Below the pieces are notes generated by a model that did not search any database, was not told where the DNA came from, and worked only from the letters and a program-made list of their open reading frames with translations. A stretch of DNA of 64,000 nt, taken from the NCBI GenBank assembly GCA_038087875.1, contig CM075987.1:18788001-18852000 (forward strand), read 5' to 3'. This document shows, one piece after another, positions 1 through 64,000 of the stretch; positions within the stretch are counted from its first letter, which is position 1, and the number at the start of each line of letters is the position of its first letter. The position numbers and the translations under genes were made by a program. Source of the DNA: Malacoraja senta. Lineage: Eukaryota.

Positions 1-459
1 TCTACGAGTTTAACCCTTTGCTGACTGTGGATCAGGAGCTGGGGGTTTGACAGCACGATTCCTAAACCATGGGCATCCTCGTGGGTATTAGAAGAGGAAG
101 TGGGTGGAGAGAGGGAGGCGGAGGAAGGGTGAAGCAGATACAAACGGCACATGAGGAAAGAGATGGCGTTCAAAGAGATTGCTGACCAGAGTTGAAGAAA
201 AGTGATGGAGTTCACGTGACACAATCATATACATCATGTTAGAAAGGCACCATCATTTGTTCTATAATGTCTGCCACCATTCACCACCTGATCGCAGGCA
301 CACTGCCCCATTCAGGATGAATCTCTAGATCGGCACAAGTACACCAAAGAGTGAATTAATTTACAATTCAGTAAGAATGATTCATGTTAAAGATGTAGAC
401 TAGGCATTGCATGACTAAGAATGACATGAATGCCAGCACCTTTCTTAATTACCTTAAAG

Positions 460-650
460 ACATAGAGTCATGCTGTCATAGTCAGACAGCGTGGAAACAG
501 GCCCTTCGGCCCAACTTGCCCACTTCGACGACCATGCCCTTTTTACACTACTCCCACCTGCCTCTGTTTGGCCCATATCCCTCTAAACCTATCCTATCCA
601 TGTACCTATCCAAATGTTTTTTAAAGGCTGTGATAGTACCTGCTTATTTT
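460..650 (-). mobile_element. CR1/HER1-like LINE 3' end remnant
   Basis: Reverse complement of the recurrent tail (…ttgggccgaagggcctgtttccacgctgtctgact), seen many times in this window. Confidence 0.7.
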
Positions 651-1015
651 TGTTTTATTTTAAACTGGTAAGATTGATTCATTATGTATTTTTCTATTTG
701 AATTTCTCCATTTCCATTTTGAAACCCTTAGCTCCTTCAAGAGATCGCAGGTATTTTCACCTCCTCATTTTGAGTGCCTCTCCCAGTTTTCGTGCTCGTC
801 TTGCTCATAGGCTTCCAGCTGTGTGCTTTGGTGTGTCTTGGTAACTACCCCTCCAATCCATTTCCCTCAGCAACCGAGCTAAAATCTCATCAAAATCAGT
901 TCTGATGAAGGCCACCTTTGGATGCAAAGAAGATGGTCTCAGATCTTCCATTGCACTATAGTTTTATGCAAGAGGTCAGGTGTCATCTGTGAACAGAGAA
1001 ACAGGATTAACTATG

Positions 1016-1205
1016 TGGGTGAGGCAGCATCTATGGAGCGAAGGAAATAGGCAACGTTTCGGGCCGAAACCCTTCTGAAGGGTTTCGGCCCGAAACGTTG
1101 CCTATTTCCTTCACTCCATAGATGCTGCCTCACCCGCTGAGTTTCTCCAGCATTTTTGTCTACCTTACATTTTCCAGCATCTGCAGCATCTGCATCTGCA
1201 TAGTT
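1016..1205. mobile_element. Penelope-derived palindromic non-autonomous insertion
   Basis: 59-bp inverted arms at 1017-1075 and 1077-1135 (1 mismatch); flanked by direct repeat aaacaggattaactatg at 999-1015 and 1206-1222. Confidence 0.75.
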
Positions 1206-2039
1206 AAACAGGATTAACTATGCCTACTTTGACAAAGTTCTCCTTCTGAAAAAGGGTCCTGACCCAAAATGTCTTCCGTCCACTTCTCGCCACAGATGTT
1301 TCCTGACCTGCTGTGTTCCTCCAGCACTTTATTTTTTTGAACAGGATTAATGTTTCAGGTCGGTGACATTTTATCAGAACCGAGAGAAGTCAGAAATAAA
1401 AAATGTTTGAAGTTGCAGATTGAGAAGTGGGAGGCATGGAAAAGAAATCAAAGGAGATGCCTGTGGCAGATTAAAGACAAGTGGATGACATATATATTGG
1501 CGGTGGCAATGGAGCGAGGTTGGTGAAAGACTATCGATCACAGTTTCAAGGAGCGGTTGCAGAATGGAAGTAGAGGAGAAGAGAGGTAAAAAACTTGTAA
1601 GAATTTTGTACAATTAATATGGGTGACCAGACAATGTTAGATGAATGGCTTCCAAAGAGACCATCAGTCAGTGCCCTTTTTAGGAAGGAAAAAAGGAGAG
1701 GTGCTGGAGGACCTCAGTGAGTCAGGCAGCATCAATGGAGGGAAATGGACAGTTGACCTCAGGTCCCTTCATCAGTCCACTCCAGATTTTGCTCAAGATG
1801 TTAGCACCTGCTGTTTCTTGGGCCATCCTTCATCATGACCCAACTTTATATTTAGTTACTTGAGGTTAAATTTAAATTTCTCCGATGCTGCGTTGGGAAC
1901 TGATCTCACATCTCTGATTCACAAATATTGACCCATCGATCTCTGGTCTAGTAAACATAACATAGGCAATTTCCTTCAATTCACCAGAAGTTTACAATAG
2001 CCAAAAACCCAGAGAACTCCAGGCCTTTTGATTATTTAC

Positions 2040-2480
2040 GATTCAGGTTTAAGAAAAATGTTATTAAGCTGGAAAGAGTGCAAAGAAGATTTATGAGGAT
2101 ATTGCCAAGACTCGGGGGCTTGAGCCGCAGGGAGCAATTGGCAGGCTGGGATTTTATTCCTTGGGGTGCAAGAGGCTGAGGGGTGATCATATGGAGGTGT
2201 ACAAAATCATGAGGGAATTGGTAGGGAGAATTCACAGTCTTTCTTGTGGAGTAGGCAGATCAAGAATTGGAGGTCACAAGTTTAAGTTGAGAGATGAAAT
2301 TTAATAGGAACCTGGAGGGGTAACCTTTGCACAAAGAGGTTGGTGGGTAAAAGGAACGAGCTGCCAGAGGAGGTAATTGAGGCAGGTATAATAACAACAT
2401 TTAATTTGAACAGGTACATGGATAGGAAAGGTTTAGAAAAATATGGGTGAAACGTGGCCAAACGGGACCAGCTTAGAAAG
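2040..2480 (+). mobile_element. Degenerate CR1-like LINE, ORF2 C-terminal region and 3' end
   Basis: Decayed LERVQRRF…RLRGD-type coding sequence homologous to the intact CR1 at 17363-18133. Confidence 0.75.
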
Positions 2481-2719
2481 GGACACGAGGAACTGCAAGT
2501 GCTGAAATGTTGAATGAAACACAAACTGCTGGAGGAACTCAGCAGGTCATGCAGCATCTGTGGAGGCAATTAACAGGCACTCGGGTCAGCACCCTACTTC
2601 AGAGTCAATGTGGCATCTTGGTTGGCATGGATGAATTGGGCCTAAGGGTCTGCTTCAATGCTATATGACTATGACGGTAATGCAAGTTCATCAAACAAAA
2701 TGTGGTGAAAATGAGACTC

Positions 2720-3000
2720 TTTAACTGTCATATGTAGCAACAACAGAACAATAACATTCTTACTTGGCGCAGCATAACAGGACCTGTAAACACAGCACTT
2801 CATAGATAACATAACAGGCAAAAAAAATTCAACAAACTAAAAAGCTCATTATTCAAAAAACCAAAAAAGCCCAAAGTCGTCAGTGCAACCAAGACAGTTC
2901 TTAGTCTATAGTTTAGTTAGTGTTGTGTAGTAAGTGTTCAAGCACCTGATGGTTGTTGGAAAGAAGCTGTTCTTGAACTTGGAGGTCACGGTTTTCAAAA
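2720..3000 (-). mobile_element. Rex1/Babar-like LINE 3' remnant
   Basis: Similar to the 3' region of the Rex element at 8068-9265 (…aagaagctgttcttgaac…). Confidence 0.55.
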
Positions 3001-4221
3001 CCGTAAGAATGGTGTCAGACCAGGTCATTTTATTTATTTGTTCTGCAAGTTGTGGCGGATGGATTGCTGAATTGTACAGCAGTCATTTCACAGTCACTCA
3101 GGTACTGAATATTCTCCCTCGCCGCCTCATTAGCATTCCGTCAGGGTAGCACAGCAGCTCAATCTCTGCCGCATCGCAAAGGCTGGAGGTGTAGCGCAGG
3201 CCAATCTTCCTTTGAAAACCCTCCTGATTATATTGGACAGATAATTATTGATCGCCTTGCCGTTTATCCCCGCTGACTATTTTCAATAAACAGCAGCTGG
3301 AGGAAATCACCAAGGGATTCCATTTTCTGGATTTGTCAGAAACTGGAAGATTTATCTGTATCCGAGTAAGATTCTTATTCGCTGAAAGATTCTGGGATTT
3401 GTTCACAGAAAACAAGGTGATGTTAGCTGATTGTGTTCTGATTTACAGAACTGGGCTTATAGATTTTTTTTTCTTTTAAAACACCTTGCAAGTATCCTCA
3501 GAGGGAAGGATGACACTCCATATTTCTAAGATACATCAAACGGCACGAGTCTTACAAGTAATTCAACACACATATGATAGACAGAGATTAGGATGCAAAG
3601 TAAATGAAGGAAAGCCTACTGCTCTTTTGGGCCCAGTGCTGAGATACAGCTGGGGATCTTTGCACTGCACACACCTCCTTGTCTGGGTTCCACGTTAAAC
3701 CAAAGATTAACTTCCTGTTTTAGGCTTCCATCAGGCATGAGGTCCCATCCTAATGAGTGGTACCCCAAGCAGAGTAACCCCAAGGAGAGCCCAACTTTCC
3801 CTGGAGGCGAGGCTCTGTCTCGAAGAAGCATCCAACATAATCAAGGATACACAATAAACTGCATGTGTTGGAACGTTTAGCTATACACAAAGTGCTGGAG
3901 GAATTCAACAGGTCGGGCAGCATCTGGGGAGGAAATGGATGGATGACGTTTCGAGTCAGAACTTTCTTTAGGGCCTTATTCACCCTGGTCATTCCCTCTT
4001 CTCCCCTCTCCCATTGGACAGAAGATGCAAAAGCTTGAAAGCATGTACAACTAGATTGGAAAGCAGCTTCTCCCTGCTGTTATCCGACTACTGAACGGTT
4101 CTCCCATGGGTTAGGGTGCAGTCCAGATCTTCCAATCCACCTCATTGCAGACGTTGGACTTTTTCCTCTGTAACTGTATTTAAGTGCCATCATGGGTCTT
4201 GGTGATGTGGGCAGAGAGTAA

Positions 4222-4825
4222 AGGCTCTGTCTTACCTGTTTGCGGTCATCGGCGGTGAAGCGCGGCGTCGCCGGTAGCGAGGACCGTGCGGCAACGGCGA
4301 GAGCGTCGAGCCAATCCACCGGAGCGCCGCACGGATGTTGCGCGGGAGCCGAGTTAATTCATACACGGCGGGTCCCACGTGCTTGCGGTAAGTAAAAAAA
4401 GGGCGGGCCGACTGCGATGACGTCGGCCCGCCGCACGTGACTCACCAGCGGCGGCTGTGGCGGCGGCCATCCTGATCGCGGCGCTGTAGCGGTGGCTGTG
4501 CCTGCGGCCGTGCAGCACACGTGCCTCACTGGCGGCGGCACGTGCCTCACTGGCGGAGGCTGTGGCAGTGGAGGTTTGACGCACGGCGCTTAAGCCATAC
4601 TGGCGGCGGCCCGTGCGTGCGGCCGTGCCGCACTCGTGCATCACTGGTGGAGGTTGTGCGGTGAGTATTTAGTTTTGGACATTGTCGATTTTATTTTAGC
4701 ACCGCGCGGTGTTGGGAACACCGCCGCACGGCCCGGGAATTGTACTTTCTCACGAGTGCGCGGTCTATGGCGGCAGATTCCTCCCGTTTCGCCACCATAG
4801 ACCGCAGACTCGTGAGACAGGCCTT
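4222..4825. mobile_element. PIF/Harbinger-like non-autonomous DNA transposon (MITE), GC/CpG-rich
   Basis: Imperfect ~45-bp TIRs (aggctctgtcttacctgtttgcggtcatcggcggtgaagcg vs revcomp of right end aaggcctgtctcacgagtctgcggtctatggtggcgaaacg); TAA on both sides (4219-4221, 4826-4828). Confidence 0.7.
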
Positions 4826-5064
4826 TAAAGCATCATCATTATTGCAAAGGAGCACCTGCTACAAGGTATCTTTTCAGATGAGAAACATGTTGGTTAGCCC
4901 TCGCACTCCAAGAGAGCATGTGGCTGTGCTGTAATATGAAGAACGTAGTAGTGTATATAGGACATAAAAGAGTGCAGCACAAGAAAAGGCCCTTCGGCCC
5001 ACAATGTTCCTGCTAAACAAGAAACTAACCTCATCTGCCTACACATGATCCATATTTCTCAATT

Positions 5065-6078
5065 GGCCTCCTCCATTGCCAGATTGAGGTCACACATTGA
5101 TATGAGGAACAGCACCTCATATACTGCTTGGGTAGCTTACAACCCAACAGTATGAACACCTCCACTTTCAAACAATACTTCCCCGATACCCCTCTCCTTC
5201 CCCTGCCCCATCCTTCACCCCAGTGTGCACACATTTCCCCCACTGTCTCCCACTTTCCCTTCCTCGATATGCTCATCTCCTATTTCATATTTCCCTGTTA
5301 TCCTCCCTCCTTCCCTTCTTGCTTCCAGCCATATCACTCCCTGTGGCTTTCCATTTCACTCCACCTCTTCTTTCTTTATCTGACACCTTTTGTCTTTTCA
5401 TCTCTGGATCAACATCAAGAGCTCGCAGTCTTCGGGAGAGGCTAGTTGGGAGCTCCAACGTCGCAGCAGGTTCGATGAGCCCTGACGTGAGGTTCGATCG
5501 TCCAGCGCGGGTGAGCTGACATCCCCCCGATGCGGGAGCGAATCGCCTCGATGTGGAGGGCCCGAAATGCCGCCGGCTATGGGAGTCAAGATCGTCCCGT
5601 CAACGGAGGCTCAAGGCCTACGACCGAGGAAGAACTAAGGGAAGGGACTTGAACTTTATTTCGGCTTCCATCACAGTGAGGAATGTGTAGGAGTCACTGT
5701 GGTGGATGTTCATGTTAAAATCTGTTTTGAGTGATCTGTTGCTTTTAATTGTATGACTGACCTGGCCAATGAAACTCCTCGTGTGTTGCAAAACATACTT
5801 GGCGAATAAAGTGTGATTCTGATTCTGATCTCTAGAGTTTGTCACTTACTCCACCCATCTTGGAATCAGCTTCCCACGTCTGAATCCACCCTTCACATTC
5901 CAGTCTTTGTCCCACTCCCACAACTTTTCCAGCTTTCTCCTCTCTACTCCATCAGCGTGAAGGGTCCCGGCCTGCAATGCTGTTTGTCCATTTCTCTCCA
6001 CAGATGCTGCTTGACCCACTGAATTCCTCCAACACTGTGCTTTGTTCAAGATTCCAGCATCTGCAGTTTCATGTCTCT
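5065..6078 (+). mobile_element. Penelope-like element 3' remnant (GIY-YIG endonuclease C-terminus plus pseudo-LTR), interrupted by the 5410-5827 insertion
   Basis: 5065-5157 translates GLLHCQIEVTH*YEEQHLIYCLGSLQPNSMN, matching the PLE endonuclease C-terminal pattern; followed by a pyrimidine-rich UTR and the abundant gatgctgc…ctccagcac repeat. Confidence 0.75.
5410..5827 (+). mobile_element. GC-rich non-autonomous retroelement with Rex-type (ATTCTG)n tail
   Basis: Ends aataaagtgtgattctgattctg; near-TSD atctct(g/a)ga; 3' hairpin at 5667-5706 shared with copies near 19.8, 42.9 and 46.3 kb. Confidence 0.55.
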
Positions 6079-6104
6079 AAATGCAGGGTCTTTGCCCTGT
6101 TCTC

Positions 6105-6665
6105 CAGTCACTGCCTCTCCGCTGAGATAGCAGAGACAGAGCATGCACCGGGGAAAATTGGAGGGATCACAGCATGGTTCGGAAAAAGCTCCACCCAAGA
6201 CGGCAAGAAATTGTAGTGAATTGTGCTCACAGCCCACTCTATCACGCCAACCAACCTACCTTCCCATTGACTCCATCTACACTTCACGCTGCCCCATGAA
6301 TCAAGGGTGAGTTTCACCCTGGTTCACTCCTTCTCCCATCAGGCAAGAGCTACAGAAGTTTGAAAATACACACCTCCAGATTCAGGGACATTTTCTTCCC
6401 AGCTTTATCAGGCAACTGAACCATCTCATCTCCAAGTATAGAGTGGTCCTGACCTACCATCTACCTCATTGGAGACCCTCAAACTATCTTTAATCAGACT
6501 TTACTGGACTTCATCCTGCACTAAACGTTATTCCCTTTATCCCTTATCTGTACACTGTGGACGGCTTGATTGTGATCATGTATAGTCTTTCCGCTGACTG
6601 GATAGCACGCAACAAAAAAGCTTTTTGCTGTACCTCATTACACGTGACAATAAACTATACTAAAA
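6105..6665 (+). mobile_element. Old Rex1/Babar-like LINE 3' fragment
   Basis: Decayed ITAWFG…LPSG.SYRSL…RFRD coding sequence; tail …ctgtacctcattacacgtgacaataaactatactaaa. Confidence 0.7.
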
Positions 6666-6959
6666 AGTGATGTTAGTTGACTTCTACCAGCACGACTGGC
6701 GGTGTTTACATTTTGTGGTGTGTTATTTTCTCAGTAGACACGTGTGAAGGAAAATACCAGCAGTAACTTTACTTAGAACGTTCCTTTTGGTTTGGATTAT
6801 GGGGATGGAAGTGCACAGGGGACATGGCTGGAGACTGGGGTAGAGGGTGGCAATGAAGAATTGGGCAAGTAGGATAAAGGACAAGGAAGAAAAAATATTT
6901 GTCTTAAATATCTGACGGATTGTTAACTTTGAAGCATCAGAGGCAGACCTGATGGAAGA

Positions 6960-7400
6960 ATATACAGTAAAACCCATGAGAAGCATAGATAGGGCAGTCA
7001 GTCAGATCCTTTTTCCTAGGGTGCATAACTTTAAGGTGAGAGGGGTAGAGTTTAAAAGGGATGTGCAGGTAAAGTTTTTTTTAAACCCAGAGAGTAGTGG
7101 ATGCCTGGAATGCGCTGGTGGTGGTGGTGGAGGCAGCTATGATACTGGCATTTAAGCAACTTTTAGATAGGCACAGTGATATGGATCTCGACCCGAAACG
7201 TCACCCATTCCTTCTCTCCAAAGATGCTGCCTGTCCCGCTGAGTTACTTCAGCATTTTGTGTCTATCTTTGATTTAAACCATCATCTGCAGTACTTTCCT
7301 ACACAGTAATATGGACCATGTGCTGGCAGAGGAGATTATCAAGGTCGGTACAGACATTGTGGGCCTAAGGGCCAGTTCCTGTGCTGTACTGTTCTCTGTT
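6960..7400 (+). mobile_element. CR1-like 3' fragment with nested Penelope-derived insertion (7186-7301)
   Basis: CR1 tail motifs; insertion flanked by cacagt(g/a)atatgga at 7172-7185 and 7302-7315. Confidence 0.65.
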
Positions 7401-7924
7401 TGTTGGATGAAGTTCGCAGCTTTTTTCTCTGTTGCTGTAGTGCCATTTTCAGCAAATATAAATTTCAGTTGTTGCCCTTATACAGCAGATGTTGGTCCTA
7501 TAGTTCTCTCCAATTGCTCCCTTGTGACAGTTGCTATTGATTTTTTGCCTGGGACTGCATGGCCAGATTAACACCGGTGATAAATGGCTAAGGATTGATT
7601 TGCACTTAATTGACAATTTGGTGAACCTGTTTTAAAATCCCTGGGTTTGGGCCTGGGAATGGAGCATTCAAGGGTAATTTATGGCCTGATCAATAAGACT
7701 TGGCCTAACATCTATAGTCTTAGTGAGGAGGCAGGAGAACTGTCACATCCCCAGTCAGGACTTATTGTTGCTGAGCCTTTAACTACAAGGCAATAATATT
7801 GACAACAGAGGGCAGTAGAGTCTTGGAGACAGTACTATCGGAGGGGAGAGAAATCTTGTATTTTTAAGGATTATCTTCACTTTGAAACAGCGGATTGAAA
7901 TGAGATGGGGGTGGGGGTGAAAAA

Positions 7925-8067
7925 CAGTGGCACAGCTGCTGCCTCGCAACGCCGCAGACCCAGGTTCAATCCTGACCTCGGGTGCAGTCTGTGTGGAGCT
8001 TGCATGATCTCCCTGTGGGTTTCTTCTGCGTGTTCCGGTTTCCTCCCACATCCCAAAGACGTGCGGG
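7925..8067 (+). mobile_element. HE1-like V-SINE, 5' part (resumes at 9266 after the Rex insertion)
   Basis: tRNA-like head and body ttccggtttcctcccacatcccaaagacgtgcggg; body continues as taggctaattggcctctgtaaat at 9266. Confidence 0.75.
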
Positions 8068-9265
8068 TCAAGTCAAGTCAAGTCAAGTGAGTTTATTGTC
8101 ATGTGTCCCTGATAGGAGAATGCAATTCTTGCTTTGCTTCAGCACAACAGAACATAGTAGGCATTTACTACAAAACAGATCAGTGTGTCCATATACCATA
8201 ATATAAATATATACACACATGAATAAATAAACTGATAAAGTGCAGATAACAGATAATGGGTTATTAATAATCAGAGTTTTGTCCGAGCCAGGTTTAATAG
8301 CCTGATGGCTGTGGGGAAGTAGCTATTCCTGAACCTGGTTGTTGCAGTCTTCAGGCTCCTGTACCTTCTACCTGAAGGTAGTAGGGAGATGAGTGTGTGG
8401 CCAGGATGGTGTGGGCCCTTGATGATGCTGCCAGCCTTTTTGAGGCAGCGACTGCGATAGATCCCCTCGATGGAAGGGAGGTCAGAGCCGATGATGGACT
8501 GGACAGTGTTTACTACGTTTTGTAGTCTTTTCCTCTCCAGGGCGCTCAAGTTGCCAAACCAAGCCACGATGCACCCAGTCAGCATGCTCTCTACTGTGCA
8601 CATGTAGAAGTTAGAGAGAGTCCTCCTTGACAAACCGACTCTCCGTAATCTTCTCAGGAAGTAGAGGCGCTGATGAGCTTTCTTGATAATCGCATTAGTG
8701 TTCACGGACCAGGAAAGATCTTCAGAGATGTGCACCCCCAGGAATTTGAAGCTCTTGACCCTTTAAACCATTGACCCGTTGATATAAACGGGACTGTGGG
8801 TCCCCATCCTACTCCTTCCAAAGTCCACAATCAGTTCCTTGGTTTTGCTGGTGTTGAGGGCTAGGTTATTGTGCTGGCACCATATGGACAGTTGCTCGAT
8901 CTCTTCTATACTCTGACTCATCCCCATCAGTGATACGTCCCACCACAGTGGTGTCATCAGCGAACTTGATGATGGAGTTCGCACTGTGACCGGCTACGCA
9001 GTCATGAGTATAGAGTGAGTACAGCAGGGGGCTGAGCACGCAGCCTTGAGGTGCTCCCGTGCTGATTGTTATCGAGGCTGACACATTTCCACCAATATGA
9101 ACAGACTGTGGTCTGTGAATGAGGAAGTTGAGGATCCAATTGCAGAGGGATGCGCAGAGACCCAGTTCTGCGAGTTTGGTAACCAGCTTGGAGGGGATGA
9201 TTGTGTTAAATGCCGAGCTGTAATCGATGAATAACAGCCTGACATATGAGTTTTTGTTGTCCAAG
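8068..9265 (-). mobile_element. Rex1/Babar LINE, 5'-truncated, RT plus C-terminal region
   Basis: ORFs 8866-9264 ([13 protein letters not shown]…[12 protein letters not shown]…KFADD), 8763-8984 and 8271-8735; one frameshift and one stop; (CTTGA)n tail at 8068-8087; nested inside an HE1 SINE. Confidence 0.92.
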
Positions 9266-9829
9266 TAGGCTAATTGGCCTCTGTAAATCGCCCCTGGTGT
9301 ATAGGGAGTTGATGTGGACAGTATTCTTTATCCCAAGTCTCTCTCCTCATGCAAACTACACCCGTTTAAAATCCAAGCTCCAGATTTCAAATCATTGCAT
9401 CATCTTTTGCTTTCTTTGTCCCCAGCAGTGCCCTGTATTGTGGACATTCAGCTAGTGGACCTGCTCCCATTGATTGTGCAAGCAATGCCTTTGCTCAGTA
9501 AATGATGAGACTGGGGAACTTGCTACCGCAAGGAGCAGCAGAAGTGGCTGTATAAGTATCCAAGGACCAAAAGATTTGAAGAATGGCTGTGCCAGGACAA
9601 CAGACCTTTAAGGCCAAGATAAGACTCCATGTTTAAGAACTTTGAAACTAAAGGATACAAGATGGTGCCAGAAAAATGCAACTCATGTACTGCCTCAGTG
9701 TAATCTGCTACTCTTACACAGTCTTGTACTTAGATATGATTGTGTCTATGTATTGTAAGACCTTTACTGAATTCAATGCAAAAGTGGGATTTCACTGTAC
9801 CATTCAACCAGCAGCATAAAGCATGGAAA

Positions 9830-10135
9830 GCACGGTGGCGCAGCGGTAGCGTTGCTGCCTGACAGCTCTTGCAGCGCCAGAGACCCTGGTTCGATCCCGA
9901 CTACGGAGTTTGTACGTTCTCCCCGTGACCTGCGTGGGTTTCCTCCGAGATCTTAGGTTTCCTCCCACACTCCAAAGACGTACAGGTTTGTAGGTTAATT
10001 GGCTTGGTATAAATGTAAATTGTCCCTAGTGTGTGTGGGAGGAGAGTGCTAATGTGTGGGGATCGCTGTTCGGTGCAGACTCGGTGGGCCGAAGGGCCTG
10101 TTTCCACGCTGCACCTCTATAAACTAAACAAAACT
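9830..10135 (+). mobile_element. HE1-like tRNA-derived V-SINE, full length
   Basis: A box TGGCGCAGCGG at 9836-9846, B box GGTTCGATCCC at 9888-9898, V-type body, CR1-type tail ending in (CTAAA)-like repeats. Confidence 0.88.
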
Positions 10136-10194
10136 ATTAAATGTTGATATAAAGTTAGTAAGGTATGAGGAGGTGTGCGCAAAACCTAAACATC

Positions 10195-10392
10195 ATCCTC
10201 CCCTTCTCAGCTCTCCCTCAGCCCTCGGGCTCCTCCTCTTCCTTTCTCTTTTCTTCTACCCATCCCCCCCCCCCACCACCCCACCCCACCCCACATCAGT
10301 CTGAAGAAGGGTTTCGGCCCAAAACGTTGCCTATTTCCTTTGCTCCACAGATGCTGCTGCACCCGCTGAGTTTCTCCAGCACTTTTGTCTAA
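10195..10392 (+). mobile_element. Penelope pseudo-LTR fragment with hammerhead-like motif (G12 mutated)
   Basis: ctgaaga-a-gggt-ttcg-gccc-aaaacgtt at 10301-10328. Confidence 0.65.
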
Positions 10393-11303
10393 CATCACAT
10401 GACGGTTGGGCTGGAAGGTAGTGCTGTACATTCACTGGAGTTCCAATCAACAATTATCACACATATCATATTTTCATTTCCACCATTTTCACTGGCATTC
10501 ACATGTTTTGTTAATAGTTTGCACTAATATTTCTAAGATGATTTGATGACAATCCTCAGTAATACAGATTCATACGTCAGAACAATGCTGAAGGAACATT
10601 TGCAAACAGGGCCACAAAGTGGACAGATAAATTCCAACACCACTTCTGCATGGAGTGGCATTATTTACTGCACGACTCATTCTGTTTACATGGTTTCTCT
10701 TGAGATTCTACACCACTGAATACTCTTCAAATCATCAGCACAGCTTGTTCTGCTCTGATATATCAGCTGCTGCACTAAGCTGCATTGTTCCGTTAAACAT
10801 CCCTTGCACAGGCGTTTGGGGATGTAACACATGCGATGGATCCAGTACTGGGCAAACCAACTCTCAAGTTCATTGTAACTCCATATAGGTTACCCTGATT
10901 AAACTATTACAATATAAGACCACCTGCATTATCCAGCATAAACATTGCCCCAATATTGTAATATTTTCATAATGTAAAGATCAAACAATTCATATGGCAC
11001 CACATACTTCATCTTGCACCTCTGTTGCATTGCACTCATCATTGTATTTATTGTTGTATTTACTTTAGTGTATGTATGTAATTTACTCTGTGAACTTCAT
11101 GCGATTTTTCTTCCTGCGTAAGTGGGATACATCATTCGAGATCTGGCATTCATCCCGATCAACTGCTTCTCTGCACCATGATGAAAAGGTTTCTTCAACC
11201 ACCCCCCCCCCCCCCATACTTCATAAAATTGCTCAAGAAACAATATATTTAGTTTAGTTTAGAAATACAGCATGGTAATAGGCCCTTCAGCCCATCTATC
11301 ACA

Positions 11304-11430
11304 CTTCTTCTTCATGCATATGGCGTGCACAGCCTAAAGTTGTAGGACAACTTGTTCTGTTTGATCTTATTTGATTGTGCACACCAGGTCGAAACAGGGA
11401 TGACCACGTGAAGGTTGCAATCTCCCACCC
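11304..11430 (-). mobile_element. HDV-ribozyme-headed short retroelement, copy A (internal deletion)
   Basis: Homologous to 26281-26414; (GAA)n tail; lacks the J4/2-P2' segment. Confidence 0.8.
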
Positions 11431-12824
11431 AATATTCATGCCTCCAAGGAATTTCATTGCACCCAAGTGTATTTGACAATAAACTAATCTGAATTCTGGT
11501 AGAGCCACTGCCTCTTGGCTCCAGTGTATAAATTGTCCCTAGAGGATCGGGAGTGGATGCAAAAATGGGATAAAAAACGGGTTGATCGATAGTCAACGTG
11601 GACTCAGTGGGCCATAGTCCCTACTTCCACATTGTATCTCAAGTGTAGGAGTGGATGAGAACATGGGATAACATAGAATTAGCGTGAACTGATGATTGAT
11701 GGTCAGCATACTCGGTGGGCCAAAGGGCCTTTTTCCATGCTGTATCTCTGAAATCAAACTAAAAAACATGACAGAACAACATGCAGTCACAGCCAACACA
11801 CATCACATTCCTTACACTGTACTGACCGACGTGAACCAATATAACAGCACACATCTGCCCAGCAAGAACTTTTCACCTCACACCAAGAACAGCCAGACAG
11901 TTGAAGGATGTACATGGACACCTGTGCATGGACACCGTTCACTGCTCTCTCACGCCGTGTCTTAAAATAGAACAACTTCTGAGATGCTTCCAATTGGGTA
12001 CGATTAAAGAAGGATATTAAAAGCACTTTCAATTGACTTGTGTCTCGGCTTCAATGGTTAAGTCAATTCACACTAAGTATACTATTCATTTAAAAAAGAA
12101 ACAACCCTTTTTTCTGCTTTTTGTTAAATGTGGGTTCTGAAGGAACAATGGTGAGTAATTCTCCCTTCACTTCGAGATCATTTCCCATCATGACTGAGAC
12201 CTCAGTTTGAACACAGACCATTGTCAAACTTCCTCTCAGAGAGGGGGCTTAATTGAATTTCTGACAATGCCAATTTAACTTAATTATGCCAGGTCATCTG
12301 AGTTTGCGGATTTTTGGGGCTGGAGTACAGTGAATGGGCGGTTCCATAGATGAAGGGAGCAGATAGACAGTAGGTCCAGGGTCTAGGATCAGATAAGCAG
12401 CATTAGGAGTCCAGGTTTCTTGCTCACTGTGTGGTACCTGACCCGTAATGAGATGACCTACACTTTAATGTGTAAACAGAAGGCCAATTTGTTAGGGTTT
12501 CGAGCACTTTCACCCACAGAATAAAGTTACCGGCTTTCTTTTGTTCACAAAGCACCGAGTTCATCATTGCCTGTCTGTGACTTTTTTTGCAGCGAATTCA
12601 GTTACAAAAAATAAGCAAAGCAACAGGACTAATCCCAATGTAATGAGTTTGCAAATGTCACTGTGTAAATCAGTGTAAAGGTTAAGACAGGCACATTGTT
12701 TGAAACTCAGTGGAACAGTGGACATTATTGGATTTAAATCTCTTGTGTTACCCGTTGCAACCTCACAATTCCAGGTGGTAAATAGGGAGCCAGGGATGGC
12801 CATTCCATTTACAGCCCAGCCTCC

Positions 12825-13310
12825 TTGGTCCATAATGTCTGTGCCGAACATGATGCCTGTATGTGAGCCATATCCCTCCATTCCTTGCATATCCATGTGC
12901 CTATATAAAAGCCTCTGAAACGCCACTATTGTATCTACCTCCGCCACCACCCCTGGCGGCATGTTCCAGGCACTCATCACCCCTCCATGTTAAAAACATG
13001 CCCCACACATCTCCTTTAAAAACTTTGCCCTCTTGTCTTTGACATTTTAACCCTGGGGAAAAAGTTCTGACTGTCTCCCCTGTTTATGCCATCATGATTT
13101 TCTATACCTCTATCAGGACTCGCCTTGCCCTCTGGCAGGCCAGAGAAAACAATCCAAGCCTGTTCAACCTTTCCTGGTAGCTAAATATCTCCTAATCCAG
13201 GCTGCATTCTGGTAACCATTCTTCTGGACCCTCTCCAAAGCCTCCACATCTTTCCTGTAATGGGGCGAACAGAACTGCATGCAATACTCTAAAGGTGGCC
13301 CAACCCAAGT
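12825..13310 (-). mobile_element. Degenerate CR1-like LINE fragment
   Basis: ORF track peptide PLEYCMQFCSPHYRKDVEALERVQ (13164-13400) plus tail motifs. Confidence 0.8.
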
Positions 13311-13557
13311 CTTATCCTGTGGATAGTTGCCCAATGGTTCATTGTTTTCTTTATTGTCATGCGTACAGAGATACAGCGAAGTGCTTGGTCTGCATGCCAT
13401 CCAGTTAAATCATGCCATGCATGATCACAGTACAATAGAGAGTCTGGACTGGATGCAGAGGTCACAATGTTCCAGTGCCATTTCGCAACCTCCAAGTCCC
13501 TGAATCTTCTGATCTAAGCCAAAGCTCTTCCTTTGGTGGCTGTGCTGACTTGAGGTC

Positions 13558-13880
13558 GATTGAAAGATACAGCATGGAAACAGACCCTTCAGCCCACCGA
13601 ATACATGCCGACCATTGATTACCTTTTCACAACGGTTCTGAGTTATCCCACTTTCCCATGCATTTCCTACACAGAAGGGACAATTTACAGAGGCCAATTA
13701 ACCTACAAACCCACATGTCTTTCGGATGTGGGAGGAAACCAGCGAACCTGGAGGAAACCTACATGGTCACACAGAGGGAGAACATGCAAACTCCACACAG
13801 ACAGGACTCCAGGTCATAATTGAACCCAGGTCCCTGGCGCTGTAAGGTAACAGCTCCACCAGTTGCGCCACTGTGCTACC
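13558..13880 (-). mobile_element. HE1-like V-SINE
   Basis: Reverse complement of the head (agtggcgcaactggtgg…gggttcaatt) and body. Confidence 0.8.
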
Positions 13881-14059
13881 AAAGGTGATATATTTGAACC
13901 AAACAGTGATGGCCAGGGACTGTTGCCTTGCACACAGGGATTGGTAATAAATACCCGACTGGCCAGGCTCATCCGTATGCCACGAGTGGGTTTTTAAGCA
14001 AAGAACACCATAACACCAGGGGTCATTGAGATTATAATTGAAAACAAATTAGATTAGTA

Positions 14060-14395
14060 TAGTCATAAATCATGGAAACAGATGCTTCGGTGCAACTCGA
14101 CCATGCCAGTCATAATGCCCCATCTAAAGTAGTGCCATTTCCCACATCTGGCAAATATCCCTCTAAACCGTTCATGTCTATATACCAGTCCTTTAGATGT
14201 ATTTGTTGTACCTGGCTCAACTACTTCCTCTGGCAGCTCATTCCATATATCCACCATACTTTGTGTGAAAATGTTACCCAGCAGGTTCCTATTAAACCTT
14301 TCCACCCCCTCCCTCCCTCACCTGAAATCTATGCCCTCTCATTCTTGATTTTCCTATCCGGGGGGGAAATACTTCATGTATTCACCCTTTATTCC
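14060..14395 (-). mobile_element. CR1-like 3' fragment
   Basis: Peptide FTQSMVDIWNELPEEVVE and tail. Confidence 0.75.
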
Positions 14396-14959
14396 TTAGT
14401 TGCAAAATAGCACATTTAGCAGACATGGGGAAAAGTCAGAACATGGAACATTAATAGCCAGCTCAATTTTAAGGGCAACAGACCCACAATGGATAGAATA
14501 AGCTCAGCTAATAATTTAATGTACATGATTCAAGTCCTTTGCAATTAGATCCATTCTGCCCGATTCAGTTCCCACGGCATCAGGACTCGAGATTAAATTA
14601 ATGGTTGCAAATATATCTTGCACTAATTCCTTTTTTTCTGCAATATATGCTCCTGAAGCCATCGGTAATGAATACTGTAATTTGCTGAGCTGGCGGATAT
14701 GAAAGTTAGTAAGTAAATCTCAAGCAAACACTGCATGCAACGGAATCCATTTACAGGGAAGTCTTATCTCGTGTTTAAAATCCAAGTTCAGACACCGACG
14801 GCAAATATTATTTATAGCAATCCCCACATCCGTGACATGTTTCTTGGTCATCAATAAATACAACAAACAAAAATTAACCATAACCAATATTATCATAAAT
14901 AATATCAGAGAGGCTAAATGAGGCAGGGGAGATTACTCCAGTAAAATGGAACAAACAGA

Positions 14960-15400
14960 ACAACACAATGCAGGAACATGCCCTTCGACCCACAATGTCT
15001 ATGCCAAACACGATGCCAAAAACAAATTAATCTCAACTGTCTGCACATGATCATATTCCTCTATTCCTTGCATATTTGTAAGCCACTTAAATACTTCTGT
15101 GATATCTGCCTCCACCACCACCCTTGGCAGCATGATCCAGGCAACTACAACTCTGGAGAAAAAAAACACTTGCTCAGCACATCTCCTTTAAGCTCTGCCC
15201 TCTCACCTTAAAGCGACCTTAATTTATTGACACTTCAACCATGGGAAAAAATGTTCTGATTGTCTACCCTAAATATGCCTCCCATAATTTTTATATACCT
15301 CCATCAGGTCTCCGCACCCTCCAACACTCCAGAGAAAACAAACTAGCTTTTTTGAAACTCTCCTTATAGCTAATACCCTATAATACAAGCAGTATTCTGG
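14960..15400 (-). mobile_element. CR1-like 3' fragment
   Basis: Homologous to the other CR1 tails in the window. Confidence 0.65.
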
Positions 15401-15649
15401 ATAAAAAAATCATGGGTTTTCACAAGATCCTAAAGCTCCCTACAATCATGGATTTATTTTAAAGTGTTGTCTCTCTGGTAGATGCAGGAATCTCAGCAGG
15501 ATTTAAATTTATGAACAAAATAATCCTGGGAGGAATATGGAGAGAAATTACTTGATGCAGAAAATTGTTGTGATTCGGCAAAGAGTGGAAGCAGGTCCAA
15601 TAGTGGTGTGTTGCATCCTCCTCTGCAAAGCACCCAAATACCTCACTTA

Positions 15650-16510
15650 GTCAAAGAGCCACACAGCATGAAAACGGGCCCTTCGGACCATCTCGTCCAT
15701 GCTGAGCAAGTCAGCATCCTGGGCTAGTTCAATTTGCTTGCATTGGGCTCTTAGCCTCTAAACCCTTCCTATCTACCTGTCCAAATGTCTTTTAAAAGTT
15801 GGAATTGCATCCACCTCAATCACTTCCTCTCAATGAAAAAATTGCCTGAGGCCCTTCTTAAATATCTCCCCGCTCACCTTCAGCCAATGACTTCTGGTTT
15901 TCCCTCATTCCAGCAGGAGCAAAGAAATGTGATTGGGGTTGGGGTTGTGGCTGGAATCTGAAATTCAATATTGCTTCACAAATGGGAGCAGCATAAAGGG
16001 ATTGTGAGTGGTGTGGGCTTTTGATGATATTAGATGGGGGCAGCGCTTCCAACAATGTAGATTCCAGCAACGGGGGAGGCTCAGTAGCCATGTGGACCCA
16101 ACAATGTCCACCACTCTCTGCAGCCTCCTTCATTCCCAAGCGTTCAAATTTCCAAACCAGGCCACGATGTAACAAGTGTGGTCTCCATCTTATACCTGTA
16201 GAAGTTCGATAGATTATTGGGCAACATGCCAAAACTCGAACTACTAAGGAAGTAGTTATTACAAATAACTCACTTAGAGTCATATGGCTGTACAGCATGC
16301 AAACAGGCCCTTCGGCCCACCTTGTCAATGCCAAACAAGCTGGCATATTGGACGGGTCCCATTTGCCTGCATTTGGCCCATAGCCCTCTAAACCCTTCCC
16401 ACCCGTCCAACTGTCTTTTAATTGTATCCGCTTGTATAGTTTCCTCTGGCAGCCCATTCCAGATACGGACTACCCTCCGAGCGAAATAGTCGCCCCGAAG
16501 TCCCTCTTAG
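15650..16510 (-). mobile_element. Cluster of CR1-like tails and a Rex-like remnant
   Basis: Two CR1 tails (about 15650-15900 and 16278-16510) with decayed Rex-like sequence between; the 199-aa ORF here is a mosaic of these. Confidence 0.6.
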
Positions 16511-17266
16511 TAAAATCAAAGTAATTATCTTTTTGACGATTATGTTTATTCTCTCTTATTGGAAGCAGTTTCTACTCTTCCACTGTATCAAACCCTTCAT
16601 TTAAATCTGCGTGTCATTTGCATAACCAGATCCCGCCCACAAGTTGGCCTGCACATCTGCCCATGTTACCCTGACCTATCCCAAGATTGATACTGCAACC
16701 ACCCTTTTTATCAAGGAGTCTTGAATTTATAGAGGGGGGGGGGGAAAGAGTAACAAATCACAGGGCTGTAAAATTTACAACCTTGCAGGATGTAAATTGA
16801 CTGCTTAGGCTCAGCGACCTTTGAAGCACACCCTTCATTTCTGTAATACATTTGGAAATGTAAATATGCACGCATCAGCCAGCAATCTGAATTTTATGTT
16901 AAACGCGCACAATGTTCTGCCATAACTCTCGCTTGCATATAATAACAGGAGAGTTCTGTTCAGTCCATTACGCAAAGAGGCTGGTTATGGGCTTTAGGCC
17001 ACCTCTCTCGTCGTTTATGGTTTTAAATGGTGAAATGCACTAAATAAAAGTCAAACATGCCCGTGACATTTCTAAAATGAGTGTGCGAAAGGCTCGGCAG
17101 CTTTACGAGTCTTCCCCCCTCTGACAGATTTGATTACTTCCAATCTGATGGGCATTAGAGTAATGCAGAAGGCAGTGACCCAGACCCGTCTCACGCGCAA
17201 GGGAAAGGGAGAGCTCAGCACTGCCAAGTGTTCTTTTTATGATGCTAGTCTCGTGGGCTTATCTTT

Positions 17267-18253
17267 AGAAACATAGAAACATAGAAATTAGGTGCAGGAG
17301 TAGGCCATTCGGCCCTTCGAGCCTGCACCGCCATTCAATATGATCATGGCTGATCATCCAACTTAGTATCCCATACCTGCCTTCTCTCCATACCCTCTGA
17401 TCCCTTTAGCCACAAGGGCCACATCTACCTCCCTCTTAAATATAGCCAATGAACTGGCCTCGACTACCCTCTGTGGCAGAGAGTTCCAGAGATTCACCAC
17501 TCTCTGTGTGAAAAAAGTTCTTCTCATCTCGGTTTTAAAGGATTTCCCCCTTATCCTTAAGCTGTGACCCCTTGTCCTGGACTTCCCCAACATCGGGAGC
17601 AATCTTCCTGCATCTAGCCTGTCCAACCCCTTAAGAATTTTGTACGTTTCTATAAGATCCCCTCTCAATCTCATAAATTCTAGAGAGTATAAACCAAGTC
17701 TATCCAGTCTTTCTTCATAAGACAGTCCTGACATCCCAGGAATCAGTCTGGTGAACCTTCTCTGCACTCCCTCTATGGCAATAATGTCCTTCCTCAGATT
17801 TGGAGACCAAAACTGTATGCAATACTCCAGGTGTGGTCTCACCAAGACCCTGTACAACTGCAGTAGAACCTCCCTGCTCCTATACTCAAATCCTTTTGCT
17901 ATGAAAGCTAACATACCATACGCTTTCTTCACTGCCTGCTGCACCTGCATGCCTACTTTCAATGACTGGTGTACCATGACACCCAGGTCTCGCTGCATCT
18001 CCCCTTTTCCTAGTCGGCCACCATTTAGATAATAGTCTGCTTTCCTGTTTTTGCCACCAAAGTGGATAACCTCACATTTATCCACATTATACTGCATCTG
18101 CCAAACATTTTCCCACTCACCCAGCCTATCCAAGTCATCTTGCAGTCTCCTAGCATCCTCCTCACAGCTAACACTGCCCCCCAGCTTAGTGTCATCTGCA
18201 AACTTGGAGATATTGCCTTCAATTCCCTCATCCAGATCATTAATATATATTGT
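17267..18253 (-). mobile_element. Young 5'-truncated CR1 LINE (RT C-terminal half, open frame)
   Basis: Uninterrupted frame IYINDLDEGIEGNISKFADDTKL…VRPHLEYCIQFWSP…LWNSLP…; 3' UTR and (TTTCTATG)n tail at 17267-17287. Confidence 0.95.
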
Positions 18254-18362
18254 AAATATATATTACAATATATATATATTACACTATTATATATATATAT
18301 AAATAAATATATATTTAGGCCCTGCTTCAGCCGGACACATGTTGGAGAAGGTCACTCAGCCC

Positions 18363-18720
18363 ATAATAATAATAATAATGGATGGGATTTATATAGCGCC
18401 TTTCTAATACTCAAGGCGCTTTACATTGCATTATTCATTCACTCCTCAGTCACACTCGGTGGTGGTGAGCTACTTCTGTAGCCACAGCTGCCCTGGGGCA
18501 GACTGACGGAAGCGTGGCTGCTAATCTGCGCCTACGGCCCCTCCGACCACCACCAATCACTCACACACATTCACACACATTCACACACATTCACACACAG
18601 GCAAAGGTGGGTGAAGTGTCTTGCCCAAGGACACAACGACAGTATGCACTCCAAGCGGGATTCGAACCTGCTACCTTCCGGTTGCCAGCCGAACACTTAG
18701 CCCATTGCGCCATTGCGCCA
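18363..18720 (-). mobile_element. tRNA-derived SINE with CORE-like domain and L2-type tail
   Basis: Minus-strand A box TGGCGCAATGG (18702-18712), B box GGTTCGAATCC (18658-18668), gtgtccttgggcaagacacttcaccc (18609-18634), tail aaggcgctatataaat…(ATT)n. Confidence 0.85.
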
Positions 18721-19679
18721 CTGGATACAATCTGCCACATCGGGGATCTCCACCAGCCACCGCCCCATCACCAGCCCATTCCCTCCATTGATGGCCAAAG
18801 GGTAGTACTGAACACAGAGTGATTCTACCCCACAACCCACTCCTTGCCCCATTTTCCTCCTTCATATCTCTTTGCATGTTTTCCAATGTTCCATTGTTGA
18901 TTTAGAACATAAGACACATGAGTAGAATTAGGCCATTTACCATCGTATCTAATCAGTCATTCGATCATGGCTGATTTATTTTTCCCTCTCAACCCAATTC
19001 TCCTGCCTTCTCCCCATCACCCTGGACACACTTACTAATCAAGACTTTTGTGGATATTTACAACTTCATCAAGATTATAACATGTTTTGTAGATTGAATA
19101 TCATTAATCCTTTGGCCTTCTCTCACTAAAGAGGGCTCCCAACCTGAAACATCGCATGTCCATTCCCTCCACTGATGCCGACTGACCTACTTTGTGTTTT
19201 GCTCAAGATTTCAGCGTCTGCCGGGTTTTTTTGCGTCACTTTTTATTTTACCCACCATTTCTTTCAAAAAGAGGGATTAAAATGCTTCATAAATTGTCTG
19301 ACATCTACGTTTGATCTGTGGATATGGGACAATTGTAAAAAGTTCAATCAAACCTTAATTAAATCCCCAATGATCTTTGACCTGCACTCAACATTGCCAA
19401 GGTCACCAATGCTGCACACAGGCATAATTAGGTGTTTTTATTTTAATCATCTAGGCCTGTATATGACAAACTTCCCAGGAGTAAGCCTAAGGACAAATGC
19501 CAAAATCCAGTCACCAACACCAATAAGACCATAAGACATAGGAGTAGAATTAGGCCATTTGGCCCATCGTGTCTACTCCGCCATTCGATCGTGGCTGATC
19601 TGTGTTTCCTTCCCAAATAGAGAGGGAAAGCAGTATCACTGCAGGAGTGACTAGAACCAGTGGTCACAGTCTCACCATA

Positions 19680-20130
19680 GACAAAGGACAAAGGACAAAG
19701 GACATTTATTGTCACATACACCAAATGGTGTAGTGAAATTTGTCTTGCCATGCAGCACAAATTAGACACAACATTAAAGAAATTTAACATAAAACATAAA
19801 AACATCCCCCCCACAATGGTTCCCACTGTGGGGGAAGGCACAAAGTCCAATCCCCATCCCATGTCCACCCATAGTCGGGCCTATTGAGGCCTCCACAGTC
19901 ACCTTCACAGAGGCCCGATGTTCCAGGCCGTTCTCGCCGGGTGATGGTGCTCCGGTGTCGGGAGAACCCTCTCAGCGGCTTGGGACACCTGGAACGGCCG
20001 CCTCCTTACTCGAGACCGTGGTTTCCGAAGCCAACAGGCTTCGGAAGCCACTGATGGAGCTCCACCACTGGCGATCTCGGCGAGAGATCCCAGGCTCCCG
20101 ATGTAAAGTTCAGCGCCGCCGCCCGCAGCG
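19680..20130 (-). mobile_element. GC-rich non-autonomous retroelement with Rex-type tail
   Basis: Minus-strand tail gtgacaataaatgtcctttgtcctttgtcctttg; body homologous to ~46050-46315; hairpin at 19808-19834. Confidence 0.6.
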
Positions 20131-20428
20131 GGTTATTTCAGAACAGAAACAAGGTCAAATTTCTTCACTCAGAGCATAGTGACTCTTTGAAATTCCCAAC
20201 CCAATCTTACGATGAAGGCATAATTGCTGAGTGCCGTCATCAAATGCCTGATATAGCTGAATCTTAATGCCCCAACTTTTGAACTCCATTCCCCCAGCAA
20301 TAACTCCTAACACAATCCCACCATGTACTAAAATGCTCTCCAACCAATTACATAGTTCCTGACTGCTAATAGTTAAGTCACAAAGAGATATCGAATAAAC
20401 AGACCCTCCGGCCTAGCACATCCATGCT

Positions 20429-20561
20429 TCTTCTTCTTCTTCTGCAAAGCCTAAAGTTGTAGGACAACTTGTTCTATTTGATCTTATTTGTTTGTGCACG
20501 CCGGGTTGGTTGCATTTGTCGAAACAGGGCGGACCACGTGAAGGTTGCAATCTCCCACCCC
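20429..20561 (-). mobile_element. HDV-ribozyme-headed short retroelement, copy B
   Basis: TSD gcacatccatgct at 20416-20428 and 20562-20574; (GAA)n tail. Confidence 0.88.
20508..20561 (-). ncRNA. Putative minimal HDV-like self-cleaving ribozyme
   Basis: GGGGUGG-GA-GAUUGCA-ACC-UUCACGU-GGU-CCGCCCU-G-UUUCGA-CAAA-UGCAACC; all helices form, with one P2 mismatch. Confidence 0.75.
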
Positions 20562-20924
20562 GCACATCCATGCTGATCCTTCACCACTCACTAGGCTAAT
20601 CCTACATTAATCCCATATTTTGGTTTATTCTCTCGCATTCTCATCCACTCCTCCCAGATCCTACCACTTACCTACACGCTGGGGGCAATTTACAACTGCT
20701 AATTACCCCACCGATCATGTCTTTGGGATGTGTGAGGTGGAAACCTATGTGGCCTCCAGGAGAGCATATAACCCCACGTAGACTGCACCAGTAGAAGAGT
20801 AGAAGATTGAACCTGCACCTCTGATACAGTGAGGCAGCTGCACAACTGTGACGGTCAAAATTCTCATCATAAGGTCGACGAACAGCTAATCAGATAATCT
20901 TGGCTGAAGGCGAAATGTAGATCG

Positions 20925-21000
20925 GGATATTCTCCTTAAATAATAGTTATTTATATTCATTTGAGGATATTCTCCTTAAATAATAGCTATTTATATTCAT
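20925..21000. repeat. Tandem duplication of a 36-bp unit (period 40)
   Basis: ggatattctccttaaataatag(t/c)tatttatattcat twice. Confidence 0.9.
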
Positions 21001-21058
21001 ATATTCCTGTACAGGATCATGGTTTCATATCTCAAGCTAAAGAAAACATGGTCAACTA

Positions 21059-21396
21059 GAGACACAAGGAACTGCAGATGCTGGAGACTTGAGCAAAACA
21101 CAAAGTGCTGGAGGAGCGCAATGGGATAGGTATATCAGGCAGCATCTGTGGAGGGAATGGACAGTCTGAAGAAGGGTCCCGACCTGAAGCATTGTCTGTC
21201 TATTCCCTCCACAGATGCTGCCCGACCTGCTGAGTTCCTCCAGCACTTTGAGTTTTGCTCAAGATTTCAGCATCTGCAGTTTGTGTCACCTTATTTTATC
21301 CACTGTTTGTTAAAAATAGATGAATAAAATGCATCACAAATCTCCTGATATCTATGTTTGATCTGTGGACATGGTTCCTTCAGCACTGTGTGTTTT
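21059..21396. mobile_element. Palindromic Penelope-derived insertion carrying a captured local segment
   Basis: TSD atggtcaacta at 21048-21058 and 21397-21407; inverted arms; 21281-21374 resembles 19231-19327. Confidence 0.7.
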
Positions 21397-22193
21397 ATGG
21401 TCAACTATGCAGCTCTCTCATTTTATGAATCAGTATTTGATATTTCTTCCATCATTTGTCATCGCCTAAACAAAAAGAGCTGAGATCTTTCTCTTTGTAT
21501 TGTGAGAAATCCCACAAGTCTCCTTCATTTATTCTTATATGCAACTCAGCCATAATGTGATATTTAATGCAGGCAGAGGCGATCATATTATTCTGGCATC
21601 ATGTTCGGTATAGACATTGTGGGCCCAAGGGCCTGTTCCTATGCTGTACTGTTCTGTTCTGTGTTCTATGTTCTCACAATACAACCAATTGTAATGGACA
21701 GTCTTGCTTTGAGAAACTGAGGGCCCTTTTAAACCATTGACCGTGGGAAACCCATTAAGCCTTTTATGGATTTTATAAGCAAATTATTGAAAGGTTTAAC
21801 TTTTCTTTACAACATAATTTGCAGTGTTGTATTGATTATTTGCTCCAGGTCCGTGTAATGATCTCATCAAGGCATTAATGAAGTGCATTCCACTCCATTT
21901 AGGAGAATCAAACCCTTTTGCTTCGTGCTTTACAGTGGAGTCCACACTCCTTGAGCTGGCAATGATGGAAAGAGTGAGACCAGGGATGCTGGATGTGGAT
22001 GACAGGAGCTATGGACCCATTTTTAAATGGAGGCTCTTGACAAATTAAAACATTATTCACCAACACGAGGACTTGTCAGATGCTAGCACAGAGCTTTACT
22101 CTATGACATTCTGGGCCTTGCCCTTGTGGACCAAGATGTTTCACATCAAGTCAAGTATTATGTAGGTGCAGGGAAATAGTGGGGAAATACTCA

Positions 22194-22475
22194 GGGGAGG
22201 CACAGCGGTAGTTGTTCTGCCTAACAGCGCCAGAGACCCGGGTTCGATCCTGATTACGGGCGTTGCCTGTACGGAGATTGTACGTTCTCCCCATGACCGC
22301 GTGGGTTTTCGCCGGGAGTTCCGGTTTCCTCCCACACTCCAAAGACGTACAGGTTTGTAGGTTAATTGGCATCAGTAAAATTGTAAATTGTCTCTAGTGT
22401 GCAGGATAGCGTTAGTGTGCGGTCGGCGCGGACTCAGTTGGCCAAAGGGCCCGTTGCATCTCTAAATTAAACTAA
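22194..22475 (+). mobile_element. HE1-like V-SINE
   Basis: B box GGTTCGATCC, conserved body and tail. Confidence 0.85.
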
Positions 22476-23809
22476 CCAATATTGGGCCTTGCCTGAATGG
22501 CCCCTGATGCTTCAAAACCAAGTGCAGGGGTCTGTAGATTTATTCACATCCAGAGATCAGCAACAGTGTGGTATGCCCCGGCTTTGCACTGATGTGTCAG
22601 TGTGGATTGTGTTCCCTACACTGGGACTTCACACTGTTTTCTGAGTCGGAGGTGATACAATTAACCCACCCCAATCTGTATCAGGCCCAAGATTAGGTGC
22701 AGCTATTCCAACAGTTTGGCTCAGCCCCAATCTCTGAAGATAACTAGTACATCATGCTAAACACTTTTTCCATTTCCTGCACCAGCCATCCCTTCGAGTG
22801 TGATGTCAAATTTAGCCTCAACTACTGGGAACTGAAAGACAATTCTGAACTTACCAAGGGTTAGAATGAGTTTGTCTTATTTCATTCCATGTGAAATAAC
22901 AGCAGGCAGCATGACATCAGCCGGAGATGGATGAGTAGCAGTGGGCTGGATAATTACTAAAGGGCAATCTCACAGCATCGCCCAATATTTAAGAAAGACT
23001 TTCAGAAATCATAAAAAGACAACATGCATTTCTATTCCACACACAGTAGTTAAAAGTTCACTCAACTAAGTCAACATCATTTAAAACAGACAAAATTAAT
23101 ATTTGACAGAAACAGATAAAATAACTAATTTTTAAATAATAAGACAATAAATTCAACCACTGATGTAATTGGGTAACTCTAATCCCAAGCAAATATTTAA
23201 ATTCCGCACTTCACTTACTATAAATCGTTATCGTTAGTGCTTCCTTAACATAACAGCAAGTGGATAATCTTTACCATATAATCCAAGCTAAACGATATTT
23301 AATGTGGACATTTCTTAATTATTCCCATAAATCTCCAGGTTCATTAAGATAAAGTATAAGAATCCAGTAAATATAAATCATGTTTTATTTTCCAGCTTCA
23401 TTATTGTGCGAGCCCTCTAATGTATCCAATCATCTCAAAATTAAACTAAGGCCATGTCGTAAACCCAAGGTGCAAGTTTGGAGTGAAGATTGTCCATTGT
23501 GATCTGTTCCCACTGGGAAAAGGGCAGATTGGCCAAACAAGCAAGAATTAAGGACCATGTCCTCCACAGATGATCCATGATCTGCCAAGTTACTCCAGCA
23601 CCAAATGTACTCAAGATTCCAGCACCTTGTGTCTCTAGGAATTAAGGCCAAGTCACTTGTGAGGCAATGTTGAAGGTTAACAGCATGAATCATGGCTTGT
23701 TTCTCCTCATCTCAAATACGTTACCACAGGCTCACAGTATGGAACACCCACAGTCTTTTTCCCAGGGTAGAGGATTTTAAAACTAGAGGTCCTAGGCTTA
23801 AGATTAGAG

Positions 23810-24100
23810 GGGAGCACAGTGGTAGAGATACTGCCTTACAGAGCAAGAGACTTGGGTTCAATCTTGACAACGGGTACTGTATGGTCATGGTTTGTATGAT
23901 CTTCCTGTGACCGCATGGGTTTTCTCCGGGTGCTCCAGTTTCCTCCCACGCTCCAAAAGCCTACAAGTTTGTAGGTTAATTAGCTTCTGTAAATTGCCCC
24001 TGGTGTCTCAGATAGTGCTAGTGTATGGGGTGATTGCTGGTCTGCACAGACTCGGTGGGCCAAGGGGCCTGTTTCCATGCTTTATCTCAAAAGTAAATTC
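23810..24100 (+). mobile_element. HE1-like V-SINE nested in a CR1 fragment (about 23740-24340)
   Basis: SINE body interrupts the CR1 sequence attagaggggagca…ggagcaatttaaaaggacc. Confidence 0.75.
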
Positions 24101-24792
24101 TAAATGGAGCAATTTAAAAAGGACCTTAGGGGCAACTTTTTCCAATCAGAGGGGAGTCTGTAATTGGAATGAGCTGTTCGAGGAGCCTATAGAAGCAGGT
24201 ACAGAAACACGCAACAAAAGCTTTCCACTGTACCTCTGTACATGTGACAATAAACTAAACTGATTAAAACGACAACTTTTAAAAATCATTTGAACAGGTA
24301 TAGATAGGAATGGAGTTGGAGGGATAGGGGCCAAATGCACGCACTGGATTGGAGTTGCAGTGGTCAGCCTGGCTTGGCATTGCTGTCAATGTGCTCCACG
24401 CTGCTGCAGACTGTGTCTAATGGCGCAGAATGGAATTTAATCTAATCGAGCCCCAGGCTGCTGCAGGGCCTCCAGGGGCCCACTCCACAAACACATCGAT
24501 CCGGACACATCAAGTCGCAAGCCACCACTGTTCATTATGAGTGATACACTGGAGGTGGCTGCAGGAGGCCCTACAGTAGCTGGGCGAGTGAAGCGAGTGC
24601 AGCCTGTGATAGCTACATGGAGCAATGGTGGAAGGAGCTGACAGCATCATACAGGGCCAGACTGCCCCAGACACTATTTTTTGATACACTGCTGCCATGG
24701 ACTGTCATTGAATTTCAGTTACCTGAAGAATTGCAACATGTAAATATTATTATATTTACATATTATTATTATTATATTCAAATATTATTATA

Positions 24793-25130
24793 TGGCACAG
24801 CTGCTGCTTCATAGCGCCAGAGACCCAGCTTCAATCCTGATCTCTGGTGCTGTCTGTGTGGAGTGCGCATGTTCTTCCTGTTTCTTCTGGCTGCTCTGCT
24901 TTCCTCTCACATCCCAAAGACATGCGAGTTTGTAGGCTACTTGGCCTTTGTAAATTGCACTCAGTTAATGGAGTGGTTGCGGGAGTGGGATAACACAGAA
25001 GTGGGGAAGCACAGAAGTCCACGCCAACCACCGATCTTAGGTCCACCGTGTAATACTAGTGTGTACATGTGATCGATGGTCAGCGTGGACTCAGTGGGCC
25101 TAAGGGCCCGTTTCCATGCTGTATTTTCCG
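24793..25130 (+). mobile_element. HE1-like V-SINE, diverged
   Basis: Head, body and tail homology to 9830-10135. Confidence 0.7.
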
Positions 25131-26280
25131 ATCGATCAAAAGACCCCGGTCAGGTCAGCCTCTGCAGCTTCTCCCTTCAGCAGACAGACACCCTGTGCCA
25201 CAGTGCCTGCAAACATTGACGTGGAATGAAGAATAGGTCTCTGCTCACTGCAGAACGTAATGTTGCACAGAGTTCCCCCTTCCCCCACCTTTTAGGTTTA
25301 TATATCTCACCCTGCTCCACAGCTTATATTCAAGGGAAAGAAAGAGTGATACGCAGAAATAGCATGCAGGTGATTATTTGTAAATGAAAAACGAACACAT
25401 CAAGATGGATGCTGCACTTTTTGATATACTGCTGCATCTTGAGCATACAGCAAGGTACCTCCCCATCACCGCCAGCATTCATTACAATATTAAAATGGCT
25501 ACAGCCCAATAAATTGTGCATCATTAACACAGTCCATTGATTTTTTTGTGTGTGCTGCTGCCAACAGCCCAGGCAGCCAGTCTCTCCACATCAGTCTATT
25601 GGATTGAAATTCATTTCCTATTTAAGGGTCAGAGTCCAGGGCCTCTTTAGTCTGAACTTCCCAAAGGCCAAATCTGATCAATATTTGGAGATATATTTGA
25701 TCCTTGGCTGGTGGCGTAGATTAAGTGGTCATAAATACAATAAAAAAACGGGGACTGCTGCTAACTCGTGACTGCAAAATGAAAGGTGAGCTGAGAGGGA
25801 ACTCTCCACTGAAGGAGTCAATGGGCGTTTACGAAAAAGCACAGATGCTCTCAAGCACACATGCGCACAAGGTTAAAACTGTTTACTAGGCTTTCATTTG
25901 CATCGCTTGCTTTTCTTCAATATGTTTGAGGCTACAGCGAGGATGTTGTGAATGAAAGCATCCATTCATAAGGGACCCCTGATTAATATACCAACAGATT
26001 TAAACGAGTTGGTCACATCTTGCTCCAATCAACAGAAATTGATAAGAATAAAGGATAAAGACAAGAAGATTGCTTGGTGAAACGAGGAATTGCAGTTGCT
26101 GGAATTTTGAACAAAGCACAAAGCACCTGGAGGAACTCGGGGTCAGGCAGCATTTGTGGAGGGAAATGTTTTAGATCAGGGCCCTTCGCTGGACTGCCCC
26201 TTGCATTTAGTTAGATTTTCACCAGTAAACTTCTCAAAACTAACCCCCCATCGCAGTGCTGCAGTAACAGCAGGTTGGGC

Positions 26281-26334
26281 GGGGTGGGAGATTGCAACCT
26301 TCACGTGGTCCACCCTGTTTCGACATATGCAATC
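26281..26334 (+). ncRNA. Putative minimal HDV-like self-cleaving ribozyme
   Basis: P1 26281-87/26310-16 (G1·U), P2 26290-96/26328-34, P3 26297-99/26307-09, L3 UUCACGU, catalytic-position C26324. Confidence 0.75.
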
Positions 26335-26414
26335 AACCAGGCGTGCACAAACAGAAGATGAAACAGAACAAGTTGTCTTACAACTTTAGACTGTGCCCGC
26401 CATACGCAAGAAGA
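26281..26414 (+). mobile_element. HDV-ribozyme-headed short retroelement, copy C
   Basis: TSD agcaggttgggc at 26269-26280 and 26415-26426; tail cgccatacgcaagaagaag. Confidence 0.9.
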
Positions 26415-26824
26415 AGCAGGTTGGGCAGTATCTCTGGAGAACACAGATAAGTGACATTTCAGGTCAGGACCCTTCATTAGACCCATCTCAACTCGAAACC
26501 TCACCTATCCATGTTCTCCAGAAATGCTGCTCGACCCACTGAGTTACTCCAGTGCTTAGTATTTTTTTGTGTACGCCAGTATCTGCAGTTACATGCTTTT
26601 AATTCCTGTTGGATAACACCAGCAGTAAATCCCACAACCCTTCCCTATCTAATATTTGAAGTTGATTTGTCCATTCACAAGGTAAGCACAACAAACAATA
26701 TGATGAAAAGTCACCTGAAACATTAACAGCGTGCCCATCTCCGCAATACTGCCTGACCAACCGAGCATAATTGTGACAAACTGGACTCTGGTTCCCAAAA
26801 TAGCAGGGAGTTGATTCCTTACAC

Positions 26825-27460
26825 CTTTAGGTTTAGGTTTATTACTACCACATGCACAGAGGTACATTGAAAAGCTTTGTTTGCATGCCATTCTGTCCAA
26901 TCAGATAATACTTTACATCGGGCAAAGGAGAAGATACAGAGTGCAGAAAATAGATCCCAGCATTTTAGCACAAGAGCTCCTTGGACAAAGTCCCGTGTAC
27001 TCAATGGGATAGAGGTGAATAGAATAGTACCCTAGTTTATGGAAATACCTTTCCAAAGCCTGATAACAGAGGGGAAGAAGCTCTTCCCGAGTATAGTGGT
27101 GAGTGTTTTCAAGCTTCTGCACCTTCTGCTGGACTGGAGCAGGTAGACGGGAGAATGACGGGTGTACTCCAAGTCTTTGATTATGTTGCCTGCTGTTCTG
27201 AGGCAGCGTGAAGTGTAGATGGAGTCGATGGTGGGAAATCTGGTCTGTGTAATGGACTACATCTTGTGGTCTTGGGCAGAGCGGTCCTCGGAGTGAGCTG
27301 TGACGCATCACGACATTATGCTTTCTATGTTGCATCTGTAGACATTTGTAAGAGTCACTGGAGACATGCCAAATTTCCTCAGTGTCCTCAGGAAATAGAG
27401 CCGTCGGTGTACTTTCTTGGTGGTCACAACAATGTGGTTGGTCCATGACACATCATTGGT
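26825..27460 (-). mobile_element. Old Rex1/Babar-like LINE 3' fragment
   Basis: Peptide VSWTNHI…RRLYFLRTLRKFGMS…YRCNIESI and a Rex-type tail. Confidence 0.8.
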
Positions 27461-28844
27461 AATAAGTTTACCCTGCGACACAGTTGTCTGACCTGTCACA
27501 AGCCTTCTCCATCACAAACTCGACCATACAACAGTCAGCGCCCATTCCCCGCAAAGATAACGCCTGGTTTCACACATTCCACTCAGTGGAAAACCTGCAA
27601 TGCAATGGTTGTGTACAATGCTTGTGTACAATAACTACATCCTGCACTCTGCTTGCTGAATGCAGATCGACTGAAGTGGTCATTCTGTCTCTCTCTCCAC
27701 AGTTTCAACCGAACCTTCTAAGTATTTACAGAATGTTCTGCTTTCACGTTTCATTCCCAGCAGAAGCAATTTTTTCCCAATTTTAATTACTATTCACAGA
27801 CTTTAACAATGAGCCCTGTTCAGGACAAGAAATGAAGAGCTTCATCACCGAGATACGTTTTTAAGTAGGTGTCTTAAAGAGGGAGGAAGACAATAATAGA
27901 TTAATAAGTTATGAGTAGATAAGTAGAGGGAATGTGACTTACTTTAATTGCAGCACACACTGTATCGGACTTCAACATCAGGTACTATCATTACTTTGTA
28001 TTAACTCCCAATTATTGTTTTAATGAAACATTTTGGAATCACTGAATCACAGGGCTGGATTTGCTCTGAAACTTGTCTTCGCTGACAGGACAGGGTTCCG
28101 TCTCCTATTCTTCAAGATCAAGGTCATGGTCATGTAATATATGCATGCTATTATGTTATTAGGCAGATGAATAATATGTATGAGGATTGAACCTTGAACT
28201 TTGCTCTCGTAACCTGACAGAGATGCACTTTTTGCCCAGACTAATCGCTCCAGGTTGAAGCATTAATTCCATTAGTTTATGAAAAGCATCTGCACATACT
28301 CAATGACCTTGCATGCAATTTCTTTATGGAGATAGGCAAAGGAATATTAAAATTTTAGGTACGCAAGACATGTAAATTAACATTATATTTATTACATGCA
28401 CAAACCGCTTTCAATAATTGTGGCTTCAAAAATACATGAAAGGAAAGTTCAAAGGCCAAGGTACAATAAACAAAGGAAACCATTTGTTTTTTTAATTAAT
28501 TGACGCAGGTACATACTAACTTATCAGTCCTGTGCCAATATGCTTAGGAAATCATTTTCAGTTTAAAGAGAATTGGTCTTAATGTCTTAGTTCTTCACAT
28601 AAGAGATTGAGGAAATAAGGTACGAGCGAGATAATATTTTAAAAATAAATTTCTGTAGAAGCAGAAAAATGCAGGGCCTGTGTGCATTCAGCCCATGGTC
28701 AAAAGATATGAAAAAACCTCCAGGATGCAGTCAATTCAAGTTAGCAAATTTGGCTTATAGCTGTGGCCTAAAATATTAGATGTGCAATGTGCCCAGAATT
28801 ACCATGAAATCCAACTACAACCCAACAGTAATAGATCAGTGATA

Positions 28845-29290
28845 GACACAAAGGTCCGGAGGACCTTAACGGGTCAGGCAGCATCTGTGGAGGGAATGGG
28901 CAGGCAGTGTTTTGGGTCAGGACCCTTCTTCAGACTGATGTGTAAAGGGGAGAAAGCTGGAAAAGAAATGGACACAGGATGAAACCTGGAAAGCGAGAGG
29001 TGGATGCAGGTGAGGGTAGTCTGATTTGTAGATGGACAGGGTAAGTGTCTAACGAGACAAAAGGGTGTCAGATAAGGAGAAAGTAGTGGAATGAAATATA
29101 AAGCCAGAGGGAGGGCTAGCGATGGGAGGGGACAGAGGGGAGGGAAGAAATGAGGGATGAAAGGAAATTGAAGGACTGGGGAATGGAAGATGAGTGTAGG
29201 AAAGAGAGGAAAGGTGCATAATGACCAGGAGGTGGAGGAAAATGGGTGTGCACTGGGCTAGGGACATGGGAAAGAGAGATGTGGTATGGG
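28845..29290 (-). mobile_element. Penelope pseudo-LTR/3' UTR fragment
   Basis: Reverse complement of the pyrimidine-rich UTR and a degenerate ctgaagaagggtcctgacccaaaac. Confidence 0.6.
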
Positions 29291-32200
29291 GCATAGATCT
29301 GGAACAAGGTTATCATCACAATTGGCTGGAGATACAAGCAAAAAGCAGCATAGCTAGACTGTTTTATCAAGACAAAACCAAGACCTCCTGCTGATGTTTT
29401 TGGACCGAGTATTGGATAATTGACCATCTTGTATCATCAGTCCATTGCTCGTTATCTTTTCAAGCTGTGTGTTGCCCTCCAATGTTCGTTGACATCAAGC
29501 AACACTCCCAATATAATCAGAGCTTCTTTTTGTCAGGGTGTATAGGAATCTCTGCTTTAATCGCAGGCATTCACAAAAAAGAATGATAAATCCAAATAAC
29601 ACATTGTACAAAGTTCTCACTCCAAAAGGGCAGTGACTTAAATTAAATCAGTGGGGTAGCAATCAAACAATGTTTATGGTTGGGATTTTGCCAGATTCAA
29701 GCCTTATTGAAATCTCATGTGGGAGGAAGCATGAAATATCTTGGACCATTATATGCTTGGAGCAGCAGGGAATAAAGAATGTTACACCTACATGAACACC
29801 AGTGAAGAACTATCCTTTTATCTGCCGATTATAAATCTGTTGGTTCCTGGAGCTTGGTGATGGTGGGAATTATTTAAAGAGCAGGATGCAAGTAGATACA
29901 AATCTGTTAAAATTCCAAACATTCAGTTCCTTGTCAAATCGTAGCAAAAATTAAAAGTCTACAGAGATCTTTTTTGCTGACCAGAAAATCTGTTGTGAGC
30001 CTCTTAGAGACCTTAGAGTCCTAGTGTTTCAACAATATAAATTCAAAGCAATAATCTGCAGATAAATTCTGGACAGCGGATTACCTGCTCAAAGAAACAA
30101 AGTGCAATTTTCTAAATTAATATCTAAGCCTCCTTCAAAATAGATAATAATTCAAGGACACTGTTAACTGGTTCCTTGGGACTATGGTCAAATAAACTAA
30201 TGGAATATCTGGGTAGACATAGATACACATAAATAGACCAAAATAGTGATGTAGCCTTGGCCTCCCAGATGTTGCAAATATTATTCCTAGCGTTGGTAGA
30301 TGCAGGAACCAGGTATTAGATTTGTTACTCCCTGCTGCTGATGTTTCATGCTTCTTTTTGAGTCTTCTCAAGGAGACTCAAATCCTGCAAATCTCAACCA
30401 GAAACATGCGATTGTTGCTCTACCTCTGAGAGAATGTTTACATTGTGCTATTTGGATTTATATATCTTTTTAATGAATAAAGACTTTAAAGTCTCACATG
30501 TCTCAAAGACGCTACAACCAATGAATTATTTATTATGTGTAGTCACCGTTATAGGATAAGTAATCAATAGCAACTTTGTGCATAATCAGATATTCCCCAG
30601 TTAACCTGCCATTTAACGTTAGTTACGGCTTGTATTTAACCAGTCCAACCCTGTACCACTGGCTCACTGAATAATTTTCTAGCCTGAGCCAATAACAATC
30701 TGCAGTGGAGAAAGGTTCGCAGATTCAATCCTTAGGTCTGCAATGAGATACCCAATCTTGAACCAGATTGACAATCAAGAGCACAAATCAGTTATAGCAC
30801 TTACCACAGCCAAAAGCTTACACAAAGTATTTACTTAGTTATAGAGTGTTGTGATACACCTTAAGGTTGTGAAGTGCGCCATACAAGTGTCAAGGATTAT
30901 GGGGAGAGATAGATTAGCCATGATTGAATGGTGGAATAAACTTGATGTGCCAAATGGCCTAATTCTGCTCCTATCACATGACCTTATGATATAAATGCCA
31001 ATCATTTGACAACTCTCTCAAGTTTTTACTCTTGTTGAAATCATTAGACTGCCAACTCATGGTCGCTGGCAGAGTTAATTTATCACACAAGAAGAAATGA
31101 ACCTGGCACTGGGTCTTGACCCAAAATGTCAACATTTCTTTTTCCAGGGCAAATGCTGCTCAACTTGCTGAGTTCCTCCTTTTGTTGCAGGTTCCAGCAT
31201 CTGCAGTCTCTTGTGTCTCCAAGAAGTGAACCCTTTTGAGTTGCTACAATAGCAGGTTAAATTCATCTGGATGGGTCCTCCAATCCAAGAGGCCGCTCCT
31301 GTTCCCATCTTTGCATTCATGGTTTCCATTGGCAGGATCAACACAACCAACGAAGTTGTGGGAGCAAGGGAGCCTTCCAACGGCAGAGAAGGGGAACAGT
31401 CTGCGCAAGGTATTGATTGAAGGGCCACTACAAACCCATATCTCACCATTTAAAGTTTCCAACTTGCAGATGGTGGGATAACCTCCAGCACTTGTGGGCA
31501 GGAAAGGTCATCTTCCCATGCACGCAACCCCCACTTGCAGTATCTTGCCTGCATTGGTCACCATTCACAAGACATCAGCTGGCAGCCTCTTTTATGGCAG
31601 TGGCCTTAAACTAATTTAAACAACGCTGTGAGTTTAGGGAAAGACTGCAAGAAGATTACACAACAATAATAAACTTAAACCCAAAAGATGGGGGTGATGC
31701 TTTTAGGAAATCCAGACTGCATTGATACTACTGCAGCAAATTCTCATTTTAGTTCCCTTTTTTTTTTAAAGAAAGTGGAAAAATATTTCCAAATGGTCTG
31801 CCCCCAGGGTTCAGGAACAAACAGATCACAATACAAATCCTAATGCCATGCTCTCCTGACCTTGGCATCACAGATTATCTGAAACTGTACAACTCATATG
31901 AAATTAAAAATAGAAATGATTTTGCATTTAAAGCTGTAAGCCAGTTATAAAACAATAACTTTTCTGTAATACACAAGCGGCCTGCCCCCTTTGCACAAAG
32001 CATGGCAAATTATTGCCTTCAGATGCAAGATTAGACTCCTGATCTATTCCTTTAATCTACAATCAATCCAGTGAACTCACCACTGGAATGAAACGGTGCA
32101 AGTTCAATCAGAGCCGGCCAGCAGTTTAAAACTATGCTGGATTGTTTAATGAGATCCACTGCCAATTGTGGTACTTAAGCGAGTGCTTTACTAAAATACA

Positions 32201-32959
32201 TATTCCAATGTATTCAGAAAATAAAGCCAAAAGGAATTATAATAAATTCATGTAAATACTTATTAAACTGATAAACCAATTGCCAGGTCCTTGTAGGATT
32301 CTTTATTTGGGTCAGCGTGATCATTCTAATCCTCTCGTGACTAGTTGCCATTCCTTCCTTAGCTCGTGAAAGAGGCCATGGGTTGGCACCATTTGGAAAA
32401 ACATGCTTTTCAATGCCTTAATTATTGTACTAGTGGACCATTGCCATCCCAAACCAAAATAACAAACTTATCACAACAGTAGATTTAGATTACCATCTGT
32501 GATGGACCCGAGGTGCTGGCAGTGTGAAGTTTGCATGTTCTCCTTTTGACCACATGGCTTTTCTCCCACATTCCAAAGACATGCGAGTGTGTAGGTTAAT
32601 TGGCTTCTGCAAATTGTCCCAAATGTGTAGGGAATGGATGTGAACAGGTACATGAATAGGAGTTTTAGAAGGATATGGCCAAATGCAGGTAGGTGGGAAT
32701 AATGGAGATGGGCGTCTTGGTTGGAGTGGGCAAGTTGGGCTGAAGAGCCCCTTTTCATGATGTATAATGTTAATCCAACACTTGAAGTAATGGCAGGAAC
32801 AACTTGCATTTATATAGTGCCGCCAATAGAGTGACATTTCTCAGTCCTTTCCTTGGAGTTTTATCAAACTGCAACAGGTCAAGAGATATCCGCCCAGATT
32901 TGATGGTTGTTTTGATGTGTGAGAAGCAGCACTTGCTGCTATCACAGTATGAAATTAAC

Positions 32960-33190
32960 AGCAGTGCCACAGTTAGTAGCTGGCAGCTGCCCCACAGTAC
33001 TGGTTTGATCCTGACCTCAGGTGCTGGCAATGTGAATTTGGCATGTTTTCCCTGTGGGTTTCATCCCACATCCCAAGGACGTGTGAGTTTCTATGTTAAC
33101 TGGCCTCTGTAAATTGTCCCTAACATGTAGGACGTGGATGTGAAGGTGGTCGCCGTGGACTCGATGGGCGAGTTTCCATGCTGTATCTTT
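32960..33190 (+). mobile_element. HE1-like V-SINE, diverged (opposite-strand fragment at about 32505-32642)
   Basis: Body homology. Confidence 0.65.
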
Positions 33191-33370
33191 ACATTATTTT
33201 CAGTTGAGTGGGGAAATCTAGAAACGGTCACCGATTCCTTGTTCTGTCACTGATTTGTAACCTACTCCCAGAATATTCAGTGAATTGTTCAGTTCCGCCT
33301 GCTAATGAACTCATCTCTCAGAGAAACTCCCAGGAAATGTTTCACTTTCTTGTATAAGGCATAAATGACA

Positions 33371-33376
<6 letters not shown>

Positions 33377-33411
<35 letters not shown>

Positions 33412-33420
33412 ACACACACA
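33377..33420. repeat. (AG)n(AC)n compound microsatellite
   Basis: Directly visible. Confidence 0.95.
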
Positions 33421-33839
33421 AAAGACTGCAGGTACTGGAATCATGAGCAAAACTCAGTGTAGAGGAACTCAGCAGGTCAAGCAGCACGTGGTGGGAATAG
33501 ACAGGTGAAGAACAAAGTCTGGCAAGTGAAAGGCAGAGACACAAGAAATGCTGATGCTGGAATCTTGTATAGAATCTGAAGAAGAGTCACGACCCAAAAC
33601 ATCAGCACGTCTTCCAGAGATGCTGCCTGACCTGCTGATTTACTCCAGCACTTGTGTTCTAAGTGAGAGGTTGATACAAGTGAGGTTCTAGCTTGCTTTG
33701 GTGGTCTGTAAAATAAAGTGTATTAAACATTTTTTTTAAATAACCATTAAAATGGTTTAAAAAGTTTGAAAATGATTAATCCACCTATTCCTTCATATTT
33801 ATAAACTCTGCTGGTTATTGGTTGATATTTGTAATCCGA

Positions 33840-33990
33840 GGGTTTCAAGGGTTTCAAAGGTCAAAGGTCTTTTATGGTCACGTGTACCAATTAAGGTACA
33901 GTGATATTCGTATTACCATACAGCCATACTAAAAAAAGCTACAAGATACACAACTACATAAAAGTTAACATAAACATCCACCACAATGGA
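33840..33990 (-). mobile_element. 3' end of the GC-rich family with Rex-type tail
   Basis: Revcomp ccattgtggtggatgtttatgttaac…actgtaccttaattggtacacgtgaccataaa…(CCTTTGA)n. Confidence 0.55.
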
Positions 33991-36225
33991 TTTAAGTGAG
34001 TTTGGCCTTTCTACCTGCTTGATGTTAATGGGAGTCGGCTTCGAGTGACTCTTGCTAACAACAGATTCTGGAAAGGAAAAATCCTTGCCCCAAATATCCC
34101 CAAGTCCTTCGAGTGTGTTTTCTTTGAGGCCATTATTGAGAACCATTGCATAATCATTGCCTTCAAATCCAGGCTTTTAGGACGGCGTGATTTGGAAGGA
34201 GAAAGAGGAGTAGGTGGAGAGAGGTTGAGGAAGGAGATTCCAGATGTTAGAACTTTAATATCAAGAGGCAACATCACCTTTAGAGAATGAAGAATATGAG
34301 GGACAAGAAAAAGCGCAGAATGAGTGTAGGTGTCTTAGTTGGACAGAAAGGGATGGACAAAGCCACAGAGGGTTGGAAACAAAGGACGATAATTTTTAAA
34401 TCACAATGTCACCAAACATGCCCGCCCCAGCACGTGTCACTGACATTGGAAGCAAAAACAACCCGTAGATACTGAAAATCTGAAGAATAGAGAACACGCA
34501 TGCAACTCAGTATAAATGCAAAATAGGTTCATATTCCATAGATTGAACAAGTGCAGTAGTAACTTAGCGGGTCAGGCAGCATCTCAGGAGAACATGTATA
34601 GCAACATGTTGTTTAAGAAGGAACTGCAGATGCTGGAAAATCGAAGGTAGACAAAAGTGCTGGAGAAACTCAGCGGGTGCAATGGATAGACAATGTTTCA
34701 GGTGGGACTCTTCTTCAGATAGAAAAGTCCCAATCCAAAATGCCGCCAATCCGTGTCCTCCAGAGATGCTGCCAGACCCGCTGAGTTACTCCAGCACTAC
34801 ACAAGATCCCAGTATCTGCATTTCCTTGTGTCTCGCTTCATTTCCTAGGTGTGTTGAGGAATATTTGTGACATCCTCCAACCTTAAACTGGATGTTTAAG
34901 AAGAGATTTCAGAGCTGTGCTGAAAATTATTAAGGGTCTTGTTGGAACAAGTGAACTTCTATTGACAGGATGATTAACAAGCAGAGAACACAGTTTTTAA
35001 AAACTCAGAGGGAGAAGAGAACAATATTTACACGAATGTTTATAATCTGAAATATATTATCTTAAAGTCTGGCAGAAGCAGATTCAGAGCAGGATCTTAC
35101 AAAAGGGAAATTGGATGATTATTTTTAAAGGAATATTTCACAGGGCTTGAGGATCAGGGCAGAGGGGAAGGGGTTCCTCCATGTTATATCTGACAGCTAT
35201 GTATTTCCTACACTGATTCCCGTTTCTGAACCACAAGATGGGTTTTTTAGGAAAACATTTTGAATCATTTACTCTACAGCAAACTACAACATACACCATT
35301 TTCCCTATTTATTTCGCATATCACCATTGAGATGTACGCTTTAAAAAAATGTCACAGCTATTCGCTTTAAAACAGCAAACCTATACCATGGTGACTGAGC
35401 TTATACGCACTGTTCTTGAGTGACCTTTCTTTCCATGTCCGGTTTCAAGGTAGACTTTCTCAGTGCTTTCCAGATGCTGTTTATATTGTCTGCTGTGTAT
35501 TATTTTTGACCTTGCTTTCATATTTTCCTTATCTCTTATACACCCCATATACCAGGTGGCATTTAGAAACAGTTTGAACATCATGCATTGAACAGAGATG
35601 AAGAATCTCATAATCAATGGATCAAATCAAAGTTCAGCATCCAGTCATGAATAGCGAATGAATAAACAGCCGACACAAGCTCAGAGAATGTCCATGTCAT
35701 TAATAATGGTGACTCCCTGGTAAGGAATGTTTTTCTGATTGATAGATTGATTGAAAGATGCAGCATGGAAACAGGCCCTTCAGCCCGCGCTGACCATCAA
35801 TCTCCCATTCACTCAGTAACTCACCGGGTCAAGCAGCATCTGTGGAGGGAATGAACAGACGATGATTCGGGTCATGACCCTACTTCAGACTGAAGAAGCC
35901 TGACAAATCCTTCAAGATTCCTGCAGCTGCAGCTCATGTCTTCTATCTCCAATGTTCTTAAAATATACAGAAACAATGAAGGAAAGTGGGGACTAATTGC
36001 CCCCATAATCATCTCATGTACATTTCTTGCAGAAATGTTGTGAAAATTGATCTTTAATTCCTGGATTCTCCAAAACATTAATCATCAAATCATACAGAAT
36101 GGAAATAGGCTCTTCGGCCCAACTCATCCATGCTTCCAAACTACCCCATCAAAGTTAGTCCCACCTGCCCATGCTTGGCCCATATCCATCTAAACCTTTC
36201 CTATCCATGTACCTGCCAAAGTGTC

Positions 36226-38579
36226 TTTTTTTTTTTTTAATTTTATTTTTTTATATATAAATTTTTTATTAGAAGCAAACATATTACAGTGTAGAGTAAC
36301 ATATTATAATAGAATAGAAGAAAAAACTTTTCATATACATCAATCATTCATACATTATTAAATTTGTCAATTGTCAGTTAATTCTGCTTCTAGTGTTTTT
36401 TTTATATAGATAGAAAAAGAAAAATAGAGAGAAAGAAGAGAAAGAAAGAAAAATGTCAATATCAAAAAAGAAAAAAAGGTGGAATGAATTACTTATAATA
36501 CGTCATAGGAGATAAGTTCGTATGTTATGAAATATAATTACATCTAATCCTTAGTTCAAGCTTGAGTCGGGCTTTTGCGCTGGGCCACTCTATCCCTTCA
36601 AATAGGCAATGAATGGAGCCCATATTTTAACAAAAAGTTCTTGCTTGTCCATTAAGACGAGTCTAATTCTTTCTAGATGTAGGGTCTCCGACATTTCCAC
36701 AATCCACATTTTAATTGTGGGGGTTGTAGGGCCTTTCCAGAATTTTAATATTAATTTTTTCCCTGTTATTATACTGTAGTCAAGAAAGTTTCTTTGGCTT
36801 GTTGTGAGTGTTAAACTTTGTTCTGAAATCCCAAGTATTATTAATTTTGAGTCTGGAGCTAGTTTGGTATTAACAACTTCGGAGATTATTTGAAAGATAT
36901 CAGTCCAGTAATTTTTAATTTTTATACAATTTGCAAAGGTATGTGTTAAATTGGCCTCTAGATGCAGGCATTTATCACATATAGGAGAAATATGTGGGAA
37001 AATTCTATTTAGTTTTATTTTGGAATAATGTAATCTGTGTAAGACTTTAAATTGTATTAAAGCATGTCTGGCATTTAACGAACATTGATGTATATGTTGT
37101 AAACTTTCGTCCCAAATATCTTTCGTAATAGGATAACCTAACTCATTTTCCCATTTATGTCTATATAGTTCCATCGGTGGTTCCTCATTATTTAAGAGAA
37201 TGTTATAAATATAAGCTATTAATTTCTCAGTGTTAGGATGCTTATTCAAACATTCATCAAGAATTTCTGGTTCCCTAGTCCTATAAACCTGTGTATTGGA
37301 TTTAACATAATCTCTAATTTGTAAATATCTGAAAAAGTTATTTGAGTGTAGTCCATGATTCTGTTGTAACTCTTGAAATGACAGAAAGATGCCTTCCCTA
37401 TAAAGATGTCCAATCCTTTTAATTCCATGATTTTTCCATTGTATAAAACCTCTATCCAATATGGATGGCTTGAATAGAGGATTATTTACAATGGGAAGAC
37501 ATAGTGGTATATTATTCAGTTTTAAAGCCTTTTTTAATTGTTTCCAAATTCGTATTCCACTATGTATTATAGGGTTTTCCTTATAGGTTTTTTTATGCAA
37601 TTTTGTGGTAGCAAATATAATCAAACCTATTTCAAAAGGTAAACAGTCTTCCTTTTCCATCCTTAACCATTCTGGTTGTTGGTCCATTTCTTCCAGCCAG
37701 AAATTCATGTTTTAATATGGACTGCCCAAAAATAAAATAAAAAATTTGGCAAAGCCAAACCTCCGTTGCTCTTTGACTTACATAAATGTTTTTTACTTAT
37801 TCTATGATTCTTATAATCCCAAATAAAGCTTGTAACAATGGAGTCGACTTTTAAAAAAAAGTTTTTTGGAATATATATCGGAATTAATTGAAAAAATATA
37901 GTAGTTGCGGTAAGAAAATCATTTTTATAGCATTAATTCTACCAAGCATTGAAATAGGAAGTGTTTTCCAGCACTGAATATGTTTGTGTAATTTTTTAAG
38001 TAAGGATGGAACATTTTGTTTAAATAAAGAGGTATATGCCTTAGTTACATAGATTCCTAAATATTTAAGTTTATCTTTAACTATTTTAAAAGGGGATTGT
38101 TGTATTGTATTTAAGTTGAATTTTGTTATTGGCATAATTTCACTTTTATTCCAATTAATCCTATATCCTGAGAACTGACCAAATTGTGTTATTAGATTTA
38201 ATAGATTTGGAATACTAGTTTCTAACTTTGTAATATATATTAATACATCATCTGCATATAAGGAAATTTTATTCCTTGTATCTCTAGTGTTGTATCCATG
38301 TATTCCTGGATGGTTTCTAACGCTTTCTGCTAACGGTTCAATTGCAAGAGCAAATAATAGTGGGGATAGTGAACATCCTTGTCTACAACCTCTGGAAAGA
38401 TTAAATTTGGCTGATAACATTTGATTTGTTAATATTCTAGCTGTTGGATTAGAGTATAACAATTTAACCCATGTGCAGAACTTCTCTCCCAATTGAAATT
38501 TTTTCATTACCGAAAATAAATATGTCTATTCTACCTGGTCAAATGCCTTTTCAGCATCTAACGAAATAATTGCTAGATC
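36226..38579 (-). mobile_element. L1/Tx1-clade LINE, 5'-truncated ORF2 (RT, C-terminal Cys motif) with poly(A) tail
   Basis: ISLDAEKAFDQVE* at the 5' end; RGCRQGCSLSPLLF…LYADD (37884-38507); CDKC…HTFANC (36590-37708); poly-T from 36226; inserted into a CR1 tail that resumes at 38580. Confidence 0.93.
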
Positions 38580-39129
38580 TTTTAAATGTTGTTATAATAT
38601 CTGCCTCAAATACATCCTCTGGCAGTTCGTTCCATGTCCCCAGCACCTTCTGAATAAAAAGGTTGCCCGTCAGATTCCTGAGGGATCCATTGAGTGTTGG
38701 CAACTTCCATCAGCAGTTTCGAAGAAAGAAATTGAGGGAGGTAAAGTAAGCTCGCATTTACTCTCTACTTTTTCCATATGATAGTTCTTTTTTAAATGAA
38801 GATTTGACAGACTGTGTATCGGGCGTCCACATATTGAGCTATAGTTCTGCGATAATCTTTCCAGGCCTTTGCGTTATTTTCCAGCAACAAAAATTGATGA
38901 TCCTCTTCAATAAATCACTGCTGGTCTTTCCCCCTTGCAAAGGTTTGACAGTGGAGGATTGACGACAGAAAGGGCAAACCCGTGTCAGTCTCTAATGAAA
39001 ACATCCCTGGTTTCAGGCACCAATACCAGCTGCCTGCTCGCGTAATCTATTGGCATATGAACAAGGCCACTCCAATCTTCCACAAGGTCATTAACAAGGA
39101 GGTGAAAATTACACACAGCCTGCCAGCTG

Positions 39130-39680
39130 TGCTCCCCTGATCTTTCCCTCCTCTCTGCACCAGACTCAGGAACAGCTTATTCCCCAGTTTTCAGATTCCT
39201 GTATGGTCCTCCCAGAAGCTAGGGTAATGTCCTGATTTTCCAACCTACCTTATTGCAGGCATTGGACTTTTCCCCCTCAGGAACTGTTATGCTACATTGC
39301 TGAGAAACTAAATTCTGCACTCTGGTAGAGTATTTTTCTCTTTGTACTTGTATATAACTTGAATGCATTTGTGTTTAGTATGATCTGATTTGTTTGGATG
39401 GCACACAAACAAAAGCTTTTCACTGTACTCCAGTACATGTGACAATTATAAACCCAAACTTCTGTGTAATATCTATACTTCATGTTCCTTCGGAAAAGCC
39501 ACCAACTTAATCAAAGGCTTGTCCCGCCGTAGTCATTCCTTCTTCTCCCTGCTCCTGTCTGGCAAAATATACAGAAGCTTGAAAGTGCGCACCACCAGGC
39601 TCAGGAACAGCTTCTTCCCATTACCAGGCTTCTGAACAGTCCGCCCATAAACTAGGGTACTGTCCAAATAATCTCTACCC
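39130..39680 (+). mobile_element. Two old Rex-like 3' fragments
   Basis: Peptide LLSGKIYRSLKVRTTRLRNSFFP and tail cactgtac…gtgacaatt. Confidence 0.65.
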
Positions 39681-40169
39681 CAATGGGACTGGAGAACATG
39701 CCCAGCCTAACCTACCTGGTGTGTCTTCCCTGCTCTTCATTTTTACAACTCTTAGTCTTTTGTCTCTGCTCTCACTCTCTAGCTGTTCCCATTCACTCAT
39801 TGACCAGATAACTTAGCTTACCATAAAACAAAGTGCTGGAAGAACTCAACAAGTCTGGCAGCATCTGTGGAGGGACAGTGACATTTCAGGTTGGGACCAT
39901 ACTTCAACCTGAAACATCACCTGTCCATTCCCTCCACCATTGCAGTAGATTCCAGGAGCCACAGTTCCATGCATCCCCAGCTTTGTTTACAGTTTATGCC
40001 AATGGTCATCTCAGTTTAACTCTATCAGAACCCCCCCCCCCCCCACCATCCCTGCAGTTTAAAAAACACCTCTAGTTTCCTTCCCAGCTACAACAGATGG
40101 TCTTTGACCCAGGACATCAGCCGTTTCCCTTCCAACACATCCATCCTGACCTAATGCTCCAAAAGGCAC

Positions 40170-40420
40170 AGGTCAGGCCGCATTTGGAGTATTGTCAGCA
40201 ATTTTAGGCAATTGTGGGCACCATATCTGAGGAAGGATGAGCTGGCTCTGGAGAGGGTCCAGAGGAGGTTTATAAGAATGATCTCAAGAATGAGTGGGTT
40301 AGCATATGATGAGTGGAGGAGGGTGAGTGGTTAGGAAGAGATATATTGGCTATGATTGAATGATGGAGTAGACTTGATGGGCCGAATGGCCCAATTTTTC
40401 TCCTAGCACTTATGACCTGC
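40170..40420 (+). mobile_element. CR1 fragment with internal deletion
   Basis: VRPHLGVL…LERVQRRF-like coding sequence joined to a 3' UTR. Confidence 0.65.
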
Positions 40421-40493
40421 CAAGTATTTCCAGTATTTTCTGCTTTTATTTCAGATTCCTAGCATCTGCTGTTTTTAAAATATAATTCAGCTA

Positions 40494-40787
40494 GGGGCAG
40501 CACAGTGCCACAGCGATAGAGTTGCTATCTTACAGCGCCAGAGACCCTGGTTCAATCCTGACTATGGGTGCTGTCTGTATGGAGTTTGTACGTTCTCCCT
40601 GTGACCGCGTGGGTTTTCTCCAGGTGCTCCGGTTTTCTCCCACACTCCAAAGACATGCAGTTTTGTAGGTTAATTGGTCTCTGTAAATTGTCCCTCGTGT
40701 GTCCTATGGAACTAGTGATTGTTGGTCAGCGTGGACTTGATGAGCCAAAGGGCCAGTTTCCACGCTGTATCTCTAAACTAAACTAAA
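40494..40787 (+). mobile_element. HE1-like V-SINE, full length
   Basis: tRNA head, V body, tail ctctaaactaaactaaa. Confidence 0.85.
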
Positions 40788-41894
40788 ATTCAAAAATGAC
40801 GTCTGCACTAATTTAACCAACATGTTTTCACTGCAGAGGATTTATTGAGCAAAATAGAGTGCTGGAGGAACTCAGTGGATCAGGCAGCATATTTGAATGA
40901 CATGGATAGACAATATTTTGGATCAGGACCCTTCTCCAGCACTTTGTGTTTTACACAAGATTCCAGCATCAATGGTCCCTCACGTCTCCAAGCCGCACTG
41001 GTCTCCATATCCCCATTGCCTACTAAACCCCATTGTGCATGATAAATCGCCACATGAGTGAATACCAGACAGTTGCAACAAATTCCCAACAGTAGCCATT
41101 AACAAACAAGTCAAGAAAAATAACTCTGTTTTCAACCCCATACAACTGGTGAGTAGAAATTTGAAGATACCATTGCATCGCAAGCAAGTGCCTTGCTCAA
41201 CATAATCTTTCCTATTTTTATCCCTCTCCAATTCTGCTGCTGGAACATCTCAATATATTGAAATACAGTAACTTCAAGAGTAGACCTTTAATTTTCTCAT
41301 AACCATATTCCTGACAACATACTCTGCCCGGCAGCTATGAATAATATCATTTATATGGTCAATAAATTTGTCAATATTAAGTGCTGGAGTATATTCATAC
41401 ATTTTATCAACAGTCACAAATTTGTTGGAGTTTTTCTCTTTAATTTTTTTCTGTTAATCTACATTTTCCGTTGGTGTCTGTGCTACAAACGTGGCTTTTA
41501 TTTTGCAACTATGATGCACTGGACACAATGTGGATTGAGGGCAGACTTTTGAAACAAGCCACATTTAAAATTTCGTTTAGAGATACAAGCCCTTTGGCCC
41601 ACCCAATTGAGAGGAAACAGGAGCACCTAGAGAAAAACCACGTGGTGACAAGGAGAACATGCAAACTCCACCCGGATAGCTGAGAGGCCAGTGTCCATTT
41701 GGTATCTATTAATCAATTGCACTAGAAGTGACCAATGTCAGCTGGAGAGATGTTCAGCAAATCTGGCAGTCAAGACAGTAATTTAGATGTTGTATTGCGG
41801 GTGAGATTTGGGAGGACTTGGAGGCGGTTGTAGTCAAATAGGCAGCAACATTCACTTTGAGACCCTAATGAAAGGCTAGTTGAATAAAGTAACA

Positions 41895-43450
41895 AGTTTA
41901 GTTCAGTTTAGTTTATTATTGTCATGTTTACCGAGGTACAGTTGACTATCCAGTCAGAGACTTTACACGTTTGCAATCAAACCATCCATTGTGTACAGAT
42001 AATGAGTACAAGATTTTGTGGAAGATAAAGTCCAATTAAAGATAGTCCAAAGCTCTCCAATGAGGTAGATGGGAGATCAGGACCATATTCTATCTGACAA
42101 GAGGACGGTTCAGTTGCAGGATAACTGCTGAGAAGGAACTGACTGCGAATCTGGAGGTACGAGTTCTGCACCTCTTGCCTGATGGGAGAGAGGAGAAGAG
42201 AGAGTGTCTGGGGTGAGACTCATCCTTGATTATGCTGTTGGCCTTGCCAAGGCAACATGAAGCGTAGGTGGAGTCTAAGGCAGGGAGGTTGGTTTTGCAT
42301 GATGGTCTGGGCCACTAGGGGTGCCATATGATGGCAGCCTCTGCCTACAGCCTGTCGGTTTTTCTATCTTTTTTTCTATTTATAGTTTGTTTAAAAGTAT
42401 GTTTTGGAGGATTCTTTTTGTATTTCTATGTGGGGGAGGGGGGTAGGGTAAGGGGGAAACTGTTTCCCAGTCACTTCCTGGCGAGGATGCGACTATTCTC
42501 CTCGTCGCGTCCTCGCCCCCCCCCCCCCTCGGGGCCTACCAACGGATTGGCGCGGCCTTTCCTGCCGGAGACCAGACCAGAGTTTCAGCAGCGGAGTGTT
42601 GGGCCTGCAGCTTCAACATCGTGGAGCTGTGGTTTGCGGAGCTCCCAGCCGCAGGCGGCACTGAACATCGCGGAGTCCTGGGATCGCTTTGCCGAGGGCC
42701 ACCAGTGTGAATCTCCGCCCAGCTCGACCTGTGGACTTCGGGAGCCGCGGTCTCCGGTAAGAAGTGGCTGATTCGGAGGTCCAAGCCGCTGAGAATGTTC
42801 TCCCCTTCCGACGTCGGAGTTCCATCATCCCGGCCTGAACATCGGGCCGCCCGTAGCAGCGACAGCGGGGGGGCTCGGGAGGCCCCCGATCACGGGTGAA
42901 CAACAGAGGATGATTGAACTTTGGTGCCTTCCCTCACAGTGGGAAACTTTGATTCCGCTGTGTGGGGACGTTTGTGTTAAAGACTATCGTGCTCTGTGTT
43001 TTTTTATTTTATTCGTATGGCTGTATTGTGACCACGAATTTCACTGAACCATTTGGTGCATGTGACAATAAATGTCTCTTGTCTTGTCTACAATTTCTTG
43101 CGGTCTTGGATGGAGCTGTTCCCAAACCAAGTTGTGATGCACCCTGATAAAATGCTTTCAACGGCATAACTGTAGAAGTTGGTGAGGGTTGTTGGGGACA
43201 TGCAGAACTTTCTAAGCCTTAAGGAAGTAAAGGTATTGGTGTTGTTTCTTGGCCATTGCTGCGATGTGGCTAGTCCAGGACAAATTGCAGGTGATATTTA
43301 TTCCTAAGGACTTGAAGCTTTTGACCATCTCTACTTCAGCACCATCAATGTACAACACCAGCAGGGTGTGTGTACTGCTTTGCTTTCTGAAGGTAATCAC
43401 AATCCCCTTTGTCTTGTTGTCATTGAGGGAGGAGTTGTCTTGGCCTCAGG
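41895..43450 (-). mobile_element. Old Rex-like LINE interrupted by the 42318-43088 element
   Basis: Peptide LYIDGAEVEMVKSFKSLGINITCNLSWTSH…LYFL (43212-43400); tail at about 41895-41940. Confidence 0.75.
42318..43088 (+). mobile_element. GC-rich non-autonomous retroelement with Rex-type tail (possibly full length)
   Basis: T-rich leader, GC-rich core, hairpin at 42929-42968, tail gtgacaataaatgtctcttgtcttgtc. Confidence 0.6.
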
Positions 43451-44325
43451 CTATGAGGTTCACAAGGTATCAGTTCACAAGGAATTGCAGATGCTGGAAT
43501 CTTGAATGAATGATCAAAATACATATTGTGCAAATAGTTTTTTTTTTTGCAAACAAAAAAAAACATACATTGTGTTCTGGCAGGGACAGTTTTGCATAAA
43601 TATCTGTTTGAATGATTAAAAAATCCAGCTTTTTTCATGGTTGACGTCATGAGAGAAGATTTGCACCTGTATTATGATTAGTAGTCAGTACAATTGGCAT
43701 CCAGCCTGTCACCACCCTGCAAATTATGAGGTGGTATTGAAATAAATAATGCAATGGATGTCAGAGTGGTTGGCCTGCTGTTAACCTCCCTCCACCAACA
43801 AGGATTAGAAGAAAAATGCAGAACAGTTCAGCACAGGAACAGACCCTTTGGCCCACAATATCAGTGCTGAACATGATGCCAAGTTAAACTAATCTCTGTG
43901 TGCATGTGATCCATATCGCTCCATTCTCATGTACCCATCTAAAATCTCTCAAATGCCACCATCATCTATGGCTCCACCACCAGTCCTGGCAGAGCATTCC
44001 AGGCACTCACCACTCTCTGGTTTAAAAAAAAAAAACATGCCCTGCACAGCACATCCCCTTTAAACTTTGCCTATCCAACCTTAAAAATATGCCCTCTAAT
44101 CTTTGACATTTGCACCCTGGAATAAAGGTTTTGATTGTCTAACCTAATTAGTTTAAAGTACATTTAAGATGTCTTTAATGGACATAAGCCCTTCGGCCTA
44201 CCGAGACCATGCTGACCACTGATTTACCCGTTCACACTAGTTCTGCAGATCGCATTTTCTTATCCACTCCCAACCAATCTGCAAACCAGCAGGAAAATTA
44301 TGCCTCATAATTTTATATGCTTCCT

Positions 44326-44637
44326 CCAGAACCAGGGGCCACAGTTTCCAGAACCAGGGGCCACAGTTTAAGAATAAGGAGTAAGCCATTTAGAACAGAG
44401 ACGAGGAAACACTTTTTCTCACAGAGAGTGGCGAGTCTGTGGAATTCTCTGCCTGGAGGCAGGTGCTCTGGATGCTTTCAAGAGAGAGCTAGATAGGGCT
44501 CTTAAAGATAGGGGATATGGGGAGAAGGTAGGAACGGGGTACTGATTGGGGATGATCAGCCATGATCACATTGAATGGCGGTGCTGGCTCGAAGGGCCGA
44601 ATGGCCTACTCCTGCACCTATTGTCTATTGTCTATTG
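44326..44637 (+). mobile_element. CR1 3' fragment with a 22-bp tandem duplication at its 5' junction
   Basis: ccagaaccaggggccacagttt twice; (CTATTGT)n tail; nested in an older minus-strand CR1 starting at about 43815. Confidence 0.8.
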
Positions 44638-44959
44638 AATCTCACCCCAACCTCTGGCGTTTGAGAAAATAACTCGCATAACGTTTCTTCCGTATTAGTT
44701 ATGTAATGTTTGAAGTACTTTCAACAAGAACAGAAACCTGCATTCCCACATTCTAGACCCAGCCCATTGAAGAATTGGCAGCTGTCTAGCTGGTTTCAAT
44801 TATACATTATTGCCACATGTATCTAAGTACCGTGAAATTCTTTGTTTTTGCATAAAAACAGAGCAGACTTCACCTAGGCAGTACTCAAAGAGTACAAAGT
44901 TTCAATAGTTCTTAGTACAGTCTTACTGCTCGCAGCAGCGAACCAAGCATGCTGCCACA

Positions 44960-45297
44960 CATAACGTGGATGTGGAATGGATGTTTCCACTGGTGGGACA
45001 GTCTAGGACCAGAGGTCATAACCTCAGAATTAAAGGGTGCTCTTTTAGAAAGGTGAAGAGGAACTTCTTTAGTCAGAGGTTAGATAATCTGTGGAACTCA
45101 TTGCCACAGCGGGATGTGGAGGCCGTCAGTGGATATTTTTAAGGCAGAGATAGACAAATTCTTGATTAGAACAGGTGTCAAGGGTTACAGGGAGAAGGCA
45201 AGGAAATGGGATTAGGAGGCAGAGATCAGCCATGATTGAATGGCAGAATAGACTCGATGGGCTGAGTGGCCTAATTCTACTCCTATAACTTGTGAAC
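44960..45297 (+). mobile_element. CR1 3' fragment
   Basis: RMFPLVG.SRTRGHNLRIKG…LWNSLP-like coding sequence and 3' UTR. Confidence 0.8.
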
Positions 45298-45565
45298 ATG
45301 GTCACAGGTGGCCCGCCGGGTCCCTCTTCTTTCTCATGGCTCCCGGTCGGGTCTCTCTTTCTTCTTGATAGCCACACACCAGTTTGCTCTCGGCAGCCCG
45401 CCTGCTGGCCGTTTGGCTCCGCAGCGCATTCCTAGAGCCTTCTGCCGCAGCACGGCACATCCACGGTCCACAATACGTTTAGCACAATCCATGTAGTTAC
45501 GTGGGTTTGCCAAATCCTTCCTCGAAGACCAAACTTAATCAATGTCTAGGAACCTTTAACTATCT

Positions 45566-46600
45566 TGGGGAACGGCTGGCAACCAGCAGCCGTCCGTTAA
45601 ATTCATTTTTTTAACTTAGTTTTTAGTTTTTCTTGTCTTAGTCTCTTGGGGAATTTTGACTTTTAATGTGGGGGGGGTTAGGGTAAACTATTTTCTAGGT
45701 CCCTACCTGGTCGGTGAGGCAGCTTTTTCTCCGGGCTGCCCCGTCGACGAGTCCTTGCGGCCTACCAGCTGGTATGGAGCGGCGTGGAGCGGCGTGGAGC
45801 GGTGTGGATCGGCATTTCCTGCGGGGACTGCCCAGCACCTGTTGTGTACCTGAGTAGCACAGCACCTTCAGCTTCGGTGGCGGCACAGCGCTGGAGCGCT
45901 ATCGCGGAGCAGAGCGGGCGATGCCTTGCCTGGGTCGCCGCGCTGGATTGACGCGCTGGAGCTCCGGTGAGCTGTGGCCGCCGAGCTCAACACCTCTGGG
46001 CTGCGGGACTGCGGAGCGGCCAGCCGCGGGCGGCGGCGCCGACTCTAACATCGGGAGCCTCGGAGCTCGAAATCGGCGCGGCCTTGTTGGCTTCAGGTGC
46101 CACGGACTCCGGTAGGAAATCGGCCGTTCCAGGTGGCCCAGCCGCTGCGAGGACTCTCCCGATGCCGGGGCAACAACACCCGGTGATAACGGCCAGGAAC
46201 ATCGGGCCTCCGTAGAGGCAACTGTGGAGGCCTCAATACGCCTGACTTTGGGTGAACTGGGGTTGGGGACTGGACATTGTGCCTTCCCCCACAGTGGTAA
46301 TCATTGTGGGGGGATGATTTTTGTCTGTAAATGATATTTTATTTTGTGTCCAAGATGGCTGCCGGAGGGGAGAGTGGACGCTGGCGGGCTTTAGCAGCCG
46401 CTGCTCTCTCTTCCATATTGTGTTTTTGATTTTTGTTTTTGGATTGAATTCTGGTTTTAATTTGTGTACTTGTGATGTCTTTACTATTTATTTCATTCCG
46501 CTTACATGTTTCTACACATTGTTAAACTTTGTAAGGTGTCCTTGAGACTTTTGAACGGCGCCCATAAATAAAATTTATTATTATTATTATTATTATTATT
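45566..46600 (+). mobile_element. GC-rich non-autonomous retroelement with L2-type tail
   Basis: Body homologous to 19680-20130; hairpin at 46284-46314; ends tgtaaggtgtccttgag…ggcgcccataaataaaattt(ATT)n. Confidence 0.6.
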
Positions 46601-46857
46601 ACTCTTGCTCCATACTCACCATTCGCGTGCGATGTGCAGTATCAAGTTTTGTTCGATTTTACAAAGTAATTCCCTTTAAAAACTTTAATTAACTTTCTAC
46701 TCTGAACGGGACGAGTTTCAACGCGGCAGTCGCACCTGCGCAGAGCGCTCCCACTTGCCGGGCCCGTCAGCCGCGCCTGCGCAGTTGGGGGGAGGGAATT
46801 TAAAATAACTGAACATCGAGGATCTCTGGCATCACAACGGGTCCACAGGTCGTCTAG
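46601..46857 (+). mobile_element. Possible non-autonomous Helitron 3' portion
   Basis: CpG-rich segment ending …caacgggtccacaggtcgtCTAG|T into AT-rich flank; subterminal hairpin is degenerate. Confidence 0.35.
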
Positions 46858-47967
46858 TATTTTATATTTCTTAGTTGATTGGTCACAGAATCAAAACATA
46901 GGGATTAATTGATGGAAAAAAATGATTGCTAATTATAACCTAATCTTTAATATGTGGACAGGTGCATTTTTGACCATCTTAAAGACTGTGAAGTAGACCA
47001 CTGTAAATGAAATAGTTTATCATCTCATAGTTTATTTTCCCCTTTACCTGTTCATTCTGAAGTACATAATCTTAATTCATACCCTTACACCAGACTGTTT
47101 CTGTGATACATCTCTTCTTGTTTGGACTGTTATGTCATTATTTGCTTTATTATGTCACTGTACCATTGCTAAACACTGCCGTTGCATTTAATCAACTCTT
47201 CCCGGCAAGTTGCTGTATGATCCTCATGAACAATAATTAAGGGGATGGGTCGAGGTGGGGGTAGGGTATGTGGTAAAACAACTTGCACATCCTTATTCTA
47301 CGGACCGGATGGACACAGGTTGAACCTCGGGCATGTGCAAGACCCATTAGTTGCTGGGACCTGCACAGAAGTGAACGAGTGCCATATCAATAACCAAACA
47401 ATCAACCATCCATTATTCTATCTGCAATTATGACACCGAGGCCACGGGGTCAAGGGTGCTATGAACTGTGGATTTATGTCCACTCTTGTGATTTTCACAA
47501 ATCTTGGTAACAAACATCACTGCAGGTGGTTAATAAGGAATTATCTCTGCTCAGATTGATCGCAAGCATTGACAGAGTGAGGGCTATTCTCTCGTTTGAA
47601 GCTTTCTCCAATGCATTGATCATGACTTGTGGCAGTCAGCTCTTTGCTATTATCCAGGGTCATTGGTCCTTCCTGGGAGACACTGCCAGATGTGGTGGCC
47701 TTCACTGTGCTCACAAATCTCCCACCCAGGTCTGCTGACACCATGATCTCAGGATAAACCCTGCCTTTCAATACCTTTAAGGAAAGCCTTATTCCAATCA
47801 TTGAAAAAGGCTGAGCTGCACTTTGCAATTGTTTGCCATTTAAGTGTTTATATTTAAGAATATCGGCAAAAGGTCATCCAATTCTCACCAAATTTATTCC
47901 TTTCTCAACATCCAAGCACACTATATTTCAGCAAAAATGACTCGTCTTTTTTCATCGTCCATCAAGA

Positions 47968-48022
47968 GGGGTAGGAGATTGCAACCTCCACGTTGGTCCG
48001 CCCTATTTCGACGAATGCAGTC
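47968..48022 (+). ncRNA. Degenerate minimal HDV-like ribozyme
   Basis: GGGGUAG-GA-GAUUGCA-ACC-UCCACGUU-GGU-CCGCCCU-A-UUUCGA-CGAA-UGCAGUC; canonical CGAA J4/2, but substitutions in P1 and P1.1. Confidence 0.55.
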
Positions 48023-48104
48023 AACCTGCATGCACAATCAAATAGACCAAATAGAACAAGTTGTCCTACAACTTTAGGCTGTGCATGCCATATGCAGAGA
48101 AGAA
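47968..48104 (+). mobile_element. HDV-ribozyme-headed short retroelement, copy D
   Basis: TSD gtccatcaaga at 47957-47967 and 48105-48115; GAA tail. Confidence 0.88.
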
Positions 48105-49439
48105 GTCCATCAAGAGAACTCAATGTAATTCAACAAACTCAAACACTCTCTTTTTGGGAAGTTCAGGAAAGCACTGAAGAACAGTAGAATGACACCGCCA
48201 AAGGATGGTTCAGATGGTTTTTACAAGGGGTCTTACCAGTAGATTCCTTGGCTGCACTTTCCCTAGTCATAGAGGTGTACAGCAGGGAAACAGGCCCTTC
48301 AGCCCACCTTGTCCATGCTAGTTAGCATATTGGCCATTTGCCTGCATTTGGCCCATAGCCCTATAAACTCTTCCTATCCATATATCTGAACAAATGTCTT
48401 TTAAACCATTACATTTCTTTTTGCCAAATAATTAACCAATTCCTTTTTGAAAGTTTGTGCTCTTTATGCCGAGCAGCTGATGTTTACAACCCATTCTGTG
48501 AATGAATGTCTTCTCATATTCTGTTGCACTTCATCATTTTTCCCCCACAATTATTTCATATCATATTGATTATAGCAATGCCCAGCAATCCAAAAGTACT
48601 TTAGTAGTAAAGTACCCCGAGGTTGCATATGCTAAAGTCATTTCCTTCTATTAACTCTACACAGCAAGTTGTACGTGACACTCTTCCTGGACAGTTGGAG
48701 CAACCCTTTCCTTCACTCAAGGGCATTGTGATATTAACAACTGAATAAATGCTTTACAAGGTATCTTGGCCCCACATGTCATACTGTAGTTACAGTTTAT
48801 AGACACGTTATGGTTAATATTCTGCAGATGGATGGGGAATTTAAACAGAACATACTGCAAAGGTCTTGATTAATAGCATTCACCAAATACATTCTCTGAA
48901 TAAACTGAAAATGCGAACTCTGCTAGATTTATTGACTTGTCTTGTAGATGGTTCTGTACACCTGCTATGTGGTAATAGTATTCTGCTAATTAATTAAAGT
49001 CTGCTCGTGCTGTCATACTGAAGGGTTGTGTGGAATAATGTTGCTCGAGTATTTATCAGACAATTAGTTGGCCATATATTTTCTCTTCAATTAACCTTGC
49101 CCAATACTTCGTAGACTACAAAAGTAAAAAAATATTAACCCTTGCGTGTAAATATAGTACAGGGAACCGATTGGCCTTGGGGGTGTTGTACTCTTATCTT
49201 GAAGGAAGGAAGGATTTGGTTTGTGGTTCACCTCAAACATTTGAGCATCTAATCCAGGCCAATGCAGGAGTGCCCTTCAGATGCAACATTAAGTTCATAA
49301 GTGATTGGGGTAGAATTAGGCCATTCGGCCCATCAAGTCAATTCAAGCATGGCCAATCTATCTTTCCCATCCCATTTTTTAAATGCATTTGCAGCAGCAA
49401 TTTGAAATAGAGGTAAGTCTTCACAATTCTATTTAAGCA

Positions 49440-49655
49440 CAAGCTGTGAGCTCCATTGTATCATGGTCAATGTATCCTTCAAACCAACATTAATTTTAAC
49501 AGCTTTCCCAATCATTATCACATTGCTTTTTTGTTAAATACTGGTGCGTTGGTTGTAATATATAGTCCACTACAAAAGTGCTTGCACATCAGGAAGTATG
49601 CCTTCAAATTTCAAATCCTGTTGTCATAAAGGCTCCTATGGAAATGCAAGTCATT
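49440..49655 (+). mobile_element. Ancient Deu-SINE/SacSINE-like 3' remnant
   Basis: Decayed …caacat…tcattatcacattgct…aaaggct…aaatgcaagtc, recognised from memory of the family. Confidence 0.45.
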
Positions 49656-49689
49656 TCATTCTTTGTGTACAATGCTAAACAGCAAAGAT

Positions 49690-50230
49690 AGAATATAGAC
49701 CAATACAACTCAGGAACAGGCCCTTCAGCCCACAATGCCCGTTGCAAACATGATGCCAAGTTAAACTAATATCCGCTGCCTGCAAGTGATCCATATCCCT
49801 TCATATACATGTACCTATCTAAAAGCTTCCAAAGTGCAATTATCATATTTGGCTCCACCACCACCCCTGGCAGCACATTCCAGTCATCTAACACACTGCA
49901 AAAACTTACACTGCACATCTCCTTTAAACTTTGCTCCTCTCACCTTGAACCTATGTCCTCTAGTCTGCAGAAGGGGTTCGGCCCGAAACGTTGCCTATTT
50001 CCTTCGCTCCATAGATGCTGCCTCACCCGCTGAGTTTCTCCAGCACTTTTGTCTACCTCCTCCAGTCTTTGATGTTTTCACCCTGGTAAAATATTTTTTG
50101 ACTGCGTACCTTATCTATGCCTCTCATAATTTTATATATTTCTATCAGGTCTCCCCTCAAACTCCAGCATTCCAGAGAAAACAATCCAAGTAAATCTATC
50201 CTCTCCTTATACTTTAATCCAGACAGCAAT
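49690..50230 (-). mobile_element. CR1 3' fragment with nested Penelope-derived insertion (about 49967-50057)
   Basis: CR1 tail motifs; insertion flanked by cctc(t/c)agtct. Confidence 0.7.
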
Positions 50231-50801
50231 CTGGTAAAAATCCATCCTGGAGAAAATGTTGGTTTTAAATTAACCGCTCTGAAGATAACATCTAAACCCA
50301 GGATGTTTTATGGCAGCAAATGTTCTCCAAATATTTCACAGTCATTCTTCATTTGGTAACCCAGTGAGTTAATAGGCTGTTTAGCCATGGATAGGATCAC
50401 AGCAGTGCCTTTACCCAACATCCATAAGCCCTCATTTTCACAAGATAGCTTCTCTCACTGAATTGCCGGCTAGTTCTTCCATATCATTCCCACATAGACT
50501 GGGGTTCAAATGTAGGACTTTGGCTCATTTCAGCCATGCAGTAAGTTAACCAGGTTATCCACTGGGAGCAATTCAACAGACTGCTCTAAGTATCATCCTT
50601 ATTAGTGCTTGATCAATAGCAGCAAAGCAGGCTCAGAGGAACACAGCAGCCCTGATCTGGAGGCCTATTCATTGTACAATTGCCTGACTATACTCTAACA
50701 GAGTGCTTGCATATCTGGAGTGCATGATCACACTGAAATATCTCAAAATCCTCCCTGACACAAATATATTTTAAATCTGTGAAGCAAATTGAAATAGTCT
50801 C

Positions 50802-50832
<31 letters not shown>

Positions 50833-50959
50833 AGGTTGAGTGTTAAAACTTTAAAGATTTTGATTGGGAACTGAATCCAACTCAAACAAAACATTTCAGT
50901 GAAAATAATGGGGGAAGAAGCAAGAGTTTGAGGTAAAATGTCAATAAGTGATTAAGACT

Positions 50960-51390
50960 CCAGCATTACATCCTGACCTTGGGTGCTGTATGGAATTTGC
51001 ATATTCTCCCTGTGATTGCATGGGTTTCTTCCGGGCGTTCCAATTTCCTCCCACATCCCAAAGATGTGCTGGTTTGTTGGTAAATTGGCCTCTGTAAATT
51101 GCCCCGAATGTGTAGGGAGTGGATGATAAAGTAAGATAACATAGCAGTGCAAACAGCTGATCGAAGGTTGGCATGGACTCGGTGGATCTCTGTATAAGCA
51201 GGAACGGCAGATGCAGGTTAAAACCAAAGATAGACATAAAAAGCTGGAGTAACTCAGCGGGACAGGCAGCATCTCTGGAGAGAAGGAATGGGTGACGTTT
51301 CGGGTCGAGTCCCTTCTTCAGCAACCCATTCCTTCTCTCCAGAGATGCTGCCTGTCCTGTTGAATTACTCCAGCTTTGTGTGTCTATCTT
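50960..51390. mobile_element. HE1-like SINE followed by a palindromic Penelope-derived repeat
   Basis: SINE body at 50960-51186; inverted arms at about 51225-51390 with a minus-strand hammerhead core at 51294-51321. Confidence 0.7.
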
Positions 51391-52135
51391 AGGGATCATC
51401 ATCTATTCCTCTCAGACAATGCACATCCAGGACTAACTTCCACAAGAGATGATTCTTGGATAGAACTTGGGCAATGGCTTTCTGCTTGCAATTCTTCTGC
51501 CATTGTTCCAGAACTCTTATCCCAAATCCTTCCTTCTCATGGCAATCCATTTTCCTTCCTTCCAAAGCCACTACAACACCACTGATAAATATATGAATGA
51601 AGTATTTGATCTCAATGATTCTTTACCCCTTGGTAAATTTCTCCACTTCTTTTAAGACAATCAAAATTAGTTGAGGAAACCTCAATATTTATTATAACTT
51701 TCTGCATTAATCTTCAATGGAAAAATTGGCTTGATCAGGTGGCATTTTTGTGGATTGCATCATATCTAGACCCAACGATGCCAATCATAACTAATCCTAT
51801 CTACCAGCACATGCCCTGCATCTTTCCATTCCCTACCCATGCAAGTATCTGTAAATGCTTCTTTAACATTGTTATTGTATCTGCTTTACCATCCACTAAA
51901 TGCAAAAACCTAGCCTTGCACAACCCCTTTAACCCCCCCCTCTCACTTTTAACCCATGCCCTCAAATATTTGACTTTTCTATTTTGGTAAAAAGACCTCC
52001 CCTTTCATTAACCACCCTCTTGTTCCTTGGGATTCTCCTTAATCTTACTTACCAAGAATATTTCATGCCTTCTTTTAGCACTCCTAATTTATTTCATGCT
52101 TCCATTCTATTCCTCAAGGGTGTTGCCTAACCTCA

Positions 52136-52182
52136 GCTTCCTGAACCTAATATATGCTTCCTGAACCTAATATATGCTTCCT
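52136..52182. repeat. 20-bp tandem duplication
   Basis: gcttcctgaacctaatatat x2.3. Confidence 0.9.
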
Positions 52183-53599
52183 TTTCCTTATTACTATTAT
52201 CACTGTGGTTTTAATGGGGATAAATCTGAGATACATCGGGCAGTGTAATAAATCTGTGACTAAAATAGGAGATATTTAGACAAAGGGGTCAGTTGTAAAG
52301 AGGTGTGAGGGGGAAATACTTAAAAGTAGAGGAATTTGGGAGGGGACAGAGAATGGTGTGTAAAAATATGGTTAGACCACTGGAAAGTCAGTGGCTGGTT
52401 TAATCTTGGTTTGTCAGAAACCAGGAAGTTTGTCCTTTGCTCTCCATTGAAATAATGCCATGGCATCTTTCAGAGATCTAGATTTAAAGTCAGCACCTAC
52501 AATGCCACACTCTCGCAGTTCTGCACAGGGAATGTCTGCATAGGTCTTCGAACAACATGGGCAAAAATATATTTTTGGTATAGCAACAAGAAGGGTGAAA
52601 ATTTTGTATAGAATCTGTGGAAAGCCATCCAGTTATTAAGAATGCAGTCATAATAAAGATCTTTTAACGATTTCAGGAGATAAAAAAAAGACCCCATTTC
52701 CAGAATTAATTTGGATTACCTTTCCCCCTTGTATACGAGCTGAGTGACTCATGACTGATTGAACCTGCAAAGAGATTTAGAGTCCCAGAGGGACACTACA
52801 GTTTATAAACCTGTCAAGACCACAGTGCTAAGGATTATAGAGTTTTACAAGACAATACTATCGGGATCTCGACCCAACACACACCCTGGGAATTGACTCC
52901 AACAGAATTATTTTAATCCTATACTTATCACTGATCTGCAAATAAAATAATGTCAAGTGCAGTGTCATATTTAAAAGGATCTTTGTCTATTTTAAGCATG
53001 AAAGATGAAAAACAAATTGTATTTAAGACTAAGTTCGACATCCTGCTGGAAGAACAAGCAACAGGATCAAAGGCAGTTTCTGAATAACTATTCACTTTGA
53101 CTTGCTTAAAATATTCCCTTTTGAAAAAAATCCATCCCTTGATAATCTACTAAACAATAAACCAAGTCATATAGAACAATGTGTAGTACAGCAGAGGAAT
53201 ATGCCATTTAGCCCATAATATTGGTGCCAAACATGATGCCAAGTTAAATTAATCTCCTCTACCTGCATTCGATCTATATCCCTGCATATCCATGTGCCTA
53301 TCCAAGAGCCTCTTAAAGGCCGCTATCATGTCTGCCTCCACGACCACACCAGGCACCCACCACTCTGTGTGAAGAAACTTTGCCCCTTTCAACTTAAAGC
53401 TATTGATATGTCAGAGCATCCAATGTTACCTTAAGTTTTGAAATGTATGTTCTCAGTTGTTGACCTGTCTAAATCATAGTTTCCTCGTTAACTCTTCCAT
53501 TTGCAATGTAATTTATATAAACCTACCATGAAATTAAAAAACTTAATTTAACTCACTATTTTATTAAAGCAAGGGAAAAATAATTATCCAAAGATGGTG

Positions 53600-54110
53600 T
53601 TGGACTTAGATGACTGTTGGTACTCTTGCCTCTGAATTCATAGTGCAGTCCAGGGACCTGTTCATCCAACCTATGCTTATGCTCTAATGCAGCACCTTGC
53701 AAGTCCGATAAGGCTGGAGGTTATGGCTTTCATGCAAGACATTACATTTTAGATGGGTTCAAGAGATCCTTTGTTACCATCCAAACAGCAGAGCATCTTA
53801 CCGTTTCTTTACCAATACTTATTACTCAAGCCAGATGAGGAATAAGTTGAGTCTGAAGAAGGGTCCCGACCTGAAACTTCACACATCCTTTTTCTCCAGA
53901 GATGCTGCCTGGTCCACTAATTAATCCAACACTTTGTGGCTATCTTCAGAGAAATGGGCTACCTGGTCATTTATGCCGTCCCTGTTTGGTGGAGGTTTAC
54001 TGAGAGCAACAAGTGACTGCATTCCTCGCAACACTGTCGACTCAGCACAAATACTCATCCAGACAGCAAGTCTGTAGGCTCACCATAAGGATGTGGAAAT
54101 GGTTGGTATA
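53600..54110 (+). mobile_element. Ancient Deu-SINE/SacSINE-like element interrupted by a Penelope-derived insertion (about 53849-53948)
   Basis: ggtactcttgcctctga head remnant, agagatcc…, ctggtcatt…gtttg body; heavily decayed. Confidence 0.45.
53851..53882 (+). ncRNA. Minimal type I hammerhead-like motif in Penelope-derived repeat
   Basis: GU-CUGAAGA-A-GGGU-CCCG-ACCU-GAAAC-UUC-AC; core nucleotides retained, stems I and III very short. Confidence 0.45.
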
Positions 54111-54269
54111 TTGTTCATTCTGGATTGCAGAGAACTGGAAATAAAAAGGTCTCGAATAATTGAACATAGTACATTAGAGGAACGGGGCCCTTCGGCCCAC
54201 AACGTCCCAGCCGAACATGATGCCAAGAGAAACGAGTTTCCTCTCCCTGCTTATCCATCTAAAAGCATC

Positions 54270-54452
54270 TAAATAAACTTTATTCAGAATAATAAATACA
54301 AAGCAATAACAGTGCAAATCTCTTCTGACATTCTCAGCGGCATTCATTAACGTTACATTGGGCAGTGTTCACAAAACTATCATTATACCAGGCCCCCTTG
54401 CCACTCATGTAGCCCCCTGGGGTGATATTCCTTCTCTTGTTTGAGGAGCAGC
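54270..54452 (-). mobile_element. Possible Tx1/L1-type 3' end inserted in a CR1 fragment (about 54165-54630)
   Basis: Minus strand ends …ttctgaataaagtttattt; interrupts CR1 tail sequence. Confidence 0.35.
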
Positions 54453-55224
54453 TCCTCCACACCCGGCAATGTGTTCCAGGCACCCACCACCCTCCGTGTA
54501 AAAAAAAAATTGCCCCGCACGTCTCCTTCAAACGTTGCCCCTCTCAATGGACATCTCAACCCTGGCATAAAAGTCCTCACAGTCTACCCTTCCTATGCCT
54601 CTCGTGATTGTATATACTTGTGTCAGGTCTGGCGATCATTTCGATTGACTGCAATGAAATGGAAGCCTGATCAACAGGATGTCAGCAGTGGGATTGAAAG
54701 TCGAGGTGAATAATTTCCCCCTGTCCTGGGCCACTGCCTCTGCTGCCCGCAGGCCCCTCACCTCAGACACAGGGCTAACACTCAGCGGCCACAGTTCAAA
54801 CAACCTGCTGCTGATCAAAGTCCAGCCTCGCTCCTCTGAGACCCTGTTCCTCACCCCAACACTGTTACATTAATCCCCCACCCACAGGAGAAACGTAACT
54901 GTCAGGAATGATTTACGCCCGACCTCCTGACTAGGTGGCTGCCACCAGTCGTCCTGGGACAGGACGTGTTTATGGGGATTAGTGGCTGCGGTTCGCCTTA
55001 AGCGGGCGGCGGGGGAGGCGACCCAGGGGAAGGATGCGGGAACGGGCGTCAGCCGCGGAGGTTTTACATAAAGAAGCATTGAAAATAAAGCACACAACGC
55101 AATGCCCTATCGATTTTTAAAAAATGTTTTCTTTCTGCATCTGCTAATGCACCGATTGTCCGGATGATTTCTTCGCGAAGACAACAGTTGCTTATTTAAT
55201 AGTGCGCGTCTAATCGCAAGCTAC

Positions 55225-55330
55225 AGTCTACCCAGGACACCTAAACACACACTATCCCAGGGTGCAACTACATTGTACCCCGGACAGACAGACACACACA
55301 CACACTGTACCCCAGGGTACACAGTTACAT
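55225..55330. repeat. Degenerate AC-rich minisatellite (similar texture at 55675-55850)
   Basis: Recurring cacactgtaccccaggg-like units. Confidence 0.5.
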
Positions 55331-56559
55331 GCCAAGGATATGTTTCGTATATTGAGGTTTGGCAGCTCCAAGGGTTACAGTCATTCTCTACAACTCCCAA
55401 TTATACTCGCACAACCTGTACAGTTCCCGAGGCGGAATTGGTTTGTCAGTTAGAATCAGTAGTTTATAAATGTTTGGACCTGGGACACTCCTGGCGGTTC
55501 TTCGCACCCAAATGAGATTGGAGCGTGTTTAATTGTCATATGAAATTATAACTTGCAGCAGCAAAACAGGCCCATAAACAACACTCACAGATAATATAGA
55601 ATAAACAACAAAATTCAACCCCACTGTTGAGTGCAAATATTACCACGATATGAATAACGCCAAGATGATAATACTGACACACACTTGTGGAACAGCGCAC
55701 TCACTGACACACCCCAGTGCATGTAGTAACACACTCCTGAAACACTCACGTGCCATAATCCATGTAGCGACACACTCCTGTGTCACAGTGCATGGAGGAA
55801 CACACACCAGCTGCACCCCAGTGCGTGTCCAGACACACTCCGGGCAATGTTTCAAACAGTGAAACAGTCCAGGAGTGATTACAAGATTTGATCAATGCCT
55901 GAGAGACAGCAGGAAAGACTCCTGATAATTTGGCACAAATATTGATGCACCAACCTCACTTCACAAAAGCAAATTCTCCCACCCAAATAATAAAATAAAC
56001 AGCTCTGTAACAAACACTAACAAAACATGCAGCACAAAGTTTTCAGGGCATTAGCCTGCCCTGCTTTGCATGTATTTCCCCTCATGGACAGACATTTTAT
56101 GGAAGAGCTGAACCTCTGATATCCATTTACAAATTCCCTGCTTCCACAGAACTCACTTCAAAACCCATCGCCTGCATTCTCACGGTGGAAAAAAACCTTC
56201 CTCAGAACCCCACTAAACCTCTTACTTAGTCTGGCAATTTATTTTTACACGGGACTTTATGCATAACCTTCCTTCCATGGCAAGGTCAGAAGTGGGGTTA
56301 TTTGTTCATGGTTGCAACTCAAGAGTCAAGTCAAGAGAGTTTATTGTCATGTGTCCCAGATAGGACAATGAAATTCTTGTTGAATAAAAACTCCCTTGTT
56401 CAATCCCTTTTGCAACTCCTCAGCGAAAGTAACAACCCACACCTGCACACAGCAAGACCAGGACATCAGTAGGTATGAGTAGCAACAGTCACACCACTAA
56501 AGTGTCAGGCAATGCCCATTTTCAACAAGAGAGAACCAAAGTACTCACCCTTGCTGATT

Positions 56560-57175
56560 CTTCCACTATCAATGCTGCAGGAAGTCACCATTGACCAGAA
56601 ACTCAACTGGATCAGCCACCACAGTATTGTGCCTACAAGAAGAAGTCAGAGGCTAGGTACCTTTAGTAGGTGACATGCCTCCAGTCATCACAAGGCTCAC
56701 CCACTCAAGGCACAAAACAGCAATGTGATGGAATACTCTTCACTTGACTGCAGGCATGCAGTCGTAACTACTCTCCTGAGGCTCAACACCATCTAGGTCA
56801 ACACTACCCACTAAACAACCATAAGCATTTGTTCCCTCCATAACCAGCACATAGAGACTGCAGTGGCACCCATCAATAAATTGTACCACACTTATTCACC
56901 TTTTGGCCATTTTGAAAGATCTTCCCAAGCCTATAACCTCCACCACCAAGGAGATAAGCACAACAGGCACATGGGAACACCGCCATCTCCAGATTCCTTG
57001 TCAAGTCGCACACAATTCTCATTTGGAAATAAATAATCTGTCCTTCATGGTTTCTGGGTTTAAATCCTGGAATTCCCTGCCCCACAGCACGGTGGGTGCA
57101 CCTCTACCAGTAGGCAGCAGTTCAAGAAGAGACTTCACCACCATTGACTCAAGCACAATCGGTGATGGACAATAC
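56560..57175 (+). mobile_element. Old CR1/L2-group LINE, RT C-terminal remnant
   Basis: Decayed VTIDQKLNWISH…QRLG…VMEYS…SWNSLP coding sequence. Confidence 0.65.
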
Positions 57176-59387
57176 CGTATATGTTGACCAAGCCCAGATT
57201 CAGAAGATAAATTTTAAAAACTCTAGCGTCCTCTTAAAGGCCCTCCACAGTTGTAACAAGACATCCCAAATAACTGAAATAACTGTTCCAACCATTATAT
57301 TGACAAGTTCTCCTATTTGTAAGAATCTGTGTACACACATTCCAAAGTCCATTTGTTCCTGAACTGTACTTAGCATATATACTCTCTGAGGTTCTAACAT
57401 CTTTCAGATTACACTGCTTCCCAGTTCTGTGGATTAAATTATATTCATTACAATTTTGCCAAACTGCACATTAATCTTCATCTCTGGAATTGGTGCACTT
57501 CAATGCTGAGAACTATATTCTGCAGTCTGTACCCTCACCTTTGCTCTCCCATTGTGTTTGAGCTTGGCTTGATTGCATTTATGTACCGTATGGTATAATC
57601 AGAGTTCATTGGATAACATGCACAAACAAAGCTTTTTACTGTAACTTGGTACACATGATAATAAAAACCTAATGGGACAATCTATGTCTCACACTTTCCT
57701 CCTGACTGTCAACCATAAGAACAATTTTAAATCATTGATATGATTTAAGTGATTTCCATGAATGCCCATTAGTTCCACACCTAAAGCACAAACATACCAG
57801 CTAACATTTACAATTTACTTTCATCACCGCACTAATTCCAGGTCCAATCTGCTAGACTCCCTCGGATTACATGGGCTTTTAACTTTTTTTTGATGAGTCT
57901 GCTGTGTGATACCTCGTCAAAAGCTCATAAAAATGCACAACCATTAACTCAAAACTGCCTTCATCAACTCTGATTGTTAACCACCTCAACAGGTTCAATC
58001 AATTGTGTCAGATACGACTTTCTTCACATGCTGTTCCTTTCTTTCAAGGATATTTAGAAAGTCCTTAAGAATAATATACAGTACTTTGGCTAGCACAAAA
58101 TTAAATTAACTATCTCTATCCTTTTCACCCTTTTTAAACAAAAGACCAATGTTAGCAGGGCTCTGCTTTCCCTGTGGCCATTGAGGATCAATAATTATCA
58201 CCAATACAAGACCCTCCTTGTTTAAACAACCTACCCTGGCAACTTATCAATTTTCCAACATCCTAAAAACGTAACTACATTTATTTTACAATGTTTATCA
58301 TATTCACTGTTTCAGAATACAAAGTCCGAAGAAGGGTCCTGTGAAACGTGGTCTGTCCATTCCCTCCACAGATACTGCCTGCCTGCTGAATTCCTCCAGC
58401 TGTTTGAGGTTTGTTCAGTCTTAACTGCAACATTGGTGTCATCTATGTAATAATAGATGGAAAATATTGATTGGAAACCTTAACCACATCCTCTGTCCAC
58501 ACATGGGCTCCTCATCGAACCAACTCTAGGTTTAGGTTTCTCAAGATCGCTATGTATTGATAAAACAGTTTAGGAGATCAGTTGTCAATATTTTCACAGT
58601 CCCTCATTAGTACTTTCAAAACTTCATTTTTTATTGTCATTCTTACATTCTTACATTTTCTAGTCCTCCATCTTTAACCAATAATTACACAATCTAAGCC
58701 TGTTTTAATTTTGAACACCTCAATCGGGTCTCCCCTCAGCCTCTTCTGCGGCAAGCAAAATAATCCCTGCAAATCCAATGTTTTAGTCATGGTGAAATCC
58801 TCACAATTCTCCACCCACCCTCCCCAGTGTAGCTATGTGTCAAGTTTTGATTAATAACGTCCCTGTGAAGCAGATTTGAAACACTTTAATTTATTGTAGA
58901 ACCAAATAAATGCAAGTTCTTGCTAATATTGGCAGAATGCTGCAAGGTTCTGTTATACTCAACTATAAGCACGCACAGCCTGTAAACAGTGTTTATGCAT
59001 TGGAGCCACAGTTAGCCATCTTGTTTGAGCCAAGCTGGTAATCAATAGAACATAAACATAAAATGTTGTCTGGATTCGAGGCTTTAGCTATAGGGAGACG
59101 GATGGACCACCCTGGATTGTTTTTTTTTTTGGAGCGTCAGAGGCTGAGGGAATACCTGATTGAAATATAAACAAATATGAGAGGCATAGATAAGGTGGAC
59201 ATTCAGAACATTTTTCTCAGGGTGAATATGCCAAACACTGGAGGGCATATCTTTAAGGTGATGGGAGCAAAGTTTAAAGGAGATGAGTATGGGGTTTTTT
59301 ACACAGAGAGTGGTGGATGCCTGGAACGTACTGCTGGGGTTGGTGTCTGAGGTATTTAAGAAGCTCCTAGGTTGATACATGAATATC

Positions 59388-60034
59388 CAACATTCATAGC
59401 AAAATGATTTGAGTATAGGAGCAGGGAGGTTCTACTGCAGTTGTACAGGGTCTTGGTGAGACCACACCTGGAGTATTGCGTACAATTTTGGTCTCCAAAT
59501 CTGAGGAAAGACATTCTTGCCATAGAGGGAGTACAGAGAAGGTTCACCAGATTGATTCCTGGGATGTCAGGACTTTCATATGAAGAAAGACTGGATAGAC
59601 TCGGCTTGTACTCGCTAGAATTTAGAAGATTGAGGGGGGATCTTATAGAAACTTACAAAATTCTTAAGGGGTTGGACAGACTAGATGCAGGAAGATTGTT
59701 CCCGTTGTTGGGGAAGTCCAGGACAAGGGATCACAGTTTAAGGATTAAGGGGAAATCCTTTAGGACCGAGATGAGAAAATCATTTTTCACACAGAGAGTG
59801 GTGAATCTCTGGAACTCTCTGCCACAGAAGGTAGTTGAGGCCAGTTCATTGGCTATATTTAAGAGGGAGCTAGATGTGGCCCTTGTGGCTAAAGAGATCA
59901 GGGGGTATGGAGAGAAGGCAGGTACAGGATACTGAGTTGGATGATCAGCCATGATCATATTGAATGGCGGTGCAGGCTCGAAGGGCCGAATGGCCTACTC
60001 CTGCACCTATTTTCCATGTTTCTATGTTTCTATG
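59388..60034 (+). mobile_element. Young 5'-truncated CR1 LINE nested in an older CR1 (59080-59387, resuming at 60035)
   Basis: ORF 59441-59935 nearly identical to the C-terminal part of 17363-18133; (TTTCTATG)n tail. Confidence 0.95.
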
Positions 60035-61235
60035 TTAATATGCAGGGTATGGAGGGATCAAGTGCAGGCAGAGGAGATCCGGCAGAAGAAAATGCAAATG
60101 CTGGAATCTTGCGTAGAACACAAAAGGCTGGAGTAACTCAACGGGCCAGACAGCATCTCTGGAGGACATGGATGTTTTGGGTAGGGGTCTTCTTCAGACT
60201 CGTCCCGACCCGAAACTTGACCTATCAATGTTTTCCAGGGATGCTGCCGGACTCGCTGAGTTACTCCAGCAAATATTTGTAAACCAGCATTTGCAGTTTC
60301 TTGTTTCTACATAAAAGAGGTCCAAGTTTGCGACGGACACTCCCTCTTATTCTACCATCACACCTATCCACAATATTCGGCTTTTTCTGACACGTTTTCA
60401 ACACAGCCCGCGATAAGATATTGAGCCATGAAGATACCAACATGGACTAAGTCCGCCCAGAGGCGAGGAGTGGGGCACAGTATCCCCCTTCTCACCAGCT
60501 TGCTTCTTGTCACCGCAATGGCCTCTACACACTTGGCCGGGTCACCATGCCATGTATATAAATAGGGGCACAATTATCACAATGTTTCACATCTCATCCC
60601 CCCTCCTAAAATAATTTAAACGGGACTGCTTTCCTCTGAGCAGACGACCCACTGACGATTAAACTCTTCACATGTTTCAAACATTGCAGATTATCTTTCA
60701 GCATATTCATTTTAATCAACAGCCGTTGCCCCCCTCTGATGTCGCCCCCAGTTCTTCTCTTTGTAGTATCTACCCCTCCTCCTGCAATCCCTGAGGAAAT
60801 CAGCTCCCGCGAACCGAGTCTCGAGTTCACCGAGACCGCCCACTCGTTGTCTCCGCGTTGCTTATAAGCCAACACTCTAATGGGCTGCCATACATTACAT
60901 TGGTGAACTCGCGTAATAAGATGATAAACGCCACCCATCGTATAAATATTTAATTCCGGGATATTTGCAAAGCGCTTTTCACTGGCAACGGGAAGCCACT
61001 TCATTCCAACGCAGTCAAGTGAAGTGCCTACAGGGCAGTGAGTACACAGCGCATTGTAGGTGTAGGCAAACTAGTATGTGTTGCAAAACATCACAACTTC
61101 AAATAAATGACATCGTATCGGGAAATAAAGAGAAATGGAAGTAGACAAAATGCTGGAGTAACTCAGCGGGACAGGCAGCATCTCTGGAGAGATTTAAACC
61201 AGCATCTGCAGTTCTTTCCGACACAAAGAGGAATG

Positions 61236-61488
61236 GGGGAACAGCACTTCATTTCCTGCTTGGGTAGTTTACAACTCAACGGTATGAACACTGAATTCTC
61301 CACTTTTTGGTACCTGTGTCCAACTTATACCACCTGACAGGCTTTGTGCCCGCCCAGACTCTTTCCCAGCTTTCTCCCCTCACCCCCACCCTACTGCAAT
61401 CAGTGTGAGGATGGGTCTCGACCCAAAACGTCACCTACCCATGTCCTCCACAGATACTGCCTGACCCTCTGAGTTACTCCAGCGCTTT
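61236..61488 (+). mobile_element. Penelope-like element 3' end (GIY-YIG C-terminus plus pLTR with decayed hammerhead)
   Basis: GEQHFISCLGSLQLNGMNTEFSTF, then gtgtgaggatgggtctcgacccaaaacgtcacc at 61403-61435. Confidence 0.75.
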
Positions 61489-61499
61489 GTGTGTGTGTG

Positions 61500-61583
<84 letters not shown>
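61488..61583. repeat. (TG)n/(CGTG)n microsatellite
   Basis: Directly visible. Confidence 0.95.
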
Positions 61584-61612
61584 ATTTTAAGAGAGAATGA
61601 ATGGTAGATTTA

Positions 61613-62045
61613 AAAGATTCAAGATTCAAGAGAGTTTATTGTCATGTGTCCCCGATAGGACAATGAAATTCTTGCTTTGCTTCAGCACAACAGAACATAG
61701 TAGGCATGACTACAGAACAGATCAGTGTGTCTATATACCATTATATAAATATATACACACATGAATAAATAAACGGATCAAGTGCAAATAACAGATAATG
61801 GGCTATTAATGTTCAGAGTTTTGTCCGAGCCAAGTTTAATAGCCTGATGGATGTGGGGAAGTAGCTAATCCTGAACCTGGTCGTTGCAGTCTTCAGACTC
61901 CTGTACCTTCTACCTGAAGGTAGCGGGGAGATGAGTGTGTGGCAAGGATGGTGTGGGTCCTTGATGATAATGCCATCCTTTTTGAGGCAGCGACTGCGAT
62001 AGATCCCCTCGAGGTCAGACCCGCGATGGACTGGGCAGTGTTTAC
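61613..62045 (-). mobile_element. Rex1/Babar 3' fragment, same subfamily as 8068-9265
   Basis: Peptide EGIYRSRCLKK…LPSGRRYRSLKTATTRFR…LNLARTKL and a near-identical 3' UTR; a shorter tail piece lies at about 56318-56380. Confidence 0.9.
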
Positions 62046-64000
62046 ATGTAGATTTACATGTATAAAGTTCCATTCACTGCCTCAACCATTCACAGCCACG
62101 GCGTTGCATATTTTAGTGCAGTCATGGTGCTGTGCATTCCACCACCAATATACATAACAAAATAAACGAAGGTAGACGCAAAATTCAGAAGTAACTCAGC
62201 GGGACAGGTAGCATCTCTGGAGAGAATGAATGGGGTGACGTTTCGGGTCGAAATCTTTCCTCAGACAAAATAAATGATGATGTTTATTCTCTGTTAACAA
62301 CAGTTAACGTCGAGTTGGGCCGCTTCTATCTCTCGTTTCCCTCTCCCCTGACTCAGTCTGAAGAAGGGTCTCATTCATTTTCTCCAGAGATGCTGCCTGT
62401 CCCGCTGAGTTACTCCAGGTTTTTTTTCTGTCTCTCATAGCCTTAAGGTTTCGGCAATAAGCAGGGAATGGTCAACAGATAAGATGCGGAGGTAGCAACG
62501 AATATTTGGCATTGCCAAAAATACATGTCAATATACCCCTAATGTATGCAAATAGAAAAATGTGTCTCAAGTTCCTATCCACACATCTACCTGTTACCAA
62601 ACGCCTTACGCCGCTACCCATGTTCTCCAGATATCCTGCCTGACCCACTGAGTTTATGTATTTTTTCGATCAATTTCTTAAGCTTACTGAACCATTCACG
62701 GCTACCAGGGGAAGCTACACGATTACAAAGTGTAAAATACATGCGGGAATGTTTTCCAGTGTGTCGGGACTGGCTCGGGGAGCAGGTTGTGGTGGGTGTG
62801 GGCGAGTCCTGTTTCGGTGCTGAACGACGTTATGTCTCTATGGCCCGATGTTCCTATGACTTTAGCATCGCATCAATTCATAGTCTTTTAGCGCGTTCGG
62901 TTTAATTGCATTTGGGGTTTCAGAATAAAACATTACAGAGAAAGTGGAGTAAAATAATTACATTTGTCCCAAGTACACCATTAACGGAAATTGGCTGCAT
63001 AACACCCGGTTTAAAAGAATAACAATTAATCCACGGTGTTTCTAAAGATGTGTGGATTTCAACTAACTTCTGCAATAGTCTGTGCTTTATTTGTTAATTG
63101 CATTTCCTCGGGAAAATACTTTTCGATGCCAGTTTAGATTCCAAAGAAGATACCGTCTGAGGTCGTTGTTGAGGCCACTATGTACATTCCCTTCCCAGTT
63201 AATTAATTTTAATTTCACATTTCATAACTCGCGCATGTGTGTGTGTGTGTGTCTTTAAATTAACCAATCATTGAAATAACAGCAAAACTGAAAGTGACGG
63301 AGTTATGTGATTGAGTATTGTGCAAAGTGCAAAAGGTATTCAGCGGGTCAGACAGCATCACGGGAGAACACGGATGGGTGACGATTCTGGACGAGACCCT
63401 TCTTCAGGGACAGGGCTGTTGTCAGGGGACAGAGACTATCTCTGGCCGTGGAGGGGGCGATTTGAGGGTCCACTGCTTAGGAAACCTCATCACCCCCCCC
63501 CCCCCCCCGCCCCGCCCCCGCCCCGGATTTAGCAAGCATCAACTATGACCACCTGCGTTATCCAGAGAGAATGATTACAGTTTAAACTCTCTGGGGTGGA
63601 ATAAATCGATTAGAACACGGCTTTACCTGGCTGACTTTGAATGTCACGTTTGAGCCCTGCAAATCCACCCGCGGACACACAGTATCGGAGCGCAGGCTGG
63701 GTGCAGCTTGCGAGGGATCCGGTGAGCGCTCTCCTGAAACACGAGACAGTCTTAATCCCAAAGACCAGGCACCGGGGTAATGAATGGAGGTTGGGGTCCC
63801 TGCACGAAAAGTATCGTTTAATCTGAACAATTCGATGCTTTTCACTGAACAAGTTTCGTTGTTCCTCAACTCACTCATTAAAAACGCAAGTTGCTGGGGG
63901 GGGGGGGGGGGGCAGTCAGCGGGTCGGGCGCTGGGGGGGGGGGGGAGTCAGCGGGTCGGGCCGCTTGTTAACAGGTACTGCCTGACCCGCTGCATTCCTC

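Follow-up and report, generated by a model that had tools for sequence, protein, structure and literature searches.

A high-copy SINE-like retroelement family in a skate genome begins with a candidate minimal HDV-like ribozyme

The window, by which we mean the whole 64,000-nt stretch of Malacoraja senta DNA that was analysed, contains four copies of one short repeat family, which we label A, B, C and D. Among the 20 longest of its 69 stop-to-stop ORFs of at least 90 aa (both strands), RVT_1 was found in four and ALKBH8_N in one, and no host-gene family was found in these 20. The window's LINE fragments terminate in different repeats, which on the plus strand read (GTCAA)n and (TAGAAACA)n. Copy B, which is the subject of this analysis, is a 133-nt element on the minus strand (20561..20429) that lies between the two copies of a target site duplication (TSD); read on the minus strand, it starts with GGGGTGGGAG and ends with (GAA)5. 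The family copies of the window and the main parts of copy B are as follows.

11304..11430, minus strand: copy A; candidate ribozyme broken, with J4/2 and the P2 3′ strand lost, and no clear TSD
20416..20428, no strand: TSD copy at the (GAA)n tail of copy B; absent along with the element in the contigs of organisms E and F
20429..20443, minus strand: (GAA)5 tail of copy B, read directly from the sequence
20444..20503, minus strand: 3′ domain of copy B; the hairpin at 20454-20470 is retained, and about 12 nt, which in the family make up the 3′ strand of the long closing stem, have been lost, as judged from family comparison and the loose-end consensus at 20443
20429..20561, minus strand: copy B element, 133 nt (family consensus ~142 nt), recognised by similarity to genomic copies
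20562..20574, no strand: TSD copy at the 5′ end of copy B, GCACATCCATGCT; the single copy retained at the empty site of the related organisms
26281..26414, plus strand: copy C; 12-bp TSD AGCAGGTTGGGC at 26269 and 26415, U5-A32, and J4/2 reading CAUA (A46 changed to U)
47968..48104, plus strand: copy D; 12-bp TSD GTCCATCAAGAG at 47957 and 48105, A6·C31 mismatch, an insertion in L3, and G37A

The 13-bp TSD that the initial annotation had claimed for copy B is exact: GCACATCCATGCT (plus strand) occurs at 20416-20428 and 20562-20574 and nowhere else in the window, flanking the 133-nt element. It is also the sole exact 13-mer direct repeat with a spacing of 100-200 nt in the 64-kb window (one pair). 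We examined the corresponding site in related organisms by aligning the Logan contigs of four runs to positions 19000-22000. In the 910-nt contig of organism E, positions 20134-20415 and 20562-20952 align at adjacent contig positions; what this organism lacks is therefore exactly 20416-20561, comprising the element and one copy of the TSD. The contig of organism F has the same 20415|20562 gap with a less clean junction, and the flanks in the two contigs diverge from the window by ~6-7% (46/673 and 40/648 letters). The summed depth over the element was very large in all four runs, with alignments ending at 20561. The abundance of the element in all four runs, together with the empty site of copy B, indicates that the family predates the species splits while copy B postdates them. 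Copy B is thus a recent, lineage-specific insertion of a ~142-nt non-autonomous non-LTR (SINE-like) retroelement, and its closest genomic copies, among the 40 matches scored, are 97% identical to it over 119 nt. The loose-end consensus at 20443 in the contigs of the related organisms gives ~12 letters that are missing from copy B; with the 3′ strand of the long stem lost from the 3′ module, further transposition is improbable, and to judge from its sequence, copy B will probably not be mobilised again.

The family is large. In the 1.94-Gb assembly, copy B as a query gave 2,323 first-look candidates, and all 40 of the matches that were scored had E ≤ 2.1e-47. Exact matching with the 21-nt centre fixed returned 4,529 copies in the frame of nt 2-36, and 5,201 in the frame of nt 22-56, so that the genome holds at least 5,201 copies (about 5,000 at the least). 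A 21-mer of the 3′ hairpin had 3,300 exact matches, fewer than the 4,529 of the ribozyme-like core, indicating that there is no excess of 5′-truncated copies that keep the 3′ end alone. The family consensus of ~142 nt consists of the ribozyme-like head, a 9-10-bp long-range stem around a 7-bp hairpin, and then (GAA)n; it is short, non-coding, high-copy and tailed by a simple repeat at the 3′ end, as a non-autonomous non-LTR (SINE-like) element is. Among 49 distinct copies with an aligned 5′ end, which were obtained by similarity and are not an unbiased sample, 41 have a TSD (8-16 nt, at most one mismatch). In 22 of these 41 the TSD ends directly before the first base of the element, G1; in 14 it overlaps the first 1-2 bases, and the other 5 have an offset of +1 to +3.

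This 5′ end coincides with a predicted cleavage site. Nucleotides 1-54 of copy B can be modelled as an HDV/CPEB3-type nested double pseudoknot, in which P1 and P2 cross and P3 and P1.1 lie inside. The parts of the model are placed as follows, with all RNA letters read on the minus strand.

Between 20562 and 20561, minus strand: predicted cleavage site 5′ of G1, from the fold model
20508..20561, minus strand: candidate minimal HDV-like (CPEB3-type) ribozyme, nt 1-54; the RF02682 alignment covers exactly 20561..20508
20555..20561, minus strand: P1 5′ strand, nt 1-7, GGGGUGG; pairs with nt 30-36, with G1·U36 and U5·G32
20546..20552, minus strand: P2 5′ strand, nt 10-16; pairs with nt 48-54, with A11 (20551) opposite C53
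20533..20545, minus strand: P3 ACC/GGU around L3 UUCACGU, nt 17-29, with U20, C22 and G25 inside; the L3 letters equal the Rfam CPEB3 consensus
20526..20532, minus strand: P1 3′ strand, nt 30-36, CCGCCCU, from the fold
20519..20525, minus strand: G37 (P1.1 partner of C22), U38 and the 5-nt replacement of P4, UUCGA; 3-5 nt in the family, 16-20 in the Rfam models
20515..20518, minus strand: J4/2 CAAA with the putative catalytic C44 at 20518; C44 in 49/49 aligned copies
20508..20514, minus strand: P2 3′ strand, nt 48-54, from the fold; C53 (20509) breaks one pair and is found in 0/100 unselected copies

In this model, P1 has 7 bp, among them G1·U36 and, inside the helix, U5·G32, and P3 (nt 17-19 with 27-29) has 3 bp. 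C22 and G37 can pair, G37 following immediately after P1, and U21 lies opposite U38; J4/2, starting with C44, leads directly into the 3′ strand of P2. Every part of the fold that had been noted before, namely P1 with a U·G inside, P3, the L3 loop, the P1.1 G and J4/2 CAAA, is present in copy B, and the single broken P2 pair is A11·C53 (window 20551/20509). Standard pairs account for 17 of the 18 modelled pairs, and the five contiguous P2 pairs that adjoin the core are intact. The minimum free energy (MFE) structure of nt 1-58 is exactly P1 plus P3, at −12.4 kcal/mol, and P2 alone has −4.7. Across 31 distinct copies, 95.1% of the cells are paired, against 23-47% with slid partners, a control that is circular in that the structure was derived from the same sequences. 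The P4 hairpin is not present, its place being taken by 3-5 nt where the Rfam models have 16-20. Since the literature recognises "minimal" members that have no P4 (PMC10879173), the missing P4 assigns the module to a subgroup and does not exclude it from the HDV-like class.

To search for the fold, we used a descriptor consisting of G1·U, a 7-bp P1, a 3-bp P3, L3 as U.C..G, a G after P1, C-N-A-A, and a P2 of at least 5 bp. Copy B had been proposed as the best-preserved ribozyme candidate, and the sequences bear this out: of the four window copies it alone passes this descriptor, the damage in the other three being heavier. The descriptor was composed after sequence inspection and its figures therefore overstate significance: searching the window in both orientations gives a single site, which begins at 20561, and substituting A, G or T for the catalytic C leaves none; the descriptor finds no site in 300 dinucleotide shuffles of the window; and over 331 kb of collected sequence it finds 38 matches, every one of them a family copy, with none in the mutated-C controls.

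The comparison with Rfam points in the same direction at low scores. There was no match at gathering score on the whole window, and a search of 401 nt at E ≤ 10 returned a lone chance lncRNA match (E 8.3). HDV-type matches emerge only with the search space reduced to 71 nt, where, among 4,227 families, RF00622 (CPEB3) and RF02682 (HDV-F-prausnitzii), both of HDV type, are the only ones at E ≤ 10. Copy B scores 11.6 bits (E 0.69) against RF00622 and 13.1 bits (E 1.2) against RF02682; a majority-type copy (L003) matches the same two families, with 11.0 and 14.4 bits. The two alignments share one P1/P3/L3 register that begins at G1. These scores of 11-14 bits are far under the gathering thresholds of 35 (RF00622) and 44 (RF02682), and by the criterion of Rfam the module is therefore a member of neither family.

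These searches also bear on the idea that the family is an ordinary Pol III SINE, in which the first base would be the Pol III start, nt 1-58 would be a degenerate head derived from a small RNA, and the fit to an HDV-like fold would be a coincidence. Classical SINEs likewise have precise 5′ ends and high copy numbers, and GTTTCGAC is, in our own reading, faintly B-box-like. Against this, ARAGORN found no tRNA-like head in the element, and Rfam gave no similarity to tRNA, 5S, 7SL or snRNA while the sole two families at E ≤ 10 are HDV-type; the absence of descriptor matches in the 300 shuffles also speaks against a coincidental fit. We consider this explanation highly improbable. As an internal Pol III promoter of tRNA, 5S or 7SL origin was not found, we call the element "SINE-like" only.

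We next consider how the module varies within the family, counting variants by eye on 100 unselected copies per frame. The 3′ strand of P1 reads CCGCCC in 53 copies, CCACCC in 27 (U5-A32), CTGCCC in 8 (G6·U31) and otherwise in 12. These frequent P1 variants keep pairing but sit in CpG and may be mere products of deamination. The unpaired G8 is A in 38/100. Position 45, the N of C-N-A-A, is G in 55, U in 28, A in 15 and C in 2, which makes CGAA the majority form of J4/2, whereas the adjacent A46 and A47 are changed in none of the 100. C44 is invariant in the 49 aligned copies and changed in 7/100 unselected ones, four of these changes being C-to-T in a CpG context. The one core position that varies freely, 45, also differs among known ribozymes, the consensus being CGAA for CPEB3 and CUAA for RF02682. 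Read from the sequences, the variation among unselected copies fits the known constraints on such ribozymes.

The same counts qualify two points of the initial annotation, which had taken the U·G of copy B as a pairing-preserving change relative to the U-A of copy C and had listed CAAA as a conserved J4/2. Both states of the P1 pair do exist, but U5·G32 is the family majority and the U-A of copy C (CCACCC, 27/100) is a CpG-decay or subfamily state. Likewise, CAAA is present in copy B but is a minority form (A45 in 15/100) compared with CGAA (55/100). Relative to the majority sequence, the candidate ribozyme of copy B thus differs in two places: G45A, which is a subfamily state, and U53C, which makes the P2 mismatch.

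We also found a form in which the 3′ half of the candidate ribozyme is deleted, with nt 30 joined to the 3′ domain. It is represented by 19 copies at ≤2 mismatches, compared with >5,000 that keep this half intact, and 5 of the 19 share an extra change. This suggests, from the sequences, that some spread, if limited, took place without the ribozyme, which counts against the ribozyme reading.

Covariation, in an alignment of 49 copies (31 distinct) of this young family, is nil: not one of the 18 pairs shows a change in both partners, and the observed score is matched or exceeded in 436 of 500 shuffles. Such an absence is expected if most of the differences arose after insertion; the helices are accordingly without evolutionary proof. 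Zero covariation, the sub-threshold Rfam scores and the missing P4 would all suit a 5′ module that is a structural RNA with no catalytic role, such as a pseudoknot to which the mobilising protein binds, the 5′ end of the element then coming from a transcription start or a host nuclease. For R2, the protein reportedly binds a pseudoknot that lies inside the HDV-like ribozyme of that element (PMC6765202). What such a structural role leaves unaccounted for is that the core and catalytic residues known from the literature are all in the expected place (the first C of J4/2, G1·U36, U20/G25 and C22-G37), that C44, A46 and A47 stay fixed while their neighbour 45 varies freely, and that the 5′ end of the element is the predicted scissile bond. 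We regard a purely structural module as unlikely, if somewhat less so than a Pol III head. At the level of the family, we favor the reading, with a probability of roughly 0.7, that the retroelement is headed by a self-cleaving ribozyme of the minimal, P4-less HDV-like kind, as the fold model predicts.

For copy B itself the balance is closer. In the model, all core residues are intact and one P2 pair is broken, so that copy B could still cut a minus-strand transcript; we put the chances that it does still cleave at about even. The competing view, to which we give somewhat less than even odds, is that copy B is a dead fossil: the ribozyme of the family may be real, but owing to a lack of minus-strand transcription, or to misfolding caused by the P2 mismatch and the flank, nothing would be cleaved at this locus. 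C53 occurs in 0/100 unselected copies, and hence no successful lineage vouches for the A11·C53 mismatch of copy B; on the other hand, among 30 loci retrieved by a copy B query, 4 (L005, L012, L024, L026) also have C53, five contiguous P2 pairs adjoining the core remain, and 17 of the 18 modelled pairs and every core residue are in place. Misfolding is suggested by the nested MFE fold with 60 nt of upstream flank, which lacks P1 and P3, although MFE folding is unable to model a pseudoknot. The families seen in the window ORFs (RVT_1 in four, ALKBH8_N in one) are LINE fragments only, with no host gene seen, and the 3′ module of copy B is already damaged, both of which agree with a fossil.

If the 5′ module is a ribozyme, the best-supported mechanism for the family, by analogy, is that of R2, L1Tc and their short derivatives: co-transcription, self-cleavage at the first base and LINE-primed reverse transcription. 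This mechanism is established for R2, L1Tc and derivatives according to PMC6765202, PMC3414825, PMC3185411 and PMC4035085, and HDV-like ribozymes are described in LINEs and non-autonomous SINEs of various metazoans (PMC6765202, citing Ruminski et al. 2011). The skate element, being promoter-less on this model, would be transcribed within longer host or read-through transcripts, and the ribozyme would cut just 5′ of G1 to give an RNA whose 5′ end is the first base of the element. A LINE-encoded endonuclease/reverse transcriptase acting in trans would then recognise the 3′ module, that is, the long stem around the hairpin followed by (GAA)n, and would prime on (GAA)n at the nicked target; copying of the RNA through to its 5′ end would leave the 8-16-bp TSDs.

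We looked for the partner LINE by several routes. The 30 best RVT_1 loci have no similarity to the element. Patterns with non-element letters beside the ribozyme, the 3′ domain or the last 27 nt retrieved only rearranged element copies, and a tail-only BLAST and a (GAA)n scan over 331 kb retrieved element copies only. Three candidate junctions were rejected, their sequences being interrupted or rearranged element copies. In all, no LINE with the 5′ or 3′ end of the element was found in the 30 RT loci, the window or the four pattern searches.

Several known systems resemble the skate family in part. R2 SIDEs and the trypanosomatid NARTc and SIDER are likewise short and non-coding, begin with an HDV-like ribozyme whose proposed role is to free the element from co-transcripts, and have a 3′ end that is used by a LINE enzyme in trans (PMC3414825, PMC3185411, PMC4035085 and PMC6765202). 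As described there, they clearly derive by internal deletion from a parent LINE that is known, while no such parent was found here in the loci searched; R2 SIDEs are site-specific, whereas the skate insertions are dispersed; and the ribozyme would be 54 nt here compared with ~184 nt in R2 and 77 nt in L1Tc. The hammerhead SINE-like elements of schistosomes, as PMC6765202 presents them, are also high-copy short retroelements with a small self-cleaving ribozyme, but of another ribozyme class, and they are transcribed by Pol III and function as tandem multimers, in contrast to the single dispersed copies seen here. Ribozyme-headed non-autonomous non-LTR retroelements are a known kind, and the copy B family is an addition to it.

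With regard to the fold, the closest likeness by description is to drz-Mtgn-1 and the phage theta ribozymes, which have a nested double pseudoknot, no P4 and the catalytic C first in J4/2 (PMC10879173). The same source reports P4-less HDV-like ribozymes ("minimal drz") almost only from phages; these are gut phages nearly throughout, often with the ribozyme beside tRNAs, whereas here the candidate stands at the head of a retroelement in a large eukaryotic genome, and the likeness is one of description.

By sequence, the comparison is with the mammalian CPEB3 ribozyme (RF00622). According to PMC4836649, this ribozyme has a G1·U36 and a G25·U20 wobble, a P1.1 of one G-C plus U-U, and a J4/2 of 4 nt with the catalytic cytosine in first place, while the cleavage-site wobble of HDV is G1·U37. 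The skate module shares with it the numbering to nt 38, G1·U36, the 7-bp P1, the 3-bp P3, L3 UUCACGU, a P1.1 of one G-C plus U·U, the GU after P1 and, in the family majority form, J4/2 CGAA; the metal-binding wobble residues U20 and G25 are at the expected places in copy B. The two differ in their stem sequences, in P4 (16 model positions reduced to 3-5 nt) and in that the skate module scores 11-11.6 bits where the gathering threshold is 35. In addition, CPEB3 is a single conserved intronic locus, while the skate module heads a mobile family of thousands of copies. The identity of the core letters with CPEB3 may be convergence, as the bacterial RF02682 consensus also has P3 ACC/GGU and most of L3.

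A literature search with three 22-letter strings of the element (two DNA stretches, one of them also as RNA letters) gave no match, and the literature retrieved on HDV-like ribozymes with SINEs or on the origin of CPEB3 contained the known precedents, with the copy B family not among them. As far as these searches go, the copy B family, a P4-less candidate ribozyme in a eukaryotic mobile element, and a core in which every unpaired letter agrees with the CPEB3 consensus are new. A bolder reading would be that a 54-nt P4-less HDV-like ribozyme suffices to bring a eukaryotic retroelement up to a copy number in the thousands, and that the family may also belong to the lineage that was the source of the mammalian CPEB3 ribozyme, all unpaired core letters and the numbering to nt 38 being common to both. 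We see this as a long shot.

The locus of copy B is in itself ordinary, there being thousands of such copies. With an active ribozyme, the genome would hold several thousand potential self-cleavage sites, and every sense-oriented copy within a gene could cut the pre-mRNA of that gene. An active family would also be a natural variant library of a very small HDV-like ribozyme, and would show a promoter-less element spreading through host transcription and the trimming of its own 5′ end in a large, animal-sized genome. It would further extend P4-less HDV-like ribozymes from a range that is almost only phages to a eukaryotic mobile element, and would provide a lead, open to testing, on where the CPEB3 ribozyme came from.

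As a minor observation on the target sites, many TSDs of the family start with A followed by A or G; in our own reading, a nicked target of this composition could pair with the GAA tail.

In the family consensus, the 3' module of the element folds into a 9-10-bp long-range stem, in which GGCGUGCAC is paired with GUGCACGCC (for example, at 1560-1624 of the element-bearing locus L003), and this stem encloses a 7-bp hairpin with the loop CCU. The hairpin loop differs among copies, being CCU, CCG or CUG. The predicted fold is probably the recognition element of the mobilising enzyme. Among the copies examined (loci L003-L080 and the window copies), many of the target-site duplications, which lie immediately next to the (GAA)n tail, have A as their first base and A or G as their second. 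This suggests that a short stretch of homology shared by the tail and the nicked target serves for priming.

We also scanned ORFs for domain families in LINE fragments in three ranges of the window, two of which have a short tandem repeat on their 3' side.

8271-9327, minus strand, LINE fragment
8067-8088, (GTCAA)n as read on the plus strand, 3' side of LINE fragment
17363-18262, minus strand, LINE fragment
17266-17287, (TAGAAACA)n as read on the plus strand, 3' side of LINE fragment
36590-38525, minus strand, LINE fragment

An RVT_1 match was found in three of the four ORFs scanned within these ranges, one ORF (8271-8762) matched ALKBH8_N, and the ORF at 36590-37711 gave no domain match. Neither the fragment followed by (GTCAA)n nor the one followed by (TAGAAACA)n has a (GAA)n end, so neither stands out as a partner for the element.

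A variant of the element lacking the 3' half of the ribozyme, in which nt 30 is fused directly to the 3' domain, is present in 19 copies in the assembly containing the window, with examples on two contigs.

C1:294047093-294047128, ribozyme-deleted variant
C2:32550567-32550602, ribozyme-deleted variant

Since 5 of the 19 have an additional change in common, the data suggest limited spread or duplication of this ribozyme-less form. Separately, some element copies are interrupted by other repeats inserted within them (L070:868-1568 and L083).

Around copy B, the regions 19505-19605, 19707-20110, 21020-21322 and 21525-21726 are further high-copy repeats common to the related organisms A, B, E and F; the summed contig depth over them was very large in the contigs of all four runs. 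Three other repeats in the window look unremarkable.

20925-21000, 1.9 repeats of a 40-bp unit
50803-50832, C run of 30 nt
61488-61583, (TGTG)24 microsatellite

What the first reader, a model, noticed from the sequence alone, without database searches (positions are those of the whole stretch)
26281..26426. ~135-bp retroelement family whose 5' end is a minimal HDV-like self-cleaving ribozyme
Seen: four copies (11304-11430 -, 20429-20561 -, 26281-26414 +, 47968-48104 +). They have no Pol III A/B boxes and no ORF, end in a (GAA)n tail, and three have 11-13 bp TSDs. The consensus first 54 nt read GGGGUGG GA GAUUGCA ACC UUCACGU GGU CCRCCCU G UUUCGA CRAA UGCAAUC. This is the HDV order P1-J1/2-P2-P3-L3-P3'-P1'-P1.1-P4-J4/2-P2'. 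It has a 7-bp P1 closed by a G1·U wobble, a 7-bp P2, a 3-bp P3, an L3 fitting UYCHCGY and a catalytic-position C in J4/2. P4 is reduced to U-UUCG-A. In all three TSD-bounded copies the element starts at G1, as expected if self-cleavage makes the RNA 5' end. Established: HDV-like ribozymes process the 5' ends of R2, RTE and trypanosome ingi/L1Tc retrotransposons. Inference: this is a ribozyme-headed, Pol III-independent SINE-like family that cuts itself out of host read-through transcripts and is mobilised by an Ingi/Vingi- or RTE-type LINE (suggested by the GAA tail). Copies in introns could sever host pre-mRNA.
Basis: partly seen in the sequence, partly recalled or inferred. Interest (0 to 1): 0.92.

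Follow-up and report, generated by a model that had tools for sequence, protein, structure and literature searches.

The report
Short retroposon headed by HDV-like ribozyme
A young, very abundant 134-base mobile element in this animal genome begins with a 54-base sequence that fits the published pattern of self-cutting HDV-like RNAs exactly where each copy starts, so it probably cuts itself free from longer transcripts, a known trick here seen in an unusually small form.

Summary
All four window copies exist. The own genome (1.94 Gb) has 3020 exact matches to a 35-nt core of the head and 2481 to the 3' end. In my sample, 64 of 72 copies start at G1, and 42 of 50 have target-site duplications.

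The family consensus of the first 54 nt meets the published HDV-like "loose P4" descriptor with no mismatch. That descriptor hit only these heads in 339 kb and nothing in 12.8 Mb of shuffled sequence. The best sub-threshold Rfam match spans exactly these 54 nt and is an HDV ribozyme model.

Most likely this is a promoter-less SINE-like retroposon whose RNA 5' end is made by self-cleavage. Cleavage itself is not shown. There is no covariation and no Rfam hit at gathering score. None of the four window copies is itself intact.

The partner LINE was not found. Two young LINE families were excluded, and the only (GAA)n-tailed candidate shows no RNase H. The Ingi/Vingi guess is therefore not supported and the RTE guess stays untested.

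I file it as a new member of a known kind, of moderate interest.

The parts
26281..26334 (+). 54-nt head of copy 1 (HDV-like motif: P1 26281-26287, P2 26290-26296, P3 26297-26299, L3 26300-26306, P3' 26307-26309, P1' 26310-26316, J4/2 26324-26327, P2' 26328-26334). This copy reads CAUA in J4/2 (U at 26326) and fails the descriptor.
26335..26416 (+). Body and (AAG)3 tail of copy 1. The body can form a long stem (about 26340-26350 with 26388-26398) that encloses a 7-bp hairpin.
26269..26280 (+). 5' target-site duplication of copy 1 (AGCAGGTTGGGC). The 3' copy lies at 26415-26426 and overlaps the last bases of the tail.
47968..48104 (+). Copy 2, 9.0% from the family consensus. It has an A6-C31 mismatch, a 1-nt insertion after L3 and G37 changed to A. 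TSD GTCCATCAAGA at 47957-47967 and 48105-48115.
20428..20561 (-). Copy 3, head at 20561-20508. P2' reads UGCAACC, which gives an A11-C53 mismatch. (GAA)5 tail. TSD GCATGGATGTGC at 20573-20562 and 20427-20416.
11304..11430 (-). Copy 4. It starts TGGG, a 13-nt deletion removes J4/2 and P2', and there is no convincing TSD.

Best explanation
This is a young, promoter-less, SINE-like non-LTR retroposon of about 134 nt plus a (GAA)n tail. Its head is a minimal 54-nt HDV-like self-cleaving ribozyme of the CPEB3 core type.

Inferred cycle:
1. A copy lying inside a longer transcript is transcribed by read-through.
2. The head folds into the nested double pseudoknot (P1, P2, P3, one-pair P1.1) and cleaves just 5' of G1. 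This gives an RNA that starts exactly at G1.
3. The 3' stem-loop and (GAA)n end are used in trans by the reverse transcriptase of a (GAA)n-tailed LINE for target-primed reverse transcription.
4. The short RNA is copied to its end, so new copies start at G1 and are flanked by 7-16 bp duplications.

Shown here: the family, its boundaries, the motif fit and its specificity.

Inferred: cleavage, read-through transcription, and the identity of the partner.
For: 1. Motif fit. The consensus head meets every element of the published 'loose P4' HDV-like descriptor with 0 mismatches (RNArobo supplement, Figs S11/S36 of PMC4870747, read). The elements are P1 R...Y, J1/2, P2 of at least 6 bp, a 3-bp Watson-Crick P3, L3 TYYHCGY, RN, a linker of 4-54 nt, and CNRA.

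2. Specificity. My implementation gave 28 hits in 338,749 bases (both strands scanned), and all 28 are heads of this family. It gave 0 hits in 12.8 Mb of dinucleotide-shuffled window.

3. The predicted cleavage site is the element boundary. 64 of 72 sampled copies align from G1. 39 of 40 scored genome matches start at base 1. TSDs were found in 42 of 50 copies; the upstream copy ends at offset 0 in 23 and at +1 in 11.

4. Rfam. Among 4227 families, the best sub-threshold match on a consensus-like copy is RF02682, the HDV ribozyme of F. prausnitzii. Model positions 1-74 align to exactly the 54-nt head, with P1 and P3 paired as proposed.

5. Folding. The pseudoknot-free minimum free energy fold of the head is P1+P3, and P2 forms in the fold of the whole element.

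6. Variation. The only high-frequency variants in the head are at positions 8 (J1/2), 32 (U5-A or U5.G), 42 (linker) and 45 (the N of CNRA). All are tolerated by the descriptor, whereas only 49 of 162 possible single changes are.

7. CPEB3 likeness. The letters named for the CPEB3 ribozyme in passages of PMC4836649 stand at the same head positions here. These are U20, C22, A23, G25, a P1.1 of one G-C plus one U-U, and J4/2 C-G-A-A.

8. No other head type. There is no tRNA, 5S, 7SL or snRNA likeness and no A or B box.

9. Recent activity. Copies of the youngest subfamily differ by a mean of 1.36% from their consensus, and some by 0%.
Against: - No cleavage or RNA 5'-end data exist.
- No Rfam family reaches its gathering score. 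The HDV match is only 15.9 bits against a gathering score of 44, with E 0.68. The window copy gave nothing even at E up to 10.
- There is no covariation. On 66 heads (50 distinct), 0 of 18 pairs change on both sides, and the 95.9% of cells paired equals the shuffled control.
- The nested fold of the head is no more stable than shuffles (z +0.59).
- P4 is only a 5-nt linker, so the 'structured P4' descriptor is not met. I could not read the paper on minimal HDV-like ribozymes.
- The variant argument is weak. Four of the six changes seen are transitions, and 29 of 54 transitions are tolerated anyway.
- The head holds a perfect E-box, CACGTG, at +22. A promoter role therefore cannot be excluded.
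- A uniform 5' end would also follow from a fixed transcription start.
Confidence: 0.7

Rival explanations
1. The head is an internal promoter or initiator (Pol II, or an unusual Pol III type) that sets transcription to start at G1, as proposed for the LINE-derived heads of 'LP-SINEs'. On this reading the HDV-like fit is non-functional, or secondary as in the dual promoter/ribozyme Pr77 of L1Tc.
For: - A perfect E-box, CACGTG, lies at +22.
- A uniform 5' end fits a fixed start site as well as it fits cleavage.
- SINEs with non-Pol III, promoter-like heads have been described (PMC4758252, section 10).
- Pr77 is both promoter and ribozyme (abstract of PMC3383444 in the listing).
- There is no covariation and no Rfam hit at threshold.
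Against: - The E-box is simply L3 plus P3' of the ribozyme motif.
- The full descriptor match is very unlikely by chance (0 hits in 12.8 Mb of shuffles).
- No A or B box is present.
- The scallop LP-SINE head printed in that paper's supplement shows no likeness to this head by eye. I ran no alignment.
- The module ends exactly at the last base of P2'.
Confidence: 0.17
2. The head is a structured RNA module with another role, and has no catalytic activity. Possible roles are binding the partner's protein, protecting the 5' end, or signalling the end of reverse transcription.
For: - P1+P3 and P2 are predicted stable helices.
- R2 protein binds the pseudoknot of its own ribozyme (PMC6765202 passage).
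Against: It does not explain why every single-stranded nucleotide required for HDV-type catalysis is present and kept across subfamilies. These are L3 TYYHCGY, G37 and C44-N-A-A.
Confidence: 0.08
3. The fit is a chance resemblance: an ordinary SINE-like repeat whose 5' end merely looks like a ribozyme.
For: - The structure was read post hoc from one family.
- The nested fold is not more stable than shuffles.
Against: - 0 descriptor hits in 12.8 Mb of shuffled sequence, and none in about 339 kb of real sequence outside this family.
- The motif begins at the first base of the element.
- The top Rfam sub-threshold hit is an HDV model.
Confidence: 0.03

Closest known systems
HDV-like ribozymes at the 5' ends of non-LTR retrotransposons and their non-autonomous derivatives (R2 and its SIDEs, L1Tc/NARTc, RTE, Baggins)
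   Same: - The ribozyme is the first module of the element, so that cleavage would create the element's 5' end from a co-transcript.
- Non-autonomous relatives carry it too.

Sources: passages of PMC6765202 and PMC5786205; abstracts of PMC3414825 and PMC3383444 in the listing.
   Different: - In those cases the head comes from the autonomous LINE's own 5' end. Here no LINE with this head was found: 20 of 20 sampled head places and 19 of 20 tail places are the short element.
- The head is only 54 nt and has no P4 helix. The R2 ribozyme is about 184 nt and L1Tc's is 77 nt.
[quoted passage not shown] The partner clade here is unknown.
Mammalian CPEB3 ribozyme
   Same: - The core letters are the same at the same numbered positions: U20, C22, A23, G25.
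- P1.1 is one G-C plus one U-U.
- J4/2 is 4 nt, C-G-A-A.
- G1 stands at the cleavage site.

The CPEB3 features come from passages of PMC4836649. That its L3 reads the same seven letters is recalled, not checked.
   Different: - CPEB3 is a single-copy intronic element with a real P4 hairpin. This is a repeat with thousands of copies and a 5-nt linker in place of P4.
- No Rfam CPEB3 match was obtained at E up to 10.
- No homology is shown.
Minimal HDV-like ribozymes (Riccitelli, Delwart and Luptak 2014)
   Same: About 50 nt is said to suffice for a catalytically proficient double pseudoknot (PMC4870747 Background).
   Different: Those were reported from the human microbiome (title only, seen in a reference list). 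The paper is not held, so sequence and P4 details could not be compared.
LP-SINEs of molluscs (Matetovici et al. 2016)
   Same: - They are SINEs without a small-RNA head.
- They have variable TSDs and 3' short tandem repeats.
- They are thought not to use Pol III (PMC4758252 section 10).
   Different: - Their ~70-bp head is shared with the 5' UTRs of Nimb and RTE LINEs and is read as a promoter.
- The head sequence printed in the supplement shows no likeness to this one by eye. No alignment was run.

Membership tests
HDV-like self-cleaving ribozymes | Nested double pseudoknot in the order P1-J1/2-P2-P3-L3-P3'-P1'-J1/4-(P4)-J4/2-P2', with P1 of at least 5 bp, P2 of at least 6 bp and a 3-bp Watson-Crick P3 | tested here: met
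   The family consensus matches the published descriptor with 7-bp P1, 7-bp P2 and 3-bp P3. Pass rates: 20 of 30 copies in set A, 7 of 19 in set B, 13 of 20 in set C, and 0 of 4 window copies.
HDV-like self-cleaving ribozymes | Conserved single-stranded letters: L3 TYYHCG(N)Y, J1/4 RN, J4/2 CNRA with the catalytic C, purine at +1 and pyrimidine closing P1 | tested here: met
   The consensus reads UUCACGU, GU, CGAA (also CAAA, CUAA, CCAA) and G1.U36. The window copy at 26281 reads CAUA and fails.
HDV-like self-cleaving ribozymes | A P4 helix (the 'structured P4' descriptor asks for 5 bp) | tested here: not met
   Only 5 nt (UUCGA) lie between J1/4 and J4/2. This fits the 'loose P4' form only.
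HDV-like self-cleaving ribozymes | Match to a curated covariance model at gathering score | tested here: not met
   0 matches at gathering score on the window. The best sub-threshold hit is RF02682 at 15.9 bits against 44, E 0.68.
HDV-like self-cleaving ribozymes | Covariation that supports the helices | tested here: inconclusive
   0 of 18 pairs change on both sides, and the measures equal those of shuffles. The copies are too alike to be informative. The only common change is U5-A or U5.G.
HDV-like self-cleaving ribozymes | Site-specific self-cleavage 5' of +1 that depends on the J4/2 cytosine | not testable with these tools
   This needs an in vitro transcription assay. No RNA run could be laid.
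Classical SINEs (Pol III, small-RNA head) | Head derived from tRNA, 5S, 7SL or snRNA, with an internal Pol III promoter | tested here: not met
   ARAGORN finds 0 tRNAs. There is no Rfam small-RNA match beyond two chance-level snoRNA rows. No A or B box is present at up to 1 mismatch (the box consensus is recalled).
Classical SINEs (Pol III, small-RNA head) | Short, non-coding, TSD-flanked, with a 3' end like that of a LINE | tested here: inconclusive
   TSDs are present in 42 of 50 copies and the tail is (GAA)n. A (GAA)n-tailed LINE-like family shares 15 of its last 16 bases before the repeat. That is too short a stretch to settle the question.
Bipartite non-autonomous LINEs (5' end plus 3' end of one LINE) | Both ends shared with an autonomous LINE | tested here: not met
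   No LINE with this head was found in 40 sampled places. The one apparent case, L066, is a CR1-like LINE nested inside an old copy. The sampling cannot exclude a rare LINE.

The most novel reading that the evidence does not exclude
The head is a free-standing, minimal CPEB3-type HDV-like ribozyme that serves as the sole 'head' of a SINE class, and it was not inherited from the 5' end of its LINE partner. On this reading a jawed-vertebrate genome carries on the order of two thousand potentially active self-cleaving ribozymes, recently spread. Sense copies in introns would cut host pre-mRNAs. Retroposon heads of this type would be a plausible source from which single-copy vertebrate ribozymes such as CPEB3 were domesticated.
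Probability: 0.2. Interest if true: 0.85.

Novelty: new member of a known kind. Interest (0 to 1): 0.55.

Why it matters
If the head cleaves, this family would be a compact natural example of ribozyme-defined 5' ends in a very recently active vertebrate retroposon.

- By extrapolation, about 65% of the 3020 copies with an intact 35-nt head core meet the full motif. That would be a large natural set of 54-nt HDV-like ribozyme variants for studying sequence against activity.
- It would offer a way to ask how a promoter-less SINE depends on host transcription.
- It would allow a test of whether sense-strand intronic copies are selected against because they sever pre-mRNAs.
- Its core matches the CPEB3 ribozyme in the residues I could check, which bears on where that mammalian ribozyme came from.

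If the head does not cleave, the family is an ordinary lineage-specific SINE-like repeat.

Tried and rejected
1. **L1-like LINE as partner.** The PF00078 search of the own genome returned one young L1-like family. It has an A-rich tail and no likeness to the element. Rejected.

2. **L066 as a ribozyme-headed LINE.** L066 has the head at one end and the tail 3.4 kb downstream, and I first read it as a ribozyme-headed CR1-like LINE. Rejected for these reasons:
   - 16 of 20 other copies of that LINE continue upstream into ORF1, and the other 4 are cut short there.
   - Its full-length copies start with ~80-nt tandem repeats.
   - Its true 3' end is a (TGGTTATA)n tail.
   - The L066 junction is unique (1 of 40).
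   - L066 is therefore a LINE nested in an old copy of the element.

3. **L091 as a partner 3' end.** Its upstream sequence is single-copy, so it is a 5'-truncated copy of the element.

4. **The (GAA)n-tailed LINE-like family**. No frame longer than 320 aa was seen among 150 scored matches, and neither its 5' end nor its RT was reached. It remains only a weak candidate partner.

6. **Shares of 0.24-0.34 in coded organisms D and F**.

7. **Host gene context.** 51 window ORFs of at least 100 aa gave only RT-type hits.

8. **A long gapped genome pattern.** I did not repeat it.

9. **Earlier scan notes.** Nothing was found.

10. **Papers not held.** Ruminski 2011, Riccitelli 2014, Webb and Luptak 2011, and Webb 2009. 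They may already describe similar vertebrate elements.

11. **Repeat libraries.** Dfam and Repbase could not be consulted.

12. **Literature searches.** Searches listed no paper whose title or abstract describes this element. I opened only some of the listed papers, and only for passages.

Full report
**Observation**

A sensitive blastn found no further copy in the window.

- Three copies are bounded by direct repeats that abut G1 on one side and the (GAA)n tail on the other. These are AGCAGGTTGGGC for 26281, GTCCATCAAGA for 47968 and GCATGGATGTGC for 20561.
- The fourth copy (11430-11304, minus strand) starts TGGG, lacks 13 nt and has no convincing duplication.
- In the window, runs of three or more GAA occur only at two of these tails.

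**The family in the genome**

The window lies in a 1.94-Gb assembly.

- The 134-nt copy gave 2418 first-look candidates. 39 of the 40 scored matches begin at query base 1 and one begins at base 3.
- A 35-nt core of the head has 1500 + 1520 exact matches, against 0 for the reversed control.
- A 27-nt 3' end has 1270 + 1211 exact matches.

I examined 72 copies in four sets:
- Set A: the 30 best matches to the window copy.
- The 3 other window copies.
- Set B: 19 copies chosen for having the 3' motif but not the exact head core.
- Set C: 20 copies chosen for having the head core but no exact 3' motif.

These sets are selected in different ways and none is a random sample. 64 of the 72 align from G1, six from base 2, one from base 3 and one from base 5.

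Of 50 non-redundant copies with both flanks, 42 have a duplication of at least 7 bp. The upstream copy ends exactly before G1 in 23 and one base later in 11, which is ambiguous because the element starts GGGG.

Set A differs from its own consensus by a mean of 1.36%, with some copies at 0%. At least one subfamily has therefore moved very recently.

**The head**

I read the descriptor that the Luptak and Brejova groups published for HDV-like ribozymes with a loose P4 (supplement of PMC4870747). It asks for:
- P1 starting with a purine and closed by a pyrimidine;
- J1/2;
- P2 of at least 6 bp;
- a 3-bp Watson-Crick P3;
- L3 TYYHCG(N)Y;
- RN;
- a linker of 4 to 54 nt;
- CNRA;
- the P2 partner strand.

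The family consensus meets every element with no mismatch. It has a 7-bp P1 with G1.U36, a 7-bp P2, ACC/GGU, UUCACGU, GU, a 5-nt linker and CGAA.

My implementation found 28 matches in 338,749 bases of window plus loci, both strands scanned, and all 28 are heads of this family. It found none in 12.8 Mb of dinucleotide-shuffled window and none in the loci fetched later other than set C.

Pass rates were 20 of 30 (set A), 7 of 19 (set B), 13 of 20 (set C) and 0 of 4 for the window copies. The reasons the window copies fail are:
- 26281 reads CAUA instead of CNRA.
- 20561 has an A-C mismatch in P2.
- 47968 is decayed.
- 11430 has lost P2'.

Rfam results:
- No match at gathering score on the window.
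- Nothing at E up to 10 on the mutated window copy.
- On a consensus-like copy, the best of 4227 families is the HDV ribozyme of F. prausnitzii. It scores 15.9 bits against a gathering score of 44 (E 0.68). The whole model aligns to exactly the 54-nt head, with P1 and P3 paired as proposed. On its own this is weak.

Folding results:
- The pseudoknot-free minimum-energy fold of the head is P1+P3, but it is not more stable than shuffles (z +0.59).
- P2 appears in the fold of the whole element, together with a long stem in the body.

Passages of a CPEB3 ribozyme paper name U20, C22, A23, G25, a P1.1 of one G-C and one U-U, and a 4-nt J4/2 C57-G58-A59-A60 (PMC4836649). The same letters stand at the same positions of this head, so the core is of the CPEB3 type but has no P4 hairpin.

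**Variation**

On 66 heads (50 distinct), 95.9% of cells form standard pairs, no pair changes on both sides, and the shuffled control gives the same figures. The family is too uniform to provide covariation either way.

Variants seen in 10 or more of 69 copies lie at positions 8 (J1/2), 32 (U5-A or U5.G), 42 (linker) and 45 (the N of CNRA, where all four bases occur). All keep the descriptor, whereas only 49 of 162 possible single changes do. Among transitions, however, 29 of 54 are tolerated, so this is suggestive at best.

**What the head is not**

- There is no tRNA.
- There is no small-RNA family match.
- There is no A or B box at up to one mismatch, using consensus forms I recalled.
- There is no TTTT run.
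- The head does contain CACGTG at +22. This is L3 plus P3' of the motif, but it is also an E-box, so a promoter role cannot be excluded.

**The partner**

- A reverse-transcriptase search returned only a young L1-like family with an A-rich tail.
- Comparing the listings led me to L066, which has the head at one end and the tail 3.4 kb downstream. I first took it for a ribozyme-headed CR1-like LINE. That was wrong. 16 of 20 other copies of this LINE continue upstream into ORF1, and the other four are cut short. Its 5' end is a set of ~80-nt tandem repeats. Its own 3' end is a (TGGTTATA)n tail. The L066 junction occurs once among the 40 best matches. L066 is a LINE nested in an old copy of the element.
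- 19 of 20 tail places and 20 of 20 head places are the short element. The odd one out is a truncated copy in unique DNA.
- A (GAA)n-tailed LINE-like family exists (4228 and 4655 first-look candidates). Its last 16 bases before the repeat differ from the element's at one place. Its last ~300 residues have no Pfam domain, and in particular no RNase H. No frame over 320 aa was seen among 150 matches. It is a weak candidate.
- The Ingi/Vingi guess gains no support, and the RTE guess was not tested.

**Mechanism**

The best reading is that the element has no promoter of its own and is transcribed within longer RNAs. The head then cleaves 5' of G1, and the resulting RNA is copied in trans by a LINE enzyme that accepts its 3' stem-loop and (GAA)n end. 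Short templates are copied to the end, which would explain why nearly all copies are full length.

Every step after the motif fit and the boundary statistics is inference. I put this reading at about 0.7. A promoter-only reading gets 0.17, another structural role 0.08 and chance 0.03.

**Comparison with what is known, and novelty**

- HDV-like ribozymes at the 5' ends of R2, R1, R4, RTE, Ingi/L1Tc and LOA elements, and in non-autonomous derivatives, are established (passages of PMC6765202; PMC5786205; abstracts in the listing).
- A review states that some non-autonomous SINEs use HDV-like ribozymes.
- SINEs without Pol III heads have been described as LP-SINEs, with a different head.

This element differs in three ways: its size (54 nt, no P4), its CPEB3-type core, and the absence so far of any LINE carrying the same head.

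Six literature searches listed no paper whose title or abstract describes it. The key primary papers were not held, and Dfam and Repbase could not be consulted. I therefore file it as a new member of a known kind.

Noticed in passing
L031-L063 (e.g. L061:2531-6761): A young L1-like LINE family: copies are 96-99% alike, about 4.2 kb long, have an A-rich tail, and many are 5'-truncated. It dominates the best RVT_1 matches, of which there are 159,857 first-look candidates.
   Followed up: partly
L066:120-3400; L067-L089; L131-L133: A young CR1-like LINE family with an ORF1 that has a GDSL-esterase-like end, an endonuclease, an RT and a CR1-type C-terminus. Its 5' end is made of 1.5 to 3.5 tandem ~80-nt repeats and its 3' end is a (TGGTTATA)n tail.
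   Followed up: partly
L088:1662-1945; L134:4889-5041; L136-L138: An abundant LINE-like family ending in TTCATTCGC(AAG)n, with a Cys-rich C-terminal motif and no Pfam hit in its last ~300 residues. Two copies examined start at the same point, about 430 nt from the 3' end. This may mark a short non-autonomous form.
   Followed up: partly
L012/L028, L105/L106, L117/L118, L068/L069: Pairs of loci share identical or near-identical flanks around the repeat. These are segmental duplications or assembly duplicates, not independent insertions.
   Followed up: no
window 8274-9327(-), 17366-18262(-), 36593-38525(-): Reverse-transcriptase-bearing LINE fragments on the minus strand. None ends in a (GAA)n tail. 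No host exon was recognised among ORFs of at least 100 aa.
   Followed up: partly
L003, L004, L011 flanks: Several copies of the element are inserted into another interspersed repeat. The motifs GAAACGTCACC and GAGTTACTCCAGCATTTTGTGTC recur in unrelated flanks.
   Followed up: no
window 26340-26398 (element positions ~60-118): The body of the element can form an ~11-bp stem (GGCGUGCACAA with UGUGCACGCC) that encloses a 7-bp hairpin with a 3-nt loop. This may be the recognition structure for the partner's reverse transcriptase.
   Followed up: no
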